A DNA stretch of 64,000 nt, from NCBI GenBank assembly GCA_963514005.1, contig OY740789.1, forward strand, positions 51,398,001 to 51,462,000, read 5' to 3'. This document shows, in pieces, positions 1 to 64,000 of the stretch (the first letter of the stretch is position 1; each line of letters starts with the position of its first letter). This stretch comes from Raja brachyura. Lineage: Eukaryota. A program made the translations under genes and the position numbers. The notes under the pieces were generated by a model that did no database searches, was not told the origin of the DNA, and saw nothing but the letters and a program-made list of their open reading frames with translations.

Positions 1-1114
1 CTCCTTCTACCTCATTTGACCATGTTGAAGACTGGCTTCGACCATGTACGTTTTACTGCTGTTTGCAGTAGCCCTTTTGCTTCAGCAGCCTTTTAATAAA
101 GGCAGAAGGGGAAGAGCAAGGGTGAATAGGAAGCACAAGAAGAGGTCTCAATGGGTGAATGGAGATGGACTGTCCCGGTACACCAGATGGCTGGAAGAGA
201 GTGGCGCTGGGCTTTGACAAAAGAGGAAGTTTAAGCACTCATGTGGGGCAGTGGATGGCAAGCATGCCATTCTTGTCCCTGTCCCTGTACTCCTCATTTT
301 CCTTTTCGTACAGGATGGTATTCTGCTGGAACCATTCCTCAAGGTCCCCCTCCCGCTGCCTGGTGAAGGGCATAACCTTCCTCCAGCCCTCTCTCGCCAC
401 CAATGGGGCATCAGCCTCTGATGCTGTGACAGACACAAGAGAAAGGGCTGCTTTGCTGCCTTCAAATGAGGCAGTGAAGGATGGGGTGGTGGTGGGGACA
501 TATACTACCACCCTGGTCTCCTCCTCCAGGGGCCGCTCATGCAGGGCTACCTCCTCCTGCACTATCACCTCCTATGGCATCACCTCCTGCCACTCCTCTT
601 GGGTGGGCAACACCTGCATGGCCGTTTTTTGTTAGGGTTGTGCCCTCACCCTGCGCTGCTGCTTTTTTGGTGCCATCTCTAAAACACGTCTCCTCTCCAA
701 AATACTCTCCAGCTGTGAATGAACATGCCTTGGAGGTGACATTCTGCTGTTTAAATAACCTTTTTTTTCTACTGACCTTTTTTTCACCCGGAGCTATTAC
801 CTCGACTGCCTCCAACAGCTACGACTACCTACGACCAGCATCACGACCTATTAAGACCTACCTATGACCTACCTACGACCTACCTATGAGTAAAATGTAT
901 CGATTTTTTCCATGCCGACCTTTTTTTTACTCATGGACATTTTTTATCAGGCTAGAATAAACGGCGCGACCTACTTGATGCCATGAGTATGCGGAGACCA
1001 CTCACGAGCATGAGGATGACCTCCTACGACCTCGTGGCGACCATGCTGCGAGCATGAGTCAAGGGAAAACTCGGCAGAGGTCGTAAATTAGGTCGTGAAA
1101 GTTGGACAGGGGCT
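1..1114 (-). mobile_element. PIF/Harbinger DNA transposon end with decayed MADF/Myb-like ORF
   Basis: Terminus AAGTTGGACAGGGGCT|TTA at ~1099-1117 resembles the AGGGCCTGTCCCACTT TIR of the MITEs at 3503 and 20280. Subterminal ACGACC repeats at 820-1095. MADF-like coding remnant inside. Confidence 0.7.
239..676 (-). pseudogene. Decayed Harbinger DNA-binding (MADF/Myb-SANT-like) protein
   Basis: Reads MAPKKQQRRVRAQP*...LEEWFQQNTILYEKENEEYRDRDK with two in-frame stops. The L..W...N..LY.K...EY.D.DK pattern resembles the N-terminal half of a MADF domain. Confidence 0.6.
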
Positions 1115-1880
1115 TTAGTTTTAGTCACCATGATGAGAGGAGTGATGTTTTGCACAAAATAATTGCACAGATTCTCTAACCATGAAAGATCAGATATTCA
1201 GAAGAGAGAGACAGTCATTGACGCATGTTGAGGATTCGGGCAATATTTATAGACTGCTTAAGCTCTGCTTTTATGGCTTTTGTCATTTGGTTTCCTTGAT
1301 AGTGCTTCTAACTGCAGCTCCTACTTCAGCAGTTGTGTTAATAGGCTGCCATTACCAGCTCTAATAGATTTGATATCAGGCAAGCTCATAGTTCTGGGAA
1401 TGATGATTGCTGCAGGGCTGTGCACTGTGCTTGTTAGCAATGAGCCAAGTTCAGCACAGTAAAGCTAAAAGGTTTCTGTCATCTCTCAGATCAAAGAAAA
1501 TGTTGAACTCTCAACCATGGTTCCAAGAAACTGTCAACTGGCTTTCCCTCTGCCAGGCTGTTTCTCTCAACTTTTTTTTCTCCATCTGTAGACCCCGCTG
1601 CTATTTTTTGTGGTAATTGTTTCCTTAATTGTTTCCTGGGCTCTTTCTTTTCAGCAGCTTTCTCTAAGTCAGTCTCTCAAACTGACTCCTGTCATAAGAT
1701 GCAACATGGTTTTCAGCGAGGAAGTTTGACTGGCTGGGTTCTATATTTTTTCTTTACTTTTCAAATGCAACCTTGTCTCCCAATATTTTTCAAACCCCAA
1801 AAGCATCACAGTCATACAGCATTGAAACAGGCCGTTCAGCCCAACTTATCCATACAGACTGACATGTTCCATCCACACTA

Positions 1881-1989
1881 GCGGAGATGTTCTGCCAAAC
1901 GATCGCCGAGCCTGCGCTTGGCCTCGCCGATCTTTAGGAGTCCACACCTGGAACAACGGATACAGTAGATGACGTTGGAGGAGGTGCAA
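1881..1989 (-). mobile_element. Penelope-like element fragment (GIY-YIG endonuclease)
   Basis: Minus strand translates CTSSNVIYCIRCSRCGLLKIGEAKRRLGDRLAEHLR. Confidence 0.85.
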
Positions 1990-2011
1990 GGCTTAGGTTT
2001 GTGGATAAGGG

Positions 2012-2300
2012 TGTCGCAATGGTGCAGCGGTAGAGCTGCTGCCTTACAGCGCCAGAGACCCGGGTACGATCCGGACTACGGATGCTGTCCGTATGGAGTT
2101 TGTACGTTCTCCCTGTGACTGCGTGGGTTTTACATGGGTGCTTCGGTTTCCTCCCACAGTCCAAAGACATACAGGTTTGTAGTTTAATTGATTTCTGTAA
2201 ATTATCCCTAGTGTGTAGTATAGTGTATGGAGTGATCGCTGGTCGGCGTGAACTCAGTGGGCTGAAGGGCCTGTTTCCACACTGTATCTCTAAAGTCTCA
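2012..2300 (+). mobile_element. tRNA-derived V-SINE (HE1-like)
   Basis: tRNA-like head (GCAGCGGTAGAG...GGGTACGATCC), V-domain (GGTTTCCTCCCAC..TCCAAAGAC) and CR1-like tail GAAGGGCCTGTTTCC..TGTATCTCTAAA. Confidence 0.9.
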
Positions 2301-2346
2301 AGTAAAGTATAAATTTCAGAAGACATTATACAAGCAGCGAAACAGA

Positions 2347-2603
2347 TGTTGAAATGATAGCAGCAAAGCGCTTCAAAACAGAGTTTACAGAACAAATAAG
2401 ATGAGCCACCCGGTGGTTAGGCCACTTATTGGGCGAGCCCTCGGCCCTAGGACTGGCAGGGTCACGTGACTAAGGGTCACGTGGCTTAGGGGTGTGCCCT
2501 GCGATATACATAGAACTTTGGGAGAACCCTCCCCAGTCACGTATGAGCGGTTCTTTATTCAACAATAAAGATCACTTTGTTTAACAACACGTGTCTCGCT
2601 ACA
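2347..2603 (+). mobile_element. Possible solo LTR
   Basis: TG...ACA ends, repeated GTCACGTG boxes and AATAAA near the 3' end. No target-site duplication (TSD) found. Confidence 0.3.
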
Positions 2604-2815
2604 CTGTGATGATTTCCTTTCCCGTGTGCAACTGCCTGTGGAGTAGAGAATTATCCAAAACTCTTCCAATTTTTCAGAAAGTTGAGTTTGTTTGTTCATG
2701 TCAACAAATTCCAGCACCGACTACAAATGCTGAAACATTGTGATCCAAATACTGGCATTTGTATCTCTTACGGTTGCTTCATTGTATATTTTCTCCCAAA
2801 TTAGAATGTATCTCT

Positions 2816-3488
2816 TTTTTTTGTTTGTTTTGTTTATTTTTGTTAGAAGTAAGTACAATAGTGTGGTACTTGAGTACCTAATACATACATACATATTTCC
2901 ATTCTTGTACAACTTCATACTTTTGATTTAATAATAAAAGAACAGTGGAAGAAAAAGGAAATAAAGAGTGTCGGAATAGATAGACAAGTGAGTAGAAACA
3001 GATAGCAAAAGAAATAAAGGGCATAGAAGAGAAGCTGAAAAGATTGAAATAGAAGGAGAAAGTAAAGAAAAGAGAGATTAGGAGAGATCTACCTATTTCG
3101 TATTTTTGCCCATCCGTCACCCGGTTCTAAACCATTTAATTTCTGAGGTTATGTTATGTTGCACCATATGCTTGCAAAAAGTTGATAAAAGGAGACCAAG
3201 TCTTTGAGAATTGGTCTACTTTGCTTATTAGGAGAAATCTCATTTTTTCAAGATGAAGCATTTCAGACATATTTGAAATCCACATTTTGAATGTTGGCGT
3301 GATTGCGATTTTCCAAAATTTGAGTATAAGTTTTTTTGCTGTTATTAGACCATAATTAAGAAAAGCTTCTTGGAATATAGTTAGTTTACTTCCCTCTTCC
3401 ATTGATCCAAAGATAATCAGTTCTGTATTGGGGTTCAATTTTGTGTTAAATAGTTTTGTAAAAATTCCAAAAATTTCATTCCAAAATT
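2816..3488 (-). mobile_element. 5'-truncated L1-clade LINE (ORF2 C-terminus, 3' UTR, A-rich tail)
   Basis: ORF 3154-3438 (AKKLILKFWK...PTFKMW...LEKMR...WSPF) is typical of fish L1 ORF2 ends. 12-bp TSD GAATGTATCTCT at 2804-2815 and 3489-3500. Confidence 0.85.
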
Positions 3489-3502
3489 GAATGTATCTCT
3501 AA

Positions 3503-3877
3503 AGGGCCTGTCCCACTTACGCGACGTTTACGGCGACTGCCAGCACCCGTCATGGGTCACCGAAAATTTTCAATGTTGGAAATTCAACGGCAACAAGAAA
3601 GATGCTATGATTCCTTGGGTTACTAGGAGACCTCTCACGACCATACAGACAACCCCTGGCGACCTCTCACGACCATACAGGCGACCCCCTGGCGACATGC
3701 CCCCTGGTGATACCCGCGCCAGGGGTCGCCTGTATGATCGTGAGAGGTCTCCTAGTCACCCAAAGAGTCGTAACGTCTTTCTGGTTGCCACTGAATTTTC
3801 ACCATGTTGAAATTTTTCGGCGACCTATGACGGGTGCCTGCAGTCGCCGAAAAGGTCGCGTAAGTGAGACAGACCCT
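3503..3877. mobile_element. Palindromic Harbinger-type MITE
   Basis: TIRs AGGGCCTGTCCCACTTACGCGAC / GTCGCGTAAGTGAGACAGACCCT with TAA/TTA flanks. The arms are inverted over almost the whole element. Confidence 0.9.
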
Positions 3878-4289
3878 TTAAATAAACTAAACTTAAAGAG
3901 AAGCTTTGAATAAGGCAGCATCTTACTGTAATACAGTACTTGTCTCTCACTCCCAGAATACTGCTTCTGTCCTTGTGGCAGAACAACATGCACACAGCAA
4001 ATACACATTTTTTGTAACTTATTTAAAAAAATAAAACTTTAGTATTTGGAAGCACTGGGTTTCAATTGAACTGAGTTTCAAAAAAAAGCACAAGCTATGC
4101 TGTAACTGCACATTCCATTTTGTGCTATTAATCTTGGAAACATTTCTTGCTAAATCCCATTCTTTACAGATCTTGACACAATCTGTGTTCCACACCGTCA
4201 ATTCAATCCTGCTCCTTAGCAACTGCCTGACTTCAACTACACTTTCCTCAACCTTAAATCTCCTGAAAACCGAAGTCCTTTATCCTCTA

Positions 4290-4735
4290 AAAATAGACAC
4301 AAAATGCTAGAATAACTCAGTGGGACAGGCAGCACCTCTGGAGAAAAAGGATGGGTGACGTTTTGGGTCGGGATCCTCCTTCCGACTGAAAGTACGGTTT
4401 GGGAGGGAGGTGAAGAGCCGGAGGTGAGAAAAGACCAGGACCAATCAGGGCCAGCCATACATGACCTCTGGCCTGGTAGGTCCATTGTTGGCGAGGGAAT
4501 GTGTGATTTCAAGATAAATAATGTGGAGAACTGTGGAACTGAGGAGGAAGGGGGCCAAGGTATGAGATAGTCACTTAAAATGAGCGAATTTAATGGTCAT
4601 ACCATTGGGTTGTGAGCTACCCTAGCAAAATATGAGGTGCCATTCCTCCAATTTGCTTGTGGCCTCTCTCTGGCAATGGAGAAAGCCCAGGACAGAAAGA
4701 TCAGTATGGCAATGGGAGGTGAAATAGTTGGCATT
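4290..4735 (-). mobile_element. Penelope-like element 3' fragment
   Basis: Terminal motif shared with other copies (reverse of CTGAGTTACTCCAGCATTTTGTGTCTA) plus GIY-YIG C-terminal remnant. Confidence 0.8.
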
Positions 4736-4797
4736 TCAAACTCTACATTGTTGCACTAAAATGTTTATATCCTAAATCTGCGTGAGAATCATGTTAC

Positions 4798-5189
4798 CTT
4801 CAATTTATATATTCAACTTTCAACAACAATTCGCAAACTGAAACTATTCCATTTTTGTTTGCCTCCTGGTTTGCAAGCAAATATTTGAGATTTTTTGACA
4901 TTTGATATCATTCTGTTCAATTCTTGGTGGAATTCGGCTGTTGATTCGGTTATAAACTTGGCACATCTTCCCTGGTGAAATGAATAGCTGAAATGAATTT
5001 TCATCATCTGTACTTGTCGGAAAACGTTTCAGGCTAGATAGAAATCCAGATCATCAAGATCTCCAGCTAAAGCATACAGTAATTAATTTTCAGGGTTGAC
5101 TCTGAAGGTTTTTGTTTATCAGCTGCCCTGGATGTTTAAGCCCCAGGCCCATTCAAGCCACCAAGGCAAAATCAGCATTTGAAGACAAT
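4798..5189 (-). other. Candidate spliced exon (non-coding or UTR) containing a 64-codon ORF
   Basis: Non-repeat sequence between acceptor CTTTTTGTTTACTGCAG| and donor GAAG|GTAAC on the minus strand. No reading frame is open across it. Confidence 0.3.
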
Positions 5190-5271
5190 CTGCAGTAAAC
5201 AAAAAGCTTCAAGCGAATTACTAATGCATTGTTAACTGAGATGAATACCCTCATCACTTTCGCATAAATCC

Positions 5272-5625
5272 ATGTTATAGGAGCAAAATTAGGCCATTCG
5301 GCTCATCAAGTCTACTCCACAATTAATTCATGGCTGATAATATCTTCCTTTCAATCCCATTCTCTTACCTTCTCCCCATAATTCCTGACACCCGTACTAA
5401 TCAAGAATCTGTCAATCTCCACCTTAAAAAGATCCTTTGACTTGGCCTCCACAGTCATCTGTGGCAATTAATTCCATAGATTCACCGCCCTCTGAGTAAA
5501 TAAATTCCTCCCCATTTCCTTTCTAATGGAACATCCTTTTTATTCTGAGTCTGCACCCTCCAGTCTTAGACTCTCCCACCAGTGAAAACATCCTGTCCAC
5601 ATCAACTCTGTCCACTCTATCTCAT
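5272..5625 (-). mobile_element. CR1 LINE 3' end fragment
   Basis: Matches the reverse complement of the CR1 3' region at 31000-31260. Confidence 0.8.
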
Positions 5626-5962
5626 TAGAAACCAGTACAAGATACCATACAAGTATCCAGCATAAGTTAAGTTTAGGCTGTGATACATAGACCCTTGCAT
5701 CTCCTGTGTCCTTCATGAATTGTAACGAATTTCATGTCATGGATTTCCAGTTGATTAATGACCCGCAACACACATTATTTAACACAATGCCTAATTTCCA
5801 CCAAGCAGACGTGCATCCTTTGGCCACCTGGCTTGTATTCGTTCCACTTCAAGGAAGCCCCTTTTCTTACCTCCAGTTCCCTCCTCTCTACTTTCAATCT
5901 GAAGAAGGGTCCCGACTAAAAATATCGGGACCCATCCTTTTTCTCCAGAGATGCTGCCTGAC

Positions 5963-6708
5963 CTGCGTCATCGGATGATGCCGCGTGCAGCAGCCTCGCC
6001 AGTAGTTCTGTCCGTCCTTTCACCCTTTTTGTTATTTTTGGTCTGTCTAAAAGTATGTATTTGGAGGTCTTTTTTATGTGGGGGGTGGGTGGGGGAAGAG
6101 GGGGAACTGTTTCCCAGTCACTTCCTGTTCGAGGATGCATCTTTTCTCCGAGTTGCACCTTCGCCCAACCCCCCCCTTGCGGCCTACCATCTGGATTGGT
6201 GCGGCCTTTCCTGCCGGCCAGACTAATACCGTGGAGCTGTGGTTTGTGGAGCTTCCAGCCATGGGCTGCGCTGACTTTAACATCACGGAGTCCTGGGATC
6301 TTTTGCCGAGGGTTGCCAGTGTTGAATCTCCGCTCCCAGATCGGCCTGTGGACTTCGGGAACCGCGGTCTCTGGTTAGAAGCTGCCGATTCGGAAACTCC
6401 AAGCCGCTGAGTGTGTTCTTCCATTCCGACGTTGGAGTTCCAATCATCCCGGCGAGAGGGCCTGAACATCGTAGCAGCAACTGCGGAGGGCTCAAAGGTC
6501 CCGACCACGGGTGAACAATGAGGAAGATGACTGAACTTTATTGCCTTCCCTCACAGTGGGAAACGTTGATATTTATGGGATACCGGGGATATTTATGTTA
6601 AACTCTATCGTGTATTGTGTTCTTTTTATTCGTATGGCTATATGGTAACTCAAATCTCACTGTACCAATTGGTGCATGTGACAATAAATGTCTTGAACTT
6701 GAACTTGA
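5963..6708 (+). mobile_element. Non-coding GC-rich retroposon with Rex1/Babar-like (TTGAAC)n tail, inserted in a Penelope terminus
   Basis: Ends GACAATAAATGTCTTGAACTTGAACTTGA and interrupts the Penelope motif GCCTGACC|...|TGAGTTACTCC. Related to 12255-12520, 38353-41590 and 61362-61570. Confidence 0.6.
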
Positions 6709-7069
6709 GTTACTCCTGCACTCTGTGTCTATCACAGATTGGAAGTATGGCTTATCCCCTGCAACCATGGCTCATGACAATCTTGTGCCTCTGGGCTAAC
6801 TTCAGGACAAAGATGGTTGCAACCACCAGAGCGCATGAAGGCATCTTGAAGTGTCCTTACAATCCCAGTCCAGACCCAAAACAGAAAATGTCTATTTCCC
6901 TCCCGAGATACTGCCTGAGCTATTGAGTTTATCCAGCAACTTGCTTGCTTTTGTCTTACAAGGAATTATATTCATAGATGCTCCTCTGCACAAACATCCA
7001 AACATGTCTAATCATAAAGCACGTTGGAGGGAAACGGCAGACTAACATTCCGTTTTCCTCATGAGGCAA

Positions 7070-7530
7070 AGAGTCATAGTCATACAGTGTGGAAACACGC
7101 ACTTCAGCCCAACTTGCCCGCACCAACCAACATGCCCCATCTACACTAGTCCCAACTGCCTGCATTTGGCCATTATCCCCCTAAACCTCTTATCCACAAA
7201 CCGGAATAAATGCTTCTTAAACATTGCGATAGTACCTGCGCTACCTCTTCTGTCTGATCATTCCTTGCACCCACCACCCTTTCTGTAAAAAAATGTTACA
7301 CGTCATGTTCTTATTAAATCTTCCCCCCCCCCCTCACTTTAAATCTATGTCATCTGGCACTCAACTCCCCCATTCTAGGCATAAGACTGTGCGTTACCCG
7401 ATCTATTCCTCTCATTATTCTGTACACCTCTGTACTCCAATGAATAGAGTCCTAGCCCACGCAACCTCTCCCTATGGCTCAGCCCCTCAATTCCTGGCAA
7501 CATCCTTGTAAATTTTCTCTACACCCTTTC
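7070..7530 (-). mobile_element. CR1 LINE 3' end fragment
   Basis: GAGTCATAGTCATA tail and decayed CR1 3' UTR/ORF2 end on the reverse strand. Confidence 0.7.
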
Positions 7531-7849
7531 AACATCCTGGGTTGATTTTAAACACTTCTGCCCCAAATATTATTGAGTTTCAATTCCATGTCAATTTTAT
7601 TATATGTAGCCTTTTGGAGTTTTTCCAAGGAAACAGTTAAATGGGATCTCTTTATAATCTTCGTAATCCCAGCATGTGTTTCACTACTAAGCTGTGGAAG
7701 TATATTCAGACAAATCTCTCAAAATTGGCAAAACAATACAAATGGTAGAGATTTTAAGTTGACCTTACATTTGCCACATATCAGTATAGCGAATCTCTGT
7801 GCTATCTAGGAAGCTATAGAATCAGATGCAATTATGGCTTTAAAAGATA

Positions 7850-8800
7850 CTAGACTAAGTGGGACCCGTTGGGTCCTAGCTTCAAACGGGGGGGGGGGGG
7901 GGGGCTGGTCCCCCAATGCAGTGTTCCACCTCTCCACCAATTCCAACATTTCTGGCCAGTGGGGGTGGGGGGGGGGGGTACTTTCTGGAGCACTAGCATG
8001 GTGTTGTGAGTGGAAGGGACTGGTTTTCAGAGGGCTAGTATAGACATTGTGGGCCAAATGGATTCTTGGGCTGGCAGCTCAGCCACTGANNNNNNNNNNN
8101 NNNNNNNNNNNNNNNNNNNNNNNNNNNNNNNNNNNNNNNNNNNNNNNNNNNNNNNNNNNNNNNNNNNNNNNNNNNNNNNNNNNNNNNNNNNNNNNNNNNN
8201 NNNNNNNNNNNNNNNNNNNNNNNNNNNNNNNNNNNNNNNNNNNNNNNNNNNNNNNNNNNNNNNNNNNNNNNNNNNNNNNNNNNNNNNNNNNNNNNNNNNN
8301 NNNNNNNNNNNNNNNNNNNNNNNNNNNNNNNNNNNNNNNNNNNNNNNNNNNNNNNNNNNNNNNNNNNNNNNNNNNNNNNNNNNNNNNNNNNNNNATGACA
8401 GTAAACTTTCTTGAATACTCACACAGCTGAGCACGGCCTCTCCACTTTGGGGCTTCCGCATTCAGCGGCTCTTCCGCAATCAGCATGGCCCCTGCACTTA
8501 CCGGAAATTACGCAATCAGCGCGACCTGTCCACTAAGCGGAAGTCATGAAATGAGCAGGATTTTTGAACCAAACACAGTCGGAGCTAATAAAGCATTTAT
8601 TCCTTCCAAACACAGTCGGACCTAATAAAGCAGGCCAAACAACTCATGGCATTGTCATTAAGGGCTAACAAATCATTTATTGCAAGTACATTGCAGACTC
8701 ACAGATCAGTTGATTCACAGCTTAGAATGAGAGTCGTGGCCTCTCCCTCACGCTCTTGCAGAGAGACTGAATCACATCCAGGCATCCGGGGTTTTATAGA
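7850..8800 (-). mobile_element. Non-autonomous Helitron-like element (spans an assembly gap)
   Basis: 3' terminus A|CTAG at 7850 with hairpin GGACCCGTTGGGTCC at 7862-7876, the same as at 37472-37499 and 58921. The 5' end is uncertain. Confidence 0.6.
8090..8394. other. Assembly gap
   Basis: Run of N. Confidence 1.
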
Positions 8801-9249
8801 AAGGCCTGTTCTACACTGTATAGCTATGAGCCTATGGCTTAAGTTGCCTTTTTCTTCTACAAATGCAAATTCAAGGGTATGTTTTGGAAATATTACTGAG
8901 TAAACACTCCCCACTTTTTATTAGAAGTCAATGGAAATGTTTGGTGCTGATGGAACAATACATGTCTGTGGGGTTATTGCAGGGAGAATAAACAAGCCAG
9001 AATTATAGCCAGATATTATACCTTTGCTTATTCCACTAAAAACAAGTGCTAATAACTAATTAGAGACCCAAACAAAAAGGAAAACACAATACTGGAAAAT
9101 ATATTAAAATGTTAGGTTGGTTATCACCCTGCTTGCTGTGTTATAACATGGCCTGCTCAATTTCTTACTATAACTAGTTTCAGAGATTGTAGTTGCTTTG
9201 TCTTTGCTGTGAGGATTGTAGGAAGCAGGTCACAGCCTTGAAGAGCTTA

Positions 9250-9535
9250 AAGGGTGCAGTGGTAGAGTTGCTGCTTTACGGCACCAGACACCCGGGTTCA
9301 ATCTTGACTATGGGTGCTGTCTGTATGAAGCTTGCATGTTCTTGGCCACGTGGGTTTTCTCCGGGCGCTCCTGTTTCCTCCCGCACTGCAAAGACGTGCA
9401 GGTTTGTTTGCTAATTGGCTTCAGTAAAATTGGAAATTGTCTCTAGTGTGTAGAGTAGTGCAAATATACGGAGAAAGCTGGTCAGTGCGGACTCGGTGTG
9501 CTGAAAGGCCTGCTTCCATGCTGTATCTATAAAGT
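9250..9535 (+). mobile_element. V-SINE (HE1-like)
   Basis: Same head, V-domain and tail as 2012-2300. Confidence 0.9.
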
Positions 9536-9744
9536 GTACAGCTCTCTCCAGATGAGTCACAAATCAGCAGCATTTGAGGTTTCCCAAAAAATGAGGTAGA
9601 ATACCAGTGGATATATATGACTTCAGTGTGTGTGGCCCGCTCATCAACAGACCCTTGCATAATAAAAGGCACATGGTGCTGAGTAGCTCAACGGTAGCAG
9701 GAAAGCAAAGGTAGTAGGTTACATGTTAAAGACATCAGTAGATA

Positions 9745-10357
9745 CAGGTCCACCACCGATTTTCTGGCACCCTTGGTTCTACTATATCTGATATGAGGAA
9801 ACTGTGAAGATGTTGGTAGCAGATTATATAATATTGTAGTAATGGGGCAGAAGAAACTATCGATCTTTCTTGGTGGAAGTAGTTGAAGACCACAATTGAG
9901 AAATATCCAACTTGTTTCTGAGAACAGTAATTAAATAACTTCTAATTTGTAAGTCTAGTCTAATTAAAAAATATATAAGGCTTTTAATTAGCCTTAATTG
10001 AAGGCTAATTCAATTGTGTGTTTCTGGATTATCTATTTTGCTGGACCAACAGAGGGCAGGGCATCTGAGAACAGTGTTATGGTCCACCTGGGTAGCCAAG
10101 GACCCAAGACAGTGGCTGCAAAGACAGTCTCGAAAGTCAGCTGTGGGAATGGATTTGCCCTGTCAAAGTTCCAGAACCCTGGCCACAGGGGGTAAATTCA
10201 ACTCGCCGATCGGCCGTGGACATCCCAATGAGATGGACTGCCTCACCCGAACCAGGCGCCATATTTTCGGGGAGGATTCAAAGTGCACTCTCGTAATTTT
10301 GTCTGGATGAAAGGAGGTGCCAGACCACCAGTATCCAGAAAATCAGCAGTTGACCTG
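9745..10357. mobile_element. Tc1/mariner (Tigger/pogo-type) non-autonomous element
   Basis: TA|CAGGTCCACCACCGATTTTCTGG ... CCAGAAAATCAGCAGTTGACCTG|TA: imperfect TIRs with TA TSD. Confidence 0.65.
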
Positions 10358-11472
10358 TACACGGAAAAAATGGTCATCAGGCAAAGGTGAAGCCCACCTG
10401 AAGTGCTCGAGGGCAGGATTTTAATGGGAAATTGCTACTGTCACATTGATTTGTGTTATAAACAGTTGTGCATGAAATACAGGGGCAAATGAGTCTGATT
10501 TCAAGGTTTTAATACTTTAACAAGACTGAATGTAATTTGAAATTCATTCTTCATATGAAAATGGTTGTCTTGCGAAAGATCAATTAAGATAGCTGCTGCT
10601 CTAAATAATTCTGTTTTGAGATAACAATCCCCAATTATTTTGCGTAATTATAAATCTCCATACTTTTTTCCCTGTTGTAGAGATTCCTGCTTCTTTCTCA
10701 TACACCAATGCTGGTTATCTTATCTGCATATTCAATAGTTTTATGATGCACTTTCTTATACTTTGCAAATTAAAAAAATATTCCCTGTGGCGGTTTTATT
10801 CTATTTTGTGCATTGTTTTCACTTTCATTATTAATCATGCAGCTGTCCTTTATTCCAGGAACAACTGCTGCATTTTGTATTGTTTTATTTTCTTTATTTT
10901 TCTTTGTTACTTATTACTGTATATTTTATTCCTTCACTTAAATTCTAATGCGTTTTCTAGTCTGACGATAAATGGTAGGTGACCTAGTCACTGGTTATTC
11001 TGACTTTGCTGTTACAGCTGAATGAAATTGGACAAGTTCCTTCTTGCTGCATCAGACTATTGGAACCACCCACCTAATGACATTGGGAACAACTTCACCA
11101 CAGGAACCACAGTAATTAACACAGATTCAATCTATCTCCACTTTCCATGGAACTATAAATGTTGTCATTGCCAGCAATAATCCACAATGTACTTGAATAA
11201 CTTGCCCTTGCGTTCCCCATTCTGCTCGGATTAAATTGAGTCAGTAATGATAGTATTTTATTGTAGCATGGCCACCTTGTGATTCAAATGACAATTGAGA
11301 ATTATGAAAGGAAGGGTGCTGCATTCAACTTGGTATTGACGTTCCACACAGTTCCCACACAGTTAGCAGCAGAGGTCAGAGCAGGCAACTAATTGTCCAA
11401 AACAGTGGGCTATATTATTTTGTGTCTTTACTGCAGTTTGAAGCCACAGGCTCCAGCAAACCTTGCCCAACT

Positions 11473-11770
11473 GCGGCACAGTGGCGCGGCAGTAGAGTTC
11501 TGTCTTACTGTGCCAGAGACCCGGGTTCGATCCTGACTACAGGAGCTGTCTGTACAGAGTTTGTACGTTCTCCCCATGACTATGTGGGTTTCTCTGGGTG
11601 CTCCGGTTTCCTCCCACACTCCAAAGACGTGCACGTGGGTAGGTTAATTGTCTTCGGTAAAGTTGTAAATTGTCCACAGTGTGTAGGATAGTGCGAGTGT
11701 ACGGGGTGATTGCTGGTCGGCGCAGACTTGGTGGGCCTAAGGGCCTGTTTCTGCACTGTGTCTCTAAAGC
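11473..11770 (+). mobile_element. V-SINE (HE1-like)
   Basis: Full head (GGTTCGATCC B box), V-domain and tail. Confidence 0.9.
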
Positions 11771-12067
11771 CAAAGTCAAAATTAAACGCAGTGCTAAACA
11801 ATGTGAAGAATCATCCTTGCAGAGATATTAATCATCTCAAATCTACAAGGAAGGTATTGAATATTGTATTTAGATATTGCTGAATATTGCTTTTCATACT
11901 TGAATAGAGTGCTCAGCCGGGTTGACAGCCTTGCATTCATGGTTGGAACATCATGCTGATATGCTGAACATCATAAAGATATTGCTTCACACGTCGCCTA
12001 TGATGGCATCCTATCATGGCAAAAAAGATAGCTTCCTTCCCCTCTCCGCTAGAAACAGTCTGAAGAA

Positions 12068-14380
12068 CAGGGCCGGATTTAGATGAAGAGAGGCCCGAAG
12101 CTATTTCGCTTGTGAGGCCCCCCCCCCCCATCCCCTATCCCAATCCCCCACCACGACGACTAGAGGACCATGACTACCCGACAATGACAGTGTGACACTT
12201 TTAGATTCCACTGTATGTTGTCATTAAACAGTTGGTTTTAAAATACATATTGGATTCACCGCGGAGCAGGCGATGCTTTACCTGGATCGCCGTTTGAAGC
12301 TCGGGATGTTGGGCCTGCTGTTTCAACATCATGGAGCTGTGGTTTGTGGAGCTCCCAACCTCGGGCTGTGCTGATTTAAACATCGCGGAGCCCTGGATGC
12401 CTTTGCCGAGGGACAACAGCGTGAATCTCCACCCAGCTCACACTGTGGACTTCGGGAGCCGCGGTCTCCGGTAGGAAGTGGCCGATTCGGAAGTCCAAGC
12501 CGCTGAGAATGTTCTCCCGTTCCGACGTCAGATGGTGACCCCCAAATTTCATTGTACCAATGGCCATGGGGGGGGGGGGGGTCCAAGAGGAGGGGGTCCG
12601 TTGGAGACGGGAAAAGGGATCATCAATGGGGGCGAGGATTCCTTCCCATGGAAGAACGGTGTGAGGCGGAGGCGACGGAAGAAGAGCTCCAAATCACGAC
12701 GGGCGCAGAACTCGTTGAGGTGGGGACGGATGGGGACAAAGGTGAGGCCAGGGCCGGCCTTAAGCTGATTGGACCGATTGCTCCCAATTGGGCCCCGCGA
12801 GTAAGGGGGCCCCGCGCCAGAGTAATCTACTCTCGGCTCTGGTAGATGTACCTCGGGTGGAGGGGGGAGAGAGGGGCAGAGAGAGAGTAGAGGGGTGGAG
12901 TGGGAAGAAAGGGCTAGACGTGGAGGGGGGTGTGAGGGGGAATGGAGAGGGGGAGGTGGGTCGTTCCCTCACAGTCCGGGGCAGCGCTCCTGCCCCTCCA
13001 GTCGCCGTGCATCACGCACATAGCCCCGTCTCCACCCCTCTCTCTCCCCGGGGAAACGTAGTGAACAATACACGGAGGGCCGGGCCGGGGGTTGGAGCAA
13101 TGTTTACAAATCTCGGCCTCAGCTCACACCCGTCCGCCAGGACCCCGGCATCCGCTCCTGCTGCCGGCCCTCTCCTTCCCTTCTCTCCTTCCCTTCTTCT
13201 TTCCTTCCCTTCTCTCCTTCCCTCCCTCCTTCCTCTCTCTTTTCCCTTCTCTCATTCACTCCATCCTTTCTCTCCTTCCCTCCTTTCTCTACTTCCCTCC
13301 CTCCCTCCCTTCTCTCCTTCCCTCCCACACACACATCACGCACAGACAACTAACACACACACACACACACATCACGCACAGACAACTAACACACACAACT
13401 AAGTTAGGATGGGGTATAAGCCCAAATGGTAGGATGGGGCTGAAGCCCAAAATCTAATACCTGGACTGGTTTTCCTCCAATGGTTATTGGTTTTCCAGGA
13501 TCTATTTAATTAAATTACTTTTTTTTTCATTTCACAGTCACTAAAACAAGTGATATTTAACTATGTACTTTTCAGAGGTGATCTACACATTTTGTTTGTT
13601 ACTTGTAGGCTTACATGTATGCAATTTTATATTAAAATGTAGCTTAGATCTGTTTGGTCCATTAAGTCGCATGCACTTTTTAAGCGCACATTTTGATTAC
13701 TTTCCATTCTACCATAGAGATATAAAGTCTATAATAGACTTTAATTATATTTCTATGAATTTCTAGGAATCTGGGGCTCACAAATATTGTTCCCAGTTGG
13801 GCCTCGCACCTCCCAAGGCCGGACCTGGGTGAGGCCTGAGGACAGACCATTTGGTATCTGAGAGGGGGAGGCCAGGGGGGATGGTGAACACATGGCAGGG
13901 ATGGGGGTTGGGGCCGGAGGAAGGCAGGTGAGTGGATTGAGGCCAAGGCGATGACTGGTGAAGGAATGGTGGGTGGTCAGGGAGTAGGGGGGTATGAGGA
14001 CTGGTGTAAGTGGGAAGGAGCTGGGGTCACATGGTTTGAGGGGACTGGGGAAGACCCAGTGAAACAGCCACTGAGATTACCAGGGTTGGCTGACTAGCAC
14101 TAGGACCCAGCGCAGTCAAACCCAGGGAAGTGGGAGTATACAGCGTGGAAGCTTCAGGCCCAGTGCTGTCCAGGCTGCAGGTAAGGTGATGGCTGCAGGC
14201 TGCTGGAGGGCGGTGGAGTGGCCAGGGTCAGCGGGCAAAGAGTAGGAGGTCCCGGTGGGCGGATGATTGGCGGGGCGGCGAAGTTCGACAGGTCCGGTGA
14301 GGCAGCGAGGTTAGTAGGCCCCCCTAGATCTCGAGGCCCTAAGCTTAAGCTTGTCTAGCTTATACGTAAATCCGGCCTTA
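12068..14380. mobile_element. Non-autonomous hAT transposon (outer)
   Basis: TIRs CAGGGCCGGATTTA / TAAATCCGGCCTTA. 8-bp TSD CTGAAGAA at 12060-12067 and 14381-14388. Confidence 0.85.
12749..13827. mobile_element. Non-autonomous hAT transposon (inner, nested)
   Basis: TIRs CAGGGCCGGCCTT / AAGGCCGGACCTG. 8-bp TSD GGTGAGGC at 12741-12748 and 13828-13835. Confidence 0.9.
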
Positions 14381-14490
14381 CTGAAGAAGGATCCCCACCC
14401 GAAACATCACCCATCCATGTTCTCCAGAGATGCTGCCTCACCCGCTGAGTTAATCCAGGACTTATTTTGTGAACCAGCATCTGCAGTTTC
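14381..14490 (+). mobile_element. Penelope-like terminus (continues 12025-12067)
   Basis: CTGAAGAAGGATCCCCACCCGAAACATCACC...CCAGCATCTGCAGTT. Confidence 0.8.
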
Positions 14491-14886
14491 TACTATGAGA
14501 AACATGGATGTCAGCGTGACATTACATGTGTATGCAATCCTGGAGTTCAGGTGGCATGAAACTGCGTTTCCTTTGTTTAAAATCAATTGACCCTCCTTAA
14601 CCAAGTGACTTCTGCCAAATAATTGCAGGTTCAGAAACAAAAGCGGAGTATACTGGAAGCACTCCGCAGGTGGGGAAACAGTGCCAGTGTTGTGGGCCAA
14701 GGACTTTTCAATACAACTGGGGAAAAAGTGAGAAAGCAGGCATGTTGTCAGCTGCAGAGAGAAGTAAGGGGGACAGAACAGAATGTCTGGGATGGTCTGG
14801 GATGTGGACCAAAGGTCTCAAGGCGACAAGTCTTTTGAACACTGACAGTTAGAAACTGCAAGGTACAGACACATCCATTCAGTCCA

Positions 14887-15106
14887 AATGTGTAGGAAGG
14901 AACTGCAGATCATGGTTTATCTGCAGTTCCTTCCTACACATTTGGACTGAATGGTCCGCAGGTCCGGCAGCATGTCTGGGGAGAAAGGATGGGTGACATT
15001 TCAGGTCAGAATGCTTCTTCAGACATTTTGACCCGAAACGTCACCCATCCTTTTTCTCTAGAGATGCTGCCTGTCCTGCTGAGTTGCTCTGGCACTTTGT
15101 GTCTCT
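14887..15106. mobile_element. Penelope-like short element with inverted arms
   Basis: Head-to-head Penelope termini. Flanking repeat ATTCAGTCCA at 14877 and ~15107. Confidence 0.75.
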
Positions 15107-15204
15107 ATTCAGTCCACTTTGGCCCAAAGATATTAAACTGGTTTTTCATTCCTCTTATTAATTAACTTACTACAGAGACTCGACCAGGGAACATTTGGAA
15201 ATAT

Positions 15205-15370
15205 GGAAACAAAGAATTGCAGATGCTGGTGACAAAAAAAGGAGACAAACTGCTGGAGTAACTCAGCAGTTCAGGCAGCTGAACGGTCTCGACCCGAAAC
15301 GTCACCCATTCCTTCTCCCCAGAGATGCTGCCTGTCCCGCTAAGTTGCTTCAGCATTTTGCGTCTATCTT
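15205..15370. mobile_element. Penelope-like short element
   Basis: Inverted terminal motifs around GGTCTCGACCCGAAACGTCACC. Confidence 0.75.
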
Positions 15371-15819
15371 CAGCTGAAAGTGTACTGTTCCTCTGCCTCA
15401 TTGCCCAGCAATGTACAATTAAGGGAAATGGCAAGATTGAGAGAATGATAGTGGAGAAGTTGCTTGATATCGAGATAAGCAATTGTCATGGTACTCCTGT
15501 AAAGAGGAAAAATCCAGAACTTCTGACGCCTCGACCCTTCATCTCCCACGAATCTGAAAAGACTTTGGTGTATTGCATGTAAATCCACTTCTTCAGTACA
15601 GCAGCATTCACTTCTACATTCCCATGCAAATGGAGCTGATGCTCAACATATCCATTCACCATCTACTATCACTCCCATCCCTGGGCTGTGATCATTGCCT
15701 CCAGGTGGAACAGTGATTTCCTGTTCAATTGTGCTGCTTTCATTTTATTGGCTTCATGCAACCCTGCGACACATTCTATGCAAACCTGACGGGACCAAAC
15801 AGGAACCAGCTGCTGACTT

Positions 15820-15960
15820 GTGTAGGAAGGAACTGCAGATGCTGGTTTAAACAAAGATAGACACAAAATGCTGGCATAGCTCAGCGGGATAGGCAGCATC
15901 TCTGGAAAGAAAGAATGGGTGACGTTTCAGGTCAAGACCCTTCTTTGTCTTGTGTCTATC
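15820..15960 (-). mobile_element. Penelope-like terminus
   Basis: GTGTAGGAAGGAACTGCAGATGCTGG...GGGTGACGTTTCAGGTCAAGACCCTTC. Confidence 0.8.
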
Positions 15961-16574
15961 TCCAGGTGGTGACTTGGCAGAACCAACACCTCCTTTCAAT
16001 CCACTGACTCTGGCTACCTAGCAACATCATTCTCCATCCCACTCCCACTTTTCCAACTTTTAAGAAATGTAACTCAATATAAATCTTAGTAACAGAAGTC
16101 GGCCATTTGGCCTATCCAGTCTCCTCCGCCATTTAATCATGGCTGATCTATCTTTCCCTCTCAATCCCATTCTCTGACACCCGTACTAATCAAGTATTTG
16201 TCATTCACCACCTTAAAAAAAAACAATGACTTGGCCTCCACAGCCTTCTGTGGCAATTAATTCCATTGAATAAGCTGCAGACAACTCTCATCTTTCAACA
16301 TATCAACCTTCCATTCTCAATGTCGAGTCCAGCAATTTCAGCTAATTCTTTGTATGACGCACATTGAAGCCAATTTGTCATTTTCCATCTGTACTTTTTT
16401 ATCCTTTCATTTTCACTGCCCTCCATCTTATTACAGACATTCTTTTGTACTTTTCTCCCCCAGTTTCCTTCCACCACTTTTCGTTGCATCTTGATAATTC
16501 TCCATCTTCAAACTTTTAAATCTCGTTACCCCTCGACAGATGCAACCTGACCTTCTATACACTGGCAACATTCT

Positions 16575-16703
16575 CTGAAGAAGGGTCCCGACCTGGAACG
16601 TCACCTATCTATGTTCTCCAGAGATGCTGCATGTCCGTTGGAGTTACTCCAGCACTTTGTGCCCTTATGTGTAAACGAACATCTGCAGTTCCTTGTTTCA
16701 ACA
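16575..16703 (+). mobile_element. Penelope-like terminus
   Basis: CTGAAGAAGGGTCCCGACCTGGAACGTCACC...CATCTGCAGTTCC. Confidence 0.8.
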
Positions 16704-16998
16704 TGCTCCCTGTTTATTTTGTATGTTACATAAGACCATGTGAAAGGAGCAGAATTAGGCCATTCGGCCAATCAAGTCTACTCCGCCATGCATTCATGGA
16801 TGATCTATCTATGTATTTTAGTTTTGTATCATTAACATGTTTGTTAAACCATTTAATTTCAATTAACAAATACAGTGGAGAACAGATTCTGACATCTACT
16901 CTCCATCAGGATGGCAGCTTAATTAAATTGAGCTCCACATCAATTAACAAAACAACATATCATATTTCAAATGCAAGGAGCACATCTCACAAATATCA

Positions 16999-17295
16999 CA
17001 GTTGCTGCCTTACAGCGATTGCAGCACCAGAGACCCGGGTTCGATCCCGACTCTGGGTGCTGTCTGTAGTGAGTTTGTATGTTCTCCCTGTGACCTGTGT
17101 GGGTTTTCTCCGAGATCTTCGGTTTCCTCCCACACTCCAAAGACGTACAGGTTTGTAGGTTAATTGGGTTGGATTATTTGTAAATTGTCCCTAGTGTGTG
17201 TGTAGGATAACATTAATGTGCAAGGATCACTGGTCGGCGAGGACTTGGTGGGCCGAAGGGCCTGTTTCTGTGCTGTATCTCTGAACTAAAGTAAA
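16999..17295 (+). mobile_element. V-SINE (HE1-like)
   Basis: B box, V-domain and tail. Confidence 0.9.
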
Positions 17296-17354
17296 ATACA
17301 AGTCCTCTACGCATTAACAGAAATAAAGCCAGCAGATTCTCCCTCCATTCTCCT

Positions 17355-17655
17355 GATGGCTGTGGGGAAGTAGTTATTCCTGAACCTGGATGTTGCAGAT
17401 TTCAGGCTCTTCTACCTGAAGGCAGCGGTGAGATGAGTGAGTGGCCACAATGGTGTGGGTCCTTGATGATGCTGGCAGCCTTTTTGAGGCAGTGACTACG
17501 ATAGGTCCCCTTGATGATAGGGAGGTCAGAGCCGATGATGGACTGGGCAGTGCTTACAACTTTTTGCAGTCTTTTCTGCTCCTGGACACTCAAGTTGCCG
17601 AACCAAGCCACGATGCAACCGGTCAGCATGCTCTCTACTGTGCACCTGTAGAAGG
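17355..17655 (-). mobile_element. Rex1/Babar LINE fragment
   Basis: FYRCTVESMLTGCIVAWFG...LQKVV...AASIIKDPHH...LPSGRR is the characteristic Rex1 C-terminus. Confidence 0.85.
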
Positions 17656-18189
17656 AACCATGACTGATTTGTTTTCCTACTATTTTAGCTTCACAATACA
17701 CTGTGAATATTTGAATTATTTAAGCCTTCTGTGACATTGCTCAAGGGGATTTAATGCCAATAAAAGCATTTGGATCGAGTTTCAGAAGTTAGCAACGTCC
17801 TAATGTGAAAGAGCAATGAAAGATACTAATAGCTTCGTTGTTTTCACAGTCATCCCAAAAGTAATCTCTTTATTAGTGTTGTATCTGTATTCTTTTTTCG
17901 TGTGCTGCATTGGCAAGAAACATTTCACTACACCAATTGGTGTATGTGACCAATAAAATAAAATAAAATAAAATAAAATAACCTTGAACCTTGAACCTTG
18001 AAAAGAGTCAAAATAAAATGTGGCTCGAGAGCTTCTGCATGGCCAGATCCAAAAGCCTATTAGACCACCGTGGAGATGATAGTTTTCAACAAGTAAGAAT
18101 GTTTAGTTTAGTTTAGAGAAACAGTGTGGAAACAGACCATTTAGCCCACCGAGTCCACGCCGACCAACAATCACCCGTATACTACTGTA

Positions 18190-18668
18190 TATAATTCTCC
18201 AATTTTAGGTAACTCCAAGACTCTCCCCTTCTTCCCTCTGCTCACTTTCCCCTGCACCCCTCCTCAACTCGTATCCATCTCTTCCCTCCTCCTCCTCCTC
18301 CTCCTCCTCCTCCTCTCCTTCCACCTACCTTTCTTCCACTAGCTTCACAATTCGCAACTCTACAATCCTTTTTGTACCATACCCTCTGTCTTTTCATCTC
18401 TGGCCTTTATCCACCATATGTCTATCAACCTAACTGCCCCCCCCCCCCCCCCCCCTTCGATCAACCCATTACCTGCAAGTTTTGTTCTGCCCCTCTCTTC
18501 CAGTTATCTACCCCCCCCCCCCCACACATCTATAATAAATCTGAAAAAGGGTCCAGACCCAAAAAGTTACTTATCCATGTTATCCAGAGATGCCACCTGA
18601 TCCACGGATTCACTCCAGCACTTTGTCCTTTCTTGCAAATCAGCATCTGCAGTTCCTTGTGTCCACAA
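18190..18668 (+). mobile_element. Penelope-like 3' fragment
   Basis: Pyrimidine-rich 3' region, decayed CTGAAAAAGGGTCCAGACCC motif and terminal CAGCATCTGCAGTTCC. Confidence 0.75.
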
Positions 18669-18799
18669 CTTCTTGTGGCTGTTCAGCCTGGTCCTGTGTG
18701 CTATACAAAATTCAGATGACATTTCCGTTCCTTAAGCCTAAAGACTGGCTATCCTCCTTAACCGGCTATGAGCAACAGACTAAATTTTACTTTAGTTAC

Positions 18800-19105
18800 T
18801 TTTAGCTTTACTTCAGAGATACAGTGTGGAAACAGTCCCCTCAGCCCACCAAAGCCACAAGATCACCCCATACACTAACACTATCCTATACAATAGGGAC
18901 AATTTTACAACTTACCAAAGCCAATTAACCTACAAACCCATACGTCTTTGGAGTGTGGGAGGAAACCAGAGCACTCGGAGAAAACCCACACGGTCATAGG
19001 GAGAATGTCCAAACTCCACAGAGACAGCAGCCGTAGGCAGAATTGAACCTGGGTCTCTGGCGCAAGTCTAGTCAGCAACTCTACCACTGCGCCACTGTGC
19101 CACCC
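18800..19105 (-). mobile_element. V-SINE (HE1-like)
   Basis: Reverse complement of the SINE family sequence. Confidence 0.9.
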
Positions 19106-19364
19106 TAAATGTTGCAGAGATCAAAAGCAGCAACCAGGATTGATCCTGAGGCTAGATGCAGTGATCTTGAATCAAAACTAAGTCAGGTGGAGTTTTATCA
19201 TATACCCAATGAAAATCTTGCTTGCCACAGGATCACAGGCTCATAAACTCAGACGAGCATGTGAAACAGACATCATATAAGGCAATGAACAGAAAAGTAT
19301 GTGCAAGAACAGGACAGTGCAACTTTTCACTTATTTTCTACCACTGCTTCTAATTTAGAGCTAG

Positions 19365-20030
19365 AAGATAGGACAGTGCAGCACAAGAACAGGCCCTTGG
19401 GCCCACAATGTCTGCACCCAACTTGAAGCTAAAACCACCTCTTATCTGCCTGCACATAATCCATATCACTCCATTCCCTACATATCCATGTGCATATCCA
19501 ATAATCTCTTAAATGCCACTGTCATATCTGCTTCAACTCCCAGTGGCAGCGCGTATCAGACACTCATCGCACCTCCTTTAAACTTTGCCCCACACATCTT
19601 AAAGCTATGCTGCTTGATATTTCCATCCTAGGAAAAAGGTTCTGACTGTCTACCCTATCTATGTCTCCCATTGTTTTATATACTTCTATTGGGTCTCCTT
19701 GCAATCTCTGGTATTCCAGAGAAAACAATCCAAGTCTCCCCAACCTCTAGGGTCTGTCCCAATTGGGCATTATTTGTGTGTCATTTACGCGACATCATTT
19801 AATCTTCACGACGCACGATGCGCCATCATTTATACGTCACGCACGCGTCGTGACGCACGCATGGCGTGCATTATGCGCGCACGGCGCATGGTGAGACGCG
19901 GTGGCTTAGGCAGTGATGCGCGGTTGCGCGCGGCACCCCAGGATTTTTGGATTCACAAAATATTTGCCCGCCACCTGCTTGACGCGCAAATGATGCCCTA
20001 ATGGGACAGGCCCTTCTCCTGTAGCCAATA
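19365..20030 (-). mobile_element. CR1 LINE 3' fragment interrupted by a MITE
   Basis: Reverse-strand CR1 3' UTR/ORF2 end. It reads CAACCTCT|CCTGTAGC across the MITE. Confidence 0.65.
19749..20014. mobile_element. Harbinger-type MITE with CpG-rich interior
   Basis: TIRs AGGGTCTGTCCCAATTGGGCATTATTTG / CAAATGATGCCCTAATGGGACAGGCCCT. 3-bp TSD TCT. Confidence 0.85.
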
Positions 20031-20279
20031 CCACAAATAACGGCCAATGAAAATGGGGGTGAGAGTTGAACTGGGCAGGGAATCATGAGGAGGCAAGATA
20101 AAGGGCAAAGATTTAAGTTTGGTAAACTTATTGATTTAAGTTTAAGACTAGGGAAGAAAAAAAAGGTTGATTATCGTGCAGGGGAAGGATTAGAGTTGAG
20201 AAAGTAGATGATTACAGAGCTAGTAGAAATTAAAAACAACGGTAAAAAACATTTGAGTTTATAAAATGAGGGTGACTAA

Positions 20280-20820
20280 TGGGCCTGTCCCACTTAGGCA
20301 ATTTATTTGGCAACTGCCAGGGACTGTCACAGTCATAGCAGGTCGCCGAAAAAATGGCGACTGGACCCCCCTACGCCAATGTCTACGACAATGTCTACAA
20401 CAACCTACCTCCTAGTCGACGTCAAACTACAGCAAGCTACCGACAACCGGCGACCCATTGAGACGTCCTCCTACGACCACGCCTACGACAACAACTGAGG
20501 ACAACTGAAGACAATTTAGTTGCCAGTACCTGTCGCCGGTTGATGTAGGTTGACGTAGGTAGTCGCCAATGGAATTCACCGGTCAGCACCGGCGACAACC
20601 TACGTCATCCTGGCGACAACCTACGTCAAGCCAACCGTCGTCGATGGTCGCCGAAAAGTTTTGAACAATTCAAAATCCACCGGCGACCAGAAAAACGCTA
20701 CGATTCTTTGGATGACTGTGGAGACTACTCACGACCATACAGGCAACACTCCGGCGACCATGTGGCAACAGCCTTTTCGCTTGTAGTCGCCTAAAAATTT
20801 GCCTAAGTGGGACAGGGGCA
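20280..20820. mobile_element. Harbinger-type MITE
   Basis: TIRs TGGGCCTGTCCCACTTAGGCAA / TTGCCTAAGTGGGACAGGGGCA with TAA/TAG flanks. Internal CGACAAC/TACG repeats. Confidence 0.85.
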
Positions 20821-21574
20821 TAGGGTAAACTTTCATCCTATAGTGGAAAAGCTTCAGGAATTATTAATGGGAGTTTCTTTTATTAATGGGATATGTCTTT
20901 TGACTTTGAACTGGAAAAATCCCAATCATAGAGTGAAAAAGGAGAAGCTGAACACAATCACCATCAGTGGAGAAAAGATACAAAGGTACAAAGCAAACTA
21001 ATGGGACCAAAACCTGACGTGTCCTCCAGACCTGAAGGTCTGCCTTGTGGAGTTTTGTAACAAGTGTCTGCAGTGTTCGTAAACCCATTAATTGTAACCT
21101 TACAAAATTATCCAAATGGTTCACAGGTGAAAACACTGCCATTTTATTTTACTGCAATTTAGTAATTTTAGTCATCTGAGTCGGGACAGTCATGTACAGT
21201 AAGCCAATTTGTAAAAATCGCTTTTAATAATAAAAAAAAATGGAATTAATCCAAAACTTTGTCGTGGAAGCATGAAATCGAATACACTTGAAAGAGTGTA
21301 AAAATAAGCAACCTCACACACGCTTGCTCTTTCCAAACTCAAGTCAAGGGTATTTTATTGTCACATGTCCCAAAAAGGACAATATATGATTAGTAAGGTT
21401 GTCAAATTTTACGGGCGGTAGGCAGGTGAATGGGGTTGAGAGATAAAGATAGATCAGCCATGATTGAATAGCAGCGCAGAGTCAGTGGGCAGAATGGCCT
21501 ATATCTGCTCCTGTATCTTAAGGTCTTGCATGTGCAATGTGTTAAAAATTGGTTTACATTTGTTTTTGGTTTAC

Positions 21575-21815
21575 ATTGCCTGTTCCGCTGAGTTACTCCA
21601 GCATTTTGTCTACTTCTCTAAATAGCCCTTGCTTTCCCTCTCTCTCCATCCCCTCCCCCTTCACAGTTCTCCCATGTCTTACTGTCTCTGACTACAATCT
21701 ATCTCTGCCCCGCCCAGTCCCCTGAAGGGTCTTGACCTGAAACGTCACCCATTCCTTCTCTCCAGTGATGCTGCCTGGCCCGCTGAGTTACTCCAGCATT
21801 TTGTGATCTACCTTA
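21575..21815 (+). mobile_element. Penelope-like terminus with tandem terminal repeat
   Basis: CCGCTGAGTTACTCCAGCATTTTGT occurs twice, around CTGAAGGGTCTTGACCTGAAACGTCACC. Confidence 0.8.
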
Positions 21816-22129
21816 CATTTGTTATTGCAGTTTCACGGCCTGCCAGCAGATGTCAGGTTTGTAACTTTATTGCTGTCAACACTCAGCTTCATGGTGCCCT
21901 TGTGTAATTTCCAACACAATACTATCCTGATCTAGATCCCTTGAGTTAAGACTTCCTGTCTATGCCTCCAGTTAACATAATTTAGGCCAGCAGGTTTACC
22001 TCAAGCAAGTCCTGGAATATCACAGATAGCCAATCAAGTCAAATTTAAAACTGACAGCCTTAAAAATATGTGGATGGAGGAGTAGGCCCCTGCTCATTCC
22101 CCGAAGATCAGAGAAGGAAGCAATGATGA

Positions 22130-22500
22130 CCGAGGAGCGAGGCCAGTAGGAGATGAGAGGGAAGTGGCGTCTGACCCACTACGCCCTTGAGGTTGGCTGT
22201 GGGAGGTGATACTGGGGAATAAAGATGGACGGGCGAGGAGAGGGACGTGGAAGGAAGGAGGCGGCTGGAGGCCCGCAGCAGCCTGGGACTTGCCTAGAAC
22301 AGGCACCACTGAGAGCAGCTAGAGTGTGGACTTTGATAATGGCGCCAATTGCATGCGGTCTCAGTCGACTATGTCTGTACAGTTGCTAGTCAGGGATCAG
22401 GGGCATGATGGCAATAGTCCCCTGGACTGTTTGTAAGAAAAAGGATATCACTGTGTTAACACTTTGCATGTGTGGCAATAAAGGCACCATTGAACCATCA
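22130..22500 (+). mobile_element. GC-rich retroposon fragment with AATAAA..TTGAACC tail
   Basis: GC-rich body ending GGCAATAAAGGCACCATTGAACC. Confidence 0.4.
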
Positions 22501-23837
22501 CTAAAATGGTTCAGACTCTCTTTTTCTGGCCATGGAGCTCTAGAAGAATGTGGTCTCCAGCCTCTGACCTCCGGCACAAACAACACTGGGCACTCTGCCT
22601 CGTCAGTGTATATCCAAAAAGCAGAGGAAATAAAACTCAAGTACACAAATAAACATAGAGTTAAAAAGCTGCTGTTATGGTAACAATAAGTTGTTGCATT
22701 GTCATAAATATGTATCTGGTTTCCTAATGTTCTTTCGTGAAAGCAAACACCCATGGGTAGCTGGCCAGGGCTCCTCAGCCACCAATGTGGTTGATTCAGC
22801 CTTCCTCTGAAATGGACTAAAGAGCAAATTAAGTCAAAGGGCAATGAACATTTTTTTCTTAAAAAATAACCTTATCTTGCCACATCTACATTTCAGGAAC
22901 AAATAACAAAAAGTCATTTAGACCTTTGGGAGTACGGATGCTTTGGCAGCCACAGTGATACCTGAATGTTACCTGATCCAATATTGGTTTGGGCTGAGGA
23001 GGTTTGTCAGTTTATGGTTATTTTGTGAGCTGCCACAAGAATGTCATTGTTCCTGTTCACATCCTGTTCGTATGACAAACATTCTTGGCGCTGAAAGTTA
23101 GCACTAAACTTTTTTATCTGGAGAGAGGATTGTTGTACAAAAATGAAATTGGTACCGCTCTGTGGCCTTTTTGCACCATTTTTACTGCTCCTACACAGTC
23201 AATGCAAAACCACTGCTAAAATTCCTATATTTTTTAAATGTTATTATTCCCTGATGCTATTTTAAAAATGTTGGTACATGGGATATTTAACTCTAAAAAG
23301 ACTCTTCAAGTGTGCTGGATCACACCATAAAAATTGGAGCAAAGGAAATGCATTAATGACTTAAAAATGTGATTACTGTAGGATTCCATAGCACTTACTG
23401 AAAAATATCAAAGTTTTTAAAGGCATTTAACCCACTAGGAGGAGCTCTAGATTCTTGTATTGTCTTCAAATGCATGCAGGAAGATTAGTGCTCACGACTT
23501 TCATACAATTAAAAGCAGTTTTTGTATGATTGTGGACTCATCAGTGTGAGAGCAAACTGATTTTGTTTGTTATTCATTTATCAGGTATGGATTTTTTTCT
23601 TCAGATTGTTCCAATGACCTTTAAATATTTACTTGTAGATTTATTTCCCTTTTAAAAGCAACCTTCCTTCTTTGCCAAAGATTCCACAAGATGAAGCATG
23701 GTTGAGTCACGGGTTTATCTTTATTTGAGCGAAGCAGCATAAGTTCTATCATTGCAGATGGGATGTAAATGGTATTAAATACCCACCCGAGAGCCCAGAG
23801 GTATTTGCATCATCCCACAGTTTGCCATCCGATGTGA

Positions 23838-24105
23838 AAGGTGTCACAGCAGTAGAGTTGCTGGCTTACAGCACTAGAGACCTGGGGTCGATCCTGACTT
23901 TGGGTGCTATCTGTACATTCTTCCTGTGACCGCGTGGGTTTTCCCCGGGTGCTCTGGTTTCCTCCCACACTCCAAAGACTTGCAGGTTTGTAGGTTACTT
24001 GGCTTTGGTAAAATTGTAAATTGTCCCTAGTATGTAGGATAGTGTTAGTGAACGGGGTGATCACTGGTTAGCCTGGACTCGGTGGGCCGAAGGGCCTGTT
24101 TCGCA
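23838..24105 (+). mobile_element. V-SINE (HE1-like)
   Basis: SINE family motifs. Confidence 0.9.
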
Positions 24106-24270
24106 CAGTTATAAGGTGAGAGAAGGAAAAGTTTACGGGACATGTGAGGAACTTTTTTTACACAGAAGCCTGGAATGCACTGCCAGGGGTGGTGGTGGAA
24201 GCAGATTGGATTGAGTCATTTAAGAGGCTTTTAGATAGGCACATGGAACTGCAGGGAATAGAGGGATATG

Positions 24271-24586
24271 AATATTGATTTCTCTAACTTCCAGTAATCC
24301 CAGCATTCCCTCTCTCTTGATCCCTCCCCCACCCAAGTCGCACCAGCTTCTTGTTTTCACCCAACAAACAGCTAATAATGACCTGTTTCCTTTATCATCG
24401 TTACTTTTTTGCATATCTTTCATTCATTGTTCTTTATCTCTCAACATTATCGTCTACATCTCTCGTTTCCCTTTCCTGTGACTTTAAGTGAAGAATGGTC
24501 TCAAACCGAAATGTCACCCATTCCTTGGGTTTGGGTCTGAGATGCTGCCTGTCCCGCTGAGTTACTCCAGCTTTTTGTGTCTATCT
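24271..24586 (+). mobile_element. Penelope-like fragment inserted in a CR1 3' end (24110-24700)
   Basis: 10-bp TSD GAGGGATATG at 24261-24270 and 24587-24596. Confidence 0.85.
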
Positions 24587-25359
24587 GAGGGATATGGATC
24601 ATGTACAGGCGGATGAGATCAGTTTAACTTGGCATCATGTTTGGCACAAACATTGTGGGCCGAAGGGCCCGTTCTTGTTCTGTACTGTTCTATGTTCAAT
24701 GTTTAACCCAATCTTTAGCATGGGCTGCACAGAGAGCCGGAATGGAGTGGAGTTAGGGATGGATCAGGAGGCTGAAAGGAGAATGTAAACCGTGCAGACC
24801 TGTTCATACCCACCCAAACTGACCCTGAAGAACTGAGTACAATTCCAGTAAACACAATCTGAAAATCCCCATTCACATCAGCTCAGATTTTTAACCTCCC
24901 GTATGTTAATGAGCATCACTTGACAACCTTGCACAAGTAAAAGCTGCCAAAAGAATAAACGCACAGAACTAAATCTTTACATGTAATCGTGTTGTGTTGC
25001 ATACATGAGTTAATTAAGTCAACCTGGAGTGCACAGTCTTTTCCCCAGGGTAGGACGGTCTAGACGTGAGACGTGCAATATTTAAGAGGAACCTGAGGTG
25101 TAACTTTTTCACTCAGAGTGTGATGATGTGTATGGAATGAGTTGCCAGAGGAGGTAGTTGAGACAAGTACGATGAAAGTATTTAAGACACATGAACAGGC
25201 ACATGGATAGGAAAGGTTTAAATGGATTTGGGCCAAATACGGCAAATAAAGCATCATTGAATGATTATTATCAATAAAGCATCATTGAAATGGGGCTAGC
25301 TTAGATGGGGCTTTGGTTAGCATGGGCATGTTGGGCTGAACATTTGGTATGATTCATAT

Positions 25360-25652
25360 GGGGCGGCATGGTGGCACAGCGGTAGAGTTGCTGCCTTATG
25401 GCGCCAGAGACGCAGGTTCAATCCTGACTGTGGATGCTGTCTGTATGGAGTTTGTACGTTCTCCCTGTGACCAAGTAGGTGTTCCGGTTTCCTCCCACAA
25501 TCCAAAGACGTGTAGGTTTGTAGGTTAATTGGCTTCCGTAAAGTTTGTAAATTGTCCGTAATGTGTAAGATAGTATTAGTGTACGGGAATCACAGTTGAT
25601 GTGAACTCAGTGGGCTGAAGGGCCTGTCTCCGTGCTGTGCCTCTAAACTAAA
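25360..25652 (+). mobile_element. V-SINE (HE1-like)
   Basis: SINE family motifs, following a CR1 3' fragment (25030-25350). Confidence 0.9.
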
Positions 25653-26523
25653 CCGAAGACTCAATGACTTGAGTAATTCCTTGTTGCCTGTAACCCTTTG
25701 TCTGTCCTGTGCTTTGAGCTATGGGTGCTGAAAATCTGGTTACCTTCAGTAGATGCAAGATGCAGCTTGTCTGGTTTGGTTCAGAGGATGACCACAAGCA
25801 ACACTGGGCCTAAAGGCACAGGTGCATCATGCACCATCTCAGCAAGAGGAGCAGCTGTCCCGACCGGCTGACATGCAAAAAGACGTGTGATAAGACTGAT
25901 GGGCAAAGTTGGATATGTGATTGCATTTGATTTTCTTCCTTAAAAAAGACCACTTGAAGCCTCTGCCATTCCCCTCATGGTGCGAACTCTGTAGGGTCAT
26001 GTGGTCACACAGCGTGGAAACAGGCCCGTGGGCCCAACTTGCCCACACCAAACAACATGACCCATCTACACGAGTCCTACCTGCCTGCCTTTGGCTCGTA
26101 TCCCTCTAAACCCATCAGTTCCATGTACCTGTCTAAATGTTTTTTAAGCGTTGCCGCAGTACCTGCCTCAACTACTGTACCTCCTCGGGCAGGTCATTCC
26201 ATACACCCACCACCCTTTGTGCAAAAAATGTTACCCCTCAGGTTCCCATTAACTCTTCCCCCCCTCACCTTAAACCTATGTTGTTTGGTTCTCGATTTCC
26301 CTACTCTGTGTGTTTACCCGATCTATTTCTCTCATGGCAGTCACAGTACTTCTGTGATCTATTGGAGGTCATATCACCATAGTCTTTGCAGACCGCACGA
26401 TCGAGCCAAGTTGGAAGCAATTGAACTTGCCAGGTGGTACCTGAGGTTTCACTGAAGTAACTGTGGTCTCGAACGAAAGAAAAGGTCAGGGAAAGAATAG
26501 CTTTTAATTTAAATCTCCTGACT

Positions 26524-26786
26524 TGTTTAGTTTTGTTTAGTTGAGAGATACAGCGTGGAAACAGGCCCTTCAGCCCATCAAGCCCATGCGGATCAGCAAT
26601 CCCCACACACTAACACTATCCTACACACACGAGAGACAATTTACAATTATACCAAGCCAATTAGCCTACAAACCTATACCAGAGCAGGTTATGGGGAGAA
26701 CCTACAAACTCCATGCAGACAGCACCCGTAGTCAGGATCGAAATGGGGTCTCTGGCAAGATAGCAACTGTACCGCTGTGCCGCCCT
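26524..26786 (-). mobile_element. V-SINE (HE1-like), internally deleted
   Basis: Reverse SINE motifs with part of the V-domain missing. Confidence 0.85.
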
Positions 26787-26879
26787 TATGATTGCCATTT
26801 GTGAGCTCCCCCACCCTATAAGAGAGTCCTGAGCAGACTCAAGCAGGATACATGCGTGGAACTGATTCCTCAGGAACAT

Positions 26880-27700
26880 TGTTCGAGATTTGGGCTATTT
26901 GGAAAAGTGGGCTGAAAGATGGCAGATAGAGTTTAATGCTGATAAGTGTGAAGTGCTACATCTTGGCAGGACAAATCAAAGTAGGACGTACATGGTAAAT
27001 GGTAGGGAATTGAGGAATGCTGTGGAACAGAGGGATCTAGGAATAACTGTGCATAGTTCCCTGTAGGTGGAATTGCATGTAGATAGGGTGGTAAAGAAAG
27101 CTTTTGGTGTGCTGGCCTTTATAAATCAGAGCATTGAATATAGGAGTAGGGAAGTAATGTTAAAATTGTACAAGGCATTGGCAAGACCAATTCTGGAGTA
27201 TGGTGTACAATTTTGGTCGCCTAATTATAGGAAGGATGTCAACAAAATAGAGAGAGTACAGAGGAGATTTATTAGAATGTTGCCTGGGTTCCAGCAACTA
27301 AGTGCTTGAACAAGTTAGGCCTTTATTCTTTGGAGCGCAGAAGGTTAAGGGGGGAGTTGATTGAGGTATTTAAAATGATGAAAGGAATAGACAGAGTCGA
27401 CGTGGATAAGCTTTTCCCATTGAGGGCATGACATGAGAATTAAGGGACAGAAGTTTATGGGTAACATGAGGGGGAACTTCTTTACTCAGAGAGTGGTGGC
27501 TGTGTGGAATGAGCTTCCAGCAGAAGTGGTGGAGGCAGGATCGATTTTAACATTTAAAAGTAAAGTGGATAGGTATATGGACGGGAAGGAAATGGAGGGG
27601 TATGGTCTGAGTGCAGGTAGATGGGACTAGGGGAAAATAAATGGTTGGCATGGACTGGAAGGGCCGAGAGGGCCTGTTTCCGTTATATGGTTATATGGTT
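26880..27700 (+). mobile_element. 5'-truncated CR1 LINE
   Basis: ORF2 C-terminus (LYKALARPILEYGVQFWSP; FFTQRVVAVWNELP) and (GGTTATAT)n tail. Confidence 0.9.
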
Positions 27701-28269
27701 ACGTGCTCTCGATGCAGCTTTGAGATGGCCAATAAGGCATTATCTGTTTCAATGCTACTCACCATCTCTCAGGTCGTTGTGTATATTGCCTTTTTGTGGA
27801 AAACATAAAACTAATTACTTGTAGCCACACTGGAGTCAAGTTGAATCACTAACCTGCATGTGAAATTAACTTTCGCACTGATATATCTTTTTTAAAATCT
27901 GTTTGCCTATACAGGTATGTAGACAACTAAATGGCTTTCCTTGGTGCTTTGTGAGCAGAGGGTGATGGAAATTAAAAACATGGAGGAAAGTAGGAAACAT
28001 AAGGATAGAAGCCACTCCCAGCTTCACGACCACCATCATTCAGCCATGTGTAAGCATGCAGCAAAGTAACCAAGGCATTCTACACTTTTACCATCTTATT
28101 ATGTGAGCTCTTTCACAAGGAGTCTTGCGGTAGACTTTGTCAAATCTGTTATGCTTCGATTTCTAAGGTGTAAAAGCTAAGCGTGTAAGGCGAAACGTGT
28201 AAAACCTAATGGTTACCTTTTCATTAGGTTATATTTAAAACCCAATTTAAAGTCAAATTGTTTAACAAG

Positions 28270-28670
28270 GAAGAAGAGACCCAACTTGAAACGTCACATA
28301 TCTGTGTCCTCCAGAAATGTTGCGTGACCCATTGAGTTATTCCAGCACTTTGTCTTTTTTTTGTAAACCAGCATCTGCAGTTCCTCAGCAATCTATATCC
28401 CTGATTAGCCCTGCAAAAGTAGTCTGTTCCTTTCACATTTACTCTTCATTGACAAATTTTCGGATTCATCGGAGACGCAAGGAACTGCAGATGCTGGTTT
28501 ACAAAAAAAGGCAAAGTGCTGGAGTAACTCAATGGGTCAGGCAGCATTTCTGAAGGGCATAGATAGGTGATGTTTGAAGTTGGGACTGGTTCAGACTGAA
28601 GAAGGGTCCCAATCCAAAACGTCACCTATCCGTGTTCTCTACAGCTGCAGCCTGACCTACGAAATTTGTC
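28270..28670. mobile_element. Cluster of Penelope-like termini in opposite orientations
   Basis: Three copies of the terminal motif, including an inverted pair at 28325-28385 / 28480-28539. Confidence 0.75.
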
Positions 28671-28899
28671 TTTTTTCATATTCTTTCCTTGGTTGTGTGC
28701 TGCTGGTAGACGTCAGTTAATGCATTGTGTGAGGGTGCACATGATGAAACAGATCACAGGTTAGGGGCGGCAATCACTCATACATTTTCAAAGTTAGGAG
28801 GTATTTAATTTGATGGGTTTCACTTGACCTGTTTACCAGGTCATCACGGGAAAGCCATGGAGACAGTCTATGGTCCATGATGGTGCCGTGTTGTATGAT

Positions 28900-31456
28900 C
28901 TCGAGACATGCAGGTAGACTGGGAAAATCAGGTTAGTACTGGACCCCAAGAAAGGGACTTTGTAGAGTGCCTTTGTGATGGATTCTTAGAACAGCTTGTA
29001 TTGGAGCCTACCAGGGAGAAGGCAATTCTGGATTTAGTGTTATGTAATGAACCGGATTTGATAAAGGACCTCGAGGTTAATGAGCCATTTGGAGGCAGTG
29101 ACCATAACATGGTCAGCTTTAATCTACAATTGGAGAGGGGGAAGGGTAGATCGGAGGTGCCAATGTTGCAGTTGAACAAAGGGGACTATGGGGCCATGAG
29201 TGAGGAGCTGGCCAAAGTTGACTGGAAAGATGCACTAGCAGGGATGGCAGTGGAACAAAAATGGCAGGTGTTTTTAGGAATAATACAGAAGGTGCGGGAT
29301 CAGTTCATTCCTAGGAGGAAGAAAGATTCTAAGGGGAGAAAGGGTCAACCATGGCTGACAAGGGGCGTCAGGGACAGTATAAACATTAAAACGAAGAAGT
29401 ACAACATAGTAATGATGAGCGGGAAGCAAGAGGATGGGGTAATGTTTAAAGAACAACAGAAGATAACCAAAACGATAATACAGGAAGAAAAGATGAGGTA
29501 TGAAGGTAAGCTAGCCAAGAATATGAAGCAGGATAGTAAAAGCTTCTTTAGGTATGTGAAGAGGAAACAATGAATTGGTTACGACCAAAGTTGGACCCTT
29601 GAAGACCAAAAAAGGTGAATTTATTATGGGGAACAAGGAAATGGCAGATGAGTTGAACAGGTACTTTGGATCTGTCTTAACTAAGGAGGACACAAACAAT
29701 CTTCCTGATATAGTAGTGGCCAGAGGATCTGGGGTGACAGAGGAACTGAAGGAAATCCACATTAGGCAGGAAATTGTGTTGGATAGACTGATGGGACTGA
29801 AGGCTGATAAATCCCCAGGGTCTGCATCCCAGGGTACTTAAGGAAGTGGCTCTAGAAATCGTGGATGCATTGGTGATAATTTTCCAATGTTCTATAGACT
29901 CAGGATCAGTTCCTGTGGATTGGAGGGTAGCTAATGTTATCCCACTTTTTAAGAAAGGCGGGAGAGAGAAAACAGGGAATTATAAAAGATGAAATAGCGG
30001 CTTATTTGGATAGCAGCAACACGACCGGTCCGAGTCAGCATGGATTTACGAAGAGGATATCATGCTTGACTAATAATCTTCTGGAATTTTTTGAAGATGT
30101 AACTAGGAAAATGGACAAGGGAGAGCCAGTGGATGTAGTGTACCTGGACTTTCAGAAAGCATTTGATAAGGTCCCACATAGGAGATTAGTGAGCAAAATT
30201 AGGGCACATGGTATTGGGGGTAGAGTGATGACATGGATAGAGAAGTGGTTGGCAGACATGAAACAAAGAATAGGGATTAACGGGTCCCTTTCAGAATGGC
30301 AGGCAGTGACTTGTGGGGTACCGCAAGGTTCGGTGCTGGGGCCGCAGTTATTTACAATATTCATCAATGATTTGGATGAAGGGATTCAAAGTAACATTAG
30401 CACATTTGCAGATGACACAAAGCTGGGTGACAGTGTGAACTGTGAGGAGGATGCTATGAGAATGCAGGGTGAAGTGGACAGGTTGGGGAAGTGGGCAGAT
30501 GCATGGCAGATGACGTTTAATGCGGATAAATGTGAGGTTATCCACTTTGGTAGCAAAAACAGGAAGGCAGATTACTATCTAAATGGCGTCAAGTTGGGAA
30601 AATGGGAAGTATAATGGGATCTGGGGGTCCTTCCACATCAGTCTATGAAAGTAAACATGCAGGTATAGCAGGCAGTGAAGAAAACAAATGGCATGCTGGT
30701 CTTTATAACAAGAGGATTCGAATACAGGAGCAAAGATGTCCTTCTGCAGTTGTCCCCAAATTTGAGGAAGGACATTCTTGCTATTGAGGCAGTGCAGCGT
30801 AGGTTTATAAGGTTAATTCCCGGGATGGCGGGACTGTCATGTGCTGAGAGAATGGAGCAGCTGGGCTTGTACACTCTGGAGTTTAGAATGATGAGAGGGG
30901 ATCTCATTGAAACATATAAGATTGTTAAGGGTTTGGACATGCTAGAGGCAGGAAACATGTTCCCGATGTTGGGGGAGTCCAGAACCAGGGGCCACAGTTT
31001 AAGAATAAGGAGTAAGCCATTTAGAACGGAGACGAGGAAACACTTTTTCTCACAGAGAGTGGTGAGTCTGTGGAATTCTCCGCCACAGATGACGGTGGAG
31101 GCAGGTTCTCTGAATGCTTTCAAGAGAGAGCTAGATAGGGCTCTTAAAATTATGGTAGTCAGGGGATATGGGGAGAAGGCAGGAACGGGGTACTGATTGG
31201 GGATGATCAGCCATGATCACATTGAATGGCGGTGCTGGCTCGAAGGGCCGAATGGCCTACTCCTGCACCACCATTCAATGTGATCATGGCTGATCATCCC
31301 CAATCAGTACCCCGTTCCTGCCTTCTCCCCATATCCCCTGACTGCCCAATTTTTAAGAGCCCTATCTAGCTCTCTCTTGAAAGCATTCAGAGAACCTGCC
31401 TCCACCACATGGCTTCCTACTCCTACTACTCTATTGTCTATTGCTTATTGTCTATT
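28900..31456 (+). mobile_element. CR1 LINE, 5'-truncated, frameshifted ORF2 (endonuclease end and RT)
   Basis: ORFs 28908, 29575, 29934 and 30675 carry PTREKAILDLVL, SDHN, YLDFQKAFDKVPH, GVPQGSVLGP and FADD motifs. (CTATTGT)n tail. Confidence 0.95.
31094..31406. repeat. ~142-bp inverted duplication inside the CR1 3' end
   Basis: 31265-31406 is the reverse complement of 31094-31235 with a few mismatches. Confidence 0.9.
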
Positions 31457-31484
31457 GAGACAAAGCTGCAGACCATTTTTCAAG

Positions 31485-31627
31485 GGTTACACAGGGTCTG
31501 AAGAAGGGTCTCGACCCGAAACGTCGCCTATCTCCTTCGCTCCTTAGATGCTGCTGCACCCGCTGAGTTTCTCCAGCTTTTTGTGTAACCCTCGATTCTC
31601 CAGCATCTGCAGTTCCTTCTTTAACAC
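31485..31627 (+). mobile_element. Short Penelope-derived element
   Basis: Flanked by near-identical GACCAYYTTTCAAG (31471-31484 / 31628-31641). Short inverted 5' piece AGGGTTACACA. Confidence 0.85.
31494..31529 (+). ncRNA. Minimal type I hammerhead ribozyme motif
   Basis: GGGT-CTGAAGA-A-GGGTC(TC)GACCC-GAAA-CGTC-GCCT: intact CUGANGA/GAAA core, 5-bp stem II, palindromic ACGT stem III and GUC cleavage triplet. Confidence 0.75.
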
Positions 31628-31674
31628 GACCACCTTTCAAGAGTCTGTGTGTTTTATTGTGGTACACAAGAGTG

Positions 31675-32190
31675 TTTTATTGTGGTATGTCACTGAATCG
31701 GAACAATGAAGTTCTTAATTGCAGCAGCACAACAGATATGCAAACCTAGTACTGTAAAATCCATAGGACGCAACAAATAAAAATTCAGTGTGTGTATGTT
31801 TGTGTATGTGCGTATATATGTATAGACAATTAAACAATAATAGTGCAAAGTCAATAATAATACCCCCAAGTTAATATAGTTCGGAGCCTATGTGGAGGTT
31901 GTAGTGTATGATAGCCTGATGATTATTGGGAAGAACCTGGACGTTACAGTTTTCAGGCTCCTATAACTTATTTCCAATTGCAGCAGTGAAATAGGTATGT
32001 GGCCAGGATGGTGTGGCCCTCTGATGCTGGCTGCCTATTTGAGGCAGTAACTCGTGTAGATCCATTTGATGATGGAGAGGTCAGTACCCATGATGGACTG
32101 AGCAGAGTTCACCACTTTTTGCAATCTTCTTCCTTCCTGAGCATTCAATTTGGTGAACCAGGCCATGACACAACCAGTCAATATGCTCTA
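31675..32190 (-). mobile_element. Rex1/Babar LINE 3' fragment
   Basis: Homologous to 17355-17655 plus 3' UTR ending in AATAAA on the minus strand. Confidence 0.75.
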
Positions 32191-32789
32191 GATGTACAAG
32201 AGAGTAAAAGAGCATTGCTTCTTCAAAGCCCTTGGCTGAGGTTTGAAGCTTGCTTTTAGCATCACTATTAAGTGACGTTCTGCAGACTTTGTTCATTATT
32301 TTTTCAATTATCGATTTTGTTTTTGTCTGCATTCAAAGAAAATTAACCACCACACCTGCAGTAACTGAAGGTCACCTCTGAATTTAAAATGAGTCTAAAA
32401 TGCACCTTGAATCCATGTTAGAAGCTGGATATTTTCTACATGCGTGCTCCTAGCAGGAAATTGCAAACTCTCACTCAAAACCATAAACCAGAGGCATTCT
32501 AATAGCAGCAACTAGTGCATGGAGAAAATTGCCTGTCAAATAATGTATAGGAAAACTCAACCAAAACTGCCCCATTGGCCTTCACCCTGCAAGGGATATC
32601 ATCTAACACAATTACTGGGTTAATAGGATGCAAATAATGCAGACAGATATTTTAAAAAGTGGATTTATATTGTGCCTTTGATTCCAAAATATAGCAAAAC
32701 AACTTTACATTCAATAAGATATAATTAATGACAAAATAATGGTGCATTAAAAATGTTTCAGACAGAATTATATTCCCTGAAGTGCTTTT

Positions 32790-33090
32790 GCGGCACAGAA
32801 GCGCAGCGGTAGAGTTGCTGCCTTATAGCTCCAGAGGCCCAGGTTCGATCCTGACCACAGATGTTGTCTGTACAGAGTTTGTACGTTCTCCCTGCGACCA
32901 CGTTGGTTTTCTTCGGGTGCTCCGTTTTCCTCCCACACTCCAAAGACAGGCAGGTCTGTAGGTTATTTGGCTTCTATAAATTGTAAATTGTACCTCATGT
33001 GTAGGATAGTGCTAGTATTAGGGGTGATTGCTGGTCGATGCGGACTCGGTGGGCCGAAGGGCTGTTTCCATGCAGCACCGCTAAACTGAA
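32790..33090 (+). mobile_element. V-SINE (HE1-like)
   Basis: SINE family motifs. Confidence 0.9.
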
Positions 33091-33814
33091 AAAATAAACA
33101 AAATTTAATCCTTTGAAGTGCTTTTGTTAAAAACATAAACTAAAAGAAATTACAGAATGTTCTTGAGACTGAACTATTTTGGCATGGTTTAAACTGCAAT
33201 ATGAGCAGCAAATATAATACTGATGATAGCAAGTTAATTTTAAGAAATGCTTTCCTCTCTTCAAGTTCCAAATATCATTTCAAGCAAACCCACTTGCTGT
33301 TGCATCAATAATGAACATCTTCAAATATAAATAGAAACCAATCTTTTTTTCTTAGAGCCTGTGAGCGATGCTATACCCATTCAGTCAGCGAACTACTACT
33401 GAATGAAAATTGACAGGAGACGATTTAGTAGGCAGTCAAATTATTTCCTATCAGTGTTACAAAAGAGCTGGCTATATTGCCATTCCATGTGATTCACATA
33501 ACATGCAGCCTGCATTCAAAAGAGCTTTCATCAGTAAATTTAAATGTAATTAACTAATGAAGCTGCATGAGCAATAAAAAACAAATAATGGGGTTGACAG
33601 TAAGAGCTATAAAACGTTGATTATGACATTCTGGTCGTAATGCTGAGGTACTAAGATCATGAAGATCTATACAGATTAATTAAGAACGATGATTTCTACC
33701 CTCCTGATCAAAACTTAGCCAGCAAAATTTCTAACACTGCTATCTGTGAAGGTGATTTGCTGGATTTAATGTACAAGTGCAGTACTCGTATAGACAATGT
33801 ACTGTTGATAAAGG

Positions 33815-34100
33815 TTAGTTTAGGATACAGCATGGAAATGTGCTCTTTGACTCACTGAGTCCACACCAACCATTCACACTAGTTTCATGTTATCCCAATT
33901 TATCATCTGCTCCCTACATTCTAGGGGCAATTAACATACAAACCCACACATCTGTGGGATGTGGGAGGAAACTGGTGCACCCGGACAAAACTCAACAGGG
34001 TGAAAGTGCAAAGTCCACACAGACAGCACCCGAGGTCAGGATCGAACCCGGGTCTCTGGTGCTGTGAGGTAATGATTCTACCACTGCACCACTGTGTCAA
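33815..34100 (-). mobile_element. V-SINE (older, diverged)
   Basis: Reverse head GGATCGAACCCGGGTCTCTGG and V-domain. Confidence 0.8.
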
Positions 34101-34354
34101 ACAGTCTTGCATAGTTGTGGGTTTTCTAACAAAAGGACAAAGATTGTTTATTTTTAATGCTAATAACTAGGTCCTTATTAGTTTTAAACAGTCTTCCTGA
34201 TTTTGTTTCTCCAAATTTGATTGAGCAAAATAACGTGTTCATCTGGAGGGAAATAATCAATGATTATGCCCCCCTCAAATCAGATATTCTTAAGCAGGCC
34301 AAAAGGCATTGGAAAACACTTAATTTACCAGTTTGCAGACCACCATAGAGGGCT

Positions 34355-35035
34355 GGATATCAAATGATGAGTACAGTAAGGAGATTGAGAACCTCATAAT
34401 CTGGTGCCAAAACTACAACATCTCCCTCAATATCAACAAGACAAAGGAGATTGTGATTGCCTTCAGCGTGCGAGGTGATACATTGATAGCGCCAAAGTAG
34501 AGATGGTTGATAACTTTGTTCTTTGGAGTAAATATCACCAGCAATATGTCCTGGACTAGGCACATCGAAGCACTGGCTATGAACAATGCCTTTACTTCCT
34601 TAGAAAGCTAAGGAAGTTCAGCATGTCCCCAACAACTCTCACCAACTTCTGCAGATACATCGTAGAGAGTATTTTATAGGGATGGATCACCACATAGTTT
34701 AGGAACAGCTCCATCAAAGACTGCAAGAAATTGCAGAGAATTGTAGAAGTAATGCAAACCAATCTCCCTTCCATTGTCTCCATTTACACCTCACTCTGCC
34801 TGGGCGAGGCCACCAATATAATCAAGGACCAGTCTCACCTCAGTCACTCCCTTTTCTCCCCTCTCCCATCAAGCAGATGATCAGAGGTTTGAAAACACAC
34901 ACCTCCAGATTCAGGGGCAGTTTCTTCTCAGCTATTATCAGGCAACTGAACCCTCCTCTCACCAGCTGTAGTGTGGTTGTGACCTCCCATCTACCTCAGT
35001 GGAGACCATTGATCTATCTGTAATCGGACTTTACC
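34355..35035 (+). mobile_element. Rex1/Babar LINE fragment
   Basis: Decayed RT C-terminus (WCQNYNISLNINKTKEIV; YFLRKLRKF; IIKDQSH). Confidence 0.8.
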
Positions 35036-35825
35036 CTGTGACTGCATGGGTTTCCTCCCACATTCCAAAGATGTGCACGCGAGTTCTATGTTATCCCACT
35101 TTCTCATCCACTCCCTACACACTAGGGGCATTTTATTTTACAGAGGCCAATTAAACCACAAACACACCCATATTTGGGATGTGGGAGAGAACAGGAGCAG
35201 TCACAGAGAGAACATACAAACTTTACATGGACAGCTGCTGAGGTCTGGAGGGGAAAAAATAATAGGAACATGAGGGAATGTTTTTCATGCAGAGTGTGGT
35301 GGGTGTATGGAATGAGCTGCCTGAGGAGGTAGTAGAGGTGGGTAGTATGGCAACATTTAAATTATATTTGGACAGGTCCATGGATGGGAAAGGTTTCGAT
35401 GGATATGGGCCAAACTCAGGCAGGTGGGACTAATGTAGATGGGGCATCTTGGATGGCATGTGCAAGTTGGACCGAAGGGCCTGTTTTTGAGCTGAATTAC
35501 TAAATGACAAGCTGAACCCACCGCCATGATTTGCAATTCTTCCTTAGTTTAATTACATCTCTTCTGCAATCCCAAACTATTGCCCAGGCCTTGCATACGT
35601 ATATTAATTAGATTATTTGACAAATTCTTGAGCCATCATTTTTATTTGTATTATATCCAAATGTGTTTAATTTAATTTTTATTTTTATAATGTTTTATTT
35701 TTAATTGTCTGCTGTGTATCGTGTTCTTATCCTTTTGCGAGCAAAGCACCAAGGCAAATTCCTTGTATGTTTACATACGTGGTCAATACATTTTTATTAT
35801 TTTTCTTTTTTTTTCATTCATTCAT

Positions 35826-36100
35826 TTAGTTTAGTTTAGTTTAGTTTAGTTTAGAGATACAATGTGGAAATTAGCCCTTCGGCCCACTGAGTCCGTGCCA
35901 GCCAATGATCCACACTAGTTCATTCCTAGGGACACTGGGGACATTTTACAGAAGCCAATTAACCCACAAACATGTACACCTTTGGAATGTGGAAGGAAAC
36001 TGGAGTACCCCGAGGAAACCCACGTGATCACAGGGAGAATGTACAAACTCCCTTACTGGGAGAATGTAAGGCAGCAACTCTACCGCTGTGCCACTGTGCC
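35826..36100 (-). mobile_element. V-SINE with (CTAAA)n tail
   Basis: (TTTAG)n at 35826-35853 followed by the reverse SINE body. Confidence 0.85.
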
Positions 36101-36634
36101 ACACATGCGCCACTAAGCCGCTCATGTGTTCTACATGATAATTTTCATTATTTTTTAAAATAATTTTCATTTGTGATTCCTTCATATTTATCGTATGGTT
36201 TTACTGGTTGGCAAACAATTTTTATTGTCTGTGATGAAATTCGTTTATAGGAGATATAAAGATTTGCAGATGCTGGTTTACAAAAAAAGACAAGTGCTGG
36301 AGTAACTCAGTGGGTCTGGCAGCATCTCTGGAGAACAATGATTTCATACCTTCATTTAGACCTATGTCTAAATCTGTCCACCCTCTTAATGTGTATGCAT
36401 ATGCTTTGCTCTAAACAATATGCCTAATGGTTTCCGAACTCTATCACTTAGGATTGTTGTTTGTTTTGGCATATCATAAGCCTTTTCACTTAATCCAATA
36501 ATATTCTTTTGTTGCCAGCCCCATCTGAGAAACATTTGCCATCGAGTGTTTATCTCTCAGAGTATACACTTAGAGGATTATTATGTTTTTTGAGTGGAAT
36601 GGATTTTGATTAATTACATTATAATTGCTCATGT

Positions 36635-37499
36635 TGTCGACCTCCCCGTGTTGAGCCCTGTCAACTGACTTCAGTCAGGCGAACAACAACAGAGACAGCA
36701 GCAGAAATGCAACCTCATCCGCCGCAGCTTGGCGCCAACCTGGAGNNNNNNNNNNNNNNNNNNNNNNNNNNNNNNNNNNNNNNNNNNNNNNNNNNNNNNN
36801 NNNNNNNNNNNNNNNNNNNNNNNNNNNNNNNNNNNNNNNNNNNNNNNNNNNNNNNNNNNNNNNNNNNNNNNNNNNNNNNNNNNNNNNNNNNNNNNNNNNN
36901 NNNNNNNNNNNNNNNNNNNNNNNNNNNNNNNNNNNNNNNNNNNNNNNNNNNNNNNNNNNNNNNNNNNNNNNNNNNNNNNNNNNNNTAAGACATTATACCT
37001 TTTGTTATGATTGTAAATGACGCCATAATAGAAATTAAAATTATTTCTGAGCAGCAACATCGAGATCCTGGAGAGGTGAGGAGGGAGAGTGGGGGCGGGG
37101 GGGGGGGTTGAGGAAGAGGATGGGGTAGGGAGGGAAAGGGGAGAGGTGAGGAGAAAGATTGGGGGAATAGGGGGAGGTGAGGAGCGGGGAGGTGGGGGGG
37201 GGGGTAGAGGGATAGAAGGGAGGTAGGGACCGGAGTGGAGTGGAGGGAGGGATTGTGGGTAGGGGAAAGGAGACTGAGGGAGAGGTGAGGTGAGGGAGGA
37301 ATTGGGGAGGAGAGTAGAGGGGAAAGAAGAGGGAGGATGAAGAGGAGGGGGTGGGAGTGCTGGGGGATGAGGGGAAATGAGCCACGCCTGCGCTGTTGGG
37401 GGAACGGGTGAGTGATGGAATATTACGTTGGGGATCGGGTTGTGTTGGGGGACTAGTCCTCCTGTGTGACAGGGACCCAACGGGTCCCAGTTAGTCTAG
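36635..37499 (+). mobile_element. Non-autonomous Helitron-like element (spans a gap; purine/G-rich interior)
   Basis: 3' end GGGACCC-AAC-GGGTCCC hairpin, 7 nt, then CTAG|T at 37496-37500. The 5' boundary is uncertain. Confidence 0.7.
36746..36985. other. Assembly gap
   Basis: Run of N. Confidence 1.
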
Positions 37500-38352
37500 T
37501 AACAATGTAAAATTCTATTGTAATGGTATCATTCTACCCTTGCGGAATCCCTTACTTTGAGATTACTCATTAACCCTGTCTCATTTACACAGTGTGGTCT
37601 AAATTAAGTCATATCTGATTATTTCTGTGATTAATTGCTCCAGTAAACTGGATGAAATACTCTCAATAAACTCACCTCCAGACATCCAGCCTATTGGATT
37701 TTTCCACTCTATTATAAATTATAGACCCACATGATTTTTGTATTACCTTTGTACAAGCTCCTTTTACTTGGGATTTAATATTGTGAGCAACAATATAGAA
37801 AGTCTTTAACCTTCATTTTGAATTGTTTTATGACTACTGCATTCTTCCACGCCAATATTGAATGGTGGTGCTGGCTCGAAGCGCAGAAAGGCCTACTCCT
37901 GCACCTATTTTCTATGTTTCTGACCATACCGATTCTACTTTGTTACTATTTATCTCACTTTCTATTATCATGGCTAAACTTTTCCACCAAATGTCTACTT
38001 GCCAACTGTCCTGTCCAAACGTCAATTGACTTGGTATATTCCTTCCTCAATAATGCCCACCAAATAATCATGTCTCCATAACTGCATTTTGGTCAGTACA
38101 AATGAATCCTAATGAGCCCAGTTTTCTTTCAGCACGGCCAAATAAAAATAAATCAGATGCTAGGTATGTCACCCCCAAATGTACAAATGTTAAAACCAAT
38201 CATCATAACATCTGACATCCCAATTGAGATCAGCTAACTGATCAGCAACCGCTACTAAACTTGGCTAATCAAGTTTAGAGCAGCACAGTGGCATCTGCGG
38301 TTGAGTTGCTGCCATACAGTGCCAGAGACCCGAATTCAGTCCTGACTACGGG

Positions 38353-41300
38353 TCAGATTCAGATTCAGATTCAGATTCAATTTTATTGTCATTGCACTTT
38401 TCAGTGCAACAAAATGGTTTAGCCTGCAGTCATACAGAATAAATAACAAAACACACACTCAACAGTTTAACATCCACCACAGTGAGTCCACCAGGCAGCT
38501 CCTCACTGTGATAGAAACATAGAAATTAGGTGCAGGAGTAGGCCATTTGGCCCTTCGAGCCTGCACCGCCATTCAATATGATCATGGCTGATCATCCAAC
38601 TCAGTATCCCGTACCTGCCTTCTCTCCATACCCTCTGATCCCCTTAGCCACAAGGGCCACATCTAACTCCCTCTTAAATATTGCCAATGAACTGGCCTCA
38701 ACTACCCTCTGTGGCAGAGAGTTCCAGAGACCCACCACTCTCTGTGTGAAAAAAGTCCTTCTCATCTCGGTCCTAAAGGATTTCCCCCTTATCCTTAAGC
38801 TGTGACCCCTTGTCCTGGACCTCCCCAACATCGGGAACAATCTTCCTGCATCTAGCCTGTCCAACCCCTTAAGAATTTTGTAAGTTTCTATAAGATCGCC
38901 TCTCAATCTCCTAAATTCTAGAGAGTATAAACCGAGTCTATGCAGTCTTTGTTCATAAGACAGTCCTGACATCCCAGGAATCAGTCTGGTGAACCTTTTC
39001 TGCACTCCCTCTATGGCAATAATGTCCTTCCTCAGATTTGGAGACCAGAACTGTACGCAATACTCCAGGTGTGGTCTCACCCAGACCCTATACAACTGAA
39101 GTACAACCTCCCTGCTCCTATACTCAAATCCTTTTGCTATGAAAGCTAACATACCATTTGCTTTCTTCACTGCCTGCTGCACCTGCATGCCTACTTTCAA
39201 TGACTGGTGTACCATGACACCCAGGTCACGCTGCATCTCCCCTTTTCCTAATCAGCCTCCATTTAGATAATAGTCTGTCTTCCTATTTTTGCCACCAAAG
39301 TGGATAACCTCACATTTATCCACATTATACTGCATCTGCCAAACATTTGCCCACTCACCCAGCCTATCCAAGTCACCTTGCATTCTTCTAGCATCCTCCT
39401 CACAGCTAACACTGCCCCCCAGCTTAGTGTTATCCGCAAACTTGGAGATATTGCCTTCAATTCCCTCATCCAGATCATTAATGTATATTGTAAATAGCTG
39501 GGGTCCCAGCACTGAGCCTTGCGGTACCCCACTAGTCACTGCCTGCCATTGTGAAAACGACCCGTTTACTCCTACTCTTTGCTTCCTGTTTGCCAGCCAG
39601 TTCTCTATCCACATCAATACTGAACTCCCAATGCCATATGCTTTAAGTTTATATACTAATCTCTTATGTGGGACCTTGTCGAAAGCCTTCTGAAAGTCCA
39701 GATACACCACATCCACTGGTTCTCCCCTATCCATGCAACTAGTTACATCCTCGACAAATTCCACAAGATTCATCAGACATGATTTACCTTTCGTAAATCC
39801 ATGCTGACTTTGTCCAATGATTTCACCTCTTTCCAAATGTGCTGCTATCCCATCTTTAATAACTGACTCTAGCAGTTTTCCCACTACCGATGTTAGACTA
39901 ACTGGTCTGTAATTCCCCGTTTTCTCTCTCCCCCCTTTCTTAAAAAGAGGGGTTACGTTTGCTATCCGCCAATCCTCAGGAACTACTCCAGAATCTAAAG
40001 AGTTTTGAAAGATTATCACTAATGCATCCACTATTTCTGGTATTCCTTAAGTACTCTGGGATGCAGCCTATCTGGCCCTGGAGATTTATCGGCCTTTAAT
40101 CCATTCAATTTACCCAACACCACTTCCCGACTAACCTGGATTTCACTCAAGTCCTCCTTTGACCCGCGGTCCCCTGCTATTTCCGGCAGATTATTTATGT
40201 CTTCCTTAGTGAAGATGGAACCAAAGTAGTTATTCAATTGGTCCGCCATATCCTTGTTCCCCATGATCAACTCACCTGTTTCTGACTGCAAGGGACCTAC
40301 ATTTGTTTTAACTAATCTCTTTCTCTTCACATATCTATAAAAACTTTTGCAGTCAGTTTTTATGCTCCCTGCCAGTTTTCTTTCATAATCTATTTTTCCT
40401 TTCCTAATCAAGCCCTTTGTCCTCCTCTGCTGGCCTCTGAATTTCTCCCAGTCCTCTGGTATGCTGCTTTTTCTGGCTACTTTGTACGCATCATCCTTTG
40501 CTTTGATACTATCCCTGATTTCCCTTGTTATCCACGGATGCACTACCTTCCCTGATCTATTCTTTTGCCAAACTGGGATGAACAATTTTTGTAGTTCATC
40601 CATGCAGTCTTTAAATGTCTTCCATTGCGTATCCACCGTCAACCCTTTTAGAATTGATTGCCAGTCAATCTTGGCCAATTCACGTCTCATACCCTCAAAG
40701 TTACCTTTCCTTAAGTTCAGAACCATTGTTTCTGAATTAACAATGTCACTCTCCATCCTAATGAAGAACTCGACCATATTATGGTCACTCTTGCCCAAGG
40801 GGGCATGCACAATAAGACTGCTAACTAACCCTTCCTCATTACTCAATACCCAGTCTAAAATAGCCTGCTCTCTCGTTGGTTCCTCTACATGTTGATTTAG
40901 ATAACTATCCCGCATACTTTCCAAAAAATCCTCTTCATCAGCGCCCCCGCCAAAAGTCCCAAAAAGTCCGAAAGTCCCTATCCCAAGGCAAAAGTCCCAA
41001 AATCCCTATCTCTTCCCTCCTTGCTCCCCCTCTGTGCTGAGGTGATCCAGGCCTCCGATATTGTAACCCCGCCGGGTGATGGCAAGCAAGTCCCGCGGCT
41101 GAATCCGAGCTCCGCGAACGGGCTGGTACAAACTCCGCGGCCCGGGGCGGTCAAAGCTGCCGAAGCTGCCACGGAGTTTGCTGTTGTTGAGGGGCGGACG
41201 AAGCCGTTGTTGAGGGAGCTCTGGAAAAACAGGTCACTAATCTGTGACCTGCAAGCTCCCGACGATGATGTTGTCCACTGGCCCGCGGCCGAAACCAGTG

Positions 41301-41590
41301 GGCCCGCGACCAATCCTCCGCGGCTCCGAAGTTGGCTCAGAGATCGGGTTGCAACGCCACCACAGCCCCAAAGTCGGCCAGCCTCGCATTGGTAAGTCCT
41401 GGCTCTGCCTCCGGAGCCCCGAGGTCGGTCCCAGTTGGAGGCTGCCAGCTCCGCAATAGGCCTCAGCGCAGAAGGAGACGGAGGATATGGCAAGAGAGGT
41501 CACATCCCCCCGAAGGAAGAGTCAAAAAACAAGTTTCTCCAACGCCCCCCACATGTACACAACTAAAATAAACCGAAATAAACTGTAACA
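38353..41590 (-). mobile_element. GC-rich non-coding retroposon with (TCTGAA)n tail, split by CR1
   Basis: (CAGATT)n and TTTTATTGTC at 38353-38390. Body 40985-41590 resembles 5963-6708 in reverse. Confidence 0.6.
38512..40950 (-). mobile_element. Relatively young 5'-truncated CR1 LINE
   Basis: Long ORF2 segments of 297, 259 and 211 aa. The RT catalytic motif reads FADN instead of FADD. TTTCTATG tail. Confidence 0.95.
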
Positions 41591-42290
41591 ACGGGACCTA
41601 GTGGGTTTTTTCTGGGTGCTCCGGTTTCCAAAGAGGTACAGTTTTCTAGATTAATTGGCTTCTGTAAAGATTGTAAATTTGCCCTAGTGTGTAGGATAGT
41701 GTAGGGGATCATTGGTCGGCACAGATTCGATGGACCTGTTTCCAGGCTCTATCTCTAAACTAAACTTATCAGTATCACTCATCTACTCACTGACATTAAC
41801 CAACATGCCATGTCATAATGAATGTGCTGATCACAGTTTGATATTACTAAGTTAATTATATATTGGATTTTTAGTTTGACTTCAATGAACCGATGAAATA
41901 ATTTGCATCCAATGGATTATTTCAGCAATTTATGAAAATATCTATCAATTAATGTATAATAATGATCTTGGTAAACTATGAATTAAAAATGAATTGATCA
42001 CTTTCTGAGGTATAGTAACTGCAATAACTGGAAAGAATTATTAAGAAAATATGCCAAGTATTTGATTATTGCATTTATGGTACGTAATAATATAGTTGTG
42101 TGAATACAATGCATAGGGGTTGGCATGATAAAGTCAAATTGTTTATCAAAAACTAATTTTCAAAATATACAAATCAGTCAGAAAGGTATAATATTTCATA
42201 GAAGTACCATAATTTTAGCAAAAGCATTGGGCTGTGCTGTGATGAAAGAAGACTGTTTAATTGTGATATATACTGAAACAGAACAATGAT

Positions 42291-42357
42291 AGCAGCAGCA
42301 GCAACAGCAACAGCGGTGGCGGCAGCAGCAGTAGCAGCAGCAGCAGCAGTAGCAGCC
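42291..42357. repeat. Imperfect (AGC)n microsatellite
   Basis: AGCAGCAGC... with interruptions, inside a Rex-like 3' fragment. Confidence 0.9.
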
Positions 42358-43429
42358 TATAAACACAATACCCAATAGATAATATAATAAACAAACTCAA
42401 TAAAAGAAACAATACAGTAGAAAAACAAAATAAAGCCTGGTCCCTAGTTCAATGAAGAGAGTTCGTAATTTGAAATTTAGTTGGAGTTTGTAGTGTTCGA
42501 CAGCCCCTTGGCTGTGGGGAAGCAGCTGCCCCTGAACATCGCATTCCATTTTTCAGACTCCTATACCTTCTTCCCAAATGTCAGGAGACAATCTTTAATC
42601 AGCAGCTTTACTCATGTTACTAACATTAATAAGGTAAAAGAGTTATCGTAATATTTTTCAAGGAGGCTGAAGACCACATTTCTGTAATGATGGTTAGGAT
42701 GAGCAAGTTCCTAACAGGAAATTTGTTTGGAGCAAATTTGCATTAGGATCTTTTCAAAGATAAAATGTCATTTGATAGGATATTGTAATCATATTTTATT
42801 TAAGACCAGAGTTGAACATTGGTATAATCTTCATTTCTAGGAGTTAAACTGTTCTTATAATTTGTTTTATAATATTCATTTAAAAAATCAAAACATGGTT
42901 AGTATTTGAGACCAGTCAGGATTTAAATTAGGGTTAAACGATGCCAGTCTGTGGAAAAGTCATTCTCCTGACAGATACATTTTGCTTTTTTCCCCATAAA
43001 TACTAACTGATTCACTGACTGTTTCCAGCTTTCATTTCTGTTTTTCCTGAGCTGCATTGTTCTGGTTTTATACCAAGGAGAAATGACTGGCATACAAATA
43101 GATCTTTCCTTGCATCTGAAAATGAGTCCATGACTTTTCCAAATCACAGCCTTTAAGAATCTCACCATGTGACTTTTCAGACGCACTCCTCGGGAGAGGT
43201 GCCACAATAATATGAAAGCAAACAACACCTGCAGTAATATATTCAGGATACAAGCTATCACTGCTGAGGTTCTCCATCACAGTCCATTCACAGTAACTAA
43301 ACCATGTTCAATTTATGTTCTGGGAATGGCATTAAAAGTCCATCCTCTCCAAACTCAGAGGTTCTTGCTTTGTTGGAAAGGGGTCAGCATGAATTTTGAG
43401 TACTCTTTGCAACAAATGTCAGAACCTTT

Positions 43430-43706
43430 TAGAGATTAGACTTTAGAGATACAGTGTGGAAACAAGCCCTTCGACCCACCGAGTCAGCAATCACCCCATA
43501 CACAAGGACTATTCTACACATTAGGGACAATTAACCTACAAACCTGTATGTCTTTGGAGTGTGGGCAGAGCCCGGAGCCCCTGGAGAAAACCCACAAGGT
43601 CACAGGGAGAAGGTACAAACTCCATACAGTCAGCACCCGTAGTCAGGATTGAACCTGGGTCTCTGGTGCTGTAAAGCAGCAACTCCACCGCTGTGCCACT
43701 GGGCCA
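43430..43706 (-). mobile_element. V-SINE (HE1-like)
   Basis: Reverse SINE motifs. Confidence 0.9.
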
Positions 43707-43884
43707 CCCGATGGCATTGATGGAGGGTGAACCTTACATGGAGGCCTGATGGTGCAAAGAAATGGATTAAACACATGCTGGTTACAAATGAGTGGGTGGT
43801 TTTTAAAAACAGGGTCTGCACATGTCATAGTGAGATAGGATTTGTACTTCATTCTTAGGTGCAACATGTTGTTAATATGACACC

Positions 43885-44508
43885 CTCAGTATGCCGAGAC
43901 CTGCATGATCTCCTGGTTGCTAACCATTTTAACTCCTCTACCCATTCCCATACTGACCTTTCTGTCCTGTGCCTCCTCCATTGCCATAGTGGGAATGAGG
44001 CCATACTCTGGCAAACTAGAGGAACAGCACCTATTATTCCCTTTGGGTAGCTTTCAACCCAAATGTATGAACATTCAATTCTCCAATTTAGGTAACTACG
44101 TGGCCCTCCCCCTCTCCTCTCCCCATATATCCTCCCCTTCCCTTTTCTCCCCCTGCTTCCCTGTGTCCCACCTGGACTCACACCTATCCTCCCGCCCCAC
44201 CCATATTCCTTCCTCTAGCTTCACAATTCACTCTTCAACCCCCTTCTCGCACCTGTCTTTTAATGCCTGGCCTTTGCTTAACCATCTCAAATAACCCTCC
44301 TCACCTTTATCAGCCTATTACCTGCCAGGGTTTGTCCTGCCCCTCCTCTCTTCCAGCTTTCTCTTCTCCCCTCCCCCCAATCTATAAAAAGGGTTCCGAC
44401 AGCAAACATCACCTATCCATGTTCTCCAGAGATGTTGCCAGACCTATTGAAGTATTCCTGCACTTTGTGTCTTTTTTAAACCAGCATCTGTAGTTCCTTG
44501 TTTCTACT
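43885..44508 (+). mobile_element. Penelope-like 3' fragment (GIY-YIG C-terminus and terminus)
   Basis: VANHFNSSTHSHTDLSV and KLEEQHLLFPLGSFQP..MNIQFS, followed by the terminal motif. Confidence 0.85.
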
Positions 44509-44789
44509 GGAATTAAACAAAGTGCTGTTTGTTCTGTTACTTACTCCAATGGTAATGGTGGCTACAGTCCAGAACAAAGATGTATTTTTTCGGCCCATAG
44601 CAGTGGGCACATCAATTTGTCGATATCACCAGCCTTGATGTGGTGATTCACAGGCCACCATACCAATGAGCAGGTTAAAGACTCAGCAGTGTCAGTTTAA
44701 TTTAGTTTTAATTTTAGTTTAGATTTATTATTGTCACATGTATGAGTTACAGTGAAAAAATTTTGTTTGCATGCTTTCCAGACAAAGAA

Positions 44790-45100
44790 AAGTGGCACAG
44801 CGGTAGAGCTACTGCCTTTCAGCGCCAGAGACCCAGGTTCGATTCTGACTATGGGTGCTTGTCTGCACAGAGTTTATATGTTCTCCCCCATGACCTGCGT
44901 GGGTTTTCTCTCAGATCTCTGGTTTCCTCCCACACGCCAAAGACATCAAAGTTTCTAGGTTAATTGGCTTGGTATGAATGTAAAACAATTGTCTCTTGTG
45001 TGGGTAGGGTAGTGATTATGTGCGGGTATCGCTGGTCAGTGCAATCTCAGTGAGCCGAAGGGCCTGTTTTAATGCTGTATCTCTAAACTAAACTAAACTA
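44790..45100 (+). mobile_element. V-SINE (HE1-like)
   Basis: SINE motifs and (CTAAA)n tail. Confidence 0.9.
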
Positions 45101-45384
45101 TACATGATTGCAACCAAGAAGTCCACAGTGTACAGATAAGAGTAGTCAAGAGGGTTTTATTGTCATATGTCCTGAAACAGAACGATGAAATTTTTACTTG
45201 CAACAGCACAACAGATATGTAAACATAGTACTCTGTGAACACCCTTATAAACAGCAAAAAAAGTTATTTCTCTATCTATTTATGGATTCATTCATCTGTT
45301 CATGTATTTGTTTATTTGCCTATTTATTTGTTTATCTCTCTGTTTATCTATTTCCTATTTATTCATTTATTTCTTTATGTATTT

Positions 45385-45672
45385 GGGCCACACAGTAACT
45401 CAGTGGTAGAGTTGCTGCTTTACAATGCCAGAGACCTAGGTTCGATCCTGGCCGCGGGAGCTGCCTGTTCGGAGTTTTGTACATTCTCCCTGTGACCATG
45501 TGGTTTTTCTCAGGGTGCTCTTGTTTCCTCCCACATTCCAAAGACTTGTAGGTTTTTAGGTAAATTGGTTTCTGTAAACTGTCCCTGGTGCATAGGATAG
45601 AATTAATGTGGTGATCGCTGGTTGGCATGGACTTGGTGGGCTGAAGGGACTGTTTCCATTATCTCTAAACTA
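45385..45672 (+). mobile_element. V-SINE (HE1-like)
   Basis: SINE motifs. Confidence 0.9.
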
Positions 45673-46609
45673 TAGGCTCCTGTAGATCCCTTAGATGGTG
45701 GGGCGGGTAAACCATTTAGTGGTTTTACTATATATTTTACTATAAAATATATAGTAAAAAGTATAGATAGTTCAGAGGTCTGTCATGAGATAGATGGGAA
45801 GGCAGAACCGTTCTCCAGCTGATGAGGTCGGTTCAGTTGCCTAAGAACGGCTGGGATGAAACTGACCTTGAATTTTGGATCTCTCTGGGAGCCTGATTTG
45901 ACATCTTCATAGTCATTTAACTTGATCATAAGGTCATAGTTGATAGGAACAGAATTGGGTATTTTGGCCCATCAAGTCTACTCCACCATTCAATCTTTCT
46001 ATCTCTCCCTCCTAACCCCATTCTCCTGTCTTCTCCCCATAACCCCTGACATCCGGTAACACCCGTTACTCAATGGATGAAATTGCTCAAGGGATCAAGT
46101 ACATCAAGGGATGAGCACCAGTGAGAAGCAAGACCTGTCTGCAGTGATAGCTGTGAATGAGGTTAACTAACCATCAGCCATGCTCATCGATTCTCTTATT
46201 TTGGGGGATTGGATGGAGAAGCTATGGGGTTTTTAAATTGTAAAAACGTGTTATGGTGAGGCATTTTCAGTTGGATGATGTGGAAGATGGGGGAAGGTTA
46301 GAAACTTAGGAATCTTTGAAATATAAATCTTATGGACCATCCCTGGTGGAGTAATTTGTTTCTCATTTCTTCTCAGCCTACAATTACCTTTCCCTCAGCA
46401 GCATTAAAACTGAGTGGAACAGCAGGTATAATTGGAGTGGAAAAGGATGCAACAATAAAACCACACTGCCTGCTGCCAAATTGATTAAAGCACTACTAAT
46501 GATTTATCACTCAATTACTACAGAGATTTAGACATTTACAGGAGATTATTTGGTGATGTTTTATTAAACAGCATGAATTTTCTTTTAAAAGGAGAACTAA
46601 AATAACTGG

Positions 46610-46910
46610 GCAGCCACGGTGGCGCAGCGGTAGAGTTACTGCCTTACAGCGCCGGAAACCCGGGTTCGATCACGACTACGAATGCTGTCTGTACGGAGTT
46701 TGTACGTTCTACTCGTGACCACGTGGGTTTCCTCCGAGATCTTCGGTTTTCTCCCACACTCCAAAGATGTACTGTTATGTAGGTTAATTGGCTTGGTGTA
46801 TGTGTAAATTGTCTCTAGTGTGTGTAGGATAGTGTTAATGTGAGGGGATCGCTGGTCGGTGTGGGCTCGGTGGGTCGAAGGGCCTGTTTCCGCGCTATAT
46901 ATCTAAACTT
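46610..46910 (+). mobile_element. V-SINE (HE1-like), well preserved
   Basis: TGGCGCAGCGGTAG A box and GGTTCGATC B box. Confidence 0.95.
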
Positions 46911-47515
46911 GGATACCTGAAAAGCACACAGAAAGTATTCACAGTGATTTGATGCTTTTTCAGCATGTTTCAAATAATTGTCTAATGTAACTTCCAGAAA
47001 CCTTAATTTCATTATTATTAACAGCGTGCGTGGGATAACTTGTTAATTATTCTGTCACCTACATTGTCTTAATATATGATGTGCAATTCTAATTTATTTT
47101 GCATTGTGATTAATTATAAATGGCTTAGGCGGGCGTTCTGATTAGGCAGTTCATAACTGATTTAATTTACCAAAGTTTTGTGTATTTTTGTGTATTCCGA
47201 TTGATGAACCATGGGTCCTGTTTTCATTGCCATTGATTTTTACAATTTAGAAAATGACACCAAATCCTACTTAATTTGGTGTCATATTAGTTTGCGTTCT
47301 TTTAGTTTGATTTTTTTTAAATATCAAAAACCTTTTAAAATTGAAAAATAAAGTAAATTGAGTGAGATTAAAAAAAAACAATCAATTGAGGAGCAAAGGG
47401 AAATTATAGTTTTGTGGTACATTCTGCAAAATATTTGATTTAATGTGGATTTTTTTGCATTACCTACTGTCATACATTATTGGCTTCTAATCTGTGCCTT
47501 TATTTATCACTTTAG

Positions 47516-47718
47516 GAATGGAACTGCAGTTCCCAGTACGTGGAATCACTTTCACTTTACACGTGACGTAAGAAATATATGTTTGACAAAATGATGCAAT
47601 TACCAGAGGTATTACCTGAAGAAACTCCTGTTGGGGACAAGTAGCTTGACAGAAGAGATTTTCTCCATCCAAAAAGTGAAATGGACAAAGAATTTAAAAT
47701 AAGAATCTGGAGTGTGAG
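47516..47718 (+). other. Candidate non-coding exon
   Basis: Branch-like TTCTAAT, acceptor TTTATCACTTTAG| and donor GAG|GTAAGA. Stops occur in all three frames. Confidence 0.3.
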
Positions 47719-47749
47719 GTAAGAGTTCACATAAATGCAAATAATTTCA

Positions 47750-48045
47750 GGTAGCATGGTGGCGCAGCGGTAGAGTTGCTGCCTTAAAGTGCCAGAGACC
47801 CCAGTTTGATTCTGACTGCAGAGTGCTGCCTATACAGAGTTTGTATGTGCTCCCTGTGACCACGTGTGTTTTCTCCGGATGCTCCAGTTTCCTCCCACAC
47901 TCCAAAGACGTACAGGATTTTAGGTTAATTGGCTTTGGTAAGTTGTAAAATTGTCCCTAGTTGGTGTAGGTTAGTGTACGGGGTGATCGCTGGTCGGCGC
48001 GGACTTAGTAGGCCGAAGGGCCTGTTTCTGCACTGTATCTCTAAC
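47750..48045 (+). mobile_element. V-SINE (HE1-like)
   Basis: SINE motifs. Confidence 0.9.
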
Positions 48046-48969
48046 ATTAATCAGTCTGGAAAGCATAACATATAGGGAAAAAGGTGGACACAGAATTGCT
48101 GAAATCCATGTGCAATTTTATTCCTGGTTGCAGAAGGATAACTATTTTGGTAATTAACAGTGAAAATGTTTTTCTAAAATGCCATATGCAACTCCTGACT
48201 TTTTTTTTTAAGATTGTGCATGGGATCTTTTTCATTACCAGCAGAGGGTCACGCTTTCAAAATACATCATATTGTTATATTGTGGCATATTGTTTCCAAA
48301 CAAGGATTTATAAGAGAGAGGCAAATTCCCCGATTATAATATTCCAAATTCTCAATTCAAGAACTGCTATTAGATGAAATAAAATGCACATGCTGTTTAG
48401 CTAGTCAACAAATCTGAAAATTAGTGTTCAGTTAGTCTAATAAATATTATAGGGGAAATTACAGATATCCAGAAGTTGGAACTGAAATGTATATATTGTA
48501 TGAGCGTTGAACAATACAACACAGGAACATGCCTCTTCAGAACAGCTTTGGCCCCACTGCTATCAGACTTTTGAACCAATCACCTCTTCTACGACCTTTT
48601 TCCCCCCCAAAGGTACTGCAACACACTCTTTACCTAATTCAAATACAGTGAACCCTCATTTTAACGGACCTCTTTATTGCAGATTTCGGTTAAACGGGAT
48701 AGACCTAGAAACATCGAAAAATAGGTGCAGGAGTAGACCATTTAGCCCTTTGAGCCAGCACCACCATTCAATATGATCATGGCTGATCATCTAAAATCAG
48801 TACCTTATTCCTGCTTTTCCCCCCATATCCCTTGACTCATTTTGCCCTGAGGTAAATTAAACTTTCTCTTGAAAAGATCCAGTGAATTGGCCTACACTGC
48901 TTTCTGTGGCAGAGAATTCCACAGATTCACAACTCTCTGGGTGGAAAGGTTTTTCCTATTCTCAGTTCT

Positions 48970-49103
48970 TCTTCTTTCATGTGGCGTGCACAGCCTAAAG
49001 TCGTTGGACAACTTGTTCTATTTGATCTTCCGTTTGCGCACGTCAAGTTGATTGCATTAGTCGAAACAGGGTTGACCACGTGAAGGTTGCAATCTTCCAC
49101 CCC
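48970..49103 (-). mobile_element. 134-bp non-autonomous retroposon with ribozyme head and (AAG)n tail
   Basis: TSD TTCTCAGTTCT (11 bp exact; 15 bp with 2 mismatches at 48955-48969 / 49104-49118). 3' end GCACGCCACATGAAAGAAGAAG. No tRNA head. Confidence 0.85.
49050..49103 (-). ncRNA. HDV-like self-cleaving ribozyme (minimal P4)
   Basis: GGGGTGG-AA-GATTGCA-ACC-TTCACGT-GGT-CAACCCT-GT-TTCGA-CTAA-TGCAATC fits P1 (G1.U wobble, 6/7), P2 (7/7), P3 (3/3), L3, one P1.1 C-G pair and the J4/2 catalytic C. Confidence 0.8.
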
Positions 49104-49140
49104 CATCTTCTCAGTTCTAAATGGCCTACCCCTTATTCTT

Positions 49141-49830
49141 CTTTTTTAACTTAAGTTTTTATTCATTTTTCACAGAGATATATATAAAAACAGTGCAACA
49201 CCATCACCATAAATAAAATAAAATAAGAGAAGCAACAGCCAAAAAAAAGATAAATAAATAGAAAAAAAACCTAAAAATACAAAAAATAAAGAAATACAAA
49301 ATTGGAATAAGACCATGTGGCAGACTCACCAAATAAAAAATAAAAAAGTTACATTGATTAGTTATCTGGAGATATTTCAATATTCGCACAAACATACCAT
49401 CTACCTTCAAATAAACGGTCCATTTTTCCCCAAATCTTCTCAAATGAATTCGCTTTGGCTCTCCAGAAATATGTCAGTTTCTCCATAGAAAAGATGTCTC
49501 ACACAATTTCTAGCCACTGTTCCCGTTTTGGACTTTTTTCATTAAGCCACTGCCTGGTAATGGCCTTCTTACTTGCTGCAAGCAAAACCTTAATCAAATA
49601 GGTATCTTCTATCTTTACAATATCTTTAATGTGCCCCCAGATACATCACCGGGCAGGTATTTGGGATTTTATAACCCAAGATATTTTTAACAACTGTGTT
49701 AAAATTTCCCAGTATGGCCTTATCTTTACAGTTCCAGAAAATATGCGAGTGGTCCACCTCCTTACTCCTGCACAGCCTCCAACAGTGTTGTTGTACAGCA
49801 AGTTGTCTGCTTTTTATTTTGGGTGTTATA
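49141..49830 (-). mobile_element. 5'-truncated L1-clade LINE
   Basis: Zinc-knuckle CWRLC...DHSHIFWNC and KKAITRQW motifs, A-rich tail, and 13-bp TSD ACCCCTTATTCTT (49128-49140 / 49831-49843). Confidence 0.85.
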
Positions 49831-50079
49831 ACCCCTTATTCTTAAACTGGGGCCCCTGGTTCTGGACTCTCTACAGATGGCTGCCTATGCCGCCTCTGCC
49901 TCTCCTGCCGCTTACTGCCCTGGCTGCCCACACCACACCCAGCTGACCATGCCACCCATGCTTGCCACTATCACCCCTTACCTTCACTCCTGCTGCCCAC
50001 AGGTTGCAACCATTGACTCCGCTGATTCATGCCTCCCCCCCCCCCCCCCAAGGATTCCAGGCCCACAGTTCTGGAATGA

Positions 50080-50212
50080 GAGTCTGAAGAAGGGTCTCGA
50101 CCTGAAACGTAACCTATCCATGTTCTCTAGAGATGCTGCCTAACCCGCTGAGATACTCCAGCACGTTGTGTCCATTTACTATTAACCAAGAACTGCAGTT
50201 GCTTGTTTCTAC
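50080..50212 (+). mobile_element. Penelope-like terminus with hammerhead motif (core 50084-50111)
   Basis: GT-CTGAAGA-A-GGGTC(TC)GACCT-GAAA-CGTA-AC. Confidence 0.8.
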
Positions 50213-51066
50213 TACTTATACAATGATAATACCTTCCTTGATTATAGCGGACAATCGGCAATAACAGACCCCTTCTTCCCTCCCTCCCCCCCATGGTCCG
50301 TTATATTGAGGGTTTACGGTTATTGAACTTAAGATCTGTTTGCACTATTTCAAATTTCAACACTACTTTCACCATTCTGCTGTTTTAATTTGTCGTTATA
50401 CGCATTATATCTATCATTATCATGTATCCGTTTACTCTGAATCTGAATTTATACCCCAGTGCCATTTTCCATCAATATACCTCGATGTTTACCGGTCCTT
50501 CCAGGGAGAATACAGGTCGATAAATCCTTCGATAATCGCTCCACGCGGTTGTAATGATTAAATTAATGCAAGAGCTTACAGAAATTGTGCGCTGCACTGC
50601 AACGTCCCACAACCAGTGATCGAAATGACTGATAAGGTGGTGCTTGACGGATTAACATTGCGGCGAGGATGAGAGCTCTCCCCACTCCCCTTTGATTCAT
50701 TGAGCAGATTGATATGATTATCGCCAAAGGCAGCTTCCCAAATAGCCCCCCTATTCCCCATTGCCTGGCTGACGAATCTTCCATTAACACCTAACTAATA
50801 GTAATTCAGGAGCCTGAAGGGTCCCAACCAGAAACATCACCTTTCCACGTCCTCCAGAAACTCTGCCGGACAGCACCGAGTTACTCCAGCACCAAAGGAC
50901 ACAAACTACCGCATGAACTCAGCGGGTCTCTGGTGATGTTCCGGGACTGGACCCTTTCACTACGAGTTACTCCAACACTGTGTGTCTTTTAAAAAACTAA
51001 TTGTAAACCTCATTTCACCATTTCTGGCGACGCTGATTTTGTCATGAAACCGACGTTTCTTCACCA

Positions 51067-52674
51067 GAGGGGCGTGACGTAGCGGGGCGTGGCGCTTGGG
51101 GGCGTGACGTAGAGGGGCGTGACGCACGCGGGCGTGGCGCTGTGGGCGCGACGTGGCGGGGCGTGGCGCACGGGGGCGTGGCGCTGTGGGCGTGACGTAG
51201 AGGGGCGTGGCGCACGGGGGCGTGGCGTAACGGGGCGTGATGCACGGGGGCGTGACGCTGGGGGCGTGGTGCACGGGGCGTGGTGCACGGGGCGTGACGC
51301 TGGGGGCGTGGTGCACGGGGCGTGGTGCACGGGGCGTGACGCTGGGGGCGTGGTGCACGGGGCGTGACGCTGGGGGCGTGGTGCACTGGGCGTGGCGCTG
51401 GGGGCGTGGTGCACGGCGCGTGGTGCACGGGGCGTGGCGCTGGGGGCGTGGTGCACGGGGCGTGGCGCTGGGGGCGTGGTGCACGGCGCGTGGTGCACGT
51501 GGCGCTGGGGCGTGGTACACGGGGCGTGGCGCTGGGGGGCATGGTTCCCGGGACGTGACGCTCGGGGGCGTGACGCTCGGGGGCGTGGTGCACGGGGCGT
51601 GGTGCACGGGGCGTGGCGCTGCGGGCGTGGTGCACGGGGCGTGACGCTGGGGGCGTGGCGCTGGGGGCGTTGTACACGGGGCGTAGCGCTGGGGGGCATG
51701 GTTCCCGGGACGTGACGCTCGGGGGCGTGGTGCACGGGGCGTGACGCTGAGGGGCGTGGTGCGCGGGGCGTGGTGCGCGGGGCGTGGCGCTGCGGGCGTG
51801 GTGCACGGGGCGGGACGCTAGGCGGCGTGGTGCATGGGGCGTGGCGTGGTGCACGGGGCGTGACGCTGGGGGGCGTTGCGCTGGGAGCGTGGTGCACGGG
51901 GCGTGGTGCACGGGGCGTGACGCTAGGGGGCGTGGTGCACGGGGCGTGGTGCACGGGACGTGGCGCTGGGGAGTGGTACACGGGGCGTGGAGCTGGGGGC
52001 GTGGCGCAAGGGGGCGTGGTGCACGGGGCGTGGCGCTAGGGGCGTGGTGTACGGGGCGTGGCGCTGGGGGCGTGGTGCACGGGGCGTGGCGCTGAGGGCG
52101 TGACGCACCCGGGGCGTGACGTAGCGGGGACTTGGGGGTTTGGGTTGGGGCCGTGACGCAAGGGGCGTTGTGCAATAGGGCGTGGCGCACTGGGCATGAC
52201 GTGTGTGAGGGCGTGGCGCAAGGAGCATTTGCAGGGGGCGGTGCGCAGGAGGGCGTGGGCTGGGAGGAGTGGCGCAGGGGGTTTGGGTTGGGGGCGTGAC
52301 GTAGCGGGGCGTGACGAATGGGGCGTGGCGTAGGGGTGTGTGACGTAGGGGGCGTGGACTGGGGGCGTGACGCAAGAGGGAGTGGCGCAGAGGGTCGTGA
52401 CGCAGAAGGTGTGACACAAGAGGGAGTGACGTAGTGTGGCGTGACGCATGGGGCGTGCCGCAGGGGGCGTGGCGTAGGTGGCGAGACGCAGGGGGTGTGG
52501 CGCAGTGGGGCGTGCGCAGTGGGGGCGTGGCGCATGGGGCGTGGCGTAGGGGAGTGGCGCAGAGGGGCGTGACGCAGAAGGGTGTGTCGCAAGAGGGCGT
52601 GACGCATGAGGCGTGGGTTTGGGGGAGTGGCGTAGGGGGGCGTGACGCAGGGGGCGGGTGCGTGGCGCATGCGC
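51067..52674. repeat. GC-rich variable tandem array of 14-16-bp GGGGCGTG(G/A)... units
   Basis: Roughly 100 units such as GGGGCGTGGTGCAC, GGGGCGTGACGCTG and GGGGCGTGACGTAG, with higher-order duplications (GGCATGGTTCCCGGGACGTGACGCTC twice). Confidence 0.95.
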
Positions 52675-53700
52675 GGGTAGGTAGCGAGCGTGGCTCTGGC
52701 GGTGCTGTTGCTCGGAGACCACCGGCCTCTGGCAGCAAGTGGCAGCTTCGCCCCGCCCGCACAACAGAGAGCCAGCCCGGCCTCTGGATAAGGACTGCTC
52801 GAGTGAGCACAGAACTGTTTACGGTTAAGTTTTTTTCTTGCACACCTGCGGACCAGTCTGCCGGTAGGTTGGAGGGGATGGTGGTGAGTAAGCTGAGTGA
52901 GTGAGTGAGTGGAAGGGACGGAGGTGAAGGGGGCAGAGGTGAGGGGGGAAGGGAAGGGAGATGTGAAGTCGTGGGGAGAGGGGTGGAGGGGGAGGGTATG
53001 TGTGCGGGAGATGGGTGTGCAGAGGGGTGGGTTAAGGTGGGTGGGTGAAGGCGTGGAGACAGGGGTGTGTGTGCAGGAAGATGGGTGGGCAGAGGTGGGT
53101 GGATGCAGGAAGGTGGTGATTGACTGTAAACTGCGGCTGCAGTTTCTGATCACTTGCCGTTGGGGACTGGGGCAGCAAAGCAAAAGTAAACGGGAGCAGA
53201 ACTTGGGGAAAGGAAAGGCGTTTGGTAAGTCAGAAATCCTGCAAATTGCCCTGAACTTCTTTGAAAGACACAGATTAGAAATGCAATCTTGCTCGGTGGC
53301 GGAACTGGGTTTTTTGCTCGTCTGCCTGTTAACAACATTTAGTCAAGACCGCTCAAACCCTCCCAGGAACGATGCGACACTTTCGAGACCGAGGGGGGCA
53401 AAGTCAGCCGTGTTCAGGAAAGCGTGAAAAAAATAGTTTAGAGTGGATTTATAAACTCACCGGAAAAGTGTTGCGGAAATCAGTTTTCAGTTGAAGTTCG
53501 AGTCTGCTGGAATAGTCGCGGAACCTGGTGCGTAGTGATTACTTTGAGTTTTCTAGTGACTGGTTGAAGGCTTTTTTTGCTAATCGTCAGTTCGAGACCA
53601 TTGCAATTCTAATTCATGAGTCCGTCAGCTGCATGCCTTGCATTCCTCTTCACAAGGCACCGTGATCAGAAATGCAGCGGCGACTGTAAGTTTCCCAGTC
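52665..53700 (+). promoter_or_regulatory. CpG-island promoter / first exon(s) of an unidentified + strand gene
   Basis: NRF1 palindrome GCGCATGCGC at 52665-52674 in CpG-rich unique sequence. Splice donors CCG|GTAGGT (52864), TTG|GTAAGT (53225), CTG|GTGCGT (53528) and ACT|GTAAGT (53686). Confidence 0.65.
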
Positions 53701-54839
53701 TAATTGCAGCCTTGGCTCTCACTTCAAACGAAAGCTCCTGTGTGTGTATGGTCTGTCAAATTGCTCACTTTCTCTGCCGTTTAAAAAAAAATCGGTTGCA
53801 TGCATTAAACATCACTATGTAATCTTATAAATCTTTACAATTTAAAAATCGAGTTATACTCATTAAAATGACAGTGCGAGTGCTACAGATTCGGCATCCT
53901 GTGGATTTTCTAATTTTCCGTGTTATTCATTCCACTTTTGGATAATCAAATTAAGGGAATGGATCTGTCTCCCTTGTGCGTGGAATATGATTTGGAATAT
54001 CTCATCAAATGTGACAAAATATCAATGGGCTATTGTTTTGTTTTTATCCCTTTTCCCAAAATACATGGGGTCATGAGTGCAGTATCCCAAGTGGGATAAG
54101 CAAAATGAAAAATCAAGGAAAAATCCATCGACTGCCAAATCTGTAGTACTGACAGTGTCACTGTAAAAATGATGTAGTGCAACCAAATCATTAAACTGCG
54201 TTAAGATTAACATGCTTGTACAGTGATGTGATTGTGCACTCAATATTTTTTTGTAAAATCAGGAGGGATAGTGTGCAATTTGATAAGTCAGGTGGTGGAC
54301 TGGGTGCTGCCTTTTCTAAAATACTCTCAGGGTGATCACCACTTGAACATTAAGCTGACAAATGACTGCTTACCTGAACAACCTTCAGGCAGCTGTCTAT
54401 CCAAAATAGAAATGCAGTGAAAAATACATTTACATTGATTCTAGCAGGTATTCACATATACTTCTCAAAGATTTACAAATTAATAATTTTTCTTTCGTAT
54501 TTTTTGTCTTTACCTATTTCACAGCAGTATAACAGTTTTTAATTGTCTAGACATAAAATAACAATTGTTTTTACATTGACTTCTTGTTTCGATAGCAAGG
54601 AAGCTGACTTGTTTTATAGTTTCAATTACCTGATCGTGATTTTAATTTGTTTTGAGTTTGACAATTGATCATGCAGGCAGGAAGCATTTTAATGATTGTT
54701 AACTTGGTTTCCAGTTGTACATGTAGTTTAGGGTAAAAAATCAAAATGGTTGCAGGAACTTGGGATTGGGAGGACGGGAGGTTGAAGGGGGAGGAATTAT
54801 TTCGGATCAAGACTCTGAATTACACAAATAGCACCTTGA

Positions 54840-55011
54840 CTTTACTTTGAAGATACAGCGCAGAAACAGGCCCTTCGGAGCCAAAGGAAACCAGAACACT
54901 CAAAGAAAACCTGCATGATCACAAGGAGAACGTACAAACTCCATATAGACAGCACCCGTAGTCAGATTTGAACCAGGCTCTTTAACACTGTAAGGCAGCA
55001 ACACTACTGCT
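54840..55011 (-). mobile_element. V-SINE, internally deleted
   Basis: Reverse SINE motifs abutting the Gypsy remnant. Confidence 0.8.
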
Positions 55012-58000
55012 GATGGAAAGAGCCAAGTTCTTCGCGTGTCAACAGATTCCCGATGAACCTGTTGAACAATTTATCTGTGATTTAAAATATATGGCTCAGC
55101 ATTGACGCTTCGGCAATATGTCTAATGAGTTAATACGTGACAAACTCGTCAGTGGCATGACTGATCAAAAGCTAAAGACTGAGCTGCTGCGGAATGCTGA
55201 CCTAACCCTGGAACAAGCTGTGCATGCCTGCCGCACGTCCGAGATTGTGGCCCCACTGGGCGACCAGTCTGACTCTCAGAAAAAGTGTATAAACCTGACA
55301 GGCTTCAATAAACGAGCTCCGGGTGTGCATTAACCCAAGAGACCTAAACACTGCCATCAAGCGACGACATTATCCGATGAGAAATGTCGAAGAAGCTGCC
55401 CAAATCGGTCGAGCAGCACTGTTTTCTGTACTAGACGCAAAAAGCTCGTTCTGGCAGATACCTCTGGATGACGCGTCCTCGAACCTCACCACGTTTGGCA
55501 CACAATTTGGCAGATTCAAATTTCTCAGAATGCCATTTGGTATCAATTCGGCCAGCAAAGTTTTTCAGGAAACCATGGAACAGCTGCTCACAGGCTTCCC
55601 ATGCGCCATCATCGTAGATGACATCCTGGTTTATGGCAAAGACATTGCGGAGCACAACTACAACCATAAGCAGATTCTAGACAGGGCATGCGAGATTAAC
55701 TTGAAGTTCATCCCCAAGAAGTGCAAGTTCCACGTCCCGGAGGTCACCTATGTTGGACATGTATTCACTAGCAATGGTCTGAAGCCAGATCCGAAGAAAA
55801 CTGCAGCCATCCAGGAAATGCCTGCCCTTGCCGAAGTACACACCTACAACGATTTATGGGCATGGTGAACTTTCTGGGATTTTCCAACATACTGAATGGA
55901 CCTGGTACCAGCAGCACCAAAGGCGTTCGACACTTTAAAACTACAGCTGGCCAGTGTTCCTACATTGACATACTTTGACCTGAAGCGACCTGTCACAGTA
56001 ACCTGCGATGCCTCACAATACGGGCTAGGCGCAGCCTGCCTTCAGACATCTGCCGACGGCATTATACTACCGGTATCTCGCACCATGACGGACACCGAAC
56101 AACATTATGCCCAAATCGAGAAGGAGCTACTAACCGTGGTCTTTGCATGCTCCAAAGTTTAAAGACTTCGTCATTGGGAACACTTTCGTCAGGTTGAAAC
56201 CGACCACCAATCTCTCGTAACCATCCTGAACAAGCCCATCCATGCAGCACCTGCACGTTTGCAGCGTATGATGATGCAGCTTCAGCGGTTCGACTTCAGA
56301 ATCGTTTACAAAAAAGGAAAGGACATGCTTGTTGCCGATACTCTCTCTCGTGCACCACGTGCATCCATAGGAGTGTGATGAGCTCACTGTTCTTAAGGCT
56401 GACTTCGTTCCCACGGAACGTCTGCGTCGCTTGGCTGCTCACATAACCGCTGACGGGACTCTACAGCTGCTCTTATCCATCGTTAAAAAAGGCTGGACTG
56501 AAAGACAATCCAGCACCCCACTGGAGGTACAGCCATTCTTCCTAGAGTTAGTAATACAAGGGCCATCATCGTCAAGGGCCACAAAGTCGTGATCCCATCA
56601 TCCTTACGAGACAAATACTACAAAGAGGTGCACAACGGTCACCCAGGCACTGAAGCCACACTTGCCCATTCACAGAGCATGTTCTACTGGCCGGGGATGT
56701 CTAAGTACATATGGGACAGGACGGCATCCTGCTCTATCGGCAACAGCCTAGCACCTCACCAGCAGAAACAGCCTTTACTGCAACAACCTCCTCCAGCACT
56801 ACCTTGGACATCCGTTGCAGCGTACCTTTTCAAATGGCACGGCACACACTACTTAGTCCTCGTAGACTCATACGCCAACTGGTTTGAACTTGACTTGCTA
56901 CCCGCCATCACATCCGAGATGGTTATACAAAAGCTTCGGAGACATTTTTCCGTATTCGGCGCACCAGTCCGCCTACAAACTGACAACGGACGATAATTCA
57001 CCAGTCAGGCTTTTAAAAACTTTGCCAGTCGATGGAACTTCCACCACGTCACAAGCAGCCCTGAGTGTCCCCAATCCAACGGCCTCGCTGAACGTGCTGT
57101 CAGGAGTGCAAAACAACTGATGGAACTTTCTCATCTTGCCAAGTCTGATGTCTACCTCGACCTCCTTAATTTGAGAAATATTTCCAGGGACGGGATCCTG
57201 GACTCTCCTGCTCAATGGCTGATTTCTCGTACAACACGGCCTCCACTGCCCGTTGCCCAGCAACAGCTGAAACCTCAAGTGTTTAAACCAGTGGCGGTCC
57301 AGAAGGGACACGATATTCAGAAGCGCTCAAGTTCAGAAGCGACAAGTCCAGCAGACCACTAAAGCCGCTGATACAGGCTAAAGTGGGCCGTTTTCAGACT
57401 GCCGTGGGACATTCCCATTTGGGGTTCGTTGAAGGACCATCAAAGGAACCCTGTTCCTACCTTGTCAACGCCGATGGTGCACTGTACTGGCGCAGACGTC
57501 AACATCTCCTGCTCCTGAAAGAACCTCGACCAGCTCCCACCAGCCCATATGCACCGCCTTTGCCGTTTAAGCCTTCTGCTGCCCCTGCTCTCCCCGTCCC
57601 AGCATGCCACCTCCGCCTTAGTCGGTTACCCCATCCACCCACGTTAACACTCCTGCATGCTCACCCCGCCGGTCTCTGCATGTGTCGCTGACCGCCGTAC
57701 CCCTTCCTGGTTCCCCGCCTGCCAGCCCCGCTAACCTTTCTGATGGGGAGGGAGAGGGGTTTGTCCGTACGCGTTCGGGTCGCATCAGTAGACCACCTGA
57801 CAGGTACGTCGAGTATGTTTAACCGTATGCATTTAACATATGTTCAACAACCTTTCTCTTTACGGAGAAGGATGTAGATTGTTTATTGCATGTGAACCAA
57901 TCAGAATAGTGTAGCATCACTAACTCCACCTCACTATACACTTTATATTAACACCCATTTCCTATGTTCCTAGTTATACCAGCGGTTACAATGAACTAAC

Positions 58001-58094
58001 AACCTGCTGTACTGTTCTATTACACCTTATGATTAAAGATGATTTAAGATCCAGACCTGTGTCTGTAAGATCATTTACGGTTTATTTGTCTACA
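55012..58094 (+). mobile_element. Decayed Gypsy (Ty3; Mag-like) LTR retrotransposon lacking its 5' LTR
   Basis: Gag (IRDKLVSG...LTLEQAV), RT (LDAKSSFWQI, RMPFGI, IVDDILV), RNase H (CDASQYGLGA), integrase (H..H zinc finger, VDSY, TDNG), and polypurine tract GGAGAAGGA before the LTR. Confidence 0.95.
57873..58094 (+). repeat. 3' LTR of the Gypsy element
   Basis: TGTAGA...TCTACA inverted ends directly after the PPT; internal ATTAAA. Confidence 0.8.
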
Positions 58095-58920
58095 TTTATT
58101 TTCACCTACATTTGAAACTTGCTGATGTATGGAAACTTTTAATAAGTGTATGATCATTTCAATATGCTATTGCGCCTGGTATGCATCATCACTTAGTTTA
58201 ATAAGAGTAGTACAGTTGGCCATTTGTATTTAACATGCATCTTCTTCGGTTCAAGATGTAGAGATTCTTTGTGGGTAAACCCAGTGTGTTTGCATTTTTG
58301 TCATAGTTCTTGGCATGAAGTCCACAGTGGAATGTTGAATTTTTGATAAAATTATGAAAAATGTTGATCGATTAGGTTATAATACTTTTCCACTTTTATC
58401 ATTTAGAAACTGATACCTTCTTGTACATTATTTTCTGAATAGCGTTTTGAATAACTAGTTGGAGAGTGGCCACGTGTAAATTTGTTTAATATCAAAACAA
58501 TAATAGATCTATTTAATGCCTTCAGTTTTGTGTTGGGGTTTCAGTGACTATGGAATACCATGTTTCAAAGAGCTTCTGAGAGATTGTTTTGGACTGTTAT
58601 GTCAGGTTAAAGCCTTGTTCGAAGAAACAAAAATCGGAGCTGCTGGTAGTTTGTTTCATTTTGAAGAACACAAGGGGATGATTTCAAAAGCATGTCAGTG
58701 TTTACATATGAATGTTGGGACTAAAACCAAAATATTGTGCAAGATAAATCTTTAGTTCAACATTGTATGTTTACATAGTCTGTTTCAATTTGGAAAAACA
58801 GCTTTAGTTTCTTTTCTCAGCCTCCCAAGATTCGCTGCTATACATTCCTTTAGTGTATGATGTTTAAAATATATATGTATGATTTTCCTTGAATTCTGTT
58901 TGATGCTTTTAAGTATAATA

Positions 58921-59577
58921 CTAGGCTAAGTGCGACCCATTGGGTCCCAGTCACACGGGAGGCCTGGTCCCCCCACCGCAACCCATTCCCCAATGCAATA
59001 TTCCAGCACTCACCTGTTCCCCCAATGCAACCCGTTCCCCCAAAGCAATATTCCGCCACTCAGGGGAGGGGGGGGGGTGGGGGAGGGAATGGTTGGGGGA
59101 ACGGGTAGGCGGGGTGGGGAAAGGAGGGGGGTGGGGAAAGGGGGTGTGTGGGGGAAGGGGGTGTGTGGGGAGTGGTCGCAGCAGACACAGTTCACACTCT
59201 GCTTACCCTACACCTTCAGTTTTCGGCCTCATGCAGCAGATCCGGGCAGCTCACTCTCCACAGGCTGCTCACCCTCCGCGAGCTGCACACGTTACGCAAG
59301 CTGCTCAACACAATCCGCCCCCTCAGCTTTTTATTCTCCTCGCCGGCGTTATAGACAGCGGATTCCGGAAGGGGCGGTTTTTATGACTTTTAAACCTTCA
59401 TAACGTTTGTACTATTTCACCGATCGGAAAACAAAACTTATTTGACTTGCAGCAGAGGAGAATGGTGAGTAACGTGGCGAAAATTCGTAGCGCTAAGGGG
59501 GGTTTGTTTTTGTGCAAATTTAAAAACAATGCAGACCAGAAGTGGTCAAGATGAGAGTTTCAGTAATGGGATAGAGA
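58921..59577 (-). mobile_element. Complete non-autonomous Helitron
   Basis: The minus strand begins TC and ends with a hairpin plus CTAG. Inserted between A(58920) and T(59578) with no TSD. Confidence 0.8.
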
Positions 59578-59899
59578 TGTTACAAATAATTTTCAGTAAT
59601 TGTATTGTTCCTTTACTGTTGAAAAGTTAATTTATTTCTGTTATTAGTGCCCATTTTATGGATCGGAAAGGTTGAGGGGGATATAGACAAATGTGCACAT
59701 GTGGCACTAGTGTAGATGGGACTCTGGGATTGACATGGGCAATGTGGGCCGAAGGGTCTGGTTTCATGCTGGAAGACTCTATACGTCTAAGTGCTTCAAG
59801 GACTGTTTTTTACCAAGGCTGGTCATATCGTACAGCAGCAGATCTGCATGCAACAAACCTCCATGGACACTCTAATTATGGCCAGATAGTCAGTTTCAT

Positions 59900-60030
59900 T
59901 GATGTTGATAGAGGGATAACTCCATTCCTCTATTCTGAAAATATGCTGTGGGCAACTTAACGTTTACATGAGAGACGAGAAGGGGCTATGGTTTAACGCA
60001 TTGTCTGAAGCGCACCATTTCCAACTGTGC
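59900..60030 (-). mobile_element. Ancient Deu-domain SINE remnant (SacSINE1/AmnSINE1-like)
   Basis: GAGAGACGAGAAGGGGCTATGGTTTAACGCATTGTCTGAA is collinear with the reverse Deu-domain core as I recall it; not aligned computationally. Confidence 0.5.
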
Positions 60031-60244
60031 AATAAAATCTCAGTAATCTGGAAATGCTGAAGGTCAGGCATCTGGAATGTGAACTGTGGGTACATTGCAA
60101 GCAGGATGTACAGTTGGACTTGGTGATCTGGAGTGCCAGCTGAGCATTGGGCATTGCGCTGTGTTCAGGAACGTGGACAATCTGGAAAATCTGAATTCTG
60201 TACTATCCAAGCCCCAGGAGTGCTGGATTATTGGAGTGTTACTG
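60030..60244. mobile_element. Old Tigger-type MITE
   Basis: Degenerate TIRs CAATAAAATCTCAGTAATCTGG / CTGGATTATTGGAGTGTTACTG|TA. Confidence 0.45.
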
Positions 60245-61361
60245 TATTTACAAAATGGGGATTGGTCCTTGTGACCCAGAGTCCTAGGCCGGTGCCTCTG
60301 CCCTAGAGGTGCCTCCTCTCATGCCTTTTCATCACCCCATCAATGAAATGTCTTCCGTTCCTTTCTCCCTCTCCTTTATCCCTTGTCTTTCTCTTTATCT
60401 AGCTTTGCTTTAATGACATCTGGGATAATCAGCTCAGTTACTTTTTGATAGAGTGAGCTTCCCCTAATCATCCTCCTCTCCCCTATGAGTAAGATCTGAA
60501 TTTACAATTAAATTTGTTAGTGACTGTTTTGCACTTAAGGCCCTTGTTCCAGTTTTTCCTGCTAATATTAATATCTTCTCTGACTGTACTCCACAAAGCT
60601 GTTCATCTTAAGCACAAACCTCTCAGATAAACCCTCAGTCTTTTATTTAATGAGAAGAGCCTGACTCACTGGAACATTGTTTGGTCTTTCTGGACAGATA
60701 TAGCATGTCAGTTCGGGTGTCATCTTCGTGGATCATTATTGTGCTTTCAGTGCCTCCTATATTGTCTTTTTAACATGTTTGTCAGGACTGTTTATGGGGG
60801 AATTATGATAATTTGGGGATAGGTCTGAGAATTTTTTTTTGCGGCCAAATTGCTCCCTCCAATGCTGCAAATTTCTCTGAACATTATTTTGGTTTTTGTG
60901 TCCCTGTTAGATTTTGAGAAGGTCTGAAAGATTTTGAACACAAATGGGTAGACAGAATTAAGATACAGAACAGCCATGATCTAATTGAATGATGGACCCG
61001 ATTCAAATGGCCATGTGGCTGGCTTCTGTTCTGGTGTTCTGAAATAGGCACACAACTGGAGAGTCAGTCTCTGCCAAGTCTCTCAATCCACAAACTTTTG
61101 GCTTGTTTAGGATGCTTTCACTGAAACTGCACAATTGAACTTGGAGTAGGATAAACTTGATAGATTGTTATATTTGACATTTTGTTTGCTTTTTCCCTTT
61201 TGAAAACTTGAAACAATAATCCCCATCAGATTATGTACAGCAGCACAGTATGCACACGGTCCTGCTTGTTTTTTTTCCAGTGGCTGCATTGTTCAGTAGA
61301 ATTAATGTACGCACATCATTAATACAAAATAGGTTTGAGTCTTTCACTAACAAGAAAGAAG

Positions 61362-61570
61362 TTCGAGTTGAAGTTCACATTTATTGCCACATGCACCAAT
61401 TGAGGTACAGTGGAATTTGATTTACCATGCAGCCATACAAACAAAAGAGAACAATACACATAGAATATAACTTGAACATCCATCACAGTTGAATCAACAT
61501 TCTTCACTATGGTGGAAGGCAATAAATTTATCAGTCCTCCTCCTTTGTTCATCCGTGGTCGGGGTCGTGG
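61362..61570 (-). mobile_element. 3' fragment of the (TTGAAC)n-tailed retroposon
   Basis: Reverse complement of 6500-6708. Confidence 0.75.
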
Positions 61571-61599
61571 TCACTAATAACAGAAAGAAGATTTACTAT

Positions 61600-61785
61600 G
61601 GTACACAAAAATGCTGGAGAAACTCAGCGGGTGCAGCAACATCTATGGAGCAAAGGAAATAGGCAACGTTTCGGCCCGAAACGTTGCCTATTTCCTTTAC
61701 TCCATAGATGCTGCTGCACCCACTGAGTTTCTCGAGCATTTTTGTCTACCTTCGATTTTCCAGCATCTGCAGTTCCTTCTTACAC
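61600..61785 (+). mobile_element. Palindromic Penelope-derived short element
   Basis: 151-bp fold-back at 61600-61750. 15-bp TSD AAGAAGATTTACTAT (61585-61599 / 61786-61800). Confidence 0.9.
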
Positions 61786-62293
61786 AAGAAGATTTACTAT
61801 ATATTTTGTTGATGGTGGCTTTAAGATTGGACTTCAAATAAAAGTCTCAGTATAATGAACTGGTAACCAGAGAAATTTTGGAGGCATTAACACTGCAGGA
61901 TTTTATTTATTACAGCAGAACCCATCTGTGTGTGCATGTGCAGTATTTATGATTGGACCACACCAGTCAGATTTTAGTCAAGATTCTTGAAATGCATTCA
62001 CCCTAATCTTCAGGCGAGAGTTTTGTGGTATGCTGTATGTAAGTCTGGTGAATGAGGAAATCCAGTGGGAGCTGTTTATAGTGCTTCTAGTTTGGAGCGA
62101 CTTGCATTTTTGTCATTCTTTCGTTTCAACGGGTTCTTAGATTACAACAGGGATTTGAATGTTGTCTGTTTTCTTTCGTAAGTATGGAAATATGTAAATA
62201 AATATGGTTTCTTCTTTGCCAGGTATTAGGGAATGGTAGTTCACTGTAATTGAGGCTAGTAATTTTATACTCAATTTATTTTATTTATTTCAG

Positions 62294-62509
62294 TCTCTGG
62301 TTGTTTGCTGCACTTACGCCTATTGCTCTGAGAAAATTGACAACTATGCTGTCATTGTGATAGGCAACTGAATAGAAATATGAAACTCATGGGGCACACA
62401 GTCTTCTTTCTCATCTAACCCCATCAAAGAGGAGGACCCGCCGTCAGAGCTCAATTGCATTGTCTATGACTCGAATGGCCGAAACCCTTTAAATGTTAAT
62501 GCTCCTAAG
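62294..62509 (+). other. Candidate internal (5' UTR-type) exon
   Basis: Acceptor TTATTTATTTCAG| in unique sequence and weak donor AAG|GTTGAT. No open frame. Confidence 0.25.
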
Positions 62510-62829
62510 GTTGATAATTCTTTACGTTGATTTCCGTACAATTTTTTTTCTCGCCTTCCTTGACCCAGCCTCCATAATAGTACTTTGTTCCTGCTATGCG
62601 TAATGAAAATGGGTAGGAATGCACCTTTTACAGATACAAGTGAATTGCATTAACAAGGATCTGTTGTTGAATGCAGCCGTGTGTGGAATTGCTTTGTTCT
62701 TTTAACTGCTATTTATAAATGTGTAAATAAGAAAGACTTCGATACTTTCATGGCAGTGGTGCATTTCATCAACCCTGCCTGCCTTGGCTATGGAAACTGG
62801 TCCATGTTTTATCGGGTCTTACTGTCATG

Positions 62830-63386
62830 GTAGGGGGAGGTGGTGGAAGGGGGGTATGGGGGAGTGTGGGGGTAGAGGGAGATGGGGAAGTGGGGGTGTT
62901 GGAAGGGGGAGTGGCCTCAGCAGACGCAGCTCACACTCTGCTCACCCCACACCTTAAGCTTTCAGCCTCACGCAGTAGCTCCCGGTACCACTCCGACTTC
63001 GCTCAGAGGCTTCTGGTTCAATGCAGCTCCGAGCCCGTCGTGCTGGTCGCCGCAGAAGCAGCCGCCATGCTGCTCTCTGCCCGTACGCTGCACACGGACT
63101 CAGCCCCGCCTCTGGGGATTTATTCTCCGCGGGTGCCGGTAGGAGCGTTACCTTCATGGTAACTGACAGGCGAGAAGATCAATCTGCTGATCTCACGATT
63201 TTTTTAAACCTTCATACCTTTTCTAATATTTCACCGATCGGAACAAAACTTGGTGCACTTGGTGCAGAGGAGAATGGTGAGTAAGGTGGCAAAAGAAATC
63301 CTAGCGGTATACGGTATCATTTTTGCATAAATTTAAAAAAAAGCAACCGGAAGAGCACAAGATGAGAGTTTTAGAAATAGAATAGA
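62830..63386 (-). mobile_element. Helitron-like element (3' end missing), same family as 58921-59577
   Basis: Shared blocks GCAGAC.CAG.TCACACTCTGCT and TTTCACCGATCGGAA...CAAGATGAGAGTTT. TC start at 63386. Confidence 0.75.
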
Positions 63387-64000
63387 CTTGACCAAGTGCG
63401 ACCTGTTGTGTCCCGTCCTCTCAACACGCGGTTACATGGGGGTGGGGGAGGGGGGGTGCGACCTGCGGCATCACACACTAACCACCACACACACGCACAC
63501 GCACACACGCGCGCGCGCACTAACCACCCCACACATGCACGCACACACACATACCAACCACCCCCTTGATATTATATCAATATTGATTTATTCCTTTTAC
63601 TCCACCCCCCACCCTATCCACTCACTCATAGCCCACAACTCGCAGGCACGGCGGGAGAGGGAGGGAGGGCCGGGGCAGAGGGCGGGTGCAAAAGTGGAGA
63701 CAGGGCAGAGACATAGGGCAGGGACAGAGGGCAAGAATGGGTAGAGGGAGTTGGGGGGGGGGGGGGAAGGCAGAGTGGGGGGGAGGCAGAGAGGGAGCAG
63801 GGGGGGAGCAGAGTGGGAACGGGAAGTGGGCAGAGAGGGAGGGGGTAGAGTTTGAGGGGTAGGGGGGGCGCGCGGCACCACAGAGTAGGGCTGGTTCCCG
63901 AACACTACCAGTCGCCAGGCTCGGCCTGCGGCAGCAACCTCCCCACCGTGCGCCAACCCAGGGCAAGTACAGGGCCCGACTTGCTTGTTCTTTCTGTGTC
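63387..64000 (-). mobile_element. Second Helitron-like element in tandem
   Basis: CTTGACCAAGTGCGACCTGTTGTGTCCC is a variant of the CTAGACTAAGTGGGACCCGTTGGGTCC terminus. Confidence 0.6.

What the first reader, a model, noticed from the sequence alone, without database searches (positions are those of the whole stretch)
48970..49103. A 134-bp retroposon headed by a compact HDV-like self-cleaving ribozyme
Seen: the first 54 nt on the minus strand parse as the HDV nested double pseudoknot. P1 is GGGGTGG/CAACCCT (G1.U wobble, one G-A mismatch), P2 GATTGCA/TGCAATC, P3 ACC/GGT, L3 TTCACGT, with one P1.1 C-G pair beside U.U, P4 reduced to about TTCGA, and J4/2 CTAA (catalytic C at 49060). If the 15-bp TSD is accepted, the element starts exactly at G1, the predicted cleavage site. 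About 80 nt follow, ending in an (AAG)n tail, with no tRNA/5S head. Known: HDV-like ribozymes process the 5' ends of R2, RTE and L1Tc/ingi elements and their short derivatives; CPEB3 has a similar weak P1.1. Inference: a promoter-less SINE-like family that cuts itself out of host transcripts and borrows an RTE- or Ingi/Vingi-type RT. It could also truncate host transcripts running in its sense. I cannot confirm whether it is already described.
Basis: partly seen in the sequence, partly recalled or inferred. Interest (0 to 1): 0.9.

Follow-up and report, generated by a model that had tools for sequence, protein, structure and literature searches.

The report
Ribozyme-headed Vingi retroposon, CPEB3 ribozyme kin
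This 134-base mobile element, present in over 5,000 copies, consists of the two ends of a likely Vingi-type retrotransposon and begins exactly at a predicted self-cleaving RNA fold; related elements begin with nearly the sequence of the mammalian CPEB3 ribozyme, which therefore likely arose from such a transposon end.

Summary
Confirmed and extended. The element is a real family: 5,236 exact matches to its first 24 nt, with target-site duplications next to G1. Its partner lies in the same genome: a decayed 3.1-kb single-ORF LINE (APE, RT, no RNase H; Vingi-like) with the same head and tail. So it is an internally deleted, non-autonomous LINE, a known kind, not an independent SINE.

The HDV-like fold recurs with different, still-paired stems at the 5' ends of 11 related families. 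This family lacks P4, like the minimal ribozymes known mainly from phages. The window copy has a P1 mismatch and is probably impaired. Cleavage is predicted, not shown; 'promoter-less' is untested.

The larger result lies in sister families. Rfam's mammalian CPEB3 ribozyme model gives 32 hits over its cut-off in this genome, none near a CPEB gene, several joined to Vingi-like ORFs. It also hits the head of a full-length metagenomic Vingi-like LINE. Named Vingi 5' ends in a 2018 supplement match CPEB3 at 52 of 54 compared positions. No held paper names both terms.

The parts
48970..49103 (-). Whole element: non-autonomous two-part (internally deleted) Vingi-like retroposon, 'family A'
49050..49103 (-). 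54-nt HDV-like ribozyme fold without P4; G1 at 49103 is the element's first base
49097..49103 (-). P1 5' strand (nt 1-7)
49088..49094 (-). P2 5' strand (nt 10-16)
49075..49087 (-). P3 and L3 (nt 17-29); L3 equals that of the Rfam CPEB3 consensus
49068..49074 (-). P1 3' strand (nt 30-36); copy-specific C>A at 49073 breaks one pair
49061..49067 (-). J1/4 (one C-G P1.1 pair, U.U) and the 5-nt linker that replaces P4
49057..49060 (-). J4/2 with the predicted catalytic C at 49060
   Evidence: position 45 varies T/G among copies
49050..49056 (-). P2 3' strand (nt 48-54)
49032..49049 (-). Rest of the part taken from the LINE 5' end (nt 55-72), holding the 5' arm of an 8-bp end-to-end stem
49012..49031 (-). 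Junction region (nt 73-92), partly like the next bases of the LINE 5' UTR
   Evidence: compared by eye
48970..49011 (-). Part taken from the LINE 3' end: last ORF codons, stop at 48997-48995, short 3' UTR with the 3' arm of the stem, (AAG)n tail
49108..49118 (-). Upstream copy of the 11-bp target-site duplication (15 bp to 49104 with 2 mismatches)
48959..48969 (-). Downstream copy of the target-site duplication
48700..49140 (-). Host repeat into which the copy inserted: 3' end of a common LINE (CR1-like; label recalled), same orientation; bounds approximate
   Evidence: joints show copies without the insert; likeness to the ORF end at 38601-39251 by eye

Best explanation
The element is a two-part derivative of a 3.1-kb LINE in the same genome, likely of the Vingi clade, and its first 54 nt are predicted to fold as a minimal HDV-like ribozyme that would cut the RNA free just before G1. 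Shown: family size, shared head and tail with the LINE, duplications next to G1, and the same fold with changed stems at the heads of related LINEs. Inferred: a host or read-through transcript runs into the element, the ribozyme cuts before G1, the LINE protein binds the retained 3' end (perhaps with the 8-bp stem between the two parts), and target-primed reverse transcription copies the RNA back to G1, so each new copy keeps its own ribozyme. This copy has a broken P1 pair and is likely slow or dead.
For: 5,236 exact matches to nt 1-24, control 0. Tail plus head at fixed spacing: 4,722; tail with neither head base: 2,078, and 16 of 30 of those sampled still start at nt 1-4. TSD of 8 bp or more in 29 of 30, 25 of 30 and 15 of 30 copies, 0 of 53 in a mismatched-flank control. 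L071 matches element nt 9-72 at its 5' end and nt 104-134 about 3.1 kb later; other copies extend the 3' match to nt 93. APE and RT domains in L071; intact relative P0001, 1,019 aa, has APE, RT, a weak C-terminal zinc-finger match and no RNase H. Of 28 metagenomic relatives with sequence upstream of the ORF, 6 (4 distinct) have the fold within 350 nt and none has it elsewhere in 674 kb. Across 12 parsed heads (11 families) P1, P2, P3 and P1.1 change on both sides, P1.1 being C-G in 10 and T-A in 2. Full-length L213 and L207 have duplications next to G1 (by eye). A second P4-less short family (F, at least 317 copies) has other stems. In 12 loci (two of them the same place) an inverted head abuts an inner LINE piece, matching from nt 8-13 of the reference, as if the template ended near G1.
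Against: No cleavage data. No pile-up of RNA ends at G1 in one polyA run of a possibly different species, 6% read. This family scores below every Rfam cut-off. No P4 and a one-pair P1.1 could make it slow. 22 of 28 eligible metagenomic loci had no descriptor hit; a looser scan and reading by eye added L207, L174 and L200 and some decayed heads. Pair counts come from a parser that demands pairing. Only 10 of 37 sampled copies keep all 18 pairs and the core. No intact partner ORF among 150 scored candidates. No named Vingi protein was available for the tree.
Confidence: 0.78

Rival explanations
1. The head acts mainly as an internal promoter, like Pr77 of L1Tc, and transcription starts at G1; the P4-less fold of this family is slow or vestigial.
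For: The first 77 nt of L1Tc/NARTc are both promoter and ribozyme (PMC3383444, abstract). No RNA-end pile-up. Weak P1.1 and no P4.
Against: Two unrelated short families (A, F) keep the P4-less fold with different stems. Changes between subfamilies keep pairing or fall in loops: U5-A32 to U5.G32, J4/2 T/G at nt 45. Extra bases at 5' junctions are G in only 2 of the 8 top-set cases, so no sign of cap copying (by eye). A promoter can coexist with cleavage.
Confidence: 0.14
2. The partner LINE belongs to RTE, Ingi or a neighbouring clade in which HDV-like heads are already described, so only the family is new.
For: RTE elements are also short single-ORF APE-RT elements (recalled) and make two-part derivatives. 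The tree had only CR1-like rows as outgroup.
Against: No RNase H, which separates Vingi from Ingi (PMC13708176). Length 3.1 kb against 3,128 bp for Vingi-2_Gav. Heads of families C-E and L213 match named Vingi 5' ends. The ORFs of D and L213 fall in one clade with family A against CR1-like rows, support 100; family C's ORF matches the same proteins by tblastn. RT motifs look like Vingi, not RTE (recalled).
Confidence: 0.06
3. It is an ordinary Pol III SINE with an unrecognised small-RNA head, and the fold is chance.
For: Weak A-box-like and B-box-like letters near nt 5-16 and 38-46 (by eye, recalled consensus, at least 2 mismatches each). Folding energy is unremarkable.
Against: No tRNA and no Rfam small-RNA match. 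The same head starts the autonomous LINE. The fold recurs with covariation only at LINE 5' ends.
Confidence: 0.02

Closest known systems
Bipartite non-autonomous LINEs: Vingi-1_EE derivatives, RIME (Ingi), NARTc (L1Tc), Bov-A, R2 deletion derivatives (PMC5786205, passages)
   Same: Only the 5' and 3' ends of an autonomous LINE, no ORF, no small-RNA head.
   Different: [quoted passage not shown] This family has at least 5,000 copies in a vertebrate-sized genome and a P4-less head.
L1Tc/NARTc Pr77 ribozyme (PMC3383444, abstract)
   Same: HDV-like ribozyme as the very first bases of a LINE and of its short derivative, cutting before +1.
   Different: Trypanosome Ingi-group elements; Pr77 is also a proven promoter, untested here; 77 nt against 54 nt.
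Mammalian CPEB3 ribozyme (Rfam RF00622)
   Same: Same L3 and J1/4, one-pair P1.1 beside U.U. Sister heads score 35-66 bits against a cut-off of 35; family D also shares the P4 stem.
   Different: The window family has other stems, no P4 and does not reach the cut-off. CPEB3 is a single conserved intronic copy; these are dispersed transposon heads.
Minimal HDV-like (theta, drz-Mtgn-1) ribozymes (PMC10879173, passages)
   Same: No P4; about 54 nt.
   Different: Nearly 99% of those were in gut phages, often beside tRNAs; here the fold heads an animal retroposon.

Membership tests
HDV-like ribozyme | Nested double pseudoknot P1, P2, P3, P1.1 | tested here: met
   covariation over 11 families, (parser demands pairing); positional control
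HDV-like ribozyme | Catalytic C in J4/2 followed by A's, G1 pair at the cut site | tested here: met
   C at 49060; G1.U in 30 and G1-C in 3 of 33 copies; C first in J4/2 of 12 of 12 parsed heads, required by the parser
HDV-like ribozyme | P4 stem (absent in minimal members) | tested here: not met
   5-nt linker only; minimal members also lack it
HDV-like ribozyme | Score over an Rfam HDV-family cut-off | tested here: not met
   14.7 and 16 bits against 44 for RF02682
HDV-like ribozyme | Mg2+- and C-dependent self-cleavage 5' of G1 | not testable with these tools
   RNA reads show no end pile-up, a weak test
Bipartite non-autonomous LINE | 5' and 3' ends shared with one autonomous LINE, middle deleted | tested here: met
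Bipartite non-autonomous LINE | Dispersed copies with target-site duplications and a simple-repeat tail | tested here: met
Vingi clade (partner LINE) | Compact single ORF with APE and RT, no RNase H | tested here: met
   definition from PMC13708176
Vingi clade (partner LINE) | RT phylogeny with named Vingi references | tested here: inconclusive
   no named Vingi, Ingi or RTE protein held; link rests on sister families whose heads match named Vingi 5' ends
tRNA-, 5S- or 7SL-derived SINE | Small-RNA-derived head with a Pol III promoter | tested here: not met
Rfam RF00622 CPEB3 ribozyme | Score of 35 bits or more (window element) | tested here: not met
Rfam RF00622 CPEB3 ribozyme | Score of 35 bits or more (heads of sister families C, D, E, F and L213) | tested here: met
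   32 of 41 matches over cut-off, best 65.8; 9 of 9 loci rescanned; L213 55.6
Theta ribozymes | Phage genome, cut site beside a tRNA | tested here: not met
   2.7-Gb genome, no tRNA in the window

The most novel reading that the evidence does not exclude
Vingi retrotransposons as a clade begin with an HDV-like ribozyme, and the mammalian CPEB3 ribozyme is a domesticated Vingi head left in an intron before marsupials and placentals split. This supplies the missing outgroups for CPEB3 ribozyme evolution. The window family shows the same lineage shrinking to a 54-nt, P4-less ribozyme that spread to thousands of sites in a vertebrate genome.
Probability: 0.72. Interest if true: 0.86.

Novelty: new variant of a known kind. 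Interest (0 to 1): 0.74.

Why it matters
[quoted passage not shown] Vingi heads that pass its Rfam cut-off give a concrete origin and natural variants to assay. Vingi-1 from the anole is being built into gene-insertion tools with its native 5' UTR (PMC13708176); a ribozyme there would bear on template design (the head of that element was not seen here). Thousands of minimal ribozymes in one genome also make it testable whether sense-strand copies cut host transcripts.

Tried and rejected
Rfam at cut-off on the window: nothing. Nested folding of the head: z = 1.15 and -0.04, uninformative for a pseudoknot. Sequencing runs: no listed holder is on record as RNA. The one raw RNA run laid (X19) covers the element about 2:1 on the mate strand opposite to that of the flanking LINE, which would mean fewer sense than antisense copies in polyA RNA, but strandedness and species were not checked and no ends pile up: not counted as evidence. 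Viral contigs held no relative. No intact partner ORF in this genome among 150 scored of 72,878 candidates. End-to-end stem as a clade-wide feature: significant in 4 of 10 tests (family A twice, F, L207), not in 6; two further loci were skipped, so family-specific at most. CPEB3-like hits as a remnant in a CPEB gene: rejected, the nearest of 41 hits is 3.9 Mb from a CPEB ZZ-domain locus. Family F did not parse with the 7-bp P1 descriptor because most copies have a 6-bp P1. The careful tree did not finish; the quick tree is cited. Four key papers were not held (Ruminski 2011, Kojima 2011, and the ids tried for two Webb/Luptak papers); their text and supplements may already list some of these heads under other names. 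Repbase and Dfam could not be searched. Earlier findings of this scan: none.

Full report
Observation. The window is G000:C9:51398001-51462000 of a 2.70-Gb genome; the host group was not determined (the flanking repeats recall cartilaginous fish, from memory). A descriptor written here finds one HDV-like fold in the window, at 49103 on the minus strand. Shuffled windows gave 4 relaxed hits in 768 kb and 3 relaxed and 1 strict hit in 2.56 Mb, none as good or as compact. Rfam finds nothing at cut-off; its best ribozyme match is RF02682 at 14.7 bits here and 16 bits in an intact copy, cut-off 44.

A family that starts at G1. All 40 scored hits of a genome search were 96-100% identical over 132-134 nt. 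The first 24 nt occur exactly 5,236 times, control 0. A 17-nt tail motif has the head's GG at the expected distance 4,722 times and neither base 2,078 times; the mixed class was not counted. Alignments began at nt 1 in 30 of 30 top copies (chosen by likeness), 27 of 30 of the first class (which includes a 7-copy duplicated block and one further pair) and 13 of 30 of the second (16 of 30 at nt 1-4). That suggests about 80% full-length copies. Duplications of 8-16 bp were found in 29, 25 and 15 of 30, mostly within one base of G1, and in 0 of 53 mismatched-flank controls. In the window the duplication is 11 bp exact, 13 of 15 if extended to G1, inside the 3' end of a common LINE. The P1 mismatch is private: 32 of 34 sampled copies pair there. 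Of 37 position-ordered or bystander copies, 10 keep all 18 pairs and the core; a younger subfamily is 8.1% and an older group 14% divergent pairwise. P1 of CPEB3 is especially sensitive to mutation (PMC9901934, passages), so this copy is probably impaired (inference).

The partner. Five tail hits with other upstream sequence read as the end of an ORF. They led to L071, about 3.1 kb, which matches element nt 9-72 at its start and the tail at its end; many further LINE copies start with the same head. L071 encodes APE and RT pieces. Its closest intact relative, P0001 (1,019 aa, 74% in RT), has APE, RT, a weak C-terminal zinc-finger match and no RNase H. Vingi is described as compact, single-ORF and lacking RNase H (PMC13708176, passages). 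LINE copies differ by 9.8% and no intact ORF was seen. The element is thus LINE nt 1-72, about 20 nt of junction, and the last 40 nt or so. Other deletion breakpoints exist (L066-L068). [quoted passage not shown] A review states that some LINEs and SINEs use HDV-like or hammerhead ribozymes (PMC6765202, passages), so the general design is known.

The fold is a feature of the clade. Among 80 metagenomic relatives, 28 had room upstream of the ORF. Six (4 distinct) had the fold within 350 nt and there was no hit elsewhere in 674 kb; 22 had none, though L207, L174 and L200 parse with looser rules. A second LINE family in this genome (B, about 41% amino-acid identity) has it too, with a T-A pair at P1.1. 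Over 12 parsed heads, P1 positions 5-7, P2, P3 and P1.1 change on both sides; the parser demands pairing, so the weight lies on position and on sequence turnover. A second short family, F (at least 317 exact matches; about 175 bp, same tail, duplications seen by eye), also replaces P4 by 5 nt but has other stems. P4-less ribozymes were nearly all found in gut phages (PMC10879173, passages). In a quick tree, 34 rows group against two CR1-like rows (support 100) and family A groups with P0001 (100); no named reference was available and two short rows were left out.

The CPEB3 link. Of 20 metagenomic loci scanned, L213 carries an RF00622 match of 55.6 bits (cut-off 35), about 240 nt before its ORF. 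It is a full-length element with a duplication next to G1; a truncated copy at another site shares the head's 3' half (L238). Against the printed Rfam consensus it is identical at 35 of 38 positions from G1 to J1/4, and two of the differences restore the second P1.1 pair (by eye). In this genome RF00622 gives 41 matches, 32 over cut-off, best 65.8. Thirty were inspected: they fall into families C, D, E and F. C heads run into a Vingi-like ORF (L278, L280, L282); 4 of the 7 other loci have such ORF pieces inverted beside the head, a fifth weakly. D also shares the CPEB3 P4 stem. None of the 41 lies nearer than 3.9 Mb to a CPEB ZZ-domain locus. The supplement of PMC5786205 prints the 5' ends of Vingi-2_Gav, Vingi-4_Crp, Vingi-2_SPur and Vingi-1_BF (passages). 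By eye, Vingi-2_Gav equals the CPEB3 consensus at 35 of 37, 3 of 3 and 14 of 14 positions outside the upper P4. That paper's main text has no 'CPEB3'. Stems that turn over freely among other heads are the same here, which favours descent over convergence (inference; G-rich P1 starts lessen the odds somewhat). [quoted passage not shown] The human genome holds ancient Vingi remains (PMC5753468, passages). Searches: 'CPEB3' with 'Vingi' gave 0 papers; 'Vingi' with 'ribozyme' gave 6 listings, two read in passages, neither linking them in what was shown; some searches gave listings only. PMC8256844, PMC10919898 and PMC3391268 were read in passages without such a link; the first notes HDV-like ribozymes in sea urchin, lancelet and lamprey, which may be these heads unnamed. 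Four primary papers were not held, so the claim of novelty is limited to this library.

Mechanism. Shown: anatomy, copy number, start at G1, LINE parentage, clade-wide fold. Inferred: release from a longer transcript by self-cleavage, binding by the LINE protein in trans, reverse transcription to G1. Inverted heads joined to inner LINE pieces in 12 loci fit a template that ends near G1. An 8-bp stem between the two retained parts is significant in family A (p < 0.002 in the short element, 0.012 in the LINE) but not general. Untested: promoter activity, as in L1Tc (PMC3383444, abstract and opening text), and effects on host RNA (inconclusive).

Verdict. The element is a new variant of a known kind: a two-part Vingi-like retroposon with a minimal HDV-like head. 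Alone it merits about 0.55. The link it exposes between Vingi heads and the CPEB3 ribozyme makes an open question testable and raises the score to 0.74.

Noticed in passing
L213:3106-3189 (also L214, L216; truncated L238): Full-length Vingi-like LINE in a metagenome contig headed by a sequence that passes the Rfam mammalian CPEB3 ribozyme cut-off (55.6 bits), with a two-pair P1.1, an (ATC)n tail and a duplication next to G1.
   Followed up: yes
L278-L287, L298-L315 (G000, many contigs): Three further low-copy head families (C, D, E) that score as CPEB3 ribozymes, up to 65.8 bits; C and D are joined to Vingi-like ORF pieces, and D shares the CPEB3 P4 stem. No ORF was found after E heads.
   Followed up: partly
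L288-L297, L321-L332 (G000): Family F: a second short element, about 175 bp and at least 317 copies, with a P4-less HDV-like head, mostly 6-bp P1, and an (AAG)n tail; its partner LINE was not found.
   Followed up: partly
L161-L172, L253-L277 (G000): Family B: a second, younger Vingi-like LINE (copies 88-95% alike) whose head has a T-A pair at P1.1 and a 36-nt P4 region.
   Followed up: partly
L077, L084, L094, L096, L098, L101, L103, L106-L110: Frequent 5' inversions in family A LINE copies in which the inverted piece runs to the head, as in twin priming (term recalled).
   Followed up: partly
window 49035-49042 and 48985-48992: The two retained parts are complementary over 8 bp around a shared palindrome; significant in families A and F and in L207, not in six other tests.
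   Followed up: partly
PMC5786205 supplement, SINE2-1_AMi: An alligator tRNA-headed SINE carries a CPEB3-like Vingi head in its middle, with G1 and P3/L3 positions altered, as if cleavage had been lost behind the Pol III head (by eye).
   Followed up: no
G000:C1:14794434-14952007: A tandem block of about 12-kb units each carrying two inverted copies of the element: copies multiplied by segmental duplication, not retroposition.
   Followed up: no
L177, about 345-675: A head with HDV-like P1, P2 and J4/2 but a long insert between the P3 strands (by eye).
   Followed up: no
window 55299-57691; 50960-53342; 28899-31196 and 38601-41005: Decayed LTR-retrotransposon RT/integrase frames, a GC-rich tandem repeat, and two CR1-like LINE copies (labels recalled).
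   Followed up: no
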